A DNA stretch of 61,089 bases, filler included. It is 6 parts of 6 records of this genome, joined end to end, with 100 filler letters (N's around TTAATTAATTAA, not from the genome) between each part and the next. Parts side by side here need not be neighbours in the genome. Positions count along the whole stretch, not along the records: positions 29,284 to 45,144 come from SRR31147125_43295; 5 more parts are not named here. One strand, 5' to 3'. This document shows positions 1 through 61,089 of this stretch, piece after piece (position 1 is the stretch's first letter; each line of letters starts with the position of its first letter). The position numbers were made by a program, and so were the translations under genes. Below the pieces are notes generated by a model. The model was not told the origin of the DNA, did not search any database, and worked only from the letters and a program-made list of their open reading frames with translations.

Positions 1-528
1 CCCCACATACGATGCCGGATGTGATACGGCCCAGATGTTCAGCCCTTGTGCCTGCTCAGGTAAATCCGGCCAGAAAAGGGTCTGGATTTTTGCTGCGGTA
101 ACCAGTTGGTTCTGCAGCTGAGTCGACTGCTGAGTAACAGTGTCGTGCAGATCTTTGATTCTCAGCATCGAGTTCACACGGGCGATCAGTGATCCGTGGT
201 CGACCGGTTTGGCCAGATATTCATCCGCCCCCGCATTCAGGCCGGCGACAACGTCTTCCGTATCGGTTTTCGCCGTTACCATGATGATCGGGATAAAGCC
301 GATCTCCGCATTATTCTTGATTCGCCGGCAGACCTCAAGCCCATCCATCTCCGGCATCATCACATCAAGCAGGATCAAGTCCGGGAGATGCTCCTCTGCC
401 CGGGCCACCCCCCGTACCCCATCTATTGCGGTCACGACGTCATAGCCATTTGCCTCCAGGCGTACCTGCATGATCTCGAGGCTTGCCGGATTATCCTCTA
501 CAACCAGGATCAGGGGCTTCTCTCTCAC
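1..528 (-). CDS. Response regulator (REC) fused to start of SpoIIE/PP2C phosphatase domain (RsbU-like), 3'-truncated by window edge
   Basis: Not in ORF track. Manual translation from GTG at 528 (GGAG RBS upstream): MREKPLILVVEDNPASLEIMQVRLEANGY...PDLILLDVMMPEMDGLEVCRRIK...IPIIMVTAK...GLNAGADEYLAKPVD...QLVTAAKIQTLFWPDLP...WAVSHPASYVG. The A..IQ....P...P...VG(GD) pattern marks the entry to the SpoIIE domain. Confidence 0.85.
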   Translation of the reverse strand, partial: MREKPLILVVEDNPASLEIMQVRLEANGYDVVTAIDGVRGVARAEEHLPDLILLDVMMPEMDGLEVCRRIKNNAEIGFIPIIMVTAKTDTEDVVAGLNAGADEYLAKPVDHGSLIARVNSMLRIKDLHDTVTQQSTQLQNQLVTAAKIQTLFWPDLPEQAQGLNIWAVSHPASYVG

Positions 529-542
529 AGAATAATCTCCGT

Positions 543-911
543 TTATCTCTGCAGTATCAGATCTACCTTGGCGAGCAGCTGCCGGGGGGAATACGGCTTG
601 GCAATATAGTCGTCACAACCCGCCGAGAATGCTTTCTGATCGTCTCCGCTCAGGGCGTAGGAGGTCACCGCGACAATCGGAATATCACGCAATTCGTCGA
701 TAGCCTTGATCCTTCTTGTAGCCTCATACCCGTCGATTCCCGGCAGCTGGATATCCATGAGGATCAGATCCGGGTGATGCTCTCTGGCGGCGTTCACCCC
801 AGCCAGCCCGTCGTTCACCTCGATTATCTCGTACCCTCTGCTCGACAGCAGGTCCCTGAGAATACGCCTGTTGTCTTCCTGGTCCTCAACGACAAGAATC
901 TTTTTACCCAT
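543..911 (-). CDS. Single-domain response regulator (DivK/CheY-like)
   Basis: KILVVEDQEDN, PDLILMDIQLPGIDG, VAVTS, YIAKPYS receiver motifs; 122 aa. Confidence 0.95.
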   Translation of the reverse strand: MGKKILVVEDQEDNRRILRDLLSSRGYEIIEVNDGLAGVNAAREHHPDLILMDIQLPGIDGYEATRRIKAIDELRDIPIVAVTSYALSGDDQKAFSAGCDDYIAKPYSPRQLLAKVDLILQR

Positions 912-2921
912 TCAGCCCCCACTTGCTGCACAACCGTTACCGGTATGGAGAAAGCGAACTCCGAGCCCACCCCCACCTCAGAGGAGACCCGGATGCTGCC
1001 GCCATGCAGCTCGATAATGCGTTTACTGATGGCCAATCCCAGCCCCGTTCCCCCCTTTGTTTTGGTACTCGACCCGTCAATCTGCCGGAACTCCTTGAAA
1101 ATGAGTGCACGGTCATCTTCGGCAATACCGGGCCCCGTATCGGTCACCGCTACCTCGAAAGACGTATCGTTTACAACTGCAGACACGACCACCCCTCCCG
1201 TATCGGTAAATTTTATCGCGTTGCCGAGGAGATTGAGAATGACCTGTGCGAGACGCTGGTCGTCTCCTCTGCCCAGCGGCAGGTTGTCCGCCAGCTCGGC
1301 CTGCAGAGTCAGTCGTTTCTCCGATGCCAGGGACTCAACGGAAGTGATGGCCGTCTGGATCAGCTCGATCATCGAATAGTCATTGAGGGAGAGACTCAGT
1401 CTCCCCGCCTCTATTTTGGAGAGATCCAGGACATCGTTTATCAAATTCAGCAGGTGCCGCCCGTTTTTTTCCAACCGGATCATAATTTCAGCGATGCGCT
1501 CCGGGACGTCTCCATATATCCCATCCTGGATCAGTTCCGTGTATCCGAGAATGGCATTGAGCGGTGTTCTCAGCTCATGACTCATGTTTGCCAGAAATTC
1601 ACTCTTATGCCTGTCAGCCCTGGCCAGCTCTATCCCCTGCTCTTCAATTTCCCGGAACAGTTCCGCATTTCGTATCGCAAGAAGCGACTGGGCACCAAAG
1701 GTCTGGAGAATGTTGATCACATTACCGGTGAATTCGCCCGATTGCCTGCGCTGCAGGACCAGACCGCCAGCGATTTCTCCATCGCTGAGCAGCGGGACAG
1801 CGAGCAGTGAGCGATACCCCTCTTCGACGACACAACTCAATGGATAGCCGGGAACGGCGGTCAGGTCCGCTATTTCGACCGGACTGCATGTCACGGAGGC
1901 TTGTCCGAGGGCGCTGTTATCCCCTTTCTTCAGTCTCGCCTCTGCCAGGTGTCGTGCCAGTGAATCACTGATGCCGTAAGACGTATGCAGCACAAAAAAA
2001 CCGGATTCTTCGTCAAAGGTGAAGACACTCCCCATCAGCCTCTGACAATGAAACGGCATGGCGTACAATACTGTTTAAAACCTTTTCGAGATCAAGAGAC
2101 GATCCGACAATCTGGCTGACTTCCCCCAGAGCCCGCAATTCTTCAACTGACTGGCCGAGTTCCCGGGTCCTGTCCTCGACTTTCTGTTCAAGCGTTCTGC
2201 TGTATTCTTCGATCTGTTCCCGTGAATCGTTCACTTCGTTGAACAAATCGTGGATCGATGTCCTCATTTGATCGAGATTGAATGCCAGCCGGCCGATCTC
2301 GTCGTTACTCGCCACATCGATCGGGGTTTCCAGGTTACCCTTTGCAATCGATGATGCCGCCCCCTGAAGACTCGACAAGGGCCCACTGATATATTTCCTC
2401 GTAACCAGAAATGAAGTAGCTGAAACAACAAGAATGACGATTGTAATGAGCGAAAACGTACGAACCAGATTTAATACAAATTCGTGTCGGGCACGCTCCC
2501 GGGACATGACGATCCTGATCGTCCCGACCTTGTTTCCCTCGAAGAGGATATCCCGCTTCCGGTCGAGAAAGTCTGTCGACTCTGCGAGAAACGGGAAATC
2601 AGACGAACCGATTCGTTCATCTGTTTTTTTCGAAATCAGCTGCTCCCCCAGGACAACCTCTGCATACACAATCTGATTGTCGAGAAACAGGGCGTCAATA
2701 AAATCATCGACCACATCATTGTCAAAATTCCATAACGGGGTTGGCAGACTGACGGTCGATAACTCCAGCGCGTTTTCCAGTCGCTTATCCAACTCCTCGT
2801 TTATCGAAGAGCTGTCTAATACGAGTGCGAATACCGCAAAGACGAGCAGCACCAGTGTTACCGCACCGATCAGCGCGCTGCTGAAGCGTCTGCTGACGCT
2901 TGTGAACCTCTCAGCAGGCAT
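824..2921 (-). CDS. Sensor histidine kinase (TM-periplasmic-TM-HAMP-GAF-HisKA-HATPase), split by apparent homopolymer indel
   Basis: ORF 2013-2921 has two TM segments, HAMP (DEIGRLAFNLDQM) and the start of GAF. ORF 824-2068 has GAF, H-box (FLANMSHELRTPLNAILG), N-box (NLLGNAIKF) and G boxes (DTGPGI, GGTGLGL). The frames meet at a G/C run near 2030. The run-on into the downstream regulator (to 824) is probably a second indel near 915-920. Confidence 0.9.
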
Positions 2922-2927
2922 GCGCTG

Positions 2928-3926
2928 TTAATCCACAATCAGCACATGTTCATTGTCGATCATACGCACATCAACCCCCAACAGGTCTGCGGTCGTTTGA
3001 TTTACCACCATGGTTGCGCCTTGTATCCGTTCCACCGGGATCGTCCCGAGTTCATCTCCCCGCTGATGCTGGTCGAGTATATCAGCAACTGCCGAGCCGA
3101 GCCGGTAATAGTCTGCAACAATGCCGATGAGGACACCATTTTCAACCTGGTCGCGAACAGACCCGATACTCTTTATCCCAGCTTTTCGGAGCTGGGTTCC
3201 GATAAACGTCGACTCGGATGACAGATAACTATCGGGTGCCAGCAAGACAGCATCCACCAGATCCGGAGCAGCGGCAATTTTTTGCAGATTCTCTGTCAGC
3301 GCGCTTCGTTCAGGGGGTGTTCGAAATTCAACGACACTGACACCTTTTTCCAAAGCAGCCGCACGGAGCTCTTTTCTGAAGATCATTGAGTTTTTCTCAC
3401 GGGGGTTAAAAAACAACCCCAGTTTTTCAATAGTTAAAAGCTGCTCGATGAAGCTGAGCTGGTGGGAAACCGGTATATAATCACTTGCACCACTTATATT
3501 GTCTCCCGGCCGCTCATACGAGTCTACAATCCCGGCGGCCACCGGATCCGTGACGACATTGAACAACTGCGGGATTTTTCCGCCGACAACTACTTTGGCC
3601 CTCCTTGATACGGTGGTTCCGAAGGTATAGATATAATCGTATGTCCCGGCACGGCTGTTTATCGAGCGCAGGTGATCACCCAGACGTTTGAGGTTCTGGT
3701 CACTGTCGAAGACATCATATTCGACGCGATAACCAAGTCGAGACAGCCGCTCTCTGAAACCCGTTTCGGCAGCAGTCTCGCCACGCCAGAGGAACATACC
3801 GACCCTCAGGTGTGCTTCAGAGCCATAAACGAAACTGCCGGAGCAGAGAAAAAGAATTGCCAGCCAGGGGATTGGCACCAGATACTTCAGGTTACCTTGA
3901 AAAATTGTGATTACTCGATATCCCAC
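2928..3926 (-). CDS. ABC-type substrate-binding protein (ABC_sub_bind family)
   Basis: N-terminal hydrophobic segment; motifs TFGTTVS, VTDPVAAGIV, GDNISGAS, LGLFFNPREKNS, VNQTTADLLG. Confidence 0.8.
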   Translation of the reverse strand: MGYRVITIFQGNLKYLVPIPWLAILFLCSGSFVYGSEAHLRVGMFLWRGETAAETGFRERLSRLGYRVEYDVFDSDQNLKRLGDHLRSINSRAGTYDYIYTFGTTVSRRAKVVVGGKIPQLFNVVTDPVAAGIVDSYERPGDNISGASDYIPVSHQLSFIEQLLTIEKLGLFFNPREKNSMIFRKELRAAALEKGVSVVEFRTPPERSALTENLQKIAAAPDLVDAVLLAPDSYLSSESTFIGTQLRKAGIKSIGSVRDQVENGVLIGIVADYYRLGSAVADILDQHQRGDELGTIPVERIQGATMVVNQTTADLLGVDVRMIDNEHVLIVD

Positions 3927-4639
3927 TTTCTTTTGATTTCCGCCACGGTTCCATCCGCAATCATTTCATCAAAAGCTCGCTGCCATTGAGCAACGATATG
4001 ATCCGGCGTACGTTTTGAAAATGCAATTTTCAACTCACTCCGTTTCAAATGAGCGACTTCAACGAACAATCCGGGATCGACACCGGCAAGTGTGCATACG
4101 GTTTTGTACCCGGGTATTTTGTATGCCCACAAATCAATGCGGTCAAGCGCCAGTTTCCGGGCATTTTTCTGTTCGTCAGATACCGGCTCCAGGTTGGTAA
4201 ACCCCATTTTTTCGAGAAACTTACCACGAACATCGTCTCTCAGTGTACCAATCCGTTCAACCTGTTTCGCATCTTCAAGGCCGGAAATCTCCATTGCCGA
4301 GTCTTTTCGGGCGAGCAGGATATCCCGCTTCGTTGCCAGTGGTCCGACCCACTTGAACAAAGTCTTTCGCTCTTCAGTGTAGGTTGTACCGAACAGGATG
4401 ACGTTTGGTTCTTCAAGAGCCATCTTATATGCTCTCGCCCACGGGTAAACCTGGATCGGGTCGGTTGATCCAATTCGTTTCTGAATCCCCTGCACAATCT
4501 CGACGGAAGACCCGACAAGTATACCATTTTCAACATAGTTGAGAGGCGGCAGATTCTCCGTCAGGATTTTCAGTTTGTCGGCTAAAACCGGGGCAGGAAT
4601 CAGGAATATCAGCAGTGCAGACAGCAGTAGTCTCTTCAT
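3911..4639 (-). CDS. Periplasmic substrate-binding protein, family 3 (amino-acid type)
   Basis: Signal peptide; TENLPPLNY, YPWARA, RKTLFKWVGPL, IAFSK, ADGTVAEIKRKW. Confidence 0.85.
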   Translation of the reverse strand: MKRLLLSALLIFLIPAPVLADKLKILTENLPPLNYVENGILVGSSVEIVQGIQKRIGSTDPIQVYPWARAYKMALEEPNVILFGTTYTEERKTLFKWVGPLATKRDILLARKDSAMEISGLEDAKQVERIGTLRDDVRGKFLEKMGFTNLEPVSDEQKNARKLALDRIDLWAYKIPGYKTVCTLAGVDPGLFVEVAHLKRSELKIAFSKRTPDHIVAQWQRAFDEMIADGTVAEIKRKWDIE

Positions 4640-4876
4640 GGCTTCCCCCGCAAGATCAAGAAGTGCATCTGTGGGTGCATCTGTGCCGCTCCGCTGCCGA
4701 GCAAAGACCCCGAGTATATAGACCGGAATGCCGATGCCGCCGAAGCGGTCAGATATGGCTGAAGTGCAAAGAAAAGCCTAACAACATACAGGGCATAAGT
4801 CAACCACCTCCGACCAATTCGGAGAAAGCCCGGTTATGGTGCCGGAGGTCAATTTACAGGGCGAGTGATACGCACG

Positions 4877-5821
4877 TTAGACAAGCGGCTTCCCGTATTG
4901 CCTGACCTGGCTTTTCATCCGTTTCAGTTCGATGTCGCCCGGCACGACGATGTCGTCCATCGGAGTGAAATTCAGATTCCTCTTCCTGCCGCGGTACCGC
5001 ACCGAGTTCAGGATCAGTTTCATCGTCTCTCGGCGAGCAAGGTGCTTGTCGTCCGATTTGATAATCCACCACGGACAATCCGGGGTATGGGTCTTCTGCA
5101 GCATCACCATTTTTTTTGCGGTGAATTCATCCCACAGGTCCTGAGCCTGCAGGTCCACCTCTGAAAGCTTCCACTGGCGAAGCGGATCGTTTTTCCGTCG
5201 TTCGAATCGACGTTCCTGCTCATCCTTGGAGACCGAAAAGTAGAGCTTGAGCAAAATGGTCTGTCCGGCATCGAGGATGAAATTATTTTCGTACATCGTG
5301 ACTTTTTTCAGGAAACGTCGATATTGGTCATCGGTACAGAAAGACATGACCGGCTCCACCATCGCCCTGTTGTACCAGGACCGGTCGAACAGCACGATTT
5401 CACCGGCCCGCGGAAACTGCTCGATATAGCGTTTCATGTGCAGTTCGGTCTGCTGCACGGTGTTCGGTTTCCCCAATGCCACAACCCGGTAATGCTTCTC
5501 GTTCATGTAACGGGTCACCCGTCGGATGGTACCGCCCTTGCCTGATGCGTCCCGGCCGTCGAACAGAATGATCATCTTCTTGCCGGTACGCTCGAGGTGC
5601 TCCTGCATCTTGATCAACTCCGCCTGATACGGCTTCAACTCCTCGGCCTTGTAGTACTTGATGAGTGAGGACTTGATGATCTCCCGCTTTTGTTTTTCTT
5701 TTAATATCGAATAGATATGATCATGGTAATAAGTGTCGACATCCGGTTCACTCGGTTGTGAATCAAGGCTTTTCAGGACGGATTCGATTACGCTGCTGCT
5801 GCTTTGATCAGGTTTTTTCAT
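4877..5821 (-). CDS. ppk2: Polyphosphate kinase 2
   Basis: DGRDASGKGG Walker A, LFDRSWYNRAMVE, RRKNDPLRQWKLS, PWWIIKSDDKHLAR. Confidence 0.95.
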   Translation of the reverse strand: MKKPDQSSSSVIESVLKSLDSQPSEPDVDTYYHDHIYSILKEKQKREIIKSSLIKYYKAEELKPYQAELIKMQEHLERTGKKMIILFDGRDASGKGGTIRRVTRYMNEKHYRVVALGKPNTVQQTELHMKRYIEQFPRAGEIVLFDRSWYNRAMVEPVMSFCTDDQYRRFLKKVTMYENNFILDAGQTILLKLYFSVSKDEQERRFERRKNDPLRQWKLSEVDLQAQDLWDEFTAKKMVMLQKTHTPDCPWWIIKSDDKHLARRETMKLILNSVRYRGRKRNLNFTPMDDIVVPGDIELKRMKSQVRQYGKPLV

Positions 5822-5873
5822 CTACTGGTTCCCCAAAAGAAGGAGGTTGTGTGCATTAACTGAGTGCAGGATA

Positions 5874-6077
5874 TTACCCTTCCCGCTGTTGGCTGTCCAG
5901 GATCTCGTTGTCTCCGGGCATATCCCGGGAACATTCTCTCGCCAGAAACCCGACGAAATCGTTTTGAGAGGTCAACTCACCGCTCTTCTCGAGAAACTTA
6001 CGCATCAGCTTCAGTTTCTGCGACTTGTCTGAGACCGACCAGATATTCATTGCACTCTCCTCTATCGTCGTACCCAT
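5874..6077 (-). CDS. Small hypothetical protein
   Basis: ORF with GAGGGA RBS upstream of ATG at 6077, co-oriented with neighbours; no recognisable motif. Confidence 0.4.
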   Translation of the reverse strand: MGTTIEESAMNIWSVSDKSQKLKLMRKFLEKSGELTSQNDFVGFLARECSRDMPGDNEILDSQQREG

Positions 6078-6312
6078 GTGCAATTCCCTCGTCTGTTTCG
6101 ATTATTGTGAATACAGGCGGGTTCTCAACGGCCCTGTCAGAACCATGCCTGCAGTGCGACTGCACCACACCGGAAGAGCAGAAGCTTACCTTCCAGCAGT
6201 TAGGGATCAGTTAGAATAAGATAAGAAATGTTTCAAAGGTGCCTGGCCCTGCAGGCCGAAAAATGCTCCGGACTGCAGGGTTAACACCGGCAGCAGGAAT
6301 GTTCCACCGTTT

Positions 6313-6756
6313 CTACTGGAACATTTCGCCGATCGCACGACCATACTGCTGACACGCCTTGGCACCATCATCCGTCTTGATGACCTCTTCTGTCAGGTTG
6401 AGTGGGCCCAGCGTCGTCATATCCATCTTATAGACATGCTGCATCGTGTCATAAATCATCGGTGCAGATTCACCGCTGTGCGTATGCGAGCCGAACGCCC
6501 CGCCCATCTTACCGGTCAGATTGGCCCGTTCGGCGAGGAAAAGGAACTGTTTCATGTTGTTGGTCATATCCTTGTGGTAGGTGGGACAACCGAACACATA
6601 CCCGTCATAACCGATAATCTCGGCATCACTGTTCACTTTTGAAACCGATGAAAGTTCCACATCACAGCCGGCCATTCGTAGCCCTTCAGCGATATACTGA
6701 GCCATTTTCTCAGTTGTTCCGGTCCTGCTGAAATACGCGATCAATACTTTTTTCAT
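6313..6756 (-). CDS. Flavodoxin (short-chain)
   Basis: YFSRTGTTEKMA FMN-binding loop, GCPTY, GAFGSHTHSG; AAGGAG RBS. Confidence 0.9.
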   Translation of the reverse strand: MKKVLIAYFSRTGTTEKMAQYIAEGLRMAGCDVELSSVSKVNSDAEIIGYDGYVFGCPTYHKDMTNNMKQFLFLAERANLTGKMGGAFGSHTHSGESAPMIYDTMQHVYKMDMTTLGPLNLTEEVIKTDDGAKACQQYGRAIGEMFQ

Positions 6757-6996
6757 GGTATCTCCTTGTACGGTTTATTCCAATTGCCTCACCCGCAGAG
6801 GGGCACGCCTCTCACACCACTTTTGTGTTATAACACGGATAGTTAGCAAAGCAACATAAATCACTCAGAGAGACAGAAAATGGAGACGGTGCCGGTTCTT
6901 CCGGCGCGTTCACAGCCCTCCCTACGTGGTTGCAGAAAAAATCATGAGGTGACAGGGGCCGGAGAAAGAACTCCCGCCCCTGTGGAATCAACCTGT

Positions 6997-8235
6997 TCAG
7001 AAGACATAAAAGCTCAATGTCTCCTTCACCGAGTGAACGACGTCACTCTGGCTGCCTTTGACGAAATAGGTGAGGGTGGCTTCAATCTCCACCTCCTCCG
7101 TGTCGGTGTCAAAATTGATGAGGAACTGTTCTTTCTGTTTTTGCATCGGCTGCAGCGTCAAATCGACGATCTCTTTGATCTGCCACGCTCCGTAGCGCAT
7201 CCTGCCTTCCATGTCGCGGCCGATTTCGAAATACTTTTTCTGGTCTGAGAACATTACCTGTTTTTCCGGGTCCGACTCGTTGAGATTACGCGCGGTCACA
7301 TCCAGGACCACTTTGCCGGACCAGAGTCAGCCATCCGGAACCCGATGACCGGCCCGGTTTTCGATGAAAACCGTCACCACCGCGCTGGGTACCCACTTCT
7401 TCGGATCCTTCACGCCTTCCACTTGCCCGGGCAGGTGCTGATAGGGGTTGATCTGCACATCGAAACCCAACCCTTTCTTCACCATGTCGAGGTCACGACC
7501 GCCGCCGAAGTGGTGCCCCTTGTCCATATGACAATCCTGACAGGTCCGACTCCCGCCACCGGCTATATAGGAGTTCAGGTAGCTGCCTGAAAGGGTATTG
7601 CACTGGATCGTTTCGCCATCTGCAGCGGTGTATATTCCGTGGCACTGCATGCAGAACGCCGCTTTCGTCATATCGACGCTCTCCAGGGTTTCATGGGCGT
7701 CTCCGGCATCTTCGCCGTGGGGCCCATAGATGATCCCCTCCTCTCTCGGGCCGTTGAAACCGGGAGCCACGGTTAGCGCCTTGAGGCTGTGACAGGACAG
7801 GCAGCCGACCTTCAGTCTGGACAACTCCTCAGTGGCCGCATCTCCTGCCGGCTTGCCTTTTTCCCTGGTCGCGGTGACGATCATGTCGGCGATCTCAACC
7901 GCCAGTTTTTCCGAGGCGTAGTTGATGACCGGCGCATGGCAGTCCAAACACTTCAGGAGCTGTGCTCTGGTCACCTCGGTCTCCCATTCCTTTTTCAGAC
8001 CGATCTCGATAAAATTGTGGATGCTGCCCAGTGAAGATACCACCGACCGGGCATGCCAGGACGCCGACCACTGCTCATGGATTTCGTCATGACAATCCAT
8101 GCAGGTCGACTCGTCGAACATCGAAACGAGCTCATCGATGGTGTTCGCCTCCGTGGTCATCGCCTGTAACCCCATGGGCACGAAAAACAGCGCTGCAGCA
8201 ACGACAAGAAGCAGTGATAATCTAATCTTTGCCAT
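6997..8235 (-). CDS. Periplasmic pentaheme cytochrome c selenoprotein (ExtKL-like), in-frame TGA at 7327-7329 read as Sec, 412 aa
   Basis: Signal peptide; five CxxCH motifs (CMDCH, CLDCH, CLSCH, CMQCH, CQDCH). ...ENRAGHRVPDG-TGA-LWSGKVVLDV... continues in the same frame into ORF 6997-7311. The GHxxPDG(U/C) junction matches the ExtKL family as I recall it. Confidence 0.85.
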
Positions 8236-8471
8236 GTCCCCTCCTGATTGGTTGTGATTACCTGTTTCAGTTACGGGTGTGTATTCTCACCTCCTTGCCT
8301 GTAAAGTTTGCTGTTGAGCAGTCAACCGGACACGACACTCCGGCATACTGCATTGTAGGACTATACCTGCATTATTACCGAAGTACCGACAGATGTACAG
8401 AAAAAGAGTGTCAGGCAGAGAGGCGGAGCGTAATAGCGTCGACAAAATACCACTACAGCGCAAAATTTTAC

Positions 8472-9326
8472 TTACAAGGCAGCGACACTGAACGTATCAC
8501 AGGAATCAACGAGTCCCGACTGGAATCCGGCTGTAAACCATTGCACCCGCTGCCGGGAGGTCCCATGGGTAAACGAATCGGGAGTCACATACCCCCGCGC
8601 CTGCTGCTGAAGACGATCATCACCGATCATGCTCGCCGCGTTCAGGGCCTCCTCGATGTCACCGCTTTCAAGAATATGTCTGGTCCGGTCCGCATGATTG
8701 GCCCAGAGGCCCGCAAAACAGTCGGCCTGAAGTTCGAGGCGCACGGACAACTTGTTGTATTCCGCCTCCAAGATCCGACTTCGCATCGAGTGCACCTTTT
8801 CACTGATGCCGAGCAGGTTCTGAACATGATGACCGACCTCGTGGGCCACCACGTACGCCTGAGCGAAATCACCGGGGGCACCCATCCGGGTTTTCAGATC
8901 CTGGTAAAAACTCAGATCAATATAGACTTTGCGATCCGCGGGGCAGTAAAACGGTCCCATCGCCGCCTGGGCAAAGCCGCATGCCGAGTTCACTGCCCCG
9001 TTGAAGAGCACCAGGACCGGCTCCTCGTAGAGACCGCCAGCTCTCTTGAATATCGTACCCCACGTATCCTCGGTATCGGCCAGCACTACGGAAACAAAAT
9101 CGGCCAGTTCATTCTCGGCTTCAGACGGGGTGTGGGTGGATTCCTGAACGGACGTCTCCTGCATAGAGGAGCCGAGCTGGAGGATGAGTGCCGGATCAAT
9201 GCCGAAAAACATACCGACCAGCGCGACCACCAGTATCGCCAGGCCCCCACCCTTCGTCTTTCCGGACATCCGCACGCCCCTCCGGTCGTCAACGTTTCCG
9301 CTCCTTCGTCCGTCTTTCCAACGCAT
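8472..9326 (-). CDS. ypfJ: Neutral zinc metallopeptidase (YpfJ family)
   Basis: MRW..GRRS.NVDDRR start, GPFYCPADRKVYIDLSF, AHEVGHHVQNLLG (HExxH), LELQADCFAG, SFTHGTS.QR. Confidence 0.93.
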   Translation of the reverse strand: MRWKDGRRSGNVDDRRGVRMSGKTKGGGLAILVVALVGMFFGIDPALILQLGSSMQETSVQESTHTPSEAENELADFVSVVLADTEDTWGTIFKRAGGLYEEPVLVLFNGAVNSACGFAQAAMGPFYCPADRKVYIDLSFYQDLKTRMGAPGDFAQAYVVAHEVGHHVQNLLGISEKVHSMRSRILEAEYNKLSVRLELQADCFAGLWANHADRTRHILESGDIEEALNAASMIGDDRLQQQARGYVTPDSFTHGTSRQRVQWFTAGFQSGLVDSCDTFSVAAL

Positions 9327-9559
9327 ACCATTGCTCCCTGATGATAAGAAAACACTCCTCCCAAAACACCATACCCGTGCTCCTCCACTCCATCATTTAG
9401 TAATGACAATAGTCGTACACTTCTCCCCTGTCAAACCGCATCCCACTGATTGAATTCACGGAAACATCCCTCTCCGCACCATTGCACCTCCTCCCAAAAC
9501 ATGTTACTTCTAAACTTCTTTTAACACCCTAGAACTACATCTCTTTTCCGGAGGCCAAC

Positions 9560-10801
9560 ATGTTTGACGTTTTCAGAAAACTGTTGTGTGCAGTTTTCAT
9601 CACGATCTGTTTCAACACCCCATCAGACGCCAGCGACACATGGCAGGAAATCACGGCCCAGGCGCACGGCCAGACGGTCTATTTCAACGGCTGGGGCGGC
9701 TCCGATGCGATTAACGACTATATTCGCTGGGCCTCGGAGGAGATGAAAATACGCTACAACATCACCATAAAACATGTGAAGGTCACAGACATCGGGGATG
9801 TGGTCAGTCGAATCCTGGCGGAAAAAAACGGCGGCAGAACGAGCGGGGGGAGCGTCGATCTGATGTGGATCAACGGCGAGAACTTTCATTCGATGAAGAC
9901 AAACGGACTGCTCCTGGCACCGTACACCCACCACTTTCCCAATTACAAGCTGGTGGATACCGAGAATAAACGGTCAACTCTCTTCGACTTCACGGTGCCT
10001 GTGGATAACCAGGAATCCCCGTGGGGCATGGCTCAGCTGGTATTTCTCTACGACACGGCAATCGTCCCCGAACCTCCTGCATCGATGATGGAGCTGCTCG
10101 CTTTCTGCAGAGTCAGCAAAGGAAGATTCACCTATCCCGCCCCACCTGACTTCTACGGAACTACCTTTATCAAACAGGCGCTGATCGAGTTGACCGGAAA
10201 TAAGGATGCTTTGTATCGGGAGATCGACCCTCGCCTGTTCGAGGACGTAACCAGCCCGCTCTGGGAATACCTCGATGAACTCCACCCTCTCCTGTGGAGA
10301 AGCGGACGGGCGTACCCGAAAAGCGCACCGGAGATGAAACGTCTGCTCGGCGACCGCGAACTTTTCATTTCCCTGAGTTTCAACCCAGCGGAGGCGAGCA
10401 ACGCGATCGTCTCCGGCGAACTGCCGGACAGCATCCGAACCTATGTCCATAGTGGCGGGACGCTCGGTAACACCCATTTTCTCGCAATCCCGTTCAATGC
10501 GTCCGCGCAGGAGGCGGCGATGGTGTTCGCCGATTTTTTACTGAGTCCCGAAGCCCAGGCGCGCAAAAGTGACCCGTCCGTGTGGGGTGACCCCACCGTC
10601 CTGTCCATGGATAAACTGAGCCCCGGCGAACGTGCGCTGTTTACGAACAAAAACCGTGGCATCGCAACGCTTTCCGCTGAACAGCTCGGCAGCGTCCTCC
10701 TGGAACCCCACGCCTCCTGGGTGAGTGCGATAGAAAAAGAATGGCAAAAACGGTACGCCCGCTGGCGGGCTCAAACAAAAAAACCGGTGCCAACTGGGTG
10801 A
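9560..10801 (+). CDS. ynjB: ABC transporter substrate-binding protein, YnjB-like
   Basis: GQTVYFNGWGG, GSVDLMWINGENF, ESPWGMAQL, GRFTYPAPPDF, GNTHFLAIPFNA, VWGDPTVL. Confidence 0.85.
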   Translation: MFDVFRKLLCAVFITICFNTPSDASDTWQEITAQAHGQTVYFNGWGGSDAINDYIRWASEEMKIRYNITIKHVKVTDIGDVVSRILAEKNGGRTSGGSVDLMWINGENFHSMKTNGLLLAPYTHHFPNYKLVDTENKRSTLFDFTVPVDNQESPWGMAQLVFLYDTAIVPEPPASMMELLAFCRVSKGRFTYPAPPDFYGTTFIKQALIELTGNKDALYREIDPRLFEDVTSPLWEYLDELHPLLWRSGRAYPKSAPEMKRLLGDRELFISLSFNPAEASNAIVSGELPDSIRTYVHSGGTLGNTHFLAIPFNASAQEAAMVFADFLLSPEAQARKSDPSVWGDPTVLSMDKLSPGERALFTNKNRGIATLSAEQLGSVLLEPHASWVSAIEKEWQKRYARWRAQTKKPVPTG

Positions 10802-12482
10802 GATTGTTCCCAGCCCTGACCCTGATCACGTTCCTGCTGCCTATCCTGGTTGGCCTCGCTTTCACCAGCGCACCGGCATTCGGGTATCTGCCCTCGGCGG
10901 GCCAAAACGAGTTCAGCCTCGAACCTCTGCGTACACTCCTGTCCCACCCGAGTCTACCCGCTGCGCTGCGCTCTACGATAACCTCCGGAGTTGCAGCAGC
11001 GACCCTTTCGCTTGCACTGGCGCTCTGGATTGCATCAACGCTCTACGGCACAAGGCTATGGCGATCCATCGAATTCAGTCTTGCGCCTCTTCTCGCACTG
11101 CCCCACGCAGCGTTCGCAATTGGGTTTGTTTTCCTGATCGCGCCGAGCGGGTGGGTCATGCGGGCTATCTCTCCCGGAGCCACCGGTTTCACCTATCCAC
11201 CGGACTGGATAACGGCTGGAGATCCGTGGGCCATTTCCCTGACTCTGACCATGGTGTTGAAGGAAACCCCCTTCCTGCTCCTGATGGTATTTTCAGGACT
11301 CAACCGGATCGACGTCAAGCGAAGCATCTGGGTCGGCAGGAGCCTCGGCTACCACCGTATGCGCATCTGGACCCGGCTGATCATCCCGCAGCTTTATCCG
11401 ATGCTCAGGCTGCCGCTGCTCGCCACGGTCGCCTATTCGCTCTCCGTCGTTGATCTCGCCTCCATCGTCGGTCCGTCGGTACCGCCAACGCTAGCGGTGC
11501 TGATCGACCGCTGGTTCAATGACTCCGATTTCAGTTATCGCAGTGTCGGGGCGGCAGGTGCGCTGCTCCTGTTCGTTGTCACCCTGATATGCTTCGCGAC
11601 GGCCCTGCTCGCTGAACAACTGGTAAAAACGACGACATCCCGACGGTTGCTGAACGGCCGGAGGAGATCCCCTGTGAACCTCTTGCCGCCACCGGTCCTC
11701 TGTACGCCCTGCTTCTCTTGGCGATTAATGGCCTGAGCCTGCTGATCCTCGTCATTTGGTCTTTCTGCAGAACCTGGCATTTCCCAGATTTCATGCCCTC
11801 ATTTTTCACCCTCTCGAACTGGACCGGCAGCTGGGCGCGAGTGTCCGAACCGCTGGGCGTCAGCATCGCAGCAGCGGTCGCCAGTTGCCTTATCAGCGGG
11901 GCCCTGGTCATCGGCTGTCTCGAAAATGAGGGATCACTGGCGCAGAGTAAGCAGGCTTCGATCAGCCAGCGCTCACTGTGGATTGTCTTCCTTCCGCTGC
12001 TTATCCCTCAGATCAGTTTCCTGTTCGGCATTCAGGTGCTGCTTGTGCGCCTCCACCTCGACGGTACGTGGATCGCGCTCACCGGTATCCATACGGTTTT
12101 CGTGCTGCCCTATGTATTTCTCACACTCGCCAACCCATACCGGGCCTACGACCGGCGCTTCACCCATGTCGGGTTGACGCTGTCAGCAAGTCCCCTCAAA
12201 ACATTTATGATGATCAAACTGCCGATCCTGGTGAAACCGATCCTGTTCAGCCTCGCCGTCGGTTTTTCCGTATCAATTGCACAATACCTGTCTACTTTGT
12301 ATGTTGGGAGCGGCAGGTTTGCAACGATCACCACCGAAACCGTCACCCTTGCCGCCGGCTCGGACAGAAGGGTCATCGCCGTTTATGCGCTGTGCCAGAT
12401 ACTCCTACCATTGATCTGCTACACTGCTGCTGTAGCCCTGCCGCACGTCGTATACCGCAATCGGCAGATGATGAGAAATTGA
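10741..12482 (+). CDS. ynjC: ABC transporter double permease, YnjC-like, split by apparent indel near 11680-11720
   Basis: Two consecutive hydrophobic ORFs (10741-11736, 11718-12482) with PLLALPHAAFAIG, KETPFLL, SLSVVD, VFVLPYV, FSVSIAQY and GSGRFATITTE motifs. Confidence 0.8.
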
Positions 12483-12492
12483 CAGCAAGGTT

Positions 12493-12904
12493 ATGTCTCT
12501 CTTACTTGATGCCGTCCAGATAAGCTTTGGTGGATCTCCGCTGTTCAAACCGTTGAGCCTCGCGGTTTCCCCCGGCGAAATAACGACCGTGATGGGTCCT
12601 TCAGGGTGTGGAAAATCGACGCTACTGGCAGCCATCTGCGGAATGCTCGACCCCGGTTTTTCCCTCTCCGGAACGATCAGTTTACACAACAGGAGGCTCA
12701 ACGAGACGGCAGTAGAACACCGTAAAATCGGCATCCTGTTCCAGGATGATCTGCTTTTTCCTCACCTGGACGTGTTCAGCAACATGGCATTCGCACTCCC
12801 CGCAGGGTTGAGCCGGAAAGAGAAACGGGAACGGGTGCAATCAAGCCTGCTCTCAGCGGGGCTCGCCGGGTTCGACAATCGGACATCGCGACCCTGTCGG
12901 GTGG
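12493..12904 (+). CDS. ynjD: ABC transporter ATP-binding protein, YnjD-like (partial at contig end)
   Basis: Walker A GPSGCGKST, GILFQDDLLFPHL; LSGG signature appears in an adjacent frame at the contig end. Confidence 0.85.
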
Positions 12905-13004
12905 NNNNNNNNNNNNNNNNNNNNNNNNNNNNNNNNNNNNNNNNNNNNTTAATTAATTAANNNNNNNNNNNNNNNNNNNNNNNNNNNNNNNNNNNNNNNN
13001 NNNN
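12905..13004. other. Artificial contig spacer
   Basis: N44 + TTAATTAATTAA (stops in all six frames) + N44. Confidence 0.99.
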
Positions 13005-13006
13005 CA

Positions 13007-13399
13007 GTATGGGGATTAATTGTAGGAATATTAGGAGATATTGGAGGGTTTTTGGTAAAGCCTGTTCCTCCATATATGCCAGGCATCACTTTGACCTCTG
13101 CATTAATTGGTTTTATACCAGGGTTGATACATAAATATATTTTCAAAAAAAATATTTTATTTGCAATAGTAGTATCTGTACTAATTGACATGTTAATTTT
13201 AAATGGTATATTGGGTACCTATTTCATATCTATTACATACGGTCATGTCAGAAACTTTCAAGGCTGGCTAATATCAAGAATGCCCACTGAAGGCATAATG
13301 TGCGTAGTACAGACTTTATTATGCGCTTTTGTTATTTTACCGTTAAAATCTGTAATATTTAAGAATAAAGATATTAAAAAGCTAGAAGAAAACATCTAG
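13007..13399 (+). CDS. folT: Folate-family ECF transporter S component (5'-truncated)
   Basis: GLIVGILGDIGGFLVKPVPPYMPGITLTSALIGFIPGL..., fully hydrophobic; the frame is open from the contig start. Confidence 0.7.
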   Translation, partial: VWGLIVGILGDIGGFLVKPVPPYMPGITLTSALIGFIPGLIHKYIFKKNILFAIVVSVLIDMLILNGILGTYFISITYGHVRNFQGWLISRMPTEGIMCVVQTLLCAFVILPLKSVIFKNKDIKKLEENI

Positions 13400-13468
13400 T
13401 ATAAAATCAACAAAAAATAGATGACAATATTTTCGGCGTATGGGAGAAATATATCTCATATCCTATAC

Positions 13469-13504
13469 AAGAGCCTAACTTTGCTTATGCTTAGTTAGGC
13501 TCTT
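13469..13504. terminator. Bidirectional intrinsic terminator between convergent genes
   Basis: AAGAGCCTAACT...AGTTAGGCTCTT perfect 12-bp inverted repeat. Confidence 0.7.
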
Positions 13505-13521
13505 TATTATGGTTTATAAAA

Positions 13522-14880
13522 TCACTGAGTTATGTTATTTACCCATTTAAAACTTCGATATCTAATAAAGCAAACTATAACTCTAGAAACTGATTCCATT
13601 CTAGCTAAAATAAACACAAAAATTATTGGCAGATGGAAAACAAATGCTCCTATAAAAGCAAGGGGTAAGCCCACAAGCCACAGCGCACCCACATCTACTA
13701 TAGTGCAGAACTTTGTGTCACCGCCAGCTCTTAGTATGCCTATGAACAATGTAAAGCCTAAACAGTTAATTGGCAAAAGCCCTAGCATTGCATACAGAAC
13801 AGTATTGGCTCCCTTAATAATTTCTGGTGATACATTGTAAAAGGAAAGTATGCCAGAGCGAAGGAAGAACATAATCGCTGCAATAATTATGCCTGTTATA
13901 AATGCTGCTGGTAGTCCTCTTCTAGCATCATGCTTTGCTTTTTCAAAGTCATTAGCACCCAAGCTATTGCCAATCATTATTCCCAAAGCCTGCCCCATGC
14001 CTAAAGCGATAACAAAAGATATATTAAATATTACAAAGCTAATGTTCATTATTGTTAAAACGTCCGTGCCCATACGCGCATAGATAATGCTATAACATGT
14101 TGTTCCTAATGCCCAAAATCCTTCGTTTATAAGAACTAATGATATTTTCCCCATTAGCTTTTTGACGAACGAAAACGGGATGACAAATAGCTGCTTAAAT
14201 GTTGCTGCAACAGCAAACTTTTTGCCATAGATAATTGCAAGGAGAATAAGCACTTCTATACTTCGTGCAATGGTTGTTGCTATTGCTGCACCTTCAACTC
14301 CTAGCTTTGGAAAACCAAAGTTACCAAAGATTAAGCAGTAGTTTAGAAACGTATTTAGACTAAGTGCAATAATACTAGAAAATAGGGGTACTCGCACATT
14401 GCCAGTTGATCGCAAAGCTGAAACCAGCACCATTATTATAGCCATCGGAATGTATGAAATAGCTGCAATTCTTAAATACCTTGCACCTTCTGCTATTACT
14501 AATGGATCTTTTGAATATATGGCGATAACTTTTCTAGGAAATGCTGTACCAGCTGTTGTAAAAAATATTGCAATCAGCATAGTTAGTATCAAGGATAATC
14601 CTATTGTTTTGTGTATACTTGGTATATCCTTTTTCCCCCAGAACTGAGCTAGGAAAATTGTTGCTCCGCCAGTTATGCCCACCATGAAAAGGTTAGCCAA
14701 AAAGAAAACTTGATTTCCAAGTCCAACACCTGATATGCTGATTTCTCCCAGCTTACCAATCATAATATTGTCAACTAAGTTAAGGCAGTTAATAATTAAG
14801 TATTGAAATATTAATGGAAGTGCAAATTTAAACAATCTGCCAAAAAAATTATCTTGTATGTTTTTATTCTCTGTAGTCAT
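13522..14880 (-). CDS. MATE family efflux transporter
   Basis: NLVDNIMIGKLG, AQFWGKKD, LRSTGN, LIFGNFGFPKLGVEGAAIAT, ILRAGGDT; 452 aa multi-TM. Confidence 0.95.
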   Translation of the reverse strand: MTTENKNIQDNFFGRLFKFALPLIFQYLIINCLNLVDNIMIGKLGEISISGVGLGNQVFFLANLFMVGITGGATIFLAQFWGKKDIPSIHKTIGLSLILTMLIAIFFTTAGTAFPRKVIAIYSKDPLVIAEGARYLRIAAISYIPMAIIMVLVSALRSTGNVRVPLFSSIIALSLNTFLNYCLIFGNFGFPKLGVEGAAIATTIARSIEVLILLAIIYGKKFAVAATFKQLFVIPFSFVKKLMGKISLVLINEGFWALGTTCYSIIYARMGTDVLTIMNISFVIFNISFVIALGMGQALGIMIGNSLGANDFEKAKHDARRGLPAAFITGIIIAAIMFFLRSGILSFYNVSPEIIKGANTVLYAMLGLLPINCLGFTLFIGILRAGGDTKFCTIVDVGALWLVGLPLAFIGAFVFHLPIIFVFILARMESVSRVIVCFIRYRSFKWVNNITQ

Positions 14881-15097
14881 AATCGACTAATTATAACATA
14901 TATCTACTAAAATAAAAGTATATTTTTTTAATTAATTTTATAGTAATATAGCCTATTTTTTGCACCAATTTCATCTAAAATCTGATTCCAAGGCAGCTTA
15001 TCAGTGTCATCATAATTCCTAAGTAGGTTTACTAAAGCTGTTTATTTTATGAGTTGTTTGGTTATTAAGTTAATTTCTATAGTAGCTGTAACTTCAA

Positions 15098-15277
15098 TTA
15101 TTTTAATATAAAATTGATAATTTCATCGGCAATTTTTTCTGACTCATAGTAGTGAATATAGTGACCACAGTTTAAATAGATAATTTGTGCATCTATATCA
15201 TCTGCATACTCTTTTATTACAGGCAGCCAATAATATAATTGGCTTGTTTCAATGTTAGATTGTTTGAATATGTTTAA
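15098..15277 (-). pseudogene. C-terminal remnant of an alpha/beta hydrolase
   Basis: Start-less frame LNIFKQSNIETSQLYYWLPVIKEYADDIDAQIIYLNCGHYIHYYESEKIADEIINFILK*. GHYIH...E..I...I..F is the typical catalytic-His end. An in-frame stop lies immediately upstream. Confidence 0.5.
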
Positions 15278-15413
15278 TTACGTGTTAGAATATAGGAAAG
15301 TAAGCTTTAAATTCAGGATGTTAAGTTTAGTTGACAGATTGCTAAGTGCAATTGGTAGCTTTAGTTGACAAAAAAATATATGATTTAGGTATAATTTTTA
15401 GGAGGAACAGAAA

Positions 15414-16163
15414 GTGAATTTTAGCAAAAGATTGATGGAGCTAAGAAAGCAAAATGGTTGGTCACAGGAAGAGCTAGGCTACAATCTAGGAGTTTCTCGC
15501 CAAACCGTTTCTAAATGGGAATTAGGTGAAACTACTCCAGAAATGAGCAAGCTAAATGCTATGTCTGAACTATTTGGAGTTAGCCTTGATTATTTAATAA
15601 AAGGTGAACAAGCCGCATCTATAAACAGAAATTACTATGTAGGTTATGAATACAAAAGCAAGGCAGAGTTTAATGGCATGCCTATTGTCCATATTAATAT
15701 TGGCAGAGGGCTGAAAAGAGCAAAAGGAATTATAGCGATTGGCAATATTGCTACTGGATATGTTGCAATCGGCGGATTATCTGTAGGCATAGTGTCGATT
15801 GGAGGATTTTCTTTTGGTATAGCGACTCTGGGCGGCTGGGCAATTGGATTACTGGCAGCTGGAGGACTGGCACTTGGATGTATAGCTTTTGGCGGGGTAG
15901 CAGTAGGATACTTAGCTGTTGGCGGAGCAGCTTTTGGCATAAATGCAGCAGGTGGAGCAGCGATTGCAAGGGATATTGCATTTGGCGACTATGCAAAGGG
16001 TACTATCGCTATAGGCAGACAACTACATGGAGATGTTAATATTTTACGAACCAGCGATATTGATTCTACGAGGGCAGCATTTAGTAGTGCAGTAAATGAA
16101 TACTTACCTAAGGCTAAAGATTTTGTAGTTAATTTCTTTTATAAATTAATCGGAAATATGTAA
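15414..16163 (+). CDS. XRE-family HTH regulator with glycine-rich membrane region
   Basis: LRKQNGWSQEELG..LGVSRQTVSKWELGETTPE HTH, followed by repeated GG.A.G hydrophobic motifs; AGGAGG RBS. Confidence 0.9.
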   Translation: MNFSKRLMELRKQNGWSQEELGYNLGVSRQTVSKWELGETTPEMSKLNAMSELFGVSLDYLIKGEQAASINRNYYVGYEYKSKAEFNGMPIVHINIGRGLKRAKGIIAIGNIATGYVAIGGLSVGIVSIGGFSFGIATLGGWAIGLLAAGGLALGCIAFGGVAVGYLAVGGAAFGINAAGGAAIARDIAFGDYAKGTIAIGRQLHGDVNILRTSDIDSTRAAFSSAVNEYLPKAKDFVVNFFYKLIGNM

Positions 16164-16422
16164 AATTCACTTTTTAATTAAGATGTAATAAATTGTGATG
16201 GAATGATACGATTATAAAAAACGTTTCAATTATTAACTCAAAGTAAAACAGCAAAATAATAAAATATATAAAACCAGACATGAAAACATCAATATTTAAT
16301 GCATTATTTCATTCAGATTTTCATAAAAAAGAAATAGGTACACAATATTTCCCGGCAATAATGAATTTTATATTAGAATTTATTATAAATTTGTTGAGAA
16401 TCGATAACATAGGAGGCAAAAA

Positions 16423-16947
16423 ATGAAAGTTGCATTAATATCATATTCACAAACAGGCAGGAACAATGAACTTGCAAAAAGAGTATCTGAAAAGCTGGAT
16501 ATAGAGCATATAAAAATAATTGAAAAGAAAAAAAGGAAAATGGTAACAGTCGCTTTGGATTTACTGCTTAACAGAAAACCTAAAGTTGAACCAGAGGCTC
16601 AAGTAGTAGAAAGCTACGATTTAGTAATATTTTTTGCCTCAGTATGGATGGGAATGCCGGCAACACCTTTAAGGAGATATTTTGACAATGTCAAAAAGAA
16701 TAACAGTAGATATGCTTTCATATCATTAAGCGGTGGTGCAGATAAATCTAACCCAAATCTTAAGGATGGTGTAGTAAAACGAGCAGGTAATAGATTAGAG
16801 ATGTTTCATGATTTCCATGTTTCAGAATTTATTAAGGATAAAAAGCCAAACCGCCAGGATACACAATCCTATAAAGTGAAAGATGAAGAGTATGAAATGT
16901 TAGCAGAAGAAGTAGCAGCTATTATTGAAAAGGAATTTTTGGCTTAG
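16423..16947 (+). CDS. Flavodoxin-like fold protein
   Basis: ISYSQTGRNNELA, YDLVIFFASVWMGMPATPL; AGGAGG RBS. Confidence 0.75.
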   Translation: MKVALISYSQTGRNNELAKRVSEKLDIEHIKIIEKKKRKMVTVALDLLLNRKPKVEPEAQVVESYDLVIFFASVWMGMPATPLRRYFDNVKKNNSRYAFISLSGGADKSNPNLKDGVVKRAGNRLEMFHDFHVSEFIKDKKPNRQDTQSYKVKDEEYEMLAEEVAAIIEKEFLA

Positions 16948-17025
16948 TTAGTGGATGTATATCAGATTGTCTCATCATTAATCCGTAAAATTCAATTACA
17001 GTGGTATAATTAGTAAAATACTAGA

Positions 17026-17274
17026 TTAGTTGTATTGTGTCAAAGCGTAATAACTCCCCCAAAAGAACATATTTACAGTAAACCATATAGCAGGTATTGC
17101 TATGATAAAAAATATAATAAATTTAGGATAATTAAAAGGAGCTATTGCACGCACAAAGCTTCTTTTTGTCCATACTAACCCTAAACCAAATGTTAAAAGT
17201 ATAATAATAAATAGAATACATAGAATTATCAAAAATAACGGTGGTATTACGAATAATGCAATTCCATATCCCAT
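17026..17274 (-). CDS. Small membrane protein
   Basis: Two hydrophobic stretches; translationally adjacent to the YibE/F gene with AGGAG RBS. Confidence 0.6.
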   Translation of the reverse strand: MGYGIALFVIPPLFLIILCILFIIILLTFGLGLVWTKRSFVRAIAPFNYPKFIIFFIIAIPAIWFTVNMFFWGSYYALTQYN

Positions 17275-17275
17275 T

Positions 17276-18457
17276 CTAATTCTCCTTTATATTCTTTTGT
17301 GCTAACCTTTCTTTACTTTTCCGATGAATCAATGCAGTCGCTATCGCAGAAGCTGGCACTGTACAAATCAAACCAATACTTCCTGCTATTGCCCTGATAA
17401 ACTCAGATGAAAATAGTTCCCAGCTTAGGGTATATTGAAGCTGTGTGGAATTGGAGTATATTAAAACAATTATTGTCAGTGATGAGCCTACATAGGCAAG
17501 GATCAATGTGTTTGTCATTGTACCCATTATATCGCCGCCTATTTTCATACCAGATTTTATTATTTCACCTTTTGTAATATCACCTTTTCTATGTTCTATA
17601 ATCTCTTCTAATGATGACGCTATGGAAACTGCAACGTCCATTGTTGCCCCTAGTGCACCTATTATTATTGCGGCAAACATAAGCCCGTTCATATCAAGAT
17701 TATATTGGAAAAACAATGTATTAGAAAAGGTATCGATAAGACCTGTCATGTTCATTACTTTCTGCATTACAAAGGCTAATAAACCTGCTATTAAAAAACC
17801 TAGGGTACAGCCAATTATCGAGGATAGTGCTTTTATGCTAAAGCCGCATACAATAACCAATGTAATAATAGTCACTACAATACATGTACCAATTGCAAGC
17901 AGCATAATATTATATCCATCAATAAGTAAAGGGACAAATACAAAAAAGATAACTCCGCAAGTTATTATCAGGGCTGCAAGTGAGCGAATACCTTTAAATC
18001 CGCTAAACACCAATATTACCAATGCAAATAGTACCCCGAAAATTATTAAGTAAGGCACACGGGCATATTCCACAAAATTACCTATTACTTTGCCATTTTG
18101 TATGGACGGATAGATATAGACTATTGCTCCCTCACTAACTTTATTTGTCATATAACCTTCTGTGTTGTCTATTTCCTGAATACAGTTTATTGTTTTATCA
18201 AGAATATTGCTATTCATAATCTTGGCAGTAAATTCTAAAGTCTCTGTTACTTTTTCCTGACCATAGTAGTCTTCTACTGTTATGTCAGCACTAATGACTT
18301 CCGTTACTTTTGCTTTAATAACCTGCTGCTCTGAATTGGTATCTATAAAATTTTCTAATGATATGGGTGTAAATAGTGTTACGTTGTCACAGGAAGTTAA
18401 GGACAGTAAAAGTGTTACTAGCAGTAAAGCAACTGCAATTTTGTATTTATTTCTCAT
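17276..18457 (-). CDS. YibE/F family membrane protein (lipoprotein-like N-terminus)
   Basis: Likely start MRNKYKIAVALLLVTLLLSLTSC; GFKGIRSL, IIGALGATMDVAVSIAS, GGDIMGTMTNTLILAYVG, GSIGLICTVP. Confidence 0.9.
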   Translation of the reverse strand: MRNKYKIAVALLLVTLLLSLTSCDNVTLFTPISLENFIDTNSEQQVIKAKVTEVISADITVEDYYGQEKVTETLEFTAKIMNSNILDKTINCIQEIDNTEGYMTNKVSEGAIVYIYPSIQNGKVIGNFVEYARVPYLIIFGVLFALVILVFSGFKGIRSLAALIITCGVIFFVFVPLLIDGYNIMLLAIGTCIVVTIITLVIVCGFSIKALSSIIGCTLGFLIAGLLAFVMQKVMNMTGLIDTFSNTLFFQYNLDMNGLMFAAIIIGALGATMDVAVSIASSLEEIIEHRKGDITKGEIIKSGMKIGGDIMGTMTNTLILAYVGSSLTIIVLIYSNSTQLQYTLSWELFSSEFIRAIAGSIGLICTVPASAIATALIHRKSKERLAQKNIKEN

Positions 18458-18599
18458 AAGATTGACTCTTTCATTTTCTGTATATAGTGTAAGTAAATTT
18501 ATAAATAGATGATAACACATAGTATCAGTGTTCGCAAATAATAGGTATTATGTTTTTTAATATTTTATATATAGGGATTGTTGAAAAATAAAATTTTTC

Positions 18600-18699
18600 N
18601 NNNNNNNNNNNNNNNNNNNNNNNNNNNNNNNNNNNNNNNNNNNTTAATTAATTAANNNNNNNNNNNNNNNNNNNNNNNNNNNNNNNNNNNNNNNNNNNN
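18600..18699. other. Artificial contig spacer
   Basis: N44 + TTAATTAATTAA + N44. Confidence 0.99.
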
Positions 18700-21600
18700 A
18701 GCGGGACTCTTTCCAAGACAGATGTTACGACAAACGCAGAAGGTACGGCCTTAACATTTTTAACCCTTGCGACCGATGTTGACACAAATAAAGTAAAAGC
18801 CAGCTCGGTAGGTCTGCAAGGCTCTCCCATTGAGTTTATTGCATTAGCAAACTCTGGTATTGCTAACAAAATAGTTTATGTGTCAGGAAATAATCAAACA
18901 GGAACTGTCCGATCCCCATTGTTAGATCCAATTGTAGTTAAAATATTGGACAATGTGGATCAGGCTGTAGCCAATCATAAGGTTATTTTTGAAGTAAAAA
19001 CCGGAGGTGGAAAAATAGAAGGCGAAACCACCAAAGAAGTGTTTACCGATCAAAATGGACTTGCTCAGGTAAGTTGGACACTAGGTGAAATACTCGCGAC
19101 AACTGAAGGCATTAATACGATAGAAGCCAGTGCTATAAACGGCAGCAGTGCTTTGACCAATTCACCTGTTGAATTTACTGCAACTGCTGTTGTACCGAAA
19201 ATTGAAATAGTTTCCGGCAATGGTCAATCTGGTGCTGCAGGAGAACCTTTAAATGAGCCATTTGTTGTAAGGGTTACGGATAGGAACGGTAATCCTTATG
19301 TTGGTCAAAAAGTGACTTTTTCAATAACAAAAGGACAGGGACATATCGATGGTAACAGCTCTGTAGATGTTGTGACCGGAGAAGATGGAAGAGCATCCAT
19401 TGTTCTGACACTGGGTCCGGCTGATGGTCAATTAAATGAAGTGATTGTATCCTCTCACGTCGATGGTGTGTCTTTGGATGGATCCACTCTTATTTTTCAA
19501 GCTTCATCTGGCGAAGTTACAGATTTAGTTAGTGTATCAGGAAATAACCAATCCGGAAGCGCGGGTCAGCCTTTACCTGATCCCTTTAAGGTTCGGGTTT
19601 TGAATAATTTTAATATGCCTGTCAAGAATTATTCTGTTACTTTTAGTGTGACTGAGGGAGGCGGTACTATTGCTGAGACGACGGAAAAGGTCGTACAAAC
19701 AGATGATAATGGATACGCTTCAGCCATTTTGACACTGGGCACAACACCTGGTCAAACCAACAAAGTGAGCGTGCGTGCTGTCAATGGAGGAACTGATTTA
19801 ACAGGATCTCCACTCGAGTTTCAGGCCGTCTCTTCAAGAATCAAAGAAATAAAAATGGTAGCAGGAGACAGTCAGGTTGGAACGGTGGGCATGCCATTAT
19901 CCATGCCATTTAAAGTAAAAGTGATGGATGAACTTGGAAAGAGTCCAAATGGATTTCCTGTGACATTTGTCGTTACAGACGGGAACGGACAGTTAGATGG
20001 CGAAACAACGAGGACAATCCTTACAGATGAAAATGGCCATGCTGAGACAATATTAATCCTCGGGGCGCTTCCCGGATCCAATAATAATATCGTAACAGCC
20101 AGTGCGGTTTTTGATGGTAGTCAAGTCACTGGATCCCCCATTACATTTCATGCTTCAGGCATTATGGGACCAGCAACCGAGCTTGTTTATGTGTCTGGGG
20201 ATAGTCAGAAAGGTGTGGTTGGCAGTAATCTTGTTGAGCCTCTAAAGGTTAAAGTTATAGATAACGCTGGTAATCCATTAAATGATCATCCGGTTACATT
20301 CATCATTACCGGCGGTGAAGGCCGTTTGGACGGTTCAAGTGAGACTTTAATAACAAAGAATACAAATTCAGATGGATTTGCAGAGGTGATTTGGACGCTG
20401 GGTGTAGAAAATGGCAATACCCGAAACAGCGTTGAAGCAAGTTCCTCTTACAATGATGCCCCCCTGGAAGGATCTCCGATAACATTTACAGCGACTGTAT
20501 TGCCAAGTACGGCTGCCGAAATAGAATTAATTTCAGGCGACTCACAGGAAGGCCTTGCCGGCAGAACATTAGTTAATCCGTTTAAAGTAAGAGTGACGGA
20601 TACAAATGGAAACGGTACCTCAGGCCATCCTGTCGACTTTAGAATAATTGCCGGTGGTGGCACACTGGATGGACCGGTTGACACTGCTGAAACTGTTGTG
20701 ACGGATGAGAACGGATATGCGGAGGTTCTATTAACTCTGGGTAAACAATCCGGAATAGACAATATAGTGCATGCTTCTTCTGTGAATGGTCCGGAGAATT
20801 TGACAGGTTCGCCAATTATCTTTACGGCAAACAGCAAAACCGGTGCAGTGGATCCTGTTGTATCTACAGTCGTTTGTACTCCTGGATCCTTATCTGTTGA
20901 TGAGTCCATTGGAGGACAAATAACAGTAACATTGACAGATTCGTATGGAAATCCTGTTCAAAATAAAATTGTCATGTTAACATCCTCAGGTGACGATGTC
21001 CTGGAACAACCCTCAAATCCAACAGACGCCAATGGTCAGGCTTTTGGCTCTGTGAAATCGACAAAAGCAGGACTCAGGCTAATCAGTGCGCGAAATGTGA
21101 CAGATGCACTTGAATTGGCGAATCCCGGACAAATAGTTTTCATGCCATTGTCTGCCTCGGACCTTGTTCAAGTATCAGGTGGAAACCAGGAAGGCAATAT
21201 TGGCACGGCTTTGCTGGATCCACTTACAGCCCGTGTTACAGATAAATATGGTAATGCTATTGCCAACTTTTTAATTAACTTTAATGTGCTTGGTGGTGGC
21301 GGTACTATATTTGAAAATCAACCCATGTATACTGATTCCAGTGGTGAGGCTTCAGCTACCTTTATATTGGGACGGGATACAGGGGTTAATAATTTGGCTG
21401 AGGCGAGAGTGGAAGGACTGAATAATTCATCAGTATTATTCATGGCCAGCGTCACAGATAATTCTGCGCAGAAATTATCAAGAGTTTCTGGCAACGGTCA
21501 GAATGGAAGTGCCGGATTTGTTTTGCCAGAGCCATTTATTGTGAAAGTGACAGATGAAAATAACAAGCCCATTTGGAATTTTCCGGTAGAGTTTGAGGTG

Positions 21601-23532
21601 ACTGAAGGAAATGGTCTGTTTTACGGAGAATCTTCCAAAATAATAAGAACTGATTACGCTGGTTATGCATCGGCACAGTTTGTACTGGCCAAGGAATTAG
21701 GAACAAATCGTGCAACTGTCCTGGCTAACGGATTAAGTGGATCACCGGTTTCTTTTGCAGCCCAGGGTACAGTTGGTGAAGCTGCCAGATTACAGTATGT
21801 TCAGGGTGATAGTCAAACTGTTGAGGTGAACTCGCAGTTACCATTAGCTTTGAAAGTACAGGTGACAGATTTTTATGGTAATGGCATTGGCAGTTATCCC
21901 GTGCTTTTTAATATTATTGAGGGAGAAGCTCAATTCCTGGAGAATCAACAACAAATCACAGATACAAATGGATTCGCCTCAATCTCAATGCAACTGGGTC
22001 ATACAGCAGGTCCGGTTATTGTCGAAGCTCAGGCACTGGATCTTCTCGATTCAAGCGTTCAATTTTCTCTGGAAGCCACTGCTTCTATAGCTGCATCATT
22101 GGCTCTCTATTCCGGTTCGGATCAAAAAGGTACAATTAACCGGGCATTGCCATTCCCGTTAAAAGTTATTGTTAAAGATATCCATAATAATCCGGTATCG
22201 AATGTCGTCGTGAATTGGAACATCACAAATGGTGGTGGAAGTCTGAGCGGCGGTACAATGACAACAACGAATGAAAAGGGAATTGCTGAAAATAAGCTTA
22301 TTTTAGGGTCTGATGTGGGTGAAAATACGGTTTATGCTTTTAATACAGGTTTTCAGGTATCGCCTGTGCTGTTCTCAGCCCAGGGCGTTGAAAACAAATT
22401 TCCGTTGTTTAGTCAAGTTGGAGATAAAGTCATAAATGAGAATCAGACACTGATTTTTAATCTGAACGCCACAGATGATGATGGTGATCCTGTTACTTAT
22501 GGTGTGCTGGATCTACCGGAGGGCGCTGACTTTGATTCTCTTGGAAACCGTCAATTCAGTTGGACACCAGATTTTAGCCAGTCTGGAGAATATGAGGTTA
22601 CATTTTTAGCTTTTGATAACAGAGATGGGGTGGGTGCTGAAATTGTGACTATTACAGTAAACAATATGAATCATGCACCACAGATCGACAGCTACAGTCC
22701 TTCGGAGAATTACCTGGCGATTTATCAGAGTGAAAATGATGTTATTCATTTCAGTGTTTCCGCTTCTGATATTGATAACGAACCAATCAGTTATTACTGG
22801 ACCCAAACAACTCTTGGAGAAACACTGGTTGTATCGAAAAAGAATTATTTTGACTTGACAGCTGTGGAAAATCTGAACGCACCTCATATAATTACAGTAC
22901 ATGTGACAGACGGTACTGATACTGCTGAGAAAACGTGGAATATTGATATTATGACTCTTGTGGAACTTGTCAGCTTTACAGCAGAGGTTGATCAATATAA
23001 AGGTATCAAGCTTGAATGGCAGACCAGTTCTGAAACGAATAATATCGGATTTAACGTTTACAAAAGTCAGAGTAGAGAAGGTATTTATGAAAAGATTAAT
23101 GATGTGCTTGTGCCCAGCAGGGATAATATGATGTACTATTATTACGATAACAGCGTTCAATCCGGGCAAACATACTATTATAAATTGGAAGATGTCAGTA
23201 AATATGGTGTTACTGTTCAACATGAACCAATCAAAATAGAAATGAGTGTTCCCAGAGAATATCAATTGCTGCAAAATTATCCGAATCCTTTTAATCCATC
23301 TACGACGATTAATTTTCAGATTCCGGTAACAGCACAGGTATCTTTAAAGATATATAATATAAATGGTCAGCAAGTCAGAACGTTAATAGAAAACGTGAGA
23401 CCAGCTGGTTATTATGCAAGTGTTTGGGATGGTAGAAATAACAACGGCATTAAGGTGCCATCAGGTATCTATTTCTATTCACTTCAGACCGAGGGTTTTA
23501 CTCAAACAAAACGAATGCTGTTGATAAAATAA
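18700..23532 (+). CDS. Giant surface protein with tandem Big_1/invasin-like Ig repeats and C-terminal FlgD/T9SS-type sorting domain (5'-truncated)
   Basis: Frame is open from the contig start. About ten ~100-110 aa repeats start with SG(N/D)xQxG and contain V.V.D..GNP, TD..G.A, LTLG and GSP..F.A. These are followed by cadherin/He_PIG-like domains, VELVSFTA, and LLQNYPNPFNPSTTI...WDGRN...SGIYFY...TKRMLLIK. Confidence 0.9.
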   Translation, partial: SGTLSKTDVTTNAEGTALTFLTLATDVDTNKVKASSVGLQGSPIEFIALANSGIANKIVYVSGNNQTGTVRSPLLDPIVVKILDNVDQAVANHKVIFEVKTGGGKIEGETTKEVFTDQNGLAQVSWTLGEILATTEGINTIEASAINGSSALTNSPVEFTATAVVPKIEIVSGNGQSGAAGEPLNEPFVVRVTDRNGNPYVGQKVTFSITKGQGHIDGNSSVDVVTGEDGRASIVLTLGPADGQLNEVIVSSHVDGVSLDGSTLIFQASSGEVTDLVSVSGNNQSGSAGQPLPDPFKVRVLNNFNMPVKNYSVTFSVTEGGGTIAETTEKVVQTDDNGYASAILTLGTTPGQTNKVSVRAVNGGTDLTGSPLEFQAVSSRIKEIKMVAGDSQVGTVGMPLSMPFKVKVMDELGKSPNGFPVTFVVTDGNGQLDGETTRTILTDENGHAETILILGALPGSNNNIVTASAVFDGSQVTGSPITFHASGIMGPATELVYVSGDSQKGVVGSNLVEPLKVKVIDNAGNPLNDHPVTFIITGGEGRLDGSSETLITKNTNSDGFAEVIWTLGVENGNTRNSVEASSSYNDAPLEGSPITFTATVLPSTAAEIELISGDSQEGLAGRTLVNPFKVRVTDTNGNGTSGHPVDFRIIAGGGTLDGPVDTAETVVTDENGYAEVLLTLGKQSGIDNIVHASSVNGPENLTGSPIIFTANSKTGAVDPVVSTVVCTPGSLSVDESIGGQITVTLTDSYGNPVQNKIVMLTSSGDDVLEQPSNPTDANGQAFGSVKSTKAGLRLISARNVTDALELANPGQIVFMPLSASDLVQVSGGNQEGNIGTALLDPLTARVTDKYGNAIANFLINFNVLGGGGTIFENQPMYTDSSGEASATFILGRDTGVNNLAEARVEGLNNSSVLFMASVTDNSAQKLSRVSGNGQNGSAGFVLPEPFIVKVTDENNKPIWNFPVEFEVTEGNGLFYGESSKIIRTDYAGYASAQFVLAKELGTNRATVLANGLSGSPVSFAAQGTVGEAARLQYVQGDSQTVEVNSQLPLALKVQVTDFYGNGIGSYPVLFNIIEGEAQFLENQQQITDTNGFASISMQLGHTAGPVIVEAQALDLLDSSVQFSLEATASIAASLALYSGSDQKGTINRALPFPLKVIVKDIHNNPVSNVVVNWNITNGGGSLSGGTMTTTNEKGIAENKLILGSDVGENTVYAFNTGFQVSPVLFSAQGVENKFPLFSQVGDKVINENQTLIFNLNATDDDGDPVTYGVLDLPEGADFDSLGNRQFSWTPDFSQSGEYEVTFLAFDNRDGVGAEIVTITVNNMNHAPQIDSYSPSENYLAIYQSENDVIHFSVSASDIDNEPISYYWTQTTLGETLVVSKKNYFDLTAVENLNAPHIITVHVTDGTDTAEKTWNIDIMTLVELVSFTAEVDQYKGIKLEWQTSSETNNIGFNVYKSQSREGIYEKINDVLVPSRDNMMYYYYDNSVQSGQTYYYKLEDVSKYGVTVQHEPIKIEMSVPREYQLLQNYPNPFNPSTTINFQIPVTAQVSLKIYNINGQQVRTLIENVRPAGYYASVWDGRNNNGIKVPSGIYFYSLQTEGFTQTKRMLLIK

Positions 23533-23598
23533 AATCGAGAGTACTTTATAAATAATCGACCAGGGAGAAGATCTTTGGGAGATTAATTGGTTTAAATT

Positions 23599-23644
23599 AA
23601 AAGCCGTAAAAGATGAAAAACGGATATCTTTTGCGGCTTTTTTT
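23599..23644 (+). terminator. Intrinsic terminator (likely bidirectional)
   Basis: AAAAGCCGTAAAAGAT...ATCTTTTGCGGCTTTT stem followed by T run. Confidence 0.7.
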
Positions 23645-23748
23645 ATATGTTTAATGTGCCGAATTTGAAAAAGTGGATTGTTTAAATGATTTACGGATCT
23701 CCCCTAAAACACAGAAAATATGTTTAGACTTAATATGACGTTATGATA

Positions 23749-24714
23749 TTATTTTCCGGCATTTATGATCAGGAATGTCAGATATGCTATATAGAAAACA
23801 ATAAAAATGATTCCTTCCCATCTGTCCAGTGAGCGTCTTTTACCGGTAAACATGTATGCGAAAAGTAAAATGGTAGAAAAAATGACCACGCCGATATCAA
23901 TATTAGATTCTGGGTGCAGGGAAATCGGTTTGATAATAGAATTGACGCCAAGAACGAGAAAAATATTAAATATATTGGATCCTACCACATTTCCCACGGC
24001 AATTTCGACTTTTTTCCTGGTAGCCGCAATAATCGATGTGGCCAACTCGGGAAGGGATGTACCAATGGCGACGATGGTTAAACCAACAAAAGATTCACTG
24101 ATACCAAAGCTTAATGCAATATAGACGGCACCGTCCACAATCCATTTGCCTCCCAAACCAAGTCCAGCCAGACCTGTCAGAACAAGCGAAATTGATTTAA
24201 ATGTATTGATTTGATCACCAGGAACAAAGTCTTCCATTCCGTCAATTTTTTTTGCAATGCTAACGGAATAGTACATGAATATGATGAAAAACGAGAGTAA
24301 TATCAATCCATCTATTCTTGTTAACGCTGAAAAAGGTGCCTGATCAATATAGCGGTCGTTTGCCAATATCCCCAGAACTAGTGCTGCCAGGAGACTGAAT
24401 GGAATGCCTTTCCAAACAGTGCCTTTTGTCACATTTAGCGGAAAGATGATGGAGGCAACACCGAGAATCAGCAATATATTCGATATATTGCTTCCTAAAA
24501 TATTACCAACAGTGATATCTGCGCTTCCTTTTAGGCTGGCAATAATACTGACAAACAATTCTGGAGAAGATGTCCCAAAGGCCACGACCGTTAATCCAAT
24601 AACGAGATCGGAGATATTGTATTTTTTCGCCAGTGCAGATGCCCCTTTGACGAGAATGTCAGCGCCCTTGATAAGAAGAAAAAATCCCAAAACAAGCAAT
24701 ATATAAGATAACAT
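23749..24714 (-). CDS. Calcium/sodium antiporter (YrbG family)
   Basis: GLTVVAFGTSSPEL...GNILGSNISN and GLTIVAIGTSLPEL...GNVVGSNIFN alpha repeats. Confidence 0.95.
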   Translation of the reverse strand: MLSYILLVLGFFLLIKGADILVKGASALAKKYNISDLVIGLTVVAFGTSSPELFVSIIASLKGSADITVGNILGSNISNILLILGVASIIFPLNVTKGTVWKGIPFSLLAALVLGILANDRYIDQAPFSALTRIDGLILLSFFIIFMYYSVSIAKKIDGMEDFVPGDQINTFKSISLVLTGLAGLGLGGKWIVDGAVYIALSFGISESFVGLTIVAIGTSLPELATSIIAATRKKVEIAVGNVVGSNIFNIFLVLGVNSIIKPISLHPESNIDIGVVIFSTILLFAYMFTGKRRSLDRWEGIIFIVFYIAYLTFLIINAGK

Positions 24715-24949
24715 GATAATGTCCGCATTTAATTATCCGGTTCACATTAGATATCTAAAATTTAAATAATATAATGATTTTTGTTTTATTTTAAAGTGTA
24801 TGAATTGATTTTTTAAATCAACTTAAACATTTAGGACTATTGTATTATGCCCGAAAAAAGATGTTTGATAATTGATTGTACTATTGTGAAAAATCGAACA
24901 ATTAAAAACGGATTTCTCAGAAAAAAAATAAAAAAAAGTAATTTTTTTC

Positions 24950-24994
24950 TTGCATGTCACCAGATGGTTACTTATATTGTCACCAGGTGGTGAA
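24950..24994 (+). promoter_or_regulatory. Sigma70-type promoter with two tandem palindromic TetR operators
   Basis: TTGCAT(24950-55)-N17-TATATT(24973-78). GTCACCAGATGGTTAC (24956-71) fills the spacer and GTCACCAGGTGGTGAA (24979-94) covers the start-site region. Confidence 0.7.
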
Positions 24995-25014
24995 TTAAAA
25001 AAAGAGGTGATAGA

Positions 25015-25635
25015 ATGCAACGAAATAAAGACCTGACCAAACAAAAATTAATAGATGCTGTTGGTGAGCTCATTCTTGAACAGGGTTTCAGAGGGATTGG
25101 TATTAATGCCATTTCCAAACAGGCTGGTGTAGATAAGGTGCTTATTTACCGGTATTTTGAGAATCTAAACGGTTTGTTAAAAGCATATGTATTACAGGAA
25201 GATTTTTTTAGTAAAGTGGATAATTTAGTCACTTTGGATCATGATATTACCAGTAAGGCTGAATTTGTCGAAATTGCCAAAAAATTGTTCCTCGGACAGT
25301 TGCGTTATTTACGACAAAATAAAAAACTTCAGGAATTTTTATTGTGGGAGCTTGAAGAAATTAATGAAGTGACAGTCGAGGTAGGCAGACGCCGGGAGGA
25401 ACAAGGAGTGAACATATTGAACAGGTTAAAAGAAAAGGTCGATTTTGCCAAGGTTGATATACCCGCTATCAGCAATATTATTATCAGTGGTATATATTAT
25501 CTGGTATTACGTTCACGAACTATGGAGTATTTCAGTGGAATTTCCATACAATCAGAGGAAGGTTGGTTGAGAATAGAAAATGCCATATCCATGCTTGTGG
25601 AGCTGGTTGCCGAGACTGCCTTTAAAGAAAATTAA
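25015..25635 (+). CDS. TetR/AcrR family transcriptional regulator
   Basis: TKQKLIDAVGELILEQGFRGIGINAISKQAGVDKVLIYRYF HTH. Confidence 0.95.
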   Translation: MQRNKDLTKQKLIDAVGELILEQGFRGIGINAISKQAGVDKVLIYRYFENLNGLLKAYVLQEDFFSKVDNLVTLDHDITSKAEFVEIAKKLFLGQLRYLRQNKKLQEFLLWELEEINEVTVEVGRRREEQGVNILNRLKEKVDFAKVDIPAISNIIISGIYYLVLRSRTMEYFSGISIQSEEGWLRIENAISMLVELVAETAFKEN

Positions 25636-25662
25636 ATATATTATTAAACAAGGATTTATGTC

Positions 25663-26241
25663 ATGAAAAAAAATGTAAAAGTAGTAGCGATGTTATCAAC
25701 TGTTTTAATTATACTCTTAATGCCCTTACAAGGGAAATCCCAGGAAGTTTCACCAAATAAAGTGATTGTCGGAACTGAACTCGACCTGTTGCCCTACATT
25801 ACCGGGGGATATTATGGTTCTCTCGTCCTTGGCTATGATTGCTGGCGTGTACGCGGTATTGTTACCCGAACATCCCCGCCCGAATTTGTTGTGGCAGATG
25901 GTTTTAATGATTACGAACTAGAAGTGAAGGCTTTTCTGATTGACCGATTTTTCGGAAAAAGTGCCTCCAGTCTTGAAGGTTTTTGGGTAGGTGCGGGAAT
26001 GGAATTCTGGAAGCATGAAGCAAAAAACAAGTTAGATGGTGTAGTGGGTAACTTTAATAGCACAGTCGCAACATTAGGAGCCGGATATGTGTGGTCTTTT
26101 AACAAGCATTTTTATCTCAATCCATGGGCTGCTGTTCATGTAATCGTTGGCGGAGACACGGAAAAGGCTATTGGTAATAATGTTTATAAAACGAATACGG
26201 TCACCCCGGAAGCATCGCTGAAATTGGGATGGTATTTTTAA
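25663..26241 (+). CDS. Secreted protein, probable small outer-membrane beta-barrel
   Basis: Signal peptide, alternating aromatic/Gly strands (GFWVGAG, LGAGYVW), C-terminal LKLGWYF. Confidence 0.6.
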   Translation: MKKNVKVVAMLSTVLIILLMPLQGKSQEVSPNKVIVGTELDLLPYITGGYYGSLVLGYDCWRVRGIVTRTSPPEFVVADGFNDYELEVKAFLIDRFFGKSASSLEGFWVGAGMEFWKHEAKNKLDGVVGNFNSTVATLGAGYVWSFNKHFYLNPWAAVHVIVGGDTEKAIGNNVYKTNTVTPEASLKLGWYF

Positions 26242-26262
26242 TTAAATTAGAGAAAGATAGAA

Positions 26263-27392
26263 ATGATGAATAATTCCAGAAGAGATTTTATCGTTCAGAG
26301 CGGTAAAGTGATGATACTGATGTCTGGCGCTATGATGTTCAACCAATGTGGCGCACAGATTCGCTCAAACGTGAAGCAAATGGAGAATGAAAGTTTGAAA
26401 AGTGGGAAACTGAAAACACAACAATATGATATATTACGATATGCGTCGCTGGCACCTAATTCGCATAATTCGCAACCATGGATTGTGAAAATAAAAACTC
26501 CGGACCATTGGATATTAGCTACTGACCAAACCCGCTGGTTACCGGGTGTTGATCCGGAAAATCGTGAACTTTTACTTTCATTAGGCACATTTTTGGAGAA
26601 TTTAACAATTGCCGCAGAGCATTATGGTTATCAGGTCTCCACCAACGTTTTAGCGAGTTCAAGATTTGATACGGATATTGCCGAGATTAACCTACAAAAA
26701 GCAGATGCCAAAGAATATCCTTTAAAACGGTTAGAGTTGCGGCGAACATTAAGAAGTCACTATCTTGATACGGACATCAAGAAAGAGGATCTGGATTTTA
26801 TAATGGGTGATTCCTCAGATCAAATTCACTATTTCGGTACCCAAACGGGTGCCGGGAAATGGTTGCAGGAGGCCACTATCGAAGCAAACCGGGTGCAGGC
26901 TTGTCGGGATAATGCTCAGGAAGAACTGGCTGACTGGATCAGATGGAAGGAAAAAGATGCTCGAAAAACAAAGATGGACTCACACCTGCGAGCATGGAGA
27001 TGGGTGGATTCGCGAGCTGGTTTGTCCGGCATTTTTATAATTGTGAATCAGTTCTGTCATCTGGTTTTCGGGAAAAAACAGTTGAAATGGTGCAAAAACA
27101 GGTTCATCAGGGTGGTGGCTGGTTGGTTATGACCAGTCCCAATTCGGATATCTCAACATTGCTGGATACCGGCCGGACCTTCGAAAAAATGTGTCTCAAG
27201 CTCAGAGAACGCAACCTGGCTGTTCATCCGATGACCCAGATACTTGAAGAAACTCCATTCATGAATGAAGTAAAAAAGTCAATAGGCATTCAGGAGAATA
27301 TTCAATTCGTACTGAGGATTGGCTATGTCAAAGATTATCCGAATCCTGTCAGTTTGCGCCGACCGGTAGATTGGTTTGTGCAGGCAATATGA
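26263..27392 (+). CDS. Tat-signal Acg-type FMN-binding nitroreductase, split by apparent indel in A run near 26965
   Basis: SRRDFI twin-arginine; YASLAPNSHNSQPW; VDPENRELLLSLGTFLENL; second frame LAVHPMTQILE, QFVLRIGY, SLRRPV. Confidence 0.85.
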
Positions 27393-27540
27393 AAGAAATA
27401 TATTAAAATATGAAGAGACTTTGATTTATTATAATAAAAAAAAGTATTATCTTGTTCAAAGTATTTATGTTTATGAAAAACAAATATAAAGTTTAATATC
27501 CATAACCGTGATATGCTTTGTACAAGAGGAGGTACCTAAA

Positions 27541-29157
27541 ATGAAATCCTGGTTAGGCACTGTTTTAGTATCCAGTTTAGTATTTATATTTTTTGTGGGC
27601 TGTTCCAATGATCTCAAGTATGACATTGTCATTTATGGTGGCACTTCATCCGGCGTCATGGCGGCAGTACAGGCTAAACGAATGAGTAAGACTGTCATAA
27701 TCGTGTGTCCTGACAAACATCTGGGCGGTTTAACAGCAGGAGGATTGGGGTGGACCGATTCCGGTAAAAAGGAGGTTGTAGGTGGGCTGGCTCGGGAGTA
27801 TTATCAACGATTAAAAAAATATTATGATGGTCCTGACGCCTGGAAGTATCAGAAACCGGAAGAATATTCACGTTATGATAAAAATTCGGATGCCATGTGG
27901 GTATTTGAGCCACATGTGGCTGAGGAATATTTCGAAGAATTTATAGCGGAATACAATATCCCTGTCCACCGGAAGGAATTCCTGAACAGGCAGGATGGTG
28001 TAAAAAAAGAAGGAAACAGAATTGTATCCATTACAACTCTTGATGGAAAAAGTTATTCAGGCAACATGTTTATAGATGCAACCTACGAAGGTGATTTAAT
28101 GGCCACTGCCGGTGTGAGTTATTTTGTCGGGCGGGAAGCCAACAGCACATATGGAGAGACTCTGAACGGTGTGCAAAAGAATCATGCACTTAAACATCAA
28201 TTTGATTATCCTGTGAGCGCCTTTGTTGTGCCTGGAAATCCCAATAGTGGCCTTTTACCAAATATTCATAATGAAAATCCTGGTGAAGATGGGCAAGGCG
28301 ATAAGAGAATACAAGCCTATAATTTCCGTATGTGTTTAACCACAGTACCGGAGAATATCATTCCGTTTCCAAAGCCGGCCAATTACGATCCAATGAATTA
28401 TGAACTTTTAGCCCGGTATCTGGATAAAGGGTGGCGCCAGGTTTTTAACAAATTTGATCCGGCTCCCAACTGGAAAACAGATACCAATAATCATGGTGCT
28501 TTTTCGACAGATTATATTGGCATGAATTATGATTATCCGGAAGGCAGTTATGAACGACGACAGGAGATCATTAAAGAGCATGAGGATTACCAAAAAGGCT
28601 TGATGTGGTTTCTGGCTTATGATCCCCGTGTTCCTCAGGATGTACGTGAAAAAATGAGCAAATGGGGATTGGCTAAAGATGAGTTTGTGGATAATGGTCA
28701 CTGGCCTCACCAGATATACGTCCGTGAGTCCAGGAGAATGGTGAGTGATTTCGTGATGACCGAATTGCATTTACGTGGTATCAAACCAACACCACACTCT
28801 ATTGGTATGGGCTCCTATAATATGGATTCTCACAATGTTCAGCGTTATGTGGATGAAAAAGGTTTTGCCCGCAATGAAGGTGATATACAGGTCAATCCCG
28901 GTGGACCTTATCCTGTTTCTTATGGTGCCATCATTCCCAAAGAGTCAGAGTGTGCCAACCTGTTGGTGCCCGTATGTGTCTCCGCATCACATATTGCTTA
29001 TGGATCCATTCGCATGGAACCTGTTTTTATGGTTTTGGGGCAATCGGCAGCTACGGCTGCGGTTCTGGCAATTGAAAATGATATAAATGTTCAAAAAGTA
29101 GATTATGAAAAGTTGAAAGACAGATTAGTTGCGGACAAGCAAATTCTTGTATACTAA
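27541..29157 (+). CDS. FAD-dependent oxidoreductase (FAD_oxidored family), probable lipoprotein
   Basis: GAGGAGG RBS before ATG 27541; lipobox-like FVGC; DIVIYGGTSSGVMAA, FIDATYEGDL, YVRESRR, SASHIAYGSIRMEP. Confidence 0.9.
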   Translation: MKSWLGTVLVSSLVFIFFVGCSNDLKYDIVIYGGTSSGVMAAVQAKRMSKTVIIVCPDKHLGGLTAGGLGWTDSGKKEVVGGLAREYYQRLKKYYDGPDAWKYQKPEEYSRYDKNSDAMWVFEPHVAEEYFEEFIAEYNIPVHRKEFLNRQDGVKKEGNRIVSITTLDGKSYSGNMFIDATYEGDLMATAGVSYFVGREANSTYGETLNGVQKNHALKHQFDYPVSAFVVPGNPNSGLLPNIHNENPGEDGQGDKRIQAYNFRMCLTTVPENIIPFPKPANYDPMNYELLARYLDKGWRQVFNKFDPAPNWKTDTNNHGAFSTDYIGMNYDYPEGSYERRQEIIKEHEDYQKGLMWFLAYDPRVPQDVREKMSKWGLAKDEFVDNGHWPHQIYVRESRRMVSDFVMTELHLRGIKPTPHSIGMGSYNMDSHNVQRYVDEKGFARNEGDIQVNPGGPYPVSYGAIIPKESECANLLVPVCVSASHIAYGSIRMEPVFMVLGQSAATAAVLAIENDINVQKVDYEKLKDRLVADKQILVY

Positions 29158-29158
29158 G

Positions 29159-29183
29159 GAACCTCCCGGAGGTTCTAAACCTC
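29159..29183. repeat. REP-like palindromic element, truncated at contig end
   Basis: GAACCTCCCGGAGGTTC hairpin followed by the start of a second unit (AAACCTC) right after the stop codon. Confidence 0.5.
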
Positions 29184-29283
29184 NNNNNNNNNNNNNNNNN
29201 NNNNNNNNNNNNNNNNNNNNNNNNNNNTTAATTAATTAANNNNNNNNNNNNNNNNNNNNNNNNNNNNNNNNNNNNNNNNNNNN
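29184..29283. other. Artificial contig spacer
   Basis: N44 + TTAATTAATTAA + N44. Confidence 0.99.
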
Positions 29284-29458
29284 TTTTTTTGTTTTTTTGA
29301 TCTTCCAGCAGCACCGGCGGGACGGTAACAACACCCAGCCCCAGTCCCTGTTCCGTTTCAACGATGACGTTGTCTCCAACGTGCAGTACAAACGCACCAC
29401 AATCAAAATCATATATTTTTCCGGCAGGTTTGAATCGTATTCCTGCAACTTTGGTCAT
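29284..29458 (-). CDS. ricT: PSP1/RicT (YaaT) family protein, N-terminal fragment
   Basis: MTKVAGIRFKPAGKIYDF...GDNVIVETEQGLGLG; located downstream of holB as is typical. Confidence 0.85.
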
Positions 29459-29498
29459 GAAATCACTCCTGAAAATTATTGATATCTGAATATGAATA

Positions 29499-30742
29499 TC
29501 AGATTTTAGAGGGGGATAAAAGGGACAAAAAAAACTGTTCCAAAATCAATCTTGCAGAGGCATTACTTTGAAGCTTTTTTTCTGTTCCGTGAAGGGTTTC
29601 AAGAAGGGTTAAAGGGGCATTGTTCGGCAATGTTTGGGCAAGGTAAAATAGAGCCTTTTTAAAATCCATGTTCACAAGAAAACGGTCTAAAGATGTGGTC
29701 ACATTTTCTTGAAGGTGCGGCGGTGCCGACTCATTTTCTGATGTTCTACTTCCATGAAAAGCCGTTTTTTTACTATGCTGCCATGAGGCAATCAATGCCA
29801 TGTCTCGAAACCAAAGTTTGATGATAAGAAAAGAATCCTCCAACAGATGCGGCTCTTTACTGAGTTTTTCCGCCATCAGCATGGCTGAATGTTCGGCAAT
29901 TCCTTGGGCCGGTTTCAATAGCTCGAAAAGGCGAGATAGAATCCAATGTCGTCTTTTGATCCAATCTGCTGGAACATCTGATGCAGCGGATTGTTTTAAG
30001 TGCATTCTTTTTTCAGAATGAGGCACGGAACTTTTAGCTGATTGCGTGCTTTTCCACCCCCGTTCTCTTCCCTTGATTTTTCCTCAGCAAGATTTAACAA
30101 CATCATTGCTTTTTTAAATTCACCAGAAGATGTTTTTGCAATAATGGTGGCCTGTTCCTGAGAGATCGTGCAAAGCGCCATCAGACGTTGAACAATTTCG
30201 GAAGTGTGAATCGGTTTGAAGCGAATATGGCGACATCGGGAGATAATGGTTGGCAGCAGTAAGTTCAGATTCGGTGCGAGTAATATGAAAAAAGTTCTTT
30301 CCGGGGGCTCTTCCAGCCGTTTTAATAACGCATTGGCTGCTTCAAGATTCATGGTGTGCGCATCCGAAATAAAAACCATTCGAATGGATGCTTCATGGGG
30401 TTTGACTGAAATTTGATTGGAAAGTTCCCGGATTTGACTGATTTTGATGGAATTTTTTTCCGGTGAAAGTGGGATCATGTCAGGATGCATGGATGCCTCG
30501 ATTTTCATGCAGGACCGACACTGATCACAGGGACAGTCATGTGTTGAGTCGGTTCGGTTGAGGCAGTTCAAACTTTTGAAAAGGTGGATGGCCGCCCTAT
30601 GACGTCCTGATCCTTGAGATCCGGTGAATAGTAGAGCATTGGGGATCTTGGCGGTTTGTATGAGAAGGGCCAGCTCCTCATTTGAATCCGCAGACTTCAT
30701 CAATGATACCGCAGACGGTACAGTGGCAACCTCCTCATCCAT
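29499..30742 (-). CDS. holB: DNA polymerase III delta' subunit, split by apparent indel near 30030-30080
   Basis: PNALLFTG, C..C zinc module (CDQCRSC), HPDM, AANALLKRLEEPP, LLPTIISRC; the C-terminal part (NASARLILE) is in ORF 29499-30026. Confidence 0.9.
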
Positions 30743-30745
30743 GGG

Positions 30746-31021
30746 TTAATAATTCACCCGCTCTTTTAGCTCCTTTCCGCATTTGAAAAATGGGAGTTTT
30801 TTGGGAGGGATGGTGACCTTTTGTCCGGTTTTTGGATTTCTACCGGTATAGCTTTCATACTCTTTAATAAAAAAACTGCACAATCCACGGATTTCAACCC
30901 GTTCTCCTTCAGCAAGAGATTCGGTTAGAGAGTCGAAAAAGGTCTGCACCACTTCAGCTGCTTCGATTTTGGTCAGCCCGGATTTTTTTTTCAATGCGGA
31001 AATCAGCTCGAGTTTGTTCAT
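30746..31021 (-). CDS. ihfB: Integration host factor beta / HU family DNA-binding protein
   Basis: MNKLELI, GERVEIRGLCSF, GRNPKTG, PFFKCGKELKERV. Confidence 0.9.
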   Translation of the reverse strand: MNKLELISALKKKSGLTKIEAAEVVQTFFDSLTESLAEGERVEIRGLCSFFIKEYESYTGRNPKTGQKVTIPPKKLPFFKCGKELKERVNY

Positions 31022-31167
31022 ATATCCTCTTTATTGTTTTCTTTGGGTAGAGGGAATCACTTCATCAGTGAAATACTGGAAAAAGACGATTCGTTTTCGG
31101 CCAAAGTCAATGAATATAAAATAATAAAAATGAGTAATTAACCAAATTTTGACACGAAGTCAAGGGG

Positions 31168-31715
31168 TTATGATAGGATGAACGGTAGTTTTTCAAGATC
31201 TTCCTCGGCAATCTCCACACCGGCAAATTGTCCCAATGCTTCGATGCGGATAATGACGCGATCTTTGCCTTTGTAGTTGATAAATTCGCCCTTGGCACCG
31301 GACAAGGGGCCATTGACAACCATAACAGGATCTCCTTTTTTAACGACGGACCTGCATTTCCGGTAATGATTTCCGTATTGGTGCCGGTGATGATTTTCAA
31401 TGACTCGATATGGGTGTCCGGGATCGGAATCGGCCCTCGACTTGCCCCAAGAAGCCTCACGGCTCCTACGGTTTTGAGTACGGTCAACTGCTCTCTTGGA
31501 TCTTTAGATATATGAACAAACGTATAGCCCGGAAAGAGAGGGACATCAATCATCTTGTGTCGGTCTTTTCGTTTGCTTTTGACTTTAATTTTGGGCAGAA
31601 ACACCGGGATGGATTTTTTGTCCACCATTTCTGTTACAATATTTTCAAAACGACTTCGGGTCAGCAGGGCAAACCACTCTTTCTTGAAGGACATTGAGGA
31701 ATTTTGTACTCCCAT
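31168..31715 (-). CDS. NusG paralog (UpxY/LoaP-like antiterminator), apparent indel in A run near 31335
   Basis: WFALLTRSRFE, VPLFPGYTFV, VLKTVGAVRLLG (NGN domain). Shifting frame restores the KOW domain: KKGDPVMVVNGPLSGAKGEF...RVIIRIEALGQFAGVEI...LPFILS* (stop 31168-70). Confidence 0.85.
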
Positions 31716-31727
31716 TTAATGAAGATC

Positions 31728-34326
31728 TTAATCAAACTCTCCGATGCCGTGGAGATTGACCATGAATGAAAAAGCACGGTCATTAGGTGTGTCGGAATAA
31801 GCCATCCTGAATGACCAGCATGGTCTGGTGACATGGATGCCGGCCATGGATTCTATGGTTTCACTGGTCAATAGATTTTGCTCATAGACGGCAAATGCGC
31901 TCACATGGGTAGAAAGTTTTGTCTGCAAGCGGGTGTATAAAGACTCGGATGTGGATCGATCATAGCCGTAACGTGCGTAGAGAGAGTCTCCTCTTGGATT
32001 TCTCAAGGAAAGGTTGGTATTGCATGAGTTGAATCGATTGTCGTAGGGAGACCACTTTAAATCACTTTTCAATGTAAAAAAAGAGAGAGGGCTTAACTCG
32101 ATTTCTGCGGAGATGTCTGAAAATCGGCGAGATGCTCTGCTGTCTGTGTTTTCATTCAAAATGGTTGAATCGGTAAGAAAATCCAACGAGCTACCGTCAT
32201 CCGGGTCAAGCGCATAGCTTTGACTCAATTCTATCCATGCAAACTCCCGATAGATCGGCGTGGGGGATACGAGGGCTTCGTTGAGTGTGTCGGTGCCGCT
32301 GATGGCGGTAGTTTTGGCGTTGACATGCTGTGGCAAGGATGAAGAAACGCCAACGCTCTTTGTCGTATGATTATCCGGGGCATAAGAAGGATAATTCAAT
32401 GGAGAGTCCGCTGCTTGGGAATTAAAGTTGCTATTGAGACTGTTTTTTTTGGGGGGAGCGGCAGTTTTTGGCTTATTAAGGTTGTTTTTCTGGAAGTAAG
32501 ACGGCTTGTCAGTGTCCAGGTGACATGATTTCGATTTTCAATTAAATCAAGGCTGTCAAATGTGGGAAACTTGTTTTGATCGACATCCGGGATGTATTCG
32601 TATTCAAGTTTGGGAATTATTTCGTGTTTTATTTTTTCTGCAAAACGATTGTTGGGATTGAAGATTTTTGAAAGGGTTGTCGAGAGAGCGACATTGATAT
32701 CCGCCATCTCTCTATGGCTGAAATAATTATCAAAACCGTCGTTGTTGGGGGATAAATCGGTCGTGCCGCCTACTACGTCATTATAGGTTTCATTGGGATC
32801 AGCATACCATAGGGTTTGTCTGTATCCGATTGAGGGTTCCAGAAAAAAAGCGTTGTTTCGGATGGGTAGGGAAACGGATGAATGGATGTCACTTCTATGG
32901 CCGGTGGTGAGTGTTGAAGAAATCTGTGTTAAGTCAGTCTCATTCAATTCATCGGCAAGATCTTTCGAAGTGTTTTTTCTGTAGAAATATGCATATTCTG
33001 CATCTAAATCAAAATAGAAAGGATAGTTGCCGATTTTTTGTTTGACGGTATTGAGTTCAATATTGGGAAGACGTTGGAGGGTGGTATCTTGGGTCTTTGC
33101 GATATCTTCGACATCAATGAATCCATTTTCAGCATCTTCGGCAGAAAATTGCCTGGCAAAAACATTGTCGAACCAAATGAGACCCATGTTCAATGTTGTG
33201 GCGGACCACATCCGGTTGACGTTGAAACTATTTTTTCGGATGGTGTCATCATACTCATCGATGCCCCTTCCAAAGTCCTCTTTAAACGTCGTGCGGGTTT
33301 GTGTGTAGCCGGTGTAACCGCTTTTGAATTCATGAAGATAGTCGGCATCACTGACGTAGTCGATATCCAGTGTCGACGACCAGTCTTCATTCAGTTGATG
33401 ATTCCCTTTCATTCTGAGCCAGTAGCGGTCGTGATTGAACCGTTGCCGGTTGGTAACCACCTTAAAGTCGGAGGTGGCTGAGGTTCCGTCATATATTTCT
33501 CGATCATGCAGATAATCATATTGCATCGTCCCTTTGCTTTCATCATCCCATATATATCGAAACTCCCCCCGACTTTGGCTCCCCGCTTGTGCATGTAGTG
33601 ACTGTAGATGGTGGCGTCCATGTGGCCGGAAAGAGCTAAAAAAAGCGGCTGTTCGATCTCAAATCCTTTTCTGTCCGAAGATGAAATCCTGGGTGTCAAG
33701 AGTCCGGTTTGTCTTTTGTTTTTTACGGGAAATGCCACTATAGGCGCATAAAGTGCGGGAATGTTACGGGCCCAGAATGTGGCATTTTTAGCCACGCCAT
33801 ACCCTTCGATGGTGACACGAATGTCTTTGGCGGAAACTTTCCAATCCGGCGTATCTCCGGGGCAAGAGGTGAGAGATGCCTGATCTGCTTCATAGGTCAG
33901 CTTTCCGGTTTTTCGGATGGTGTCTCCATGGATGTAGAAATTGTTTTCTTCAATAAAGACAACGCCGTTATAAAGCGTACCGGTTTCCTTTTCAAGATTG
34001 AAGTGTAATGCATCGCATTGAATGAGGTCCTTGCCGGATTTCAGCAAAACATTTCCGGATGCTTCCACATCTCGAGTGGCGTTTGAATATTCCACATAGT
34101 CGGCTTGAAGACGGATGTTTCCACCACTGACTACGACACCGTTTTCCGCAATATATAGTTCTCTTTCATTGTCGTAACTTACTTTGACTGCTGAGATGTG
34201 CCACGAATCAATCGGGCTGACGGCGGGGGACGCAAACACGGAGCTCATGGACAAAAAAAGGAATGATAGACGGATCACTGCTCGGCTTGCAAAAGCAAAG
34301 ACAGATTGGGATTTTAAGGATTGCAT
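31728..34326 (-). CDS. lptD: LPS-assembly protein LptD, split into three ORFs by apparent indels
   Basis: OstA-like N-terminus (WHISAVKVSYD, LQADYV, TSCPGDTPDW, KRQTGLLTP); barrel motifs (DIDYVSDADY, TTLQRLP, KIKHEIIP); C-terminal CWSF...FSFMVNLHGIG. Confidence 0.88.
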
Positions 34327-34596
34327 TTGAGCTTTTCCATTGATATGAATCGTTTCGGAGTGTTTATTGGGCTTGAAGATTGATTTTGATGTGTAATTTT
34401 ATTCTGAGGATTATTGGCGTGATATTACGCATTGCACCAAATTTTGATGCGTATGAGATAAGTTGCTGTATAAAGCCATTTTGTGGATTATTTGTCAAGC
34501 AATGAAACTCCTGAAAACAATGCGGAAAAATTTTCATGTTTGATAGGGTTAACAGGTAAAATTGAGCGAAAGCCCATGTTATTTTGAAAGGGATCT

Positions 34597-35363
34597 ATGT
34601 TTATTACGTTGGAAGGTGTGGAAGGATCGGGTAAGACAACTCAGATGGGGGCAATCGCTCAGTTTTTAGAAGAAAATGGGCATGATGTCCTTTTAACACG
34701 TGAGCCGGGGGCTACACATACCGGTCAAAAAATTCGATCCATTCTTTTGGACCCTGACAATGACTCCATCTCGCCACTTTGTGAGTTGTTGCTCTATGGC
34801 GCAGATCGGGCCCAGCATTTAGATGAAGTGGTTCTGCCGGCGCTACGAAGTGGAAGAACCGTACTGTGTGATCGGTTTGCCGATGCGACGACCGCGTATC
34901 AAGGGGTTGCCCGAGGTCTTGATATGGCTTTGATAGACAATATCCATACCATTGTGGCCGGTCGAAAAAATGAGCGCGTTTCACTAAATGCCAATGGCTC
35001 AAATGCGGAAGGACATGGAAACTCAGTTAATTTCAATGCCACGGATTTTGATGGACGATTTTCCGGAGTTTCGGAATCGAATGTCACTGTTTGTAAGCCC
35101 GATGTGACGATTCTATTTGACATAGATCCCCTTCTAGGACTCCAAAGGACCTTTGACGCCATCGATCAAGGGAAAGGGCTCACAATGAGTCTCGTTTTGA
35201 GCAAGAGGCATTGGCATTTCATAAACGAGTTCGTCATGGCTACTTAGAAATAGCCAAGCAAGACCCTGAGCGTTTTATTATAATAGACGCATCGTTACCG
35301 AAACAATCCGTTTTTGAGGAAGTTGTTTCAAAGCTCGGAAAATTTGTTTTGCACATGACATGA
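34597..35363 (+). CDS. tmk: Thymidylate kinase with internal ~43-aa insertion, apparent indel near 35170
   Basis: FITLEGVEGSGKTTQ, TREPG, ELLLYGADRAQH, LCDRFADATTAYQG, KPDVTILFD. The shifted frame gives SRFEQEALAFHKRVRHGYLEIA...IIDAS...* at 35363. Confidence 0.92.
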
Positions 35364-35391
35364 AACGCATTTTGTAAATGTAGGAATATAA

Positions 35392-37831
35392 ATGAGTTAT
35401 TCAATATTAGATGCCATCGGTAATACACCACTGGTTGAGATTGAACATCTTAACCCAAATTCGGAAGTAAGAATTCTTGCCAAGCTGGAGTATCTTAACC
35501 CCGGGGGGTCGATAAAGGATCGGGCCGCACTCTCCATGATTGAACAGGCAGAGAGACAAGGAGAGTTGACAAAAGACAAAATTGTCGTCGAGGCGACCAG
35601 TGGGAATACCGGCATTGGCCTTGCCATGATTTGCTCAGTGAAGGGGTATCGACTATTACTTGCCATGTCCGAGTCCGCCAGTGAAGAGCGAAAGCGGATT
35701 CTCAGAGCCAGGGGGGCGGAAATACTGCTGACCCCTGGCCATAAAGGGTCGGATGGCGCGATTGAAGAAGCTTATCGGTTGGGACGGGAGAACCCCGATA
35801 AATATTTTTTGACGGATCAGTACAACAATGAAGCCAACTGGCTCGCCCATTACAACACCACAGCCGTGGAAATTTGGGAGCAAACCCACGGCACCGTCAA
35901 TATGTTGGTCGCCACCCTTGGGACCAGTGGCACCTTGATGGGGCTCTCCAGAAGACTGAAAGAGTTCAACCCCGAAATCCGAATCATTGGAGCCGAACCG
36001 TTTTTGGGGCACGCTATTCAGGGGCTGAAAAACATGAAAGAGTCTTACCAGCCTGATATCTTCGATAAAAAGCGCCTTGATGAAAAGGTGAATATTGAAG
36101 ATGACCTTGCCTTTGAGACGGCACGGCGACTGGCAAAAGAAGAAGGGCTATTTGTGGGGATGAGTAGTGGCGCTGCCATGGCCGTTGCACTGCAACAGGC
36201 GGAAAAGTTAGACAAAGGAACGATTGTCGTTATTTTACCGGACAGTGGTGAACGTTATCTGACCACCTCTCTTTTTACCGTCAAAGACTCCATTCAGTTG
36301 GATCTCTACAACGCAGTAGAGAAAAAAACATCCGATTTGAGCCCCTGGAGCAAGGAAAAGTCTCTGTATATACATGCGGGCCTACCGTAGATAAATCATT
36401 GCATGTCGGGAAATATCGCAGGTTTGTCTCGGCGGATCTGCTCTGTAGGTACTTGGAATATCGGAATCTGAAGGTCAATCATGTGGTGAATATCACTGAT
36501 TTGGATGACAACACCATTCGGGGATCGGAGCAGGCTGGACAATCCCTGAAAGAATTCACCAGTGCGAACCTGGATCGTTTTAAATCCGAGTTGCAACAAC
36601 TCGATATCCGGGAAGCCCAATCGTATCCCAGAGTGAGTGAGCATGTCGAAGAGATGGTCCGTTTGGCGTCCACCTTGGCGGACAAGGGCGTTGCTTATGA
36701 GAAGCTCAACTCTCTTTACTTTAATTTATCCGCAGTTTCTTCCTATGGCTCTCTTTCAGGGGTGGATATCGATAAAATAAAGTTGGGAGCTACGGTGGAT
36801 CTGGATGACTATGAAAAGGACAATCCCAGAGACTTTACACTCCTCAAACGGGTGGGACTGTCCGAATTGAAGCGAGGATTGTGCGTGAATACCCGATGGG
36901 GGAATGTGCGCCCCTCTCTTCACCTTCAATGCGCTGCACTGTCAACGACTTACTTGGGAGCTCAGTTCGATATCCATACCGGTAGTCGCGAGCTGGTGTT
37001 TCCCCATCATGAAAACGAGGTGGCCATTTCACTTGCAGCCACCGGAAAAGAGCCGGCAAGATATTGGATGCATTGTGATGCCGTTCATTATGACGGAACT
37101 CTTGGGGCGGAATCTCTGGATGCACTGACATTATCCGAACTGTTGGAGATGGGGTGGTCAAGTCGGGCAGTTCGATTCTGGTTGCTTTCAACACATTACA
37201 GAAAGTCCCTGATTTTATCAAAAAAGGCGCTGGAAGATGCCGATCGTTCCCTGATAAAGCTGGATAGGTGCATTGCCGCCTTAATGGCGGTTGTGGATTT
37301 CGGTGATAAAAAGCCGAAAATTGAATTGGATAAACCAGATGAAATCAGTGAAGATGGGGCGGTTTTGACAAGTGGGGGCGTTTCAACAAAAAAAGCGGAA
37401 ACAGAAGATAAGAACGCCTCGACCGGGGGGAACTTGATTCGACTGTCTCTACGACAAGTGACCCTTCCCTATCGGATCTAGATCAGTTGCTTTATGATTT
37501 GAAACAAGGTTTTAGCACGGCAATGGATGATGATTTCAAAGTATCCGCTCTTTTTTCATCACTATTTCGATCTGTGAGAGAGATTAACCGAATGATAGGT
37601 GCAACGAAGATCGACTCAAATGGGGCCAAGGTTATTCTTGACTATTTTAAAGAGATCGATTCGGTTTTAAGAGTTTTTGATTTCGGGGCTTCACAAACGC
37701 CATCTATTGAGGCGCAGGATCTTTTGGATAGACGGATGAAAGCCAGAAGGGAAAAGAACTGGGAAGAAGCAGACAAACTTAGGAATGCGCTTATTGATAT
37801 GGGCGTTGAAATTCATGATGAAAAAGTATGA
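35392..37831 (+). CDS. Cysteine synthase (CysK/CysM, PLP) fused to a cysteinyl-tRNA-synthetase-like region; ~813 aa after correcting two homopolymer indels
   Basis: N-part: IGNTPLV, NPGGSIKDR, EATSGNTG, GTSGT, GMSSGA, PDSGERYL. Adding one A at 36322-28 gives ...LDLYNAVEKKNIRFEPLEQGKVSVYTCGPTV..LHVG..., then NITDLDD, FPHHENE, STHYRKSL. Adding one G at 37425-30 joins AMDDDF and the ARREKNWEEADKLRNAL anticodon-binding region. Confidence 0.85.
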
Positions 37832-37935
37832 CTGTGTTTGTTGGTGCTGAGTAATTTGGGTAGCACAGTATATAAGGTTTTGTAAATATTAACAATTTTA
37901 TTTGGTATCGATAGTTGTAAAAATGGTGTAAAAAT

Positions 37936-39012
37936 ATGCATATACTTACGTCTCCACTTTTTTTCCCTTTCACTGTATTGACTGGAACGGATGCGCTCAT
38001 TCTCTCGTTACTTTTTCAGAAAATTGATTGGTTGAGCACGGAATCTTCCGCAGAGAGGTCGATATCAAAACTTAATTTGAATGAAGTCGATACGGACCAT
38101 CAGGAAGGGGAAGAGCGGTTTTTTCCATTGGTTATTCCTGAAAAGCTATTAGGTAAAATATCTGCCTCACTTGCCGGGTATAAAGAGTGGGCCACCTTAA
38201 ACAAAGGTGCGGGAAAGGGATATTTAAAATCAACAGTACGAGAAAATCCCTACTTTACCAGCGATACGGATATCTCAGCAATTCAGTATCAAATAGTAAA
38301 AAATATAAAAAATCATTCGGATGTTTTGCAAAATAATGACCTATCAGGTGTGGGGCAGGATGGGCTGGATGCAAATTTTGATGAACTTCCACAGACACTT
38401 CAAAAATCACTGCTCTTTCTTCGATTGGCGCACCAATCGGATTTGGAGCAGGAACTATTGGATCACCAACTGGAGTTGATCAATGCTTCCGAAGCAGATC
38501 TGTTTTCCCAATTGAAGGGGCAGGCGGATTTGCCGGCTTATTCAAGTGGCGGATTTGCTTCCAAGGATAAAGGCGCGCTTATGACGGAAGAGCGTTTAAA
38601 TGCGTGGTCGGCAGTCATGAAACAGCAAAAAATGGACGGTTCAAATCCGCTACTGGTGACGACAAGCCCCGCCGTTGTTAATTTTTTAAACTCCGTCAGT
38701 GAAAAGAGTAAATTGATCCTTGACATCGATCCCATTAAAGTGCACAAAGAAACGTGTTCGCTTAAAGATCAATGGCAGGAAAATTTTTATAGAGCACTGG
38801 AAATCGCGATCCGGGGCGGTGAGTGGCAATTGGGAAGAGAAGTTGCTGCAGATGCCTGTTGTCAAACACAAGTGGATTTGAAGCTCTATCTTCTATCCGG
38901 TGAACATGTGCAAAGATTACTCCGGTTCTCTCAACCGGATGATCATGAAATTGAATTGACCCAGAGCAGCGGGGAGCAGATTCCCGTGCTTCTGGTTGAT
39001 GTAAAAAAATAA
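37936..39012 (+). CDS. Hypothetical protein
   Basis: 358-aa ORF, co-oriented with neighbours; no motif recognised. Confidence 0.7.
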   Translation: MHILTSPLFFPFTVLTGTDALILSLLFQKIDWLSTESSAERSISKLNLNEVDTDHQEGEERFFPLVIPEKLLGKISASLAGYKEWATLNKGAGKGYLKSTVRENPYFTSDTDISAIQYQIVKNIKNHSDVLQNNDLSGVGQDGLDANFDELPQTLQKSLLFLRLAHQSDLEQELLDHQLELINASEADLFSQLKGQADLPAYSSGGFASKDKGALMTEERLNAWSAVMKQQKMDGSNPLLVTTSPAVVNFLNSVSEKSKLILDIDPIKVHKETCSLKDQWQENFYRALEIAIRGGEWQLGREVAADACCQTQVDLKLYLLSGEHVQRLLRFSQPDDHEIELTQSSGEQIPVLLVDVKK

Positions 39013-39168
39013 AATGCTTGATTTGATCTTTAACCTGTTATAAAGGCGGTTTGACTGTTTTTATAGCAAATTTTTATTTTTTAACATGCAGGTTGATTGT
39101 CACCGGCATGGTGTGGTGTAGCCGAATATGGCTATGACCGTTTAATTTTTTCAGGAGGCTTTTTTAAA

Positions 39169-39357
39169 ATGGCTTTTAATCCTATTGTTGATGAAGCAAA
39201 ATGCGTTGGTTGCGAAGAGTGCGTAGATGTATGTCCCGTGGAAGTTTTCGAGATGGAAAACGAAAAATCTGTTGCTGTAAATGCAGAAGAGTGCATGGGC
39301 TGCGAGAGCTGCGTAGAAGTATGTGAAGAGAATGCAATCGTTATAGAAGAAGACTAA
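39169..39357 (+). CDS. 2x[4Fe-4S] ferredoxin
   Basis: AGGAGG RBS then MAFNPIVDEAKCVGCEECVDVCP...ECMGCESCVEVC; 62 aa. Confidence 0.95.
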   Translation: MAFNPIVDEAKCVGCEECVDVCPVEVFEMENEKSVAVNAEECMGCESCVEVCEENAIVIEED

Positions 39358-39381
39358 TTTTTTCTTATATTCGCATTTTTT

Positions 39382-39431
39382 AAACCCCTTTTTACACATT
39401 GCCGTTTGGTAAGATGTAAAAGGGGTTTTTT
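39382..39431 (+). terminator. Intrinsic terminator after ferredoxin
   Basis: AAACCCCTTTTTACA...TGTAAAAGGGGTTTTTT stem with T tail. Confidence 0.7.
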
Positions 39432-39576
39432 ATAGGCGCCGTTTGGAATGGGTTGATCCCTGTTTTTATAGTGGAAACCCAGGTGGTTTTTCACGTCCAT
39501 CCTGCCGAATTTGAGTATATTGTCGTTGATTTGAAGTTGCCAACCATTAACCAATCATGTTATTTCCATTTCAATT

Positions 39577-39909
39577 ATGAAACAATATGTTATTGACGGA
39601 CTTCGACTGGAAGATTTTGAAAAACTGAAAAACTATTTCGATGAGCGACTAGGGCCTCCATCCATTGGAACCATCTACTGGATTGAAATTCCGGATGAAT
39701 TGCTCAACGAAACTCAGTTGAAACACAAAGAATGCCGACCCCACTATTTTACAATAGAGTTGGATGAACAGCGACTTTCCTGTGAGTTTCTTGTCAGGAT
39801 CAAGAAAAATGTCAAATGTGATTGCATGGCCTATGCTGATCGTAAACAGAGGGAATGGGTCATGGATCTGATGGATGCCTTTCTGGAAGAGCTGGGGATA
39901 AGTATTTGA
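39577..39909 (+). CDS. Conserved-looking hypothetical protein with Cys/His motifs
   Basis: 110 aa; HKECRPHY, CEFLVR, KCDCMAYA. Confidence 0.7.
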   Translation: MKQYVIDGLRLEDFEKLKNYFDERLGPPSIGTIYWIEIPDELLNETQLKHKECRPHYFTIELDEQRLSCEFLVRIKKNVKCDCMAYADRKQREWVMDLMDAFLEELGISI

Positions 39910-39943
39910 TACCAATACAGGGTATCTGGGAGATGAGACGAGC

Positions 39944-41677
39944 ATGCTGAAAATCATACCCCTTGGCGGCTTGGGTGAAATTGGTTTGAATATGATGGTG
40001 GTGGAGTATGAAGATAGTCTATTCATCATTGACGCCGGACTGATGTTTCCTGAAGATTATATGCTGGGCGTTGATATTGTCATTCCGGAAATGGACTATG
40101 TCCGTCAGAACCGGGACAAAGTGAAAGGAATTGTTCTGACCCATGCCCATGAGGATCATATCGGCGCGGTACCCTATTTGCTCAGAGAAATGGCCGTCCC
40201 GGTATATGCCACGGCATTTACATTGAGTGTGGTGAAAAACAAGCTTAAAGAAGCCGACATTGCCCAACCCATCTCCTTTCATCAGGTGTTTCCCGGGGGG
40301 CGGCTCTCCATCGAGCCCTTTGAAATTGAGTTTATCCGAGTCAGCCACAGTACTGTCGACGGTGTCGGACTTGCCATTCGAACCCCGATGGGACTTGTGG
40401 TACATACCGGAGATTTCAAGATCAACCACTGCGTTGAAGAGTCCAATGTCACTGATATCTCCAGATTTGCACGTCTTGGCGAAGAGGGGGTGCTCGCTCT
40501 CTTTTCCGATTCCACAAATGTTGAAAGGGAGGGGTATACCGATTCCGATCAAAAGGTCGGCGAAGCTTTGTCTCAAATTGTCTCTGATAGTGAGGGCCGG
40601 GTGATCATTGCCTTGTTTGCATCCAATATTTTCAGGATTCAACAGATTGTCAATATTGCCGTGCACACGCGAAGAAAACTGGTGTTCAACGGGAGAAGTA
40701 TTGAGCAGACCGTTGCCGTGGCAAAAGAGCTTGGGTATCTTAAATTTCCGGACAGTATGGCGTTGGATGTGAAAAAAGTGGGGAATTATCCGGACTCTCA
40801 GCTCTTGATTGTCACCACCGGAAGCCAGGGGGAACCCATGTCGGCCTTGGCACGCATGGCGACCGGCTTTCATAAACAGGTGAATATCAAAAAGGGCGAT
40901 AGTGTTATTTTATCATCCAAGTCCATTCCCGGAAATGAAAAGGCAATATCCAATATCATCAATAACCTTTATCGGCGGGGAGCCCGTGTGGTTTACGATA
41001 AAATAGCTCAAGTGCATGTGTCCGGTCATGCGTGTCAAGAAGAGCTCAAGTTGATGATCAATCTGACCCGTCCGGATTACTTTATCCCCATTCATGGAGA
41101 ATACCGTCATCTGGTTACCCATGCCCGTCTTGCAGAGAAACTGGGCTGGCCACGGAATCATGTGCTGCTGGCTGAAAACGGCAATGTCATCACCTTTGAA
41201 AAAGATACATCCGTATCCGTAGAGGATAACGCTGGGAAAAGGGAAAAAATCGTCACTTCTTTTCCGGGAAATCAAACGGTTTCCACAGTAAAAGGGTGGA
41301 TTGGAGACAGTGTCACGACAGGACGCGTATTGATTGATGGTAAAGGTATTGGTGATGTGGGGCGAAGTGTCTTGAAAGAGCGCAGAAACCTGTCGGAAGA
41401 TGGACTTGTCGTGGTTTCCATGATCATTGATGAAGAGACCGGCATTGTTCTCTATGGTCCGGAGTTGATTTCCAAAGGATTTGTCTTTGGTGCCGAGACC
41501 GGTTATTTGGTGGATGATGCGCAATGCGTGATTCTCGAGATCGTTGAAGAGATCGAGGCCGGTGCGGAATCCAGAGTGGAACAGATTCGATCTAGACTCC
41601 AAAAGGCATTGAAACAGTATTTCTTTTTTACCATTAGACGGCGTCCGGTTATTCTGCCGATCATCATTGAGGTGTAG
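39944..41677 (+). CDS. rnj: Ribonuclease J
   Basis: IIPLGGLGEIGLNM, LTHAHEDHIG, HTGDFK, DSTN, TGSQGEPMSAL, HVSGHA, PIHGEYRH, RRPVILPII. Confidence 0.97.
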   Translation: MLKIIPLGGLGEIGLNMMVVEYEDSLFIIDAGLMFPEDYMLGVDIVIPEMDYVRQNRDKVKGIVLTHAHEDHIGAVPYLLREMAVPVYATAFTLSVVKNKLKEADIAQPISFHQVFPGGRLSIEPFEIEFIRVSHSTVDGVGLAIRTPMGLVVHTGDFKINHCVEESNVTDISRFARLGEEGVLALFSDSTNVEREGYTDSDQKVGEALSQIVSDSEGRVIIALFASNIFRIQQIVNIAVHTRRKLVFNGRSIEQTVAVAKELGYLKFPDSMALDVKKVGNYPDSQLLIVTTGSQGEPMSALARMATGFHKQVNIKKGDSVILSSKSIPGNEKAISNIINNLYRRGARVVYDKIAQVHVSGHACQEELKLMINLTRPDYFIPIHGEYRHLVTHARLAEKLGWPRNHVLLAENGNVITFEKDTSVSVEDNAGKREKIVTSFPGNQTVSTVKGWIGDSVTTGRVLIDGKGIGDVGRSVLKERRNLSEDGLVVVSMIIDEETGIVLYGPELISKGFVFGAETGYLVDDAQCVILEIVEEIEAGAESRVEQIRSRLQKALKQYFFFTIRRRPVILPIIIEV

Positions 41678-41724
41678 AGCTGTCAACGTATTTTTGTTTC
41701 CCCTTGTTGAGATGATACTGTAGG

Positions 41725-44477
41725 ATGGCTAAAAAAAAATCAAAAAATACCACTTTAAAAAAAGAGCTGTTGGCCACACTGATGCTCTTTTTGGTGGTTT
41801 TGACCACTGTCAGTCTTATATCCTATTCTCCACAAGATCCTTCCTTTAATCATCAGGTGTTTTCATCCACCCAGATACATAATTTTTTCGGACTGTTAGG
41901 GGCTCATCTTGCCGGAATTCTGGTTGGAGCTTTGGGGGTGTCTGCTTTTGGGATTCCCATCCTGTTAGCGATTTGCTCCTATCTTTTTTTCAAGCAGCCA
42001 AAGTCGGCGGGTTTTATTGTGATTGTATCCGGTGGAAGCATTATCATGGTTTCCACCGCGTCATTTTTCACAATTCTGATTGAAACCTATGAGCTGTGGC
42101 AAACCGATTATGCATCCGGGGGGTGGTTTGGACGCACCATGGCTTCGTTTTTCTTAAAATACACCAATACACCTGGAACGGTAATCATTTTGATGTTCAT
42201 TTTATTTGTGGGAGTATTGGTGAGTACGGGGCTTTCTGCAATGGCGCTCATGAAAGCCATTAATAATGGTGTCGGCTCACTGTTTTCGTTTGTGAAAAAG
42301 CCGGCTCGTCGGTTTGCTAATATATTTTTAGGGATTGGGAGAGGCATCAGGGGAAGGGCTTTGGGACAAATGCCAGGTCTTTCAATTAAAAGCATTACTT
42401 GGAATAGGCAGGGATATTCTTCTAATGAAGGAGAATCTCTTCTGTTGAATGATGAGTCCACTGAAAGGGATATGTCGGCCGTCTCTGATTCCGGCCATTC
42501 GATTAAGCATTCTGCTGTTGGAGGGGCGGACAGGCTTATTTCACCGGTAGGGGAGTTTGAAGACGGCTCCGGGAGTTTTGAGAATGTTGCACAGGACTTT
42601 ACGAAAGCTCGGGAAAGGTCCGGGGGCATATTTAAAAATGTACTAAAAAAGACGAGAAAGAAGAGTTCCAATAATGAAACGTCGACATTGAATAACCTTC
42701 AACGAGGCAATTCTGCAATAATGAGCAGTAAAAAGGCAGAAAATGGCCCCGCAATTTTTGAATCGGATTTTGCTTCATTAAATGAAGGGGAATTTATTCT
42801 ACCCCCTTATCATTGCTGAATGACAAAGAAAAAGAAGCAGAAGGTCCCAATCTCGCATCGCTTCAAATGAAAGCGGAAATTCTTGAGGAAAAACTCAAGG
42901 ATTTCGGCGTCAAAGGTGAAATTGTAGATATCCTACCCGGACCCGTCATTACCACGTTTGAATATCGACCTGCCCCTGGTGTGAAAATCAGTAAAATTGT
43001 GAACCTCACCGATGACATCGCTTTAGCTTTGAGCGCTCTGAGTATTCGGATCAATGCGCCTATTCCCGGTAAAGATGTGGTCGGGGTGGAGATTCCAAAT
43101 GATGAAAGGGAAATTGTTATACTCAAAGAGATGTTGGCATCTGAAGCGTTTATCTCATCTTCTTCAAAACTTACCCTGGGGTTGGGAAAAGATATCCTGG
43201 GAAAACCCTTCTCTGCAAAAATGGATCGAATGCCTCATCTACTCATTGCAGGGGCTACCGGTACCGGTAAAAGTGTTGGTCTCAACTCCATGATCATCAG
43301 TTTACTTTATAAAGCAACGCCTGATGAGGTGAAATTTATCATGGTCGATCCGAAACGGATTGAGCTATCCGTGTATGACGACATTCCCCACTTGATTTCT
43401 CCAGTGGTGACGGACATGAAAAAAGCCACCAATGCCCTGTTTTGGGCGGTACGGGAAATGGAGAGGCGGTATGAACTTCTTGCTGAAAACGGGGTGAGAA
43501 ATCTCACGCAATATAACGCATTGATAGTGAAGAGACTCGAAGAGATTGAAAAACAGTACGGGCAATCCAAGGGACGGGAAGATAAAGTGACGAACCCTTC
43601 CTTTGATGGTGAAGAAACCGGAAAATCATTTCATAAAAATAAGAACAAGCGGGAAGAATCAATCCTGGAAGAAGACCGAGAGCGGAGTGATAGTGATATC
43701 CCTTCCACTGAGAATGACTTCTCTGCTAATGCCAATGAAAGTGATGAAGTAACGATTCCCTTTGAAGGTGAAACAACAACTGATGAGGGAGAGTCTGATG
43801 ACGAGCCCGGTGTGATGGAAACGCTCGAAAAATTGCCCTACATTGTTGTCATTGTAGATGAGTTTGCCGACTTAATGATGGTTGCTTCAAAAGATGTGGA
43901 ATCGGCTTTGATTCGATTGGCACAAATGGCAAGGGCTGCCGGCATTCACTTGGTTTTGGCAACACAACGTCCTTCGGTCGATGTGTTGACCGGCATCATA
44001 AAGGCAAATTTTCCCACACGACTTTCTTTTCAGGTGTCATCAAGAACCGATTCAAGAACAATCCTTGACACAAACGGATCAGAGCGGTTGCTGGGAAATG
44101 GAGATATGTTGTTTTTACCCCCTGGGACAGGACGATTACAGAGAATCCAGGGGGCATACATCTCGGAAGAGGAAATTGCCCGGGTGACATCATTCCTGAA
44201 AAAACAGCAACAGCCCCAATATGTGGAAGATGTCACGGAAAAAGTGGACGAGGATACATCCGGTGGAGAAGAAGAGGAATATGATGAAAAATATGACGAA
44301 GCCGTGGCCATTGTCACCAGAACGCGTCAAGCCTCGATATCAAGCGTGCAGCGCCATTTGCGAATCGGATATAATCGCGCTGCCAGAATCATTGAGACCA
44401 TGGAACGGGAAGGGCTCGTTGGTCCCCAAGATGGCTCTAAACCAAGAGAGGTGCTTGTAAAAAGTTATGACGATTGA
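41725..44477 (+). CDS. ftsK: DNA translocase FtsK, split by apparent indel in C run near 42802
   Basis: 4TM N-terminus (SYSPQDPSF, NFFGLLGAHLA); motor domain PHLLIAGATGTGKS, VDPKRIEL, VDEFADLMM, LATQRPSVDV; gamma domain LRIGYNRAARIIE. Confidence 0.95.
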
Positions 44478-45090
44478 TTTGGCGTTCAGCCGTAGTATCA
44501 AGGGCTTTATGGATGATGAGGAAGCCATCAAGCTTCATGAAGTTGCATCGATTGCGTCACAAAGGGGGCCATGTCTGGAAATAGGGAGCTATTGTGGGAA
44601 ATCAACCTATTTCATAGGGCTGGCATGTCAAGAGTATGATAGTGTGTTATACGCTGTAGATCATCACCAGGGATCAGAAGAGCAGCAACCCGGGGAGGCG
44701 TATTTTGATCCGGATCTTTACGACGCAAAAATTGACGGTATCGATACATTCCCTCATTTTAGAAGGACACTGAAACGTGCGGGGTTAGTTGACAATGTTA
44801 TTCCTGTTGTGACATCATCTGTAACTGCAGGGAAAATGTGGGCAACACCGCTTGCCATGATTTTTATTGACGGCGGCCACAGTTTCGAGGTCGCAATGGC
44901 CGATTATGAAACATGGACACCTCATCTTATATCGGGAGGGATTTTGGTGATTCATGACATTTTTTTTGATCCGGCCAAAGGAGGCCAAGCCCCCCGTCAA
45001 GTCTATGAAACGGCACTCGATTCCGGACACTACGATTTGATCGGGATTACAGGCACTTTGGGAGTACTGAAAAAACGCAACTCACGTTGA
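44467..45090 (+). CDS. Class I SAM-dependent methyltransferase (Methyltransf_24-like)
   Basis: LEIGSYCGKST, AVDHHQGSEEQQ, IFIDGGHS, GGILVIHD. Confidence 0.88.
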   Translation: MTIDLAFSRSIKGFMDDEEAIKLHEVASIASQRGPCLEIGSYCGKSTYFIGLACQEYDSVLYAVDHHQGSEEQQPGEAYFDPDLYDAKIDGIDTFPHFRRTLKRAGLVDNVIPVVTSSVTAGKMWATPLAMIFIDGGHSFEVAMADYETWTPHLISGGILVIHDIFFDPAKGGQAPRQVYETALDSGHYDLIGITGTLGVLKKRNSR

Positions 45091-45116
45091 AAATAAGAGC
45101 GGAAGGAGCATAAGCG

Positions 45117-45144
45117 ATGAAAGTCTATCTTTGGAAAGGCAAAA
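45117..45144 (+). CDS. Start of possible PilC/type II secretion F-family protein (fragment)
   Basis: AAGGAG RBS then MKVYLWKGK, resembling deltaproteobacterial PilC N-termini; only 9 codons visible. Confidence 0.35.
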
Positions 45145-45244
45145 NNNNNNNNNNNNNNNNNNNNNNNNNNNNNNNNNNNNNNNNNNNNTTAATTAATTAA
45201 NNNNNNNNNNNNNNNNNNNNNNNNNNNNNNNNNNNNNNNNNNNN
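45145..45244. other. Artificial contig spacer
   Basis: N44 + TTAATTAATTAA + N44. Confidence 0.99.
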
Positions 45245-45335
45245 GATCCTCATTTCATTATCCTGGTGAGTTAAATTTTGCACATTGTATAAAGAAAATA
45301 AATCAGTTGTTTTTATATATTTCGGAGTGAATGGC

Positions 45336-47489
45336 ATGAAAATGTTTTTAATCCATACCCATTTGATCCTGGTCTTGTTAGTCTCTATCAGTTTTGGCCA
45401 GGATGAGTTAAAGGTTATGGCGGGACATGAGGAAGAATTGGGGATTTCTGAATTCATGATGTATGATTTTTTTATTAAGCAGGCTGATTCACTCCGAAAT
45501 AAATCAGCAATCGTAAAATCGGAGTATAAAACACCGGCAGACTGGAACGGGTGGCAAGAATTTGTCAGGGAGAAATTTATTCAGTCCATCGGCGCTTTTC
45601 CGGAACGAACACCTCTTAATGCCCGTTTTGTTCGTCGACTGGAAAGGGATACTTATTCGGTTGAAAATATTATTTATGAAAGTCGACCGCAGTATTATGT
45701 GACGGCAAATGTGTATGTCCCAAAATCAGCAACCGTCCCCATGCCTGCGGTACTCGTGCCTTGTGGTCATGGCCCGAGTGGTAAAACGTCTGAGGGAAAT
45801 CAACGTATGTGTATTGCGTTGGCGCAAAAAGGATTTGTTGTCATGACCTATGATCCTATGGGCCAGGGGGAACGCAGTGAATATGTTGATGTGGAAACCG
45901 GCAAAGATTTATACCGAAGAGGGACGCAACAGCATTCCCAGGCCGGTTTATTATGTTATCTTACCGGAACTAATCTGGCACAATATTTTATCTGGGATGG
46001 GATTCGCGGGATTGATTATCTTTGCAGTCGTGAGGATGTGGATTCTACAAGAATAGGCGTCACAGGTGTGTCAGGAGGAGGGACTTTGACCACTTTTATA
46101 ACGGCTATGGAAAATCGGGTAAAAGTATCGGTGCCTGTCTGTTATATAACCCGGCTGCAGGATCGGATGTCCAGAGAGGGTGAGGTTAGCCATGATTCGG
46201 AACAAAATATAGTGAATATGTTGAAATGGGGAATTGATATAGCGGATCTGCTTATGCCACACGCACCGAAATCCCTGTTGATTGGCGCCGGGCAACAGGA
46301 TTTTTTCCCGTTCAAGGGTGCGCTTTTAAGTTTTAATGAGCTACAAGAGGTATACGCGGATTTTTGCAAACCTGAAAAGATAGCCCTGGCCCAGGCCGAT
46401 GATGGGCACGGATATACACTGCCGCGACGAGAACGCATGTATGCCTGGATGTTACGCTGGCTGGGAAATCAAAATCAGCCATGGCGGGAACCGGACATTC
46501 AGGTGGAGCCGGAATCAAGTCTGTTTTGTACAGAATCCGGTTCTGTGGCGTTGAGTTTGGGTGGTGAAACAGTCTGGTCCATGAATAAAAAGTTTGCTGA
46601 ATCGACATATCCGCAACGAAAAAATCCAGCTGATATTCATGACGTGGAAAAAATGAAATCGGATGTTCGCGAAAAGCTCGTTGATCTCCTGTCCCTGCCG
46701 GTCCTGGAAAAGCACCCACAGGTAAAAACTTTTACACCGATAGAGCAAGATGGTATCACTATAGAAAAAATAGCTATCCAAAGCGAAAAAGGTATCTGGA
46801 TTCCGGGATTTGTTTATCATCCGGTTAAGAAACAATCTACTTATCCACTTGTTATGATGATACACGAGTTTGGTAAAGATCAGTTACATGAGGAAGCTAT
46901 AAAAAATGCCAGAAACGGCAGGATGGTATTTAGCTTCGATCCCAGAGGCATTGGTGAAACCATGGACACATTCCGGGGTAAAGGCATTACCAGCGGTTAC
47001 TATGACTGGGGCGCTGATGAAACCTCTTTTACCTACAGCTCCTTTATAATTGGTCGTAATATGGTGGGTTTACGGGTTTTTGATGTTTTGACTGCTTTGA
47101 ATTATATATCCTCGAGAACGGATATTGACAGGAAGAACATCACTCTATATGGTAAGGGACATGCCGGATTGATTGCTCTATTTTCTGCGGCTCTCGATGA
47201 ACGAATTTCAGCCGTTGTATGTGAGAAAACACTTGCTACCTACATGTCGCTCATTGATGAAAAAATGTATGATTGTCATATACAGAATTTTGTGCCGGGT
47301 ATTCTGTTGGAATGCGATCTGCCGCAGGTGGCAGCCATAGTTGCGCCGAGATCCCTGACTTTGATAGAGCCCATAGACGCGCAAAAAAATATTTTACCAG
47401 CTAATAAAGCGGAAAAGCTTTATGGAATCGCTCAGGAATGTTATAAAATAACGCGTTCCAAAAATTTCAAAATTGAATCTTTAAAGTAG
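45336..47489 (+). CDS. Secreted acetylxylan-esterase-like alpha/beta hydrolase with tandem hydrolase domains
   Basis: Signal peptide from ATG 45336; RTPLNA, YESRPQYYVTANVYVP, PCGH, YDPMGQGER, RIGVTGVSGGG nucleophile elbow. The second domain (DPRGIGET, YGKGHAG) lacks the nucleophile Ser. Confidence 0.85.
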   Translation: MKMFLIHTHLILVLLVSISFGQDELKVMAGHEEELGISEFMMYDFFIKQADSLRNKSAIVKSEYKTPADWNGWQEFVREKFIQSIGAFPERTPLNARFVRRLERDTYSVENIIYESRPQYYVTANVYVPKSATVPMPAVLVPCGHGPSGKTSEGNQRMCIALAQKGFVVMTYDPMGQGERSEYVDVETGKDLYRRGTQQHSQAGLLCYLTGTNLAQYFIWDGIRGIDYLCSREDVDSTRIGVTGVSGGGTLTTFITAMENRVKVSVPVCYITRLQDRMSREGEVSHDSEQNIVNMLKWGIDIADLLMPHAPKSLLIGAGQQDFFPFKGALLSFNELQEVYADFCKPEKIALAQADDGHGYTLPRRERMYAWMLRWLGNQNQPWREPDIQVEPESSLFCTESGSVALSLGGETVWSMNKKFAESTYPQRKNPADIHDVEKMKSDVREKLVDLLSLPVLEKHPQVKTFTPIEQDGITIEKIAIQSEKGIWIPGFVYHPVKKQSTYPLVMMIHEFGKDQLHEEAIKNARNGRMVFSFDPRGIGETMDTFRGKGITSGYYDWGADETSFTYSSFIIGRNMVGLRVFDVLTALNYISSRTDIDRKNITLYGKGHAGLIALFSAALDERISAVVCEKTLATYMSLIDEKMYDCHIQNFVPGILLECDLPQVAAIVAPRSLTLIEPIDAQKNILPANKAEKLYGIAQECYKITRSKNFKIESLK

Positions 47490-47569
47490 AATACATTTTT
47501 TAAAGAGAAAATAACCAGAATTAAAATATTACAGTAATATAACCAGCATACCAGAGAAAAAGGAAAAAA

Positions 47570-49240
47570 ATGAAACAAAGGTACATGAGTTTATGTCTTA
47601 TTTTGATGATTTTGGGGACTTTTATCTTTCAGTCCAGTTTGGCGCAGGTACCTGCATTTCCAGGTGCAGAAGGTTTTGGCGCCAACGCAATTGGTGGCCG
47701 CGGTGGTGATGTTTATCATGTGACAACCCTGGATAATGATGGTCCCGGTTCTTTACGATATGGTATCGAGAATGCTACGGGTCCACGAACAATTGTGTTT
47801 GATATATCCGGTACTATCGAACTTTTATCTTACTTGTATATCCGTAGTTCAAACATGACCCTTGCCGGTCAGACAGCACCGGGAAACGGGATATGTGTAC
47901 AAAATTATGGTCTCACAGTGAAAGCGGATGATGTGATTCTGCGTCATCTTCGTTTTCGTCCTGGCGATAAATATTTAGCGCCACATGACCAGGGCGGTTT
48001 TACTGAAGATGCTCTTACCCTCAGCGGTAACACTATTATTGCCGATCATATCTCCACATCATGGGGTGTGGATGAAAACCTGAGTTGTGGTACATCTTTT
48101 AATAATATCACGATCCAATACTGTCTGATTGCCGAGGGATTACATCGAACACTCTATTATCACGGTGAATATGATTCTACTCATAGTGGGCACAGCATGG
48201 GAAGTTTGATCAAGCCAAGAGGTATGGATGCAGAAGCCTCTCTGCATCATAATCTCTGGGCTCATAACAATAACAGGAATCCGGCCATTGGTTCGTATGA
48301 AGGTACAGAACACGTCAGATTTGATGTGAGAAACAATGTCATGTACAACTGTGGTCGATTTGGTTACAGCAGTGGCTCGAGTAAACAGGTGGATTTAAAT
48401 TATATTGGTAATTATATCATAGCCGGTTTTAGTACATCATCGAGCCAGGTAAGCAAGGCTTTTGATGCCAATGAGCCAAATCATATGCACATCTATCAAT
48501 TTGGCAATAAAGTCGACTCGAACCTTGATACGGTACGTGATGGCAGGGATATTGCCTGGGCCATGTTTGACGATACCTGGGTATCACATTATGAAGAATT
48601 TTCAATGCCTGTGATTGATACTCACACTTCGGATGAGGCTTATGCTGATGTGATACAGAATGTTGGTGCCTATCCATGGGCCCGGGATACTGTTGATGTG
48701 CGGATTATCTCTGATCTGAAAAATGGCACGGGCAAAATTATTGATTCCCAGACAGAGGTTGGCGGATATCCTGTTTTAGCGGTTGAAACACGGTCGGAGA
48801 ACTGGGACACGGATCAGGATGGTATGCCGGACTGGTGGGAAGAGAAACACGGATTCAATCGCGAGAATGCGGATGATCGAAATGACGATGTGGATGGAAA
48901 TGGATATACGAATCTGGAAGAATATATCAATAGCAACGACATATTAACAGGTATTCAGGAAGAATCAGTGCCGGATTCCTATGGCCTGGAATTACATAAT
49001 TATCCGAATCCTTTTAATCCAGACACACATATTTTTTATAAAATACCTTTTCGTGCTCATGTGAAAATGACATTGTGTAATATAACCGGTCAGGAACTTT
49101 TCGAGTTGGTAGATGAAATAAAGGAACCAGGAGAATATACAACTGATTTATCTGGTGCAGATATGGCAAGCGGACTTTATTTTGTTAAAATGAAAGCTGG
49201 TGATAAAATTGTGACTAAAAAACTATCTCTTTTAAAATAG
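47570..49240 (+). CDS. Pectate lyase (PL1-like) with C-terminal T9SS/FlgD-type sorting domain
   Basis: PAFPGAEGFG...GGRGG, GPGSLR, AGQTAPG, HLRFRPG, DHISTSWGVDE, HHNLWAHNNNRNP, DTDQDGMPDWWE, NYPNPFNP. Confidence 0.9.
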   Translation: MKQRYMSLCLILMILGTFIFQSSLAQVPAFPGAEGFGANAIGGRGGDVYHVTTLDNDGPGSLRYGIENATGPRTIVFDISGTIELLSYLYIRSSNMTLAGQTAPGNGICVQNYGLTVKADDVILRHLRFRPGDKYLAPHDQGGFTEDALTLSGNTIIADHISTSWGVDENLSCGTSFNNITIQYCLIAEGLHRTLYYHGEYDSTHSGHSMGSLIKPRGMDAEASLHHNLWAHNNNRNPAIGSYEGTEHVRFDVRNNVMYNCGRFGYSSGSSKQVDLNYIGNYIIAGFSTSSSQVSKAFDANEPNHMHIYQFGNKVDSNLDTVRDGRDIAWAMFDDTWVSHYEEFSMPVIDTHTSDEAYADVIQNVGAYPWARDTVDVRIISDLKNGTGKIIDSQTEVGGYPVLAVETRSENWDTDQDGMPDWWEEKHGFNRENADDRNDDVDGNGYTNLEEYINSNDILTGIQEESVPDSYGLELHNYPNPFNPDTHIFYKIPFRAHVKMTLCNITGQELFELVDEIKEPGEYTTDLSGADMASGLYFVKMKAGDKIVTKKLSLLK

Positions 49241-49258
49241 AATATAGAGAGGTGCCAT

Positions 49259-49828
49259 ATGTACTTGTTGTTTGACACAGAGACGACCGGTTTGCCACGT
49301 AATTGGAATGCTCCGGTTACAGACCTCAGTAACTGGCCACGAATGGTGCAGATTGCCTGGCTTTTAAAGGATGATTTTGGCATGGAAGAGGATCGCCGCG
49401 ATTATATTATCAAACCGGACGGATTTATCATTCCTGATGATGCGGCCAGCGTGCACGGCATCACAACGGAAAAGGCGCAACAGGAGGGTGTTTCACTAAC
49501 GACAGCTTTAGGTGAATTTGTAGAAGCGGTGGAACAGGCTAATATTTTGGTCGCTCACAACATGAGTTTTGATGAAAAGATCGTGGGCGCTGAATTAATT
49601 CGTGCGAATATGCAAAAGTTTCTTTTTCAAAAACCGCAAGTTTGTACAATGAAGGCAAGCACGAACTTTTGCAAAATACCGGGACGCTATGGCTATAAAT
49701 GGCCGACATTGGAAGAGCTGCATTGGAAACTCTTCAAAACACCTGCCAAAGAAACGCACAGGGCCATGGCCGATGTGAACCTGTGTGCCAGGTGCTTTTT
49801 TGAGTTAAAGAGGTTGGGGGTGGTTTAA
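49259..49828 (+). CDS. DEDDh 3'-5' exonuclease (DnaQ-like)
   Basis: LFDTETTG, VHGIT, VAHNMSFD, KWPTLEEL, HRAMADV. Confidence 0.92.
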   Translation: MYLLFDTETTGLPRNWNAPVTDLSNWPRMVQIAWLLKDDFGMEEDRRDYIIKPDGFIIPDDAASVHGITTEKAQQEGVSLTTALGEFVEAVEQANILVAHNMSFDEKIVGAELIRANMQKFLFQKPQVCTMKASTNFCKIPGRYGYKWPTLEELHWKLFKTPAKETHRAMADVNLCARCFFELKRLGVV

Positions 49829-50005
49829 GAGTTTAGGTTCCATATTGAGGGGGAATAGATTGTTTTGAGTTTAAATTAAACTGGAGGATGAATTTAAAGG
49901 CACTTTTTATTGTCAATATTAAGTAAAAAAGAATTAATAGATTAATTCTATCCAGCCTATGTTTTTAAATATTGTCAGGATTACGGCTTTATTAATGGAG
50001 AAAAA

Positions 50006-50314
50006 ATGCTCTCAATGGATAAAATCCTTCAAATAATCCGGGAATTTAAAAAAACTGTGAGTCAAAAATATACTGTTAGAGATTTAAAGTTGTTTGGCTC
50101 ATTTGCTCGCGGGGATTTTGATAAATCGTCCGACATTGATATAATGGTCATATTACCCAAGGTGAACAGGGAAATTGAAGAAGATCTGTTCGACATGGCC
50201 TATGAATTGGAATTAAAATATGAGTGTGTGATTGATGTGATTGTCCTTCCGCAGGATGTTAATCCTAATATCCCAATTTATCAAAGAGTGGCAAAAGAGG
50301 GGATCTCGATTTGA
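50006..50314 (+). CDS. Minimal nucleotidyltransferase (MNT)
   Basis: LFGSFARGDFDKSSDIDIMV motif; 102 aa. Confidence 0.9.
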   Translation: MLSMDKILQIIREFKKTVSQKYTVRDLKLFGSFARGDFDKSSDIDIMVILPKVNREIEEDLFDMAYELELKYECVIDVIVLPQDVNPNIPIYQRVAKEGISI

Positions 50315-50474
50315 GTCTGGATAATTCAAATAGATTGGTTTGGGAAATTTCACTTTATATTTACCGTTTAATATCTGCACATGAATTAAAGCAATATAAT
50401 ATATAATTTATGTTGCATAGAAATCAAACTTTTAATAATTTTATTTAAATAGGATTATATATCTAACTGTAATT

Positions 50475-50771
50475 GTGATTATGAATTGCTCTCAAATCCA
50501 AAAAATTTTACGTGACCAGTTGCCCAGGATTAAAGAGGAGTATAAAGTAAAATCCTTAGGCGTGTTTGGATCGTATGTTCGTGGGCAACAGAAAGATGAA
50601 AGTGATCTTGATATTCTGGTTACCTATATCGAAAAACCCGGTCTCATCCAGTTTATTGCATTGGAAAATTATCTGAGTGATTTACTAGGGATTAAGGTTG
50701 ATCTTGTTATGGAGAGTGCTCTAAAACCGGGAATTGGAGAAAAAATATTGTCAGAGGTCATATCGATATGA
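50475..50771 (+). CDS. MNT antitoxin (nucleotidyltransferase)
   Basis: VFGSYVRGQQKDESDLDILV, LGIKVDLV; overlaps the HEPN start (ATGA). Confidence 0.92.
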   Translation: MIMNCSQIQKILRDQLPRIKEEYKVKSLGVFGSYVRGQQKDESDLDILVTYIEKPGLIQFIALENYLSDLLGIKVDLVMESALKPGIGEKILSEVISI

Positions 50772-51127
50772 AAAATCGGTATGGAGATTATCTCAAGGAT
50801 ATTTTGGAGGCAATAACAAAGATTGAACAATTTTTAGAAGATTATCAGTTTGAATCATTTGCTGCGGATGAAAAAACGCAATATGCTGTGATACGAGCTA
50901 TTGAAATTATCGGGGAAGCTACTAAAAAATTATCCAAGGAAATTAAAAATAAACATCCGGAAGTACCATGGCGTGAAATGTCAGGCATGCGGGATAAACT
51001 CATTCATGATTATTTTGGTGTTGATCTGGACGTCGTCTGGAAAACAGCTAAAATAAACATTCCACCTCTCAAATCTGTTATTCGATCTATTGCGGAAAAT
51101 GAAGGGAAAAATAACCAGGTTTTATAA
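50768..51127 (+). CDS. HEPN/DUF86 ribonuclease toxin
   Basis: AVIRAIEIIGEA, PWREMSGMRDKLIHDYFGVD (RxxxxH). Confidence 0.92.
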   Translation: MKNRYGDYLKDILEAITKIEQFLEDYQFESFAADEKTQYAVIRAIEIIGEATKKLSKEIKNKHPEVPWREMSGMRDKLIHDYFGVDLDVVWKTAKINIPPLKSVIRSIAENEGKNNQVL

Positions 51128-51379
51128 GTTCACTTTTCAACATTTGAGATAAGGATTATTTGAGCCAACATATTGTGTTTTTGGAATAAATTAAAGAGTA
51201 AAATTACTTGATTATCTTCACTTGTCACTGTTTCGTTAAAAGTCCGCCATCCAGAATACATGAGTCTCGCTTTCAACTTTTTTCCAGAACTCGTTAAAAG
51301 AATAGTGGCTTTCAAATCCTAAATTTCGTTTTATGCTACTAAAATAGCTTTCAAACTTTATTATCAATGGAGGATCATT

Positions 51380-52897
51380 ATGAGTTTCCTAACAGATCAA
51401 TCCATTACCAGACGGAATTTTGTTAAAAGTTCCGCTTTAGCCTCTGCCGGTCTTGCTGTAGCGCCACATATCAATTGCGGCAGATTGAATGTAATAGATC
51501 CGATAAAACGCGATTTTGGCCGGTTAAATTTTAAGGTGACAACCCTGGGTCTTGGGGGACAGGCGTCCATTCAATGGACTCCTGAGGATGTGGATCCTGT
51601 AAATATTATCCAAAAAGCTTTTCAGTTAGGCGTGAATTACTTTGATACCTCCAATGCCTATGGTCCCAGTCAAACGAATTTTGGCAAAGCCTTTCAGGAA
51701 CTGGATTTGATTCCCGCTAAACCAGGTTATAATGAGGCGTTGAGGCAATCCATATTCCTGACCAGCAAGACAGGCTTGCGATGGGCCAAAGGCGGCCGGG
51801 AAAATGAAAAGGTACGAAGTTTCACCAATGGACCCAAGGACTCGCATACCATTGATGATATCAAAAGAACCCTGACACAGGTATTTGGCGATGGTCAGGG
51901 AAATTATCCTGCTGATGCCTATCTGGATATGGTTCTTATTCATAATTTGAATACCCTTGAAGAGATAGATGCCCTGTATGAAGGTCTTGATAACCCGGAT
52001 CCCAAAGCCGAACATATCGGTGCGCTTGCCGCTCTGCTGGATTATCGTGATGGCACCAATAATACCGGACTGAACCCAAAAGAAGAAAAATTAATCCGCC
52101 ATATCGGTTTTTCCGGTCACCGTTCCCCGTCCGTGATGATGGAGATGATACAACGGGATGAAAAAAACATTCTTGATGGAATGCTGGTGGCCATTAATGC
52201 CAATGACCGCTTAAACTTTAGCATGCAATATAATGTGATACCGGTTGCGGCGGCAAAGAATATGGGTGTCATTGCCATGAAGGTGTTTGCCGATGGCGCC
52301 ATGTATACCAAGGAAGCCACCTGGTCGCGCAATCCGGAACATGTGGTTCGGACTGTTGGCAGTAAAGAATTGCCAAGTCGGCCTCTGGTTGAGTATGCCA
52401 TGACAACACCAGGCGTTCATACCGGTATTATAGGAATTGGACAAATAAATGAAAATTCAAAAGAGTGCCAATTGAAGCAAAACCTGTCAGCTGCTCAGGT
52501 TACTTTTACCAGCCTGTCAGAATCTGATCGGCGTGACATTGAGAAAAAAACAAATCCTGTCAAAGACGGCGAGACAAACTATTTTCAGCATGTCAAGGTG
52601 GATTTGAGTTTACCACGAGAAGCGGCTGTGTTTCAGGAAATGATAGATAATCAACGTATCGTTCGTTTGACATGGCAGACCGCTTATGCCAGTGATGAAC
52701 CTGTCAAGATGTATGAAATATGGAGAGATAACCAAAATATCGGCCAGGTCACTCATGCTCCGCAAACGACCAAAAAACCGTTTGTGTATGAAGACAAAAC
52801 GAGCGATAAAGCGGCGCATCAGTACAAAATCGTGACCGTTGACGCGGCCGGAAATACGGCGGCAAGTGCTAATTTGCTGGCGTCAGGTATGGGGTAG
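51380..52897 (+). CDS. Tat-signal aldo/keto reductase with C-terminal Fn3-like domain
   Basis: TRRNFVK twin-arginine; GVNYFDTSNAYG, IFLTSK, IGFSGH, MGVIAMKVFADG; tail VRLTWQ...YEIWRD...YKIVTVDAAGN. Confidence 0.85.
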   Translation: MSFLTDQSITRRNFVKSSALASAGLAVAPHINCGRLNVIDPIKRDFGRLNFKVTTLGLGGQASIQWTPEDVDPVNIIQKAFQLGVNYFDTSNAYGPSQTNFGKAFQELDLIPAKPGYNEALRQSIFLTSKTGLRWAKGGRENEKVRSFTNGPKDSHTIDDIKRTLTQVFGDGQGNYPADAYLDMVLIHNLNTLEEIDALYEGLDNPDPKAEHIGALAALLDYRDGTNNTGLNPKEEKLIRHIGFSGHRSPSVMMEMIQRDEKNILDGMLVAINANDRLNFSMQYNVIPVAAAKNMGVIAMKVFADGAMYTKEATWSRNPEHVVRTVGSKELPSRPLVEYAMTTPGVHTGIIGIGQINENSKECQLKQNLSAAQVTFTSLSESDRRDIEKKTNPVKDGETNYFQHVKVDLSLPREAAVFQEMIDNQRIVRLTWQTAYASDEPVKMYEIWRDNQNIGQVTHAPQTTKKPFVYEDKTSDKAAHQYKIVTVDAAGNTAASANLLASGMG

Positions 52898-52930
52898 AAG
52901 AAAAGTATGCTTTACAAAAATTTCAGTGAA

Positions 52931-52968
52931 AATAGTCGCCCTGGAGTAGCGGGGCCAGGGCGATTATT
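52931..52968 (+). terminator. Hairpin downstream of aldo/keto reductase
   Basis: AATAGTCGCCCTGG...CCAGGGCGATTATT inverted repeat. Confidence 0.55.
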
Positions 52969-53105
52969 GATTCAGGCGTTTATCCCAACGAAATATTTCT
53001 TTAAAATCTTAAAAAATATTGTGATTTATTGTAATTTTTTATATAATTAAAGGATTAACGACAGGATTTGAACATCTGAATAGGGGTACAACGATGGTGG
53101 ATTCG

Positions 53106-53153
53106 AAAAAAGGCGTAAAAAGGGTGTAACAGATCTATTTACGCCTTTTTTTT
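53106..53153 (+). terminator. Intergenic terminator-like hairpin
   Basis: AAAAAAGGCGTAAA...TTTACGCCTTTTTTTT. Confidence 0.55.
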
Positions 53154-53459
53154 AAAGGGGCTTGCTTGCGGGGTATTTTAAATGTTATTCCATTCGAAAA
53201 ACATATTGTATACTTTTGGTAATTTTGCCGTTAGAATAAAAAGGTTGTGACGAGACAATGTCCTAAAAATGGTTTATCAATGGCTTAACTCAGAGCTTTA
53301 ACAACGGGTAGACCTTTTGTAACATGTTTGGTGTTTCAAAAGCCTGCAAGAGGTTGAAATCCCTTGTTATGGGTTTTTTTCTGACAAGTTGCTTTCATAT
53401 TTTACTTTTTCTTTTTTGGTTTTATCTTAAAAAATACTACTCAAAACCAGGAGTATGGA

Positions 53460-53674
53460 ATGAATCGAATTTTTCTATTTTTATTACTTTTTGCCTTTTT
53501 GTTGAGTTGTTCGAAAGAAAATATCTTGTCTCCACCGGAGGAGCTGCCGGCATCGATTGGGCTTTTAAAACTGGAGACAGGAAAAAGCTGGACTTATTCA
53601 CATTCCATTTATGACAGCTTGCCCGGATCTGCTGTTTATAGTGATACAAAAATATGGGAATTAAGTGAAAAAAA
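53460..53674 (+). CDS. Lipoprotein, N-terminal fragment
   Basis: MNRIFLFLLLFAFLLSC lipobox; AGGAG upstream; runs into the spacer. Confidence 0.75.
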
Positions 53675-53774
53675 NNNNNNNNNNNNNNNNNNNNNNNNNN
53701 NNNNNNNNNNNNNNNNNNTTAATTAATTAANNNNNNNNNNNNNNNNNNNNNNNNNNNNNNNNNNNNNNNNNNNN
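53675..53774. other. Artificial contig spacer
   Basis: N44 + TTAATTAATTAA + N44. Confidence 0.99.
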
Positions 53775-53802
53775 GATCCTCGGATCAAGTCCGAGGATGA
53801 CA
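53775..53802. repeat. REP/RPE-like palindromic element (partial)
   Basis: ATCCTCGGA-TCAAG-TCCGAGGAT hairpin ending GATGACA, 4 nt past the MMPL stop codon. Confidence 0.7.
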
Positions 53803-53806
53803 TAGG

Positions 53807-56290
53807 CTACTTATTCATCTTCTTATTATCATAATAATTAACAACGGCTGGCATTGAGACCAAGGCAGCGATTAAGCATGTCACTTCACCAATAACAGCA
53901 ACAAGGCCAAACGACTGTAATGCCTTACTCGATGATGACATTAAGACCGAATAACCGATCATTGTAGTACATGAACAGAGGAGAACAGCTCCACCAGTTG
54001 TTCTTGTAACCTTAGGCATACTCCCCCTGCCCTCAAGTCTATATCGCTGATACATATTGACCGCATAATCGACTCCTATTCCGAACGATATAGGTAGCGC
54101 CACAAAGTTCAAAAAGTTGAGCTTAATATTAAATATTGCCAAACAAGCAACCAGCCAAAGTATACCAAGCATCAGTGTTAAAATGATCATTGCTGAAGTC
54201 ATCGATTTTCTAAAATTAACAACAACCAGAACAATAACTACAAGAAGTGAGTAAAGCGTTATCTTTGGTCCTTCTTTTACAACTGCCTGCAAAAGGTCAG
54301 CAAAGATAACAGGCTGACCTGAAGAGTAGATAATCTCACCATCTGGAAGCTCAACCTCCCTAATCAAATCGGCAAACCTGATCAAATTCTTACCATCCCA
54401 AAGATTTGCTCCAGCATTTGAATAGACGAAAGTGATCAACCCTCTCCTGCCATCAACTTCCTCGAAGTTTGTCAGAATCTCCTCGGGGACATCGGCAATA
54501 GCAATCTTTTCCAAATTAAACGAATCTCTAAACTTCTCAACCTCTCTCTTCTCTTTCTCGGTCATAAACGCCAAGGTAGATCCACTTAAAAGCTCCCTGG
54601 TATCTGCTAAAATTTCCAACTTCTCATCTTGCTCACCAGGGACAAAGTCATAAATCGTTTTACATTCATCGAAGATATCTAAAGTCCCTTGTCTTTCAGC
54701 TTTTAAACGAATTGATTCACAAATATCTTTCACATCTTCAAGCTTATCAGCCATAACAACAGAAGGTGTTGTCGACTGACCAAAGATTGAACCTAGCTGA
54801 GCTCTTGCCTGAGCTTCCCATGACTGTTCTATTTTTGCCGGCTTAAATTTTAGCTTTGAAAAATCGTATTCAAGAGAATTTGGCAAATACCAAGCTGTAA
54901 GACCTATCGCAATTACAATGAGTACAATAGTAGCTTTCACAAGCCCTCTATAATTATTTCCAACCCATCTTCCTATTGGGCTAACAATAGCAAAAGGTCC
55001 TTTTGTTGAAATTTTCTTAACATTTAGAGGATAAATACGCTCGGTCAAACTAACAAGGGATGGTAAGAAAAGAAATGTTGTAATCCAACACATCACCATT
55101 CCTATTCCACCGATAACACCAAACTGTGAAAACCCCTTGATGTGTGTTATTGCCAAAACAGCAAAAGCAGCACTTGTTGTAACAGAAGACGTAATCGTTG
55201 CGCGCCACGTTGTTGCCAAGGCGATTGACATGGAATCCATAACCGATTTATCATCTCTTCTCTCTTCTAAATACCTCGACAAAATAACCAAGCTATAGTC
55301 AATTCCATTACCAACAATGATCGACCCCAGAAAAGCTGTTTGTGAAGTTAGGTAACCAATCCCATACCTTGCAATTGCAAGAGATATAACGGCACCCTGA
55401 ATAACAACGAGCGTCATCCAGACACCCATTCTAATACGCTTAAAGTAGATCAAGAGAACAATACCAACCAACGAAACACACAAAATAATTGTCTTTAAGA
55501 TATCGTGAACGAGAGCTCTATACTGCTCAATGATCTTCCTATATCTTCCACCAAAACCGACCTTTACAGTAAGACCATAGGAAGCTGGATCCATCTCTGT
55601 AATAACTTCGTTGAGCGAAGCAATCAGATACTCAGCAAAGGTAACATCAGTTGCACCCTCTTTTGGTTTTATCAGAATTGCGGCAACATTAGTTTTTTCA
55701 TTAGTAAAGTAACCGTCTTCATAATGCTGATAACCTGAGGTTTTACCCGTATACTTTTCCTCAATATCAGTTATATCAAACTTTGGGGCTTCATCTTCAA
55801 AACTTATATAGAAGGGAGACTGCTTAATCTTTTCATAATCGATTTGTCTCTTTAGGCGCTGATAAACCTCTTGAAGATCAGGCAGATCGATATAGAGAAA
55901 TTTATTATGATCATAAAACTGATGCACGTCTCGAGCATTATACTCAATAGCTGCGATATCTCCTGGGAGCTTTGCCTTTGCAAGGAAGACAAAATCGTTG
56001 ATAAAACGACGCATTTCAGACCAATTATCACCACCAACAACAACAGATAAATTTCCAGAACTCTTTAGGCGGGCATTAATTTCATTCAAAGAGATAACAC
56101 TCTGATACTTGTCAGGAAGCATCTCTTTAAAATCTGATCTAATCTGAATTCCTTTTACATACCAAGCACCAATAACAATGGAGACCACACATATCAAAGC
56201 CATTAGCCAATCAAGCTTTGACATTAACTTTATATATTTTTTCCAAAAATTTAAACCGGTCTTCTGGTCACTATCTAAATGAACTTGCAT
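53807..56290 (-). CDS. MMPL/RND family transporter
   Basis: Two periplasmic loops plus two TM bundles; SIIVGNGIDYSL..LSRYLEER and PISFGIGVDYAV..YQRY; 827 aa. Confidence 0.9.
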   Translation of the reverse strand: MQVHLDSDQKTGLNFWKKYIKLMSKLDWLMALICVVSIVIGAWYVKGIQIRSDFKEMLPDKYQSVISLNEINARLKSSGNLSVVVGGDNWSEMRRFINDFVFLAKAKLPGDIAAIEYNARDVHQFYDHNKFLYIDLPDLQEVYQRLKRQIDYEKIKQSPFYISFEDEAPKFDITDIEEKYTGKTSGYQHYEDGYFTNEKTNVAAILIKPKEGATDVTFAEYLIASLNEVITEMDPASYGLTVKVGFGGRYRKIIEQYRALVHDILKTIILCVSLVGIVLLIYFKRIRMGVWMTLVVIQGAVISLAIARYGIGYLTSQTAFLGSIIVGNGIDYSLVILSRYLEERRDDKSVMDSMSIALATTWRATITSSVTTSAAFAVLAITHIKGFSQFGVIGGIGMVMCWITTFLFLPSLVSLTERIYPLNVKKISTKGPFAIVSPIGRWVGNNYRGLVKATIVLIVIAIGLTAWYLPNSLEYDFSKLKFKPAKIEQSWEAQARAQLGSIFGQSTTPSVVMADKLEDVKDICESIRLKAERQGTLDIFDECKTIYDFVPGEQDEKLEILADTRELLSGSTLAFMTEKEKREVEKFRDSFNLEKIAIADVPEEILTNFEEVDGRRGLITFVYSNAGANLWDGKNLIRFADLIREVELPDGEIIYSSGQPVIFADLLQAVVKEGPKITLYSLLVVIVLVVVNFRKSMTSAMIILTLMLGILWLVACLAIFNIKLNFLNFVALPISFGIGVDYAVNMYQRYRLEGRGSMPKVTRTTGGAVLLCSCTTMIGYSVLMSSSSKALQSFGLVAVIGEVTCLIAALVSMPAVVNYYDNKKMNK

Positions 56291-56430
56291 TTTCTCTCCT
56301 ATAAAAACTTTAGCCGAAGAAGATTGACAACAAAAAATTATCTTCTGCTCAACTAGCTAAAACTAAGTCTTATCTATCTATAATTTTATTTCTCTCGACT
56401 GATTTAGAACAATATAATATAAACGCAAAT

Positions 56431-56826
56431 ATGATCAAGAGCAATAAAGGTTTTACACTTCTCGAATTAATAATAATTATCGTCTGCATAGGCATTCTTG
56501 TATCTATCACACTACCAAAGTTTTTTACTATTGCTGAGAATTCATCAACGTCAGCAGAAGATGATGTCGTCGGAAGCGTCAGAACAGGCATACAGCTATA
56601 CAGAGCAGAGGGGATGGTTCAGACAGGGTCACAAAGCTACCCCAGTACATTAGATTCAGCTAGCGTTGGTCAATCATCAGTAACAAATCCATTTTTTGAC
56701 AATATTCTTCAAGAACCCTACAAAGGTGACGATTGGCAAAAGACTGCAGCAACTGACTATACTGGACCTGCTGGGGGAACGTACTCCTACGATTCTTCTA
56801 CAGGACTATTCAGTAAAACAAATTAA
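56431..56826 (+). CDS. Type IV pilin / pseudopilin
   Basis: Prepilin cleavage/N-methylation motif KGFTLLELIIIIVCIGILVSITLP. Confidence 0.9.
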   Translation: MIKSNKGFTLLELIIIIVCIGILVSITLPKFFTIAENSSTSAEDDVVGSVRTGIQLYRAEGMVQTGSQSYPSTLDSASVGQSSVTNPFFDNILQEPYKGDDWQKTAATDYTGPAGGTYSYDSSTGLFSKTN

Positions 56827-56829
56827 TTC

Positions 56830-57744
56830 TTAATTATTTCTTAATTTTAACTCTTCCATGAGCTGATTTTTATCGGCCCCTAACTTATTCAAAGACATTA
56901 AACGACCGATAAAAAGTTCTCTATCTTCAGGCCATTTTTTCAGACCCATTTCACACAAAATCAAAGACTTATCGTACTGTTTCGTCTTATAAAACAACTT
57001 TGCAGGGAGCAGATAGTCGTTAGCTTCTCCATTTCCAATTTCAAACAATCTCTCACCCATCTGGCCCGCTACTTGATCCGCCCAACTATCTTTTTGTGAT
57101 TCTGTAAGAAGCGGCCACATATATATCAATGTCGCATAGGCCCCATGTGCAGCCTGATTATTTTCTTTATCCCAAATCATTGCTGAATAAAAATCAGCCA
57201 ATGCCCCTGGAAAATCACCAAGAAATAGAAAGGTTGTTCCACGAAGATAGTAAGCCTTTGGATATTTATCCACAGAATAGGCCAGCAGGTCTGTTAATAG
57301 ATTCCTACTCTTATTCAAACGTGACCGATCGCCAGATCTATTTTTTATCGACCGAACAGAAGACTTTAGCTGTGAAGAATCAAGGGGACGTTTTGAGAGT
57401 CTCCTATCAACTGATTTTACAAGTTTTAATGCCCGTACAATATTTGTCTCACTTGATTGATCTAGTATGCTTGCTTGAAATTTGAACTTCGCCTTCCCGG
57501 GAAACGTCCCAGAATCAAGATTAACCGCAAAAACCCCCGATGGGGAAATGAAGAAAATAAAAAGGATCGTAATTATGAGAAACAGTTTATTAAACAATTT
57601 ATTAAAGAATGTTTTTTTTCTGTCATTGCGAGGAGCGAAACGACGAAGCAATCCAGACAAATCATTGGGCCCTGGATCGCCACGTCGCCCTACAGGCTCC
57701 TCGCGATGACAAAAGACCTTATTAACCTGATTTAACCAATTCAT
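56830..57744 (-). CDS. Secreted TPR-like protein (start uncertain; annotated N-terminus overlaps a palindromic element)
   Basis: Signal-like FNKLFLIITILFIFFISPSGVFA; TPR-like YPKAYYLRGTTFLFLGDFPGALADF and LFYKTKQYDKSLILCEMGLKKWP. Confidence 0.75.
   Translation of the reverse strand: MNWLNQVNKVFCHREEPVGRRGDPGPNDLSGLLRRFAPRNDRKKTFFNKLFNKLFLIITILFIFFISPSGVFAVNLDSGTFPGKAKFKFQASILDQSSETNIVRALKLVKSVDRRLSKRPLDSSQLKSSVRSIKNRSGDRSRLNKSRNLLTDLLAYSVDKYPKAYYLRGTTFLFLGDFPGALADFYSAMIWDKENNQAAHGAYATLIYMWPLLTESQKDSWADQVAGQMGERLFEIGNGEANDYLLPAKLFYKTKQYDKSLILCEMGLKKWPEDRELFIGRLMSLNKLGADKNQLMEELKLRNN
57621..57711. repeat. RPE/REP-like palindromic element (GTCATTGCGAG...GCAATC type)
   Basis: TGTCATTGCGAGGAGC/GCTCCTCGCGATGACA outer stem; inner CGACG/CGTCG and GCAATCCAG/CTGGATCGC stems; 91 nt. 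Confidence 0.85.
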
Positions 57745-58771
57745 ATTTTCTACTGCCTAGTCCCATTTTTTCTGCATGCTTTAGTTGAACTGAATAATCA
57801 ATACTCGGATGAAGCTCTTTGAAAAAATCTTTTCCTGCTTCGTCATTGATTATATCAATACTTGCCTGGTCAATAGCCACCGGATCATCACTGATAAGGA
57901 TACCAACCTCATCCATCAAAGCACCCTCTTTGTCGGTTGGCATACAATCACAATTACGTGTAATAAAATGCATATAGTTTATATAGACAATCTTTTTATC
58001 TTTAACAGCTCCAGCTGCATGTTCGGCCAACTTCTCTTGGACAGAACTCGATTGCATATCCCATGGAATATCAAAAACACCTTGAGGACATGCGATGATA
58101 CATTCACCACATCCAACACATTTCTGATCATCTAGAACAATTGCATCATCAACTAGGTTCAAAGCATGCCCAGCACACCACTTAATACAAGCGCCACAAG
58201 CAATACATTTTGAAATATCAACTGTAGGTATAGAGCCTGCGTGCATCGCATATTTCCCAGACTTAACAGCACAGCCCATTCCAAGATTTTTTATAGCTCC
58301 ACCAAATCCCGTTAAGATATGTCCCTTTGTATGCGACATCACAATCATACTTTCAGCTTCATGAATGGCTCGCCCAATTTTGACTGATTGGTAGTGATCA
58401 CCCTTCACTTCAACTTCATCAAAATCTTGTCCCCTTAGACCACATGCAATAATTACTGGAGCCCCAACTTTCTCGATCTTATAGCCATGACCTTGAGCCA
58501 TCATAAGATGATTGACAGCATCAGAACGATTACCTCGATAGATAGTATTAGTGTCAGTCAAAAAAGGTGATGCCTTCTTGGTTTTCACCCAATTAACAAC
58601 AGGCTTTACCCACTTTGGCGGAATAAACCCCTTGTTACCCTTCTCTCCAAAGTGCAACTTAACTGCAACAAATTCATTTTCTTTGACAACTTCGGAAAAC
58701 TCTTTTTCTAACAATTTAGGGACATCCTCAAATTTATCTTGAGGCAAAAAGAAGACTTTTGATTTATTCAT
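57722..58771 (-). CDS. DUF362 protein with 2x[4Fe-4S] ferredoxin insert
   Basis: VAVKLHFGEKGN, PFLTDTNTIYRG, SHTKGHILTGFGGAIKNLGMGC, CIACGACIKWC, CVGCGECIIACP, DPVAIDQAS. Confidence 0.93.
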   Translation of the reverse strand: MNKSKVFFLPQDKFEDVPKLLEKEFSEVVKENEFVAVKLHFGEKGNKGFIPPKWVKPVVNWVKTKKASPFLTDTNTIYRGNRSDAVNHLMMAQGHGYKIEKVGAPVIIACGLRGQDFDEVEVKGDHYQSVKIGRAIHEAESMIVMSHTKGHILTGFGGAIKNLGMGCAVKSGKYAMHAGSIPTVDISKCIACGACIKWCAGHALNLVDDAIVLDDQKCVGCGECIIACPQGVFDIPWDMQSSSVQEKLAEHAAGAVKDKKIVYINYMHFITRNCDCMPTDKEGALMDEVGILISDDPVAIDQASIDIINDEAGKDFFKELHPSIDYSVQLKHAEKMGLGSRKYELVKSG

Positions 58772-59001
58772 AGGCTATCAAGTAGAATATAGAATAATCA
58801 AAGTCAAGAACACAAAAGAGAAGGTAATCTCTTTAGGGATTTGCTCTTTAAATTTCGTTTAATATTATTAATTAACCTATCATCTTCACTTTTCATGGAT
58901 AAGATGGATTTTTCTAATAGAGCACCTATTTGATAACCACTTGAAATCATTAATATATAAACCAAGAAACTTTTTTCATACATTGTCGATAACCAACCAA
59001 C

Positions 59002-59895
59002 ATGACGAACTGTTGCGATCAATTAAAAAAGGTGTCTCCACAGCTTTCTGCACATTGCCACAAGCTAGAAGCCAAAGGTGAAAACGTATGCTTATTAGCA
59101 GATACAGATCACCTTCAGGTAGATTACCATTCAGATCCTCCGCAACATCGAGCATATTTAGCTGACGGAGAAGTAACCCCTTTTGAGCTTTTAGCAAAAT
59201 TGATTTCGATTTCGCAGCTACCTACTAGCATTTCTACAAAAAGAATCCCTTCGTCAGACTCTAATGTCTGGCCATGGACACTTCCTGATATTTTAGATCT
59301 TGGATGGATTGAAAAAGCAAAAGTGCTACCAGCCAACAAACGTCTATCTGCGATAGTAGACTTCATCTCCAAAAACATTAAATATCTACCTCACCTAGAA
59401 CCAGTGGGAGATGCCAAAACGACGCTTACGCGCGGCTATGGCAACTGTCTTGAATTAAGCCTTCTTTTTTATGGATTATCAAAACAGCTGGGTTTAGATG
59501 CCCATTTTGTAATTCAATATTCAAAGTTAGAGCCTTTTTTTCATATCATTAATTCTGTACAATTGGGCAACGAGACTCTCTATTTCGATTTTTCTTCCAA
59601 TAATCCTACAAAAATTTCGACTAATCAACACACCTATATAGATATCGATCCTGCTTATGCATATATCTATTTTATGGTTGAGTCGACGCTTACTGATACT
59701 AAGCAAACACCTGAAAAGAAAATAGAACAAATGACAACCTTGCATTCATGGATTCCTCTTGATTTTCATTTACCATTTGCAATGGCGACCTATCTTTCAG
59801 GTAAAGATGAAGCGGCATCAGCTACCTGGCTTAGTGTTGTACGTCACCTTAATCCGCACTTTGTTCCCGCAAAAAAAATAAAGCACCCCCAATAA
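59002..59895 (+). CDS. Transglutaminase-like (Cys-His-Asp) domain protein
   Basis: TTLTRGYGNCLELSLLF...LG...HIINSV...YFD; helical C-terminus; no signal peptide. Confidence 0.7.
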   Translation: MTNCCDQLKKVSPQLSAHCHKLEAKGENVCLLADTDHLQVDYHSDPPQHRAYLADGEVTPFELLAKLISISQLPTSISTKRIPSSDSNVWPWTLPDILDLGWIEKAKVLPANKRLSAIVDFISKNIKYLPHLEPVGDAKTTLTRGYGNCLELSLLFYGLSKQLGLDAHFVIQYSKLEPFFHIINSVQLGNETLYFDFSSNNPTKISTNQHTYIDIDPAYAYIYFMVESTLTDTKQTPEKKIEQMTTLHSWIPLDFHLPFAMATYLSGKDEAASATWLSVVRHLNPHFVPAKKIKHPQ

Positions 59896-59987
59896 CGCAA
59901 TAAATACAAATACTTACATTCTGAGTTAGCACGCAACTCTAGGGTCTCCAATTGCCGATAATAATATGAGAGAAAAAGGAGTTTGTT

Positions 59988-60905
59988 ATGTCAAATGTAA
60001 TTGGAAGTTCACAATGTATTGAAAAAGGTGAATGCCTATCACCTAAAACAGAGCAAAAAATTGATGCAAGCTATATCATTTTAAAAGGCCTTAAAACGCT
60101 TAGCAACAGCCCTCAATTTGCAAAAAAATATGCATTCTATAAAGAAGACAAGTCAGGGACTTATAATAAACTAATAATGCCTCTTCTTGAAAACTATACG
60201 GGAGACGTTAAGAGTGCTAGTCGATTAGCACGTAAGGCTATCAAGTCAGATCCTAAACTCAAAGACCTTTTTAGGGATCTAAGAAAAAAACGAGATGCTG
60301 ACAAACTTAAACAAGCACAAAAAGAGGCTGCAGCTTTTTCGAAAGCATTTCGAGAACGAATGAGTGATACGTCACGAGCCCCTTTGCCCTCAGTAGCCCA
60401 AACTATTGATAGCTATAAAGGGAGATTTGGTTTTCAGCCTGATATCATTCCTGAGGATACTGAACCTATGCCTATTGAGCCCGAAGTAGCTCCAACTGAA
60501 AAACCGGAAATAGTTGGGGGAGAAGTGGAAGCAAAGGTTTGGAAAGGAATGCGACTTACTAAGTTTTCAATAGTAACATTTGTCAGCACCACCGATCCTT
60601 GTTTTCAGCAAGGCGATTGTAAAGATCAAAATAAAGTGGTTAGCTCCGCATTGATACCAGATGCTGAAAAGAGTTATGTCTATATGACAGGCCCAGATGG
60701 ATCGGCCTTCGGGGAGATTGTTCATAGTGAAGATGGTAAAGAGCAACTTCAAATCCATGGTGAAGTCAATAAACCTAATACGAAATATGCGGCTCTACAA
60801 GGTGACCCATGGCTTGTCGGTCGACATGACGGAAAAATAGAATTCAAAGATTTTTACAACATTGAAGGAACAGATTTTCAAGAGATGACATTAGTTGAAC
60901 CTTAA
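59988..60905 (+). CDS. Hypothetical protein
   Basis: 305-aa ORF with AAGGAG RBS, Pro/Glu-rich linker between two domains, downstream terminator. Confidence 0.75.
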   Translation: MSNVIGSSQCIEKGECLSPKTEQKIDASYIILKGLKTLSNSPQFAKKYAFYKEDKSGTYNKLIMPLLENYTGDVKSASRLARKAIKSDPKLKDLFRDLRKKRDADKLKQAQKEAAAFSKAFRERMSDTSRAPLPSVAQTIDSYKGRFGFQPDIIPEDTEPMPIEPEVAPTEKPEIVGGEVEAKVWKGMRLTKFSIVTFVSTTDPCFQQGDCKDQNKVVSSALIPDAEKSYVYMTGPDGSAFGEIVHSEDGKEQLQIHGEVNKPNTKYAALQGDPWLVGRHDGKIEFKDFYNIEGTDFQEMTLVEP

Positions 60906-60942
60906 TAACTTTATATTTTCCATTCCAATAATAATCAAAGAC

Positions 60943-60966
60943 AAGGGGCTTTTTAGCCCCTTTTTT
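60943..60966 (+). terminator. Intrinsic terminator
   Basis: AAGGGGCT-TTTT-AGCCCCTTTTTT. Confidence 0.8.
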
Positions 60967-61089
60967 ATTTTTTATGGATTAACCCCTAAATATGTTTTCT
61001 TCTGAGTCAACAAATCTGTTATATATTATATAATAATTTAGATATTTTAGTTTTTTATCAATAATCATTACCAATAAAACAGAGAAAAA

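Follow-up and report, generated by a model that had tools for sequence, protein, structure and literature searches.

The question raised by the locus described here is what may be the role of a protein that begins as a cysteine synthase and continues as a cysteinyl-tRNA synthetase (CysRS)-like module devoid of its adenylate-forming signatures, and, before that, whether this is a single protein at all. The locus lies in a stretch of DNA of 61,089 nucleotides, filler included (hereinafter, the window), where the reading frame is broken twice, so that ORF pieces in frames 1, 3, and 2 occupy positions 35392-36390, 36399-37481, and 37487-37831, respectively, the second of them being open upstream to 36273. 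The first-pass annotation, made from the letters of the window, proposed that the three pieces form one protein of ~813 aa once two homopolymer runs are each lengthened by a single base, and that the LDLYN motif of the CysRS-like part stands in the synthase frame ahead of the first shift, where it was indeed found (Table 1). A contig of 17,870 nt (depth 93), assembled from the public run X1, differs from the window segment 34500-38000 by 0 substitutions and exactly 3 indels, namely, G added behind 35169 (within the upstream gene tmk), A added behind 36321, and G added behind 37424, the last two falling where the correction had been predicted. Since X1 is possibly the same sample as the window, this contig should be taken as an independent assembly and not as an independent organism, a caveat that accompanies its use against a pseudogene as well. 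Because the X1 contig carries the missing bases, the fusion is one ORF of (2440+2)/3, that is, 813 residues plus a stop, and both frame breaks, in the A7 and G6 runs, are assembly under-calls in homopolymers. The search for full-length homologs, suggested at the same first step, returned fused single-ORF proteins of 758-861 aa in 120/120 of the best long homologs; re-assembled reads and homologs thus agree on one gene rather than two separate ones, and the product of the locus is a single intact protein of ~813 aa. That it is a pseudogene with two real frameshifts in the window's organism is scarcely credible: the sequence as given does show two frame changes, but the missing base is present at both sites (and at the third, in tmk) in the X1 contig, lptD, tmk, holB, and ftsK are likewise split within the window, and, the two indels aside, the pieces agree with the family consensus.

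Table 1. Features of the fusion locus and its neighbors (positions along the window).
Feature	Position	Strand	Basis
tmk (thymidylate kinase), directly upstream	34597..35363	+	Thymidylate_kin on both pieces; split by third homopolymer error
Whole fusion gene	35392..37831	+	Three frames; second assembly; single-protein homologs
CysM-type PLP cysteine synthase, PALP (O-acetylserine/O-phosphoserine sulfhydrylase fold)	35392..36267	+	PF00291, TIGR01136, CysM indels
GGSIKDR	35503-35523	+	Sequence read
TSGNTG	35596-35613	+	Sequence read
GTSGT	35920-35934	+	Sequence read
Inter-domain linker	36268..36297	+	Residues 286-298 of homolog P0023 with pLDDT <50 in AlphaFold2 model
CysRS-like catalytic fold (Rossmann, CP, stem-contact) without HIGH and KMSKS	36298..37241	+	PF01406, 254.2 bits
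LDLYN	36298-36312	+	Synthase frame, upstream of first shift
A7 run, first apparent frameshift	36322..36328	+	A added behind 36321 in X1 contig
CGPT	36375-36386	+	Sequence read
HVGK (HIGH site)	36402-36413	+	Sequence read
NITD	36489-36500	+	Sequence read
PSLHLQC	36912-36932	+	Sequence read
TGSRE(L)	36978-36992	+	Sequence read
PHHENE	37002-37019	+	Sequence read
YDGTLGAESLDA, replacement of KMSKS loop	37089..37124	+	Family alignment; alignment to 8qhp_A breaks here
G6 run, second apparent frameshift	37425..37430	+	G added behind 37424 in X1 contig
Anticodon-binding end (DALR_2 helices, CysS_C)	37511..37831	+	Pfam matches
Four anticodon-contact residues	within 37739-37783	+	Family alignment
u358, conserved downstream gene of unknown function	37936..39012	+	Adjoins fusion in 50/80 loci

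The surroundings of the gene are given by housekeeping functions (tmk, lptD, rnj, and ftsK), and therefore the context offers no clue from sulfur metabolism. tmk, which in L012 and numerous further loci shares 4 nt at its stop with the start of the fusion, is a probable operon partner, and u358 in many loci likewise shares 4 nt with the end of the fusion, at the stop of the latter. For u358, no family was found in Pfam at E up to 10 and no fold match either by Foldseek against PDB (best E 0.26) or in the wide VIA-align search (best Z 3.7), while the atlas comparison gave 0.87 at best, which is under the lead level. No tRNA genes or Rfam families were found in the window.

The synthase half, described at first reading as intact in GGSIKDR, TSGNTG, and GTSGT, preserves all of these motifs in the window, and SIKDR with the PLP lysine, TSGNTG, GTSGT, and SSGAA, all present there, are at least 90% conserved across 120 family members. 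Piece 1 matches PALP (PF00291) with 245.7 bits and the cysKM model TIGR01136 with 368.6 bits, above the cut-off of 344.15, which is likewise exceeded by homologs P0002 (364.8 bits) and P0023 (370.2 bits). Besides the four motifs, it shares with E. coli CysM a deletion of 15 residues and an insertion of 3 residues, both of which distinguish the latter from CysK, and by these sequence characters the half appears to be CysM-type rather than CysK-type. It differs from the E. coli enzyme in reading KN instead of RR within the inserted loop, in bearing a tail of 510 residues, and in scoring under the equivalog cut-off of the cysM model TIGR01138 (361.4 versus 394.2 bits). Judged by its motifs, the N-terminal part of 290 residues looks like a fully active PLP beta-replacement enzyme, and the retained carboxylate-binding loop TSGNTG fits a free amino-acid substrate better than a tRNA-esterified one.

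The remainder matches canonical CysRS in fold and domain order: tRNA-synt_1e (PF01406) on piece 2, DALR_2 (27.4 bits) and CysS_C (32 bits) on piece 3. The canonical model TIGR00435 gives 266 and 43.6 bits on the window pieces and 308.0 and 308.6 bits on full-length P0002 and P0023, under the cut-off of 340, and the alignment to the solved CysRS 8qhp_A breaks at the segment YDGTLGAESLDA. This segment, HVGK, PSLHLQC, and GSREL were all found in the window in place of the KMSKS loop, HIGH, PGWHIEC, and GGxDL, as the first-pass annotation had read them; its further statements, that the zinc-ligand positions in CGPT, HLQC, and PHHENE and the anticodon-binding part are kept, hold for the window and, as counted below, for the family.

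Residue-by-residue counts were made for 118 aligned members of the fusion family in the numbering of E. coli CysRS. KMSKS is missing in 117-118 of the 118, with K266, M267, and S268 opposite gaps in 117/118, and the HIGH site is unconstrained, position 37 being occupied by H (44), D (34), N (31), or A (3) in the 112 of 118 members shown, and position 40 by Q (55), E (31), or H (10) among the 118. The combination of PSLHLQC with TGSRE is typical of 68 members and a subtype with PSWHIQC and TSSRE of 26; G226, G227, and D229 of canonical CysRS are altered. Altogether, 58 of 89 positions conserved across 107 canonical CysRS are retained, the lost ones concentrating at the ATP/adenylate pocket, while in the C-terminal anticodon domain 5/6 are preserved. 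At the zinc ligands of E. coli CysRS (C28, C209, H234, and E238) and at its cysteine-contact positions, the picture is one of retention: C28, G29, T68, C209, and H234 are found in 117/118 members and E238 in 107/118. The anticodon-contact residues, listed in PMC13449415 as R427, W432, D436, and R439, are even more stable, since R427, D436, and R439 are each present in 118/118 members and position 432 is aromatic in 118/118 (W in 104, F in 13, and Y in 1). This invariance favors a role related to tRNA(Cys). In all five pairs compared, dN/dS is 0.06-0.11 for the CysRS-like half and 0.03-0.07 for the CysM half, so that strong purifying selection acts on the former. Decay of a single copy, which had been named among the explanations to be checked, is contradicted both by these ratios and by the lack of KMSKS in 118/118 aligned members; rather, catalytic motifs appear to have been lost with the predicted ligand- and tRNA-binding residues remaining under selection. 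Near the acceptor end, the CP domain carries R168T, W184L, a deletion of W194, and a 4-residue insertion, so the 3′ end of tRNA may sit differently or go unheld. Three polar residues, Q208, R228, and E229, are newly invariant in the family and could be a hint of a new ligand.

The fusion was found in 137/151 sampled genomes of Desulfobacterales, and related fusions in 160/401 genomes sampled across the phylum. Cultured carriers include Desulfamplus magnetovallimortis (L001), Desulfocicer vacuolatum DSM 3385 (L010), and Desulfatibacillum alkenivorans DSM 16219 (L068). According to counts drawn from relatives' genomes, canonical cysS (439-480 bits) accompanies it in 10/10 genomes checked, which disposes of the reservation that it might be the sole cysS, and a separate cysK-type gene accompanies it in 5/5; the CysRS-like half is 34-39% identical to the canonical CysRS encoded in its own genome. 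The fusion is a third protein beside ordinary cysS and ordinary cysK. The cysE model gives 159.5-166.7 bits in 5/5 genomes, everywhere below its cut-off of 210.65, and its match adjoins cysK in G001 and G005. The first-pass statement that similar fusions carry the label cysS in Desulfobacterales was borne out by database entries, where homologs are routinely labeled "cysteine--tRNA ligase" or "cysteine synthase". Our search for literature on a cysteine synthase-CysRS fusion returned none, though supplements of PMC5389517 and PMC5388404 could list the paralog.

Each half of homolog P0023 is well folded in its AlphaFold2 model (mean pLDDT 84.7), pTM being 0.60 with pLDDT under 50 in the linker (Table 1); the model gives no confident orientation of the halves, and neither an allosteric nor a channelling interface can be seen in it. 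Complex prediction for the CysM half versus the CysRS-like half (alignment A1) gave 0.28 and 0.19 at a mark of 0.32, values to which no weight is given in either direction.

Compared to canonical CysRS (TIGR00435), the fusion keeps the zinc/cysteine-site positions and the four anticodon contacts but has no KMSKS, an unconstrained HIGH site, PSLHLQC for PGWHIEC, TGSRE for GGxD, the CP insertion, and a synthase attached to the N-terminus. Non-charging synthetase paralogs form a small class comprising HisZ, GCN2, YadB, MshC, and CysRS*, where MshC is an ATP-dependent ligase and a paralog of CysRS. Identity with MshC was ruled out by the score of 154.1 bits against the TIGR03447 cut-off of 485.1. 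In GCN2, a eukaryotic protein with kinase output that binds many tRNAs, a dead HisRS-like domain is fused to the kinase and is thought to read uncharged tRNA; the likeness lies in a catalytically dead synthetase domain joined to an enzyme, whereas the anticodon residues of the fusion suggest one tRNA species and its output is a biosynthetic enzyme. HisZ belongs to class II, is a separate subunit, and has no anticodon domain, while the CysRS-like module is fused, of class I, and retains this domain. Common to both is a non-adenylating synthetase paralog tied to the biosynthetic enzyme of the same amino acid, as HisZ is presented in PMC9437257. The paralog CysRS*, known in the same order, Desulfobacterales, as the fusion, has no anticodon domain and charges selC* tRNA(Cys) (Mukai et al., 2017, PMC5389517; PMC7609411). 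By this description the fusion was ruled out as CysRS*, since it contains DALR_2 and CysS_C. Neither CysRS* nor MshC is joined to a cysteine synthase, and in the part of the review of synthetase paralogs available (PMC9437257) only these two are listed for CysRS.

The reading which we put forward, at about an even chance of being right, is that of a non-charging CysRS-like module with tRNA(Cys) and cysteine as its ligands, coupled to the synthase much as in GCN2 or HisZ. The C-terminal 510 residues are a CysRS paralog predicted to form aminoacyl-adenylate no longer, because its HIGH site has lost constraint and its KMSKS loop is missing; the paralog nevertheless keeps the zinc/cysteine pocket (C28, G29, T68, C209, H234, and E238) and all residues known to read the GCA anticodon. 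With ATP motifs lost and tRNA(Cys)-reading residues kept, sensing or holding of tRNA(Cys) is a more probable task of the fusion than its charging. The dead module may bind tRNA(Cys) and, in this family, probably cysteine as well, or Cys-tRNA at its cysteinyl end, via zinc. In this way, the state of tRNA(Cys) supply would be coupled to how active the fused cysteine synthase is or where it is placed, by the logic of the HisRS-like domain of GCN2 and of HisZ with HisG. The single gene, its architecture, the family-wide motif pattern, purifying selection, and paralog status are shown by the data above, whereas tRNA binding, cysteine binding, and regulatory coupling are what we infer, and channelling, sensing, and tRNA-linked chemistry are not fully separated by computation.

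Among other readings, a strictly HisZ-like cysteine sensor, where the zinc site binds free cysteine and inhibits the synthase without any tRNA, is unlikely though it survives best; retention of zinc and cysteine-contact positions in 117/118 members speaks for it, as does the example of HisZ, a non-adenylating synthetase paralog giving histidine feedback on HisG (PMC9437257). It leaves aside, however, that the fusion retains the whole anticodon domain with four contacts invariant in 118/118, while HisZ lost its own, and that in a sister branch where zinc ligands are lost (C209S, T68N) all four anticodon residues persist. Furthermore, W205, present in 107/107 canonical CysRS, is replaced by L in 89/118 fusion members, so cysteine binding may be altered.

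A somewhat smaller probability is assigned to tRNA-linked sulfur chemistry, in which the module would hold aminoacyl-tRNA(Cys) and the CysM half would perform PLP beta-replacement on the tRNA-bound residue. Examples of what is meant would be a persulfide or seleno form made from Cys-tRNA, or Cys-tRNA made from a precursor carrying a phosphoseryl or seryl residue. CysM-type enzymes carry out beta-replacement with varied nucleophiles, and the invariant anticodon residues are compatible with such a scheme, as are independent PALP-CysRS fusions, such as P0138 of a Nanoarchaeota MAG, where HIGN and KMSKS are intact, which indicate that physical coupling of both activities was selected repeatedly. 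Yet SepRS (TIGR00470) is above the cut-off in 0/5 genomes, the weak matches of 23-29 bits being probably PheRS, and so there is no known source of phosphoseryl-tRNA(Cys) in these five; the synthase retains the TSGNTG loop for a free alpha-carboxylate, and the model shows no confident contact between the halves. That such a scheme gives sulfate reducers a tRNA-templated route, independent of SepRS, by which cysteinyl, persulfidated, or seleno-cysteinyl tRNA is made appears slightly more doubtful still.

That the fusion still charges tRNA(Cys), using unorthodox ATP-binding residues and channelling fresh cysteine onto tRNA, is very improbable for the window's family, where both class I signatures are missing, the HIGH site is free to vary, G226/G227/D229 are altered, members score 308 bits against the cysS cut-off of 340, and canonical cysS coexists in 10/10 genomes. 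The support for it comes from distant fusions (L108-L111, P0125, and P0273), which retain HLGN, PGWHIEC, and KMSRS, with P0273 passing the TIGR00435 cut-off at 418.7 bits; given their intact motifs, channelling may have been the original reason for fusing. As these distant fusions still have HLGN and KMSRS, fusion came first and motif loss later, and across the fusions a graded series runs from intact through half-degenerate to fully degenerate motifs.

Automatic annotation and counts of aminoacyl-tRNA synthetases overstate the number of cysS genes in fusion-bearing genomes. The graded motif series offers a natural experiment in the change from enzyme to pseudoenzyme. The fusion itself represents a third CysRS paralog and, by its presence in 137/151 sampled genomes, belongs to the core genes of a large sulfate-reducing order. 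Should its module read tRNA(Cys), the fusion would directly connect, at the protein level and in bacteria, how far a tRNA is charged with how the cognate amino acid is made.

According to the first-pass annotation, three ORF pieces of the window compose one cysteine synthase-CysRS fusion protein of ~813 aa if one base is added in each of two homopolymer runs. The arithmetic holds, since (2440+2)/3 gives 814 codons or 813 residues; all motifs named there were found within 35392-37831, and on reading the sequence LDLYN (36298-36312) indeed still lies within the synthase frame. The public sequencing run X1 contains 0.97 of sampled words from the fusion-gene stretch, and its contig of 17,870 nt (depth 93) spans window positions 34500-38000 with 0 substitutions and exactly 3 indels: an extra G behind 35169, mending tmk, an extra A behind 36321 and an extra G behind 37424, the last two being the bases postulated. 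The frameshifts of the fusion gene in the window are assembly errors. Since X1 may be the sample behind the window assembly, this contig counts as another assembly and not as another organism; even so, the contig and the homologs make a true pseudogene hardly tenable. Two separate genes are likewise dismissed, as both breaks are mended and the best 120 of 3072 longer relatives found with the middle piece all combine PF00291 and PF01406 in 758-861 aa (top homolog 78% identical across this piece; one entry titled 'CysS3 [Desulfamplus magnetovallimortis]'). Four housekeeping genes of the window are also split, being single ORFs in relatives (at locus L012 of one relative lptD encodes 747 aa and tmk 213 aa), and homopolymers seem to be under-called throughout this assembly; the longest ORF of the window, of 1550 aa, lies at 18880-23532 (+). 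A further contig of X1, of 3220 nt and depth 102, is similar to the fusion gene in no more than three short conserved stretches (35617-35649, 36151-36185 and 36795-36828; 90-95% identity) and is probably a homologous gene from another organism of the same sample.

Coordinates of the fusion gene pieces, frame changes and neighboring genes (window positions unless indicated)
Feature	Position	Strand	Remarks
ORF piece 1, cysteine synthase family PLP enzyme	35392-36390	+	frame 1; PF00291 245.7 bits
First frame change	36322-36328	+	A7 run
ORF piece 2, CysRS class I catalytic domain	36399-37481, open back to 36273	+	frame 3; PF01406 254.2 bits
Second frame change	37425-37430	+	G6 run
ORF piece 3, anticodon-binding parts	37487-37831	+	frame 2; DALR_2 and CysS_C
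u358	37936-39012; L012:10286-11389	+ (window)	~320-370 aa; 3' of fusion in 50/80 loci (best 80 of 546)
holB	29499-30742		two ORF pieces, different frames
lptD	31728-34326		three ORF pieces, different frames
tmk	34597-35363	+	two ORF pieces, different frames
ftsK	41725-44477		two ORF pieces, different frames

Scanning one genome per species revealed 546 stretches encoding a relative, the best 80 of which all come from Desulfobacterales-type records. Among 151 genomes drawn evenly from the order of the relative G003, 133 have a near-full-length match (E <= 1e-200), in 4 more the fusion is split or truncated by a contig end, and 14 give weaker matches only (best E 1e-61 to 1e-103), the synthase half alone being matched in the 7 listed ones. 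The compared loci share the order holB, NusG-like gene and lptD on one strand and tmk, fusion, u358, 2x[4Fe-4S] ferredoxin, RNase J and ftsK on the opposite one. Overlaps of 4 nt join the end of tmk to the start of the fusion gene, and the end of the fusion gene to the start of u358, in many loci, which points to a single operon. The product of u358, bearing motifs FFPFTH, PYFTSDT and VTTSPAV, has in its model (pLDDT 74) a long helical hairpin next to an alpha/beta core; Pfam and structure searches gave neither a family nor a fold match (best Z 3.7), and the product may act as partner to the fusion protein. In four of five relatives' genomes (G001-G004) metG is located ~8 kb from the fusion gene.

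The synthase half scores 368.6 bits on TIGR01136 cysKM (piece 1; cut-off 344), and the fusion protein qualifies as a member of the CysK/CysM family. Compared with CysK, this half lacks a stretch of 15 residues and carries an insert of 3, just as E. coli CysM does, and it appears to be CysM-type; it also looks active, with its PLP lysine motif, SSGAA and the TSGNTG (carboxylate) and GTSGT loops all retained. The inserted loop of CysM has a part in selecting larger sulfur donors or O-phosphoserine; it has KN in the fusion synthase versus RR in E. coli CysM. For the CysRS-like half, 118 family members were aligned with E. coli CysRS, 5 canonical Desulfobacterales CysRS and 101 other canonical representatives. 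Lys, Met and Ser of KMSKS fall into gaps in 117 of the 118, and HIGH position 37 is occupied by H, D or N (44, 34 and 31 members); PGWHIEC is changed to PSLHLQC and GGxD to TGSRE in 68 members, and 26 constitute a second subtype (PSWHIQC/TSSRE/DGKKV). C28, G29, T68, C209 and H234 are kept in 117/118 and E238 in 107/118, all of which we take to be zinc ligands or cysteine contacts of CysRS. The residues touching the GCA anticodon in structure 1U0B, as described in the available text of PMC13449415, are R427, W432, D436 and R439; three of them are invariant (118/118), and W432 appears as W, F or Y (104, 13 and 1). Canonical CysRS share 89 conserved positions, of which 58 persist, the lost ones clustering in the ATP/adenylate pocket and at a few CP-domain sites (with approximate domain limits); new invariant residues Q208, R228 and E229 run along the former ATP pocket, and the CP part acquired a conserved 4-residue insertion. 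The protein is under strong selection, with dN/dS values from five closely related pairs of 0.06-0.11 for the CysRS-like half and 0.03-0.07 for the synthase half, mean pairwise identity in five genomes being 65% and 81%, respectively, and 75% for canonical CysRS. The window copy, two indels aside, follows the family consensus throughout. The reported loss of KMSKS proves to be a family trait and not decay.

Whether relatives also possess an ordinary cysS, as the first-pass annotation had asked, is answered by five genomes (two complete chromosomes and three cultured strains): all five encode a separate canonical CysRS (ORF 482-514 aa; PF01406 457-480 bits versus 229-265 bits for the fusion) and a separate cysK-type gene with the long CysK loop (407-440 bits), and profile search detected SepRS above cut-off in none of them. 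Judged as cysteine--tRNA ligases, family members lack HIGH and KMSKS, and at full length they reach 308 bits against the cysS equivalog (cut-off 340); zinc ligands and anticodon residues are present. MshC was ruled out (154 bits, cut-off 485), as was CysRS* of Desulfobacterales, which, unlike the fusion module, has no anticodon domain, yet charges tRNA (PMC7609411, in the part available). In the accessible text of a 2022 review of synthetase paralogs only CysRS* and MshC are named for CysRS, and full-text literature search of main articles found no paper on a cysteine synthase-CysRS fusion; supplements might mention it. Databases already contain this architecture, as the first-pass annotation had suggested, under misleading names. 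The kind of protein itself, cysteine synthase joined to a pseudo-CysRS, nevertheless seems to be undescribed.

A HMMER search over 1.84 billion representatives and a catalytic-domain tree built after it placed the family in a 32-leaf clade (support 0.99). It includes unfused proteins with HIGL/PGWHIEC/KMSRS (P0130, 468 aa, cluster of 58), fusions with HLGN or HIGL and KMSRS (P0125, and P0273, the latter of a MAG named 'Deltaproteobacteria bacterium'), fusions with half-degenerate motifs (P0113, P0043), a crown group with the window copy and a side branch (P0124, P0126, P0272, P0173) that lost zinc ligands (C209S or C209A, T68N) and kept all four anticodon residues. The P0130 cluster and its tree neighbors, unfused CysRS-like proteins with HIGL/KMSRS or DLGL plus a KVGR-type loop, form basal branches of this clade. 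Phylum-wide, 160 of 401 sampled genomes have a full-length fusion; of six whose sequences were read, two are degenerate, and HLGN or HLGV together with PGWHIEC and KMSRS persists in the other four, canonical cysS being also present in 5/5 genomes checked, including those of the four intact-motif fusions. Such graded states within the clade imply that fusion came first, perhaps to channel cysteine to charging, and the ATP site was lost later, more than once; on the same comparison the anticodon-reading surface is constant across motif states. P0138 of a Nanoarchaeota MAG, a PALP-CysRS fusion of 768 aa that preserves HIGN, PGWHLEC and KMSKS (517 bits on TIGR00435), falls elsewhere in the CysRS tree, in another clade, and is an independent fusion; the two activities were thus joined at least twice.

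This is one gene, whose CysRS module is strongly constrained although it is unable to adenylate by the class I mechanism. We suppose that the module still binds tRNA(Cys) via the anticodon and, probably, in this family, also a cysteine thiolate on zinc, either of free cysteine or of the cysteinyl end of Cys-tRNA. That it couples the fused synthase to the state of tRNA(Cys) has, in our estimation, about an even chance of being correct. A sensor of cysteine only is improbable, leaving the invariant anticodon residues unexplained; PLP chemistry performed by the synthase on a tRNA-bound residue is quite unlikely, as the conserved carboxylate loop speaks for a free amino-acid substrate; and residual charging of tRNA(Cys), hard to reconcile with both signature motifs being lost, is very improbable. 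For such coupling of a synthase to a synthetase-like module there are precedents. The HisRS-like domain of GCN2 ties a kinase to tRNA state, whereas the proposed output of the fusion is cysteine synthase. HisZ plays an equivalent role with histidine for HisG (PMC9437257, in the part available), the likeness being a synthetase paralog tied to a biosynthetic enzyme. Linking synthase activity or location to tRNA(Cys) state would be the most economical use of the module.
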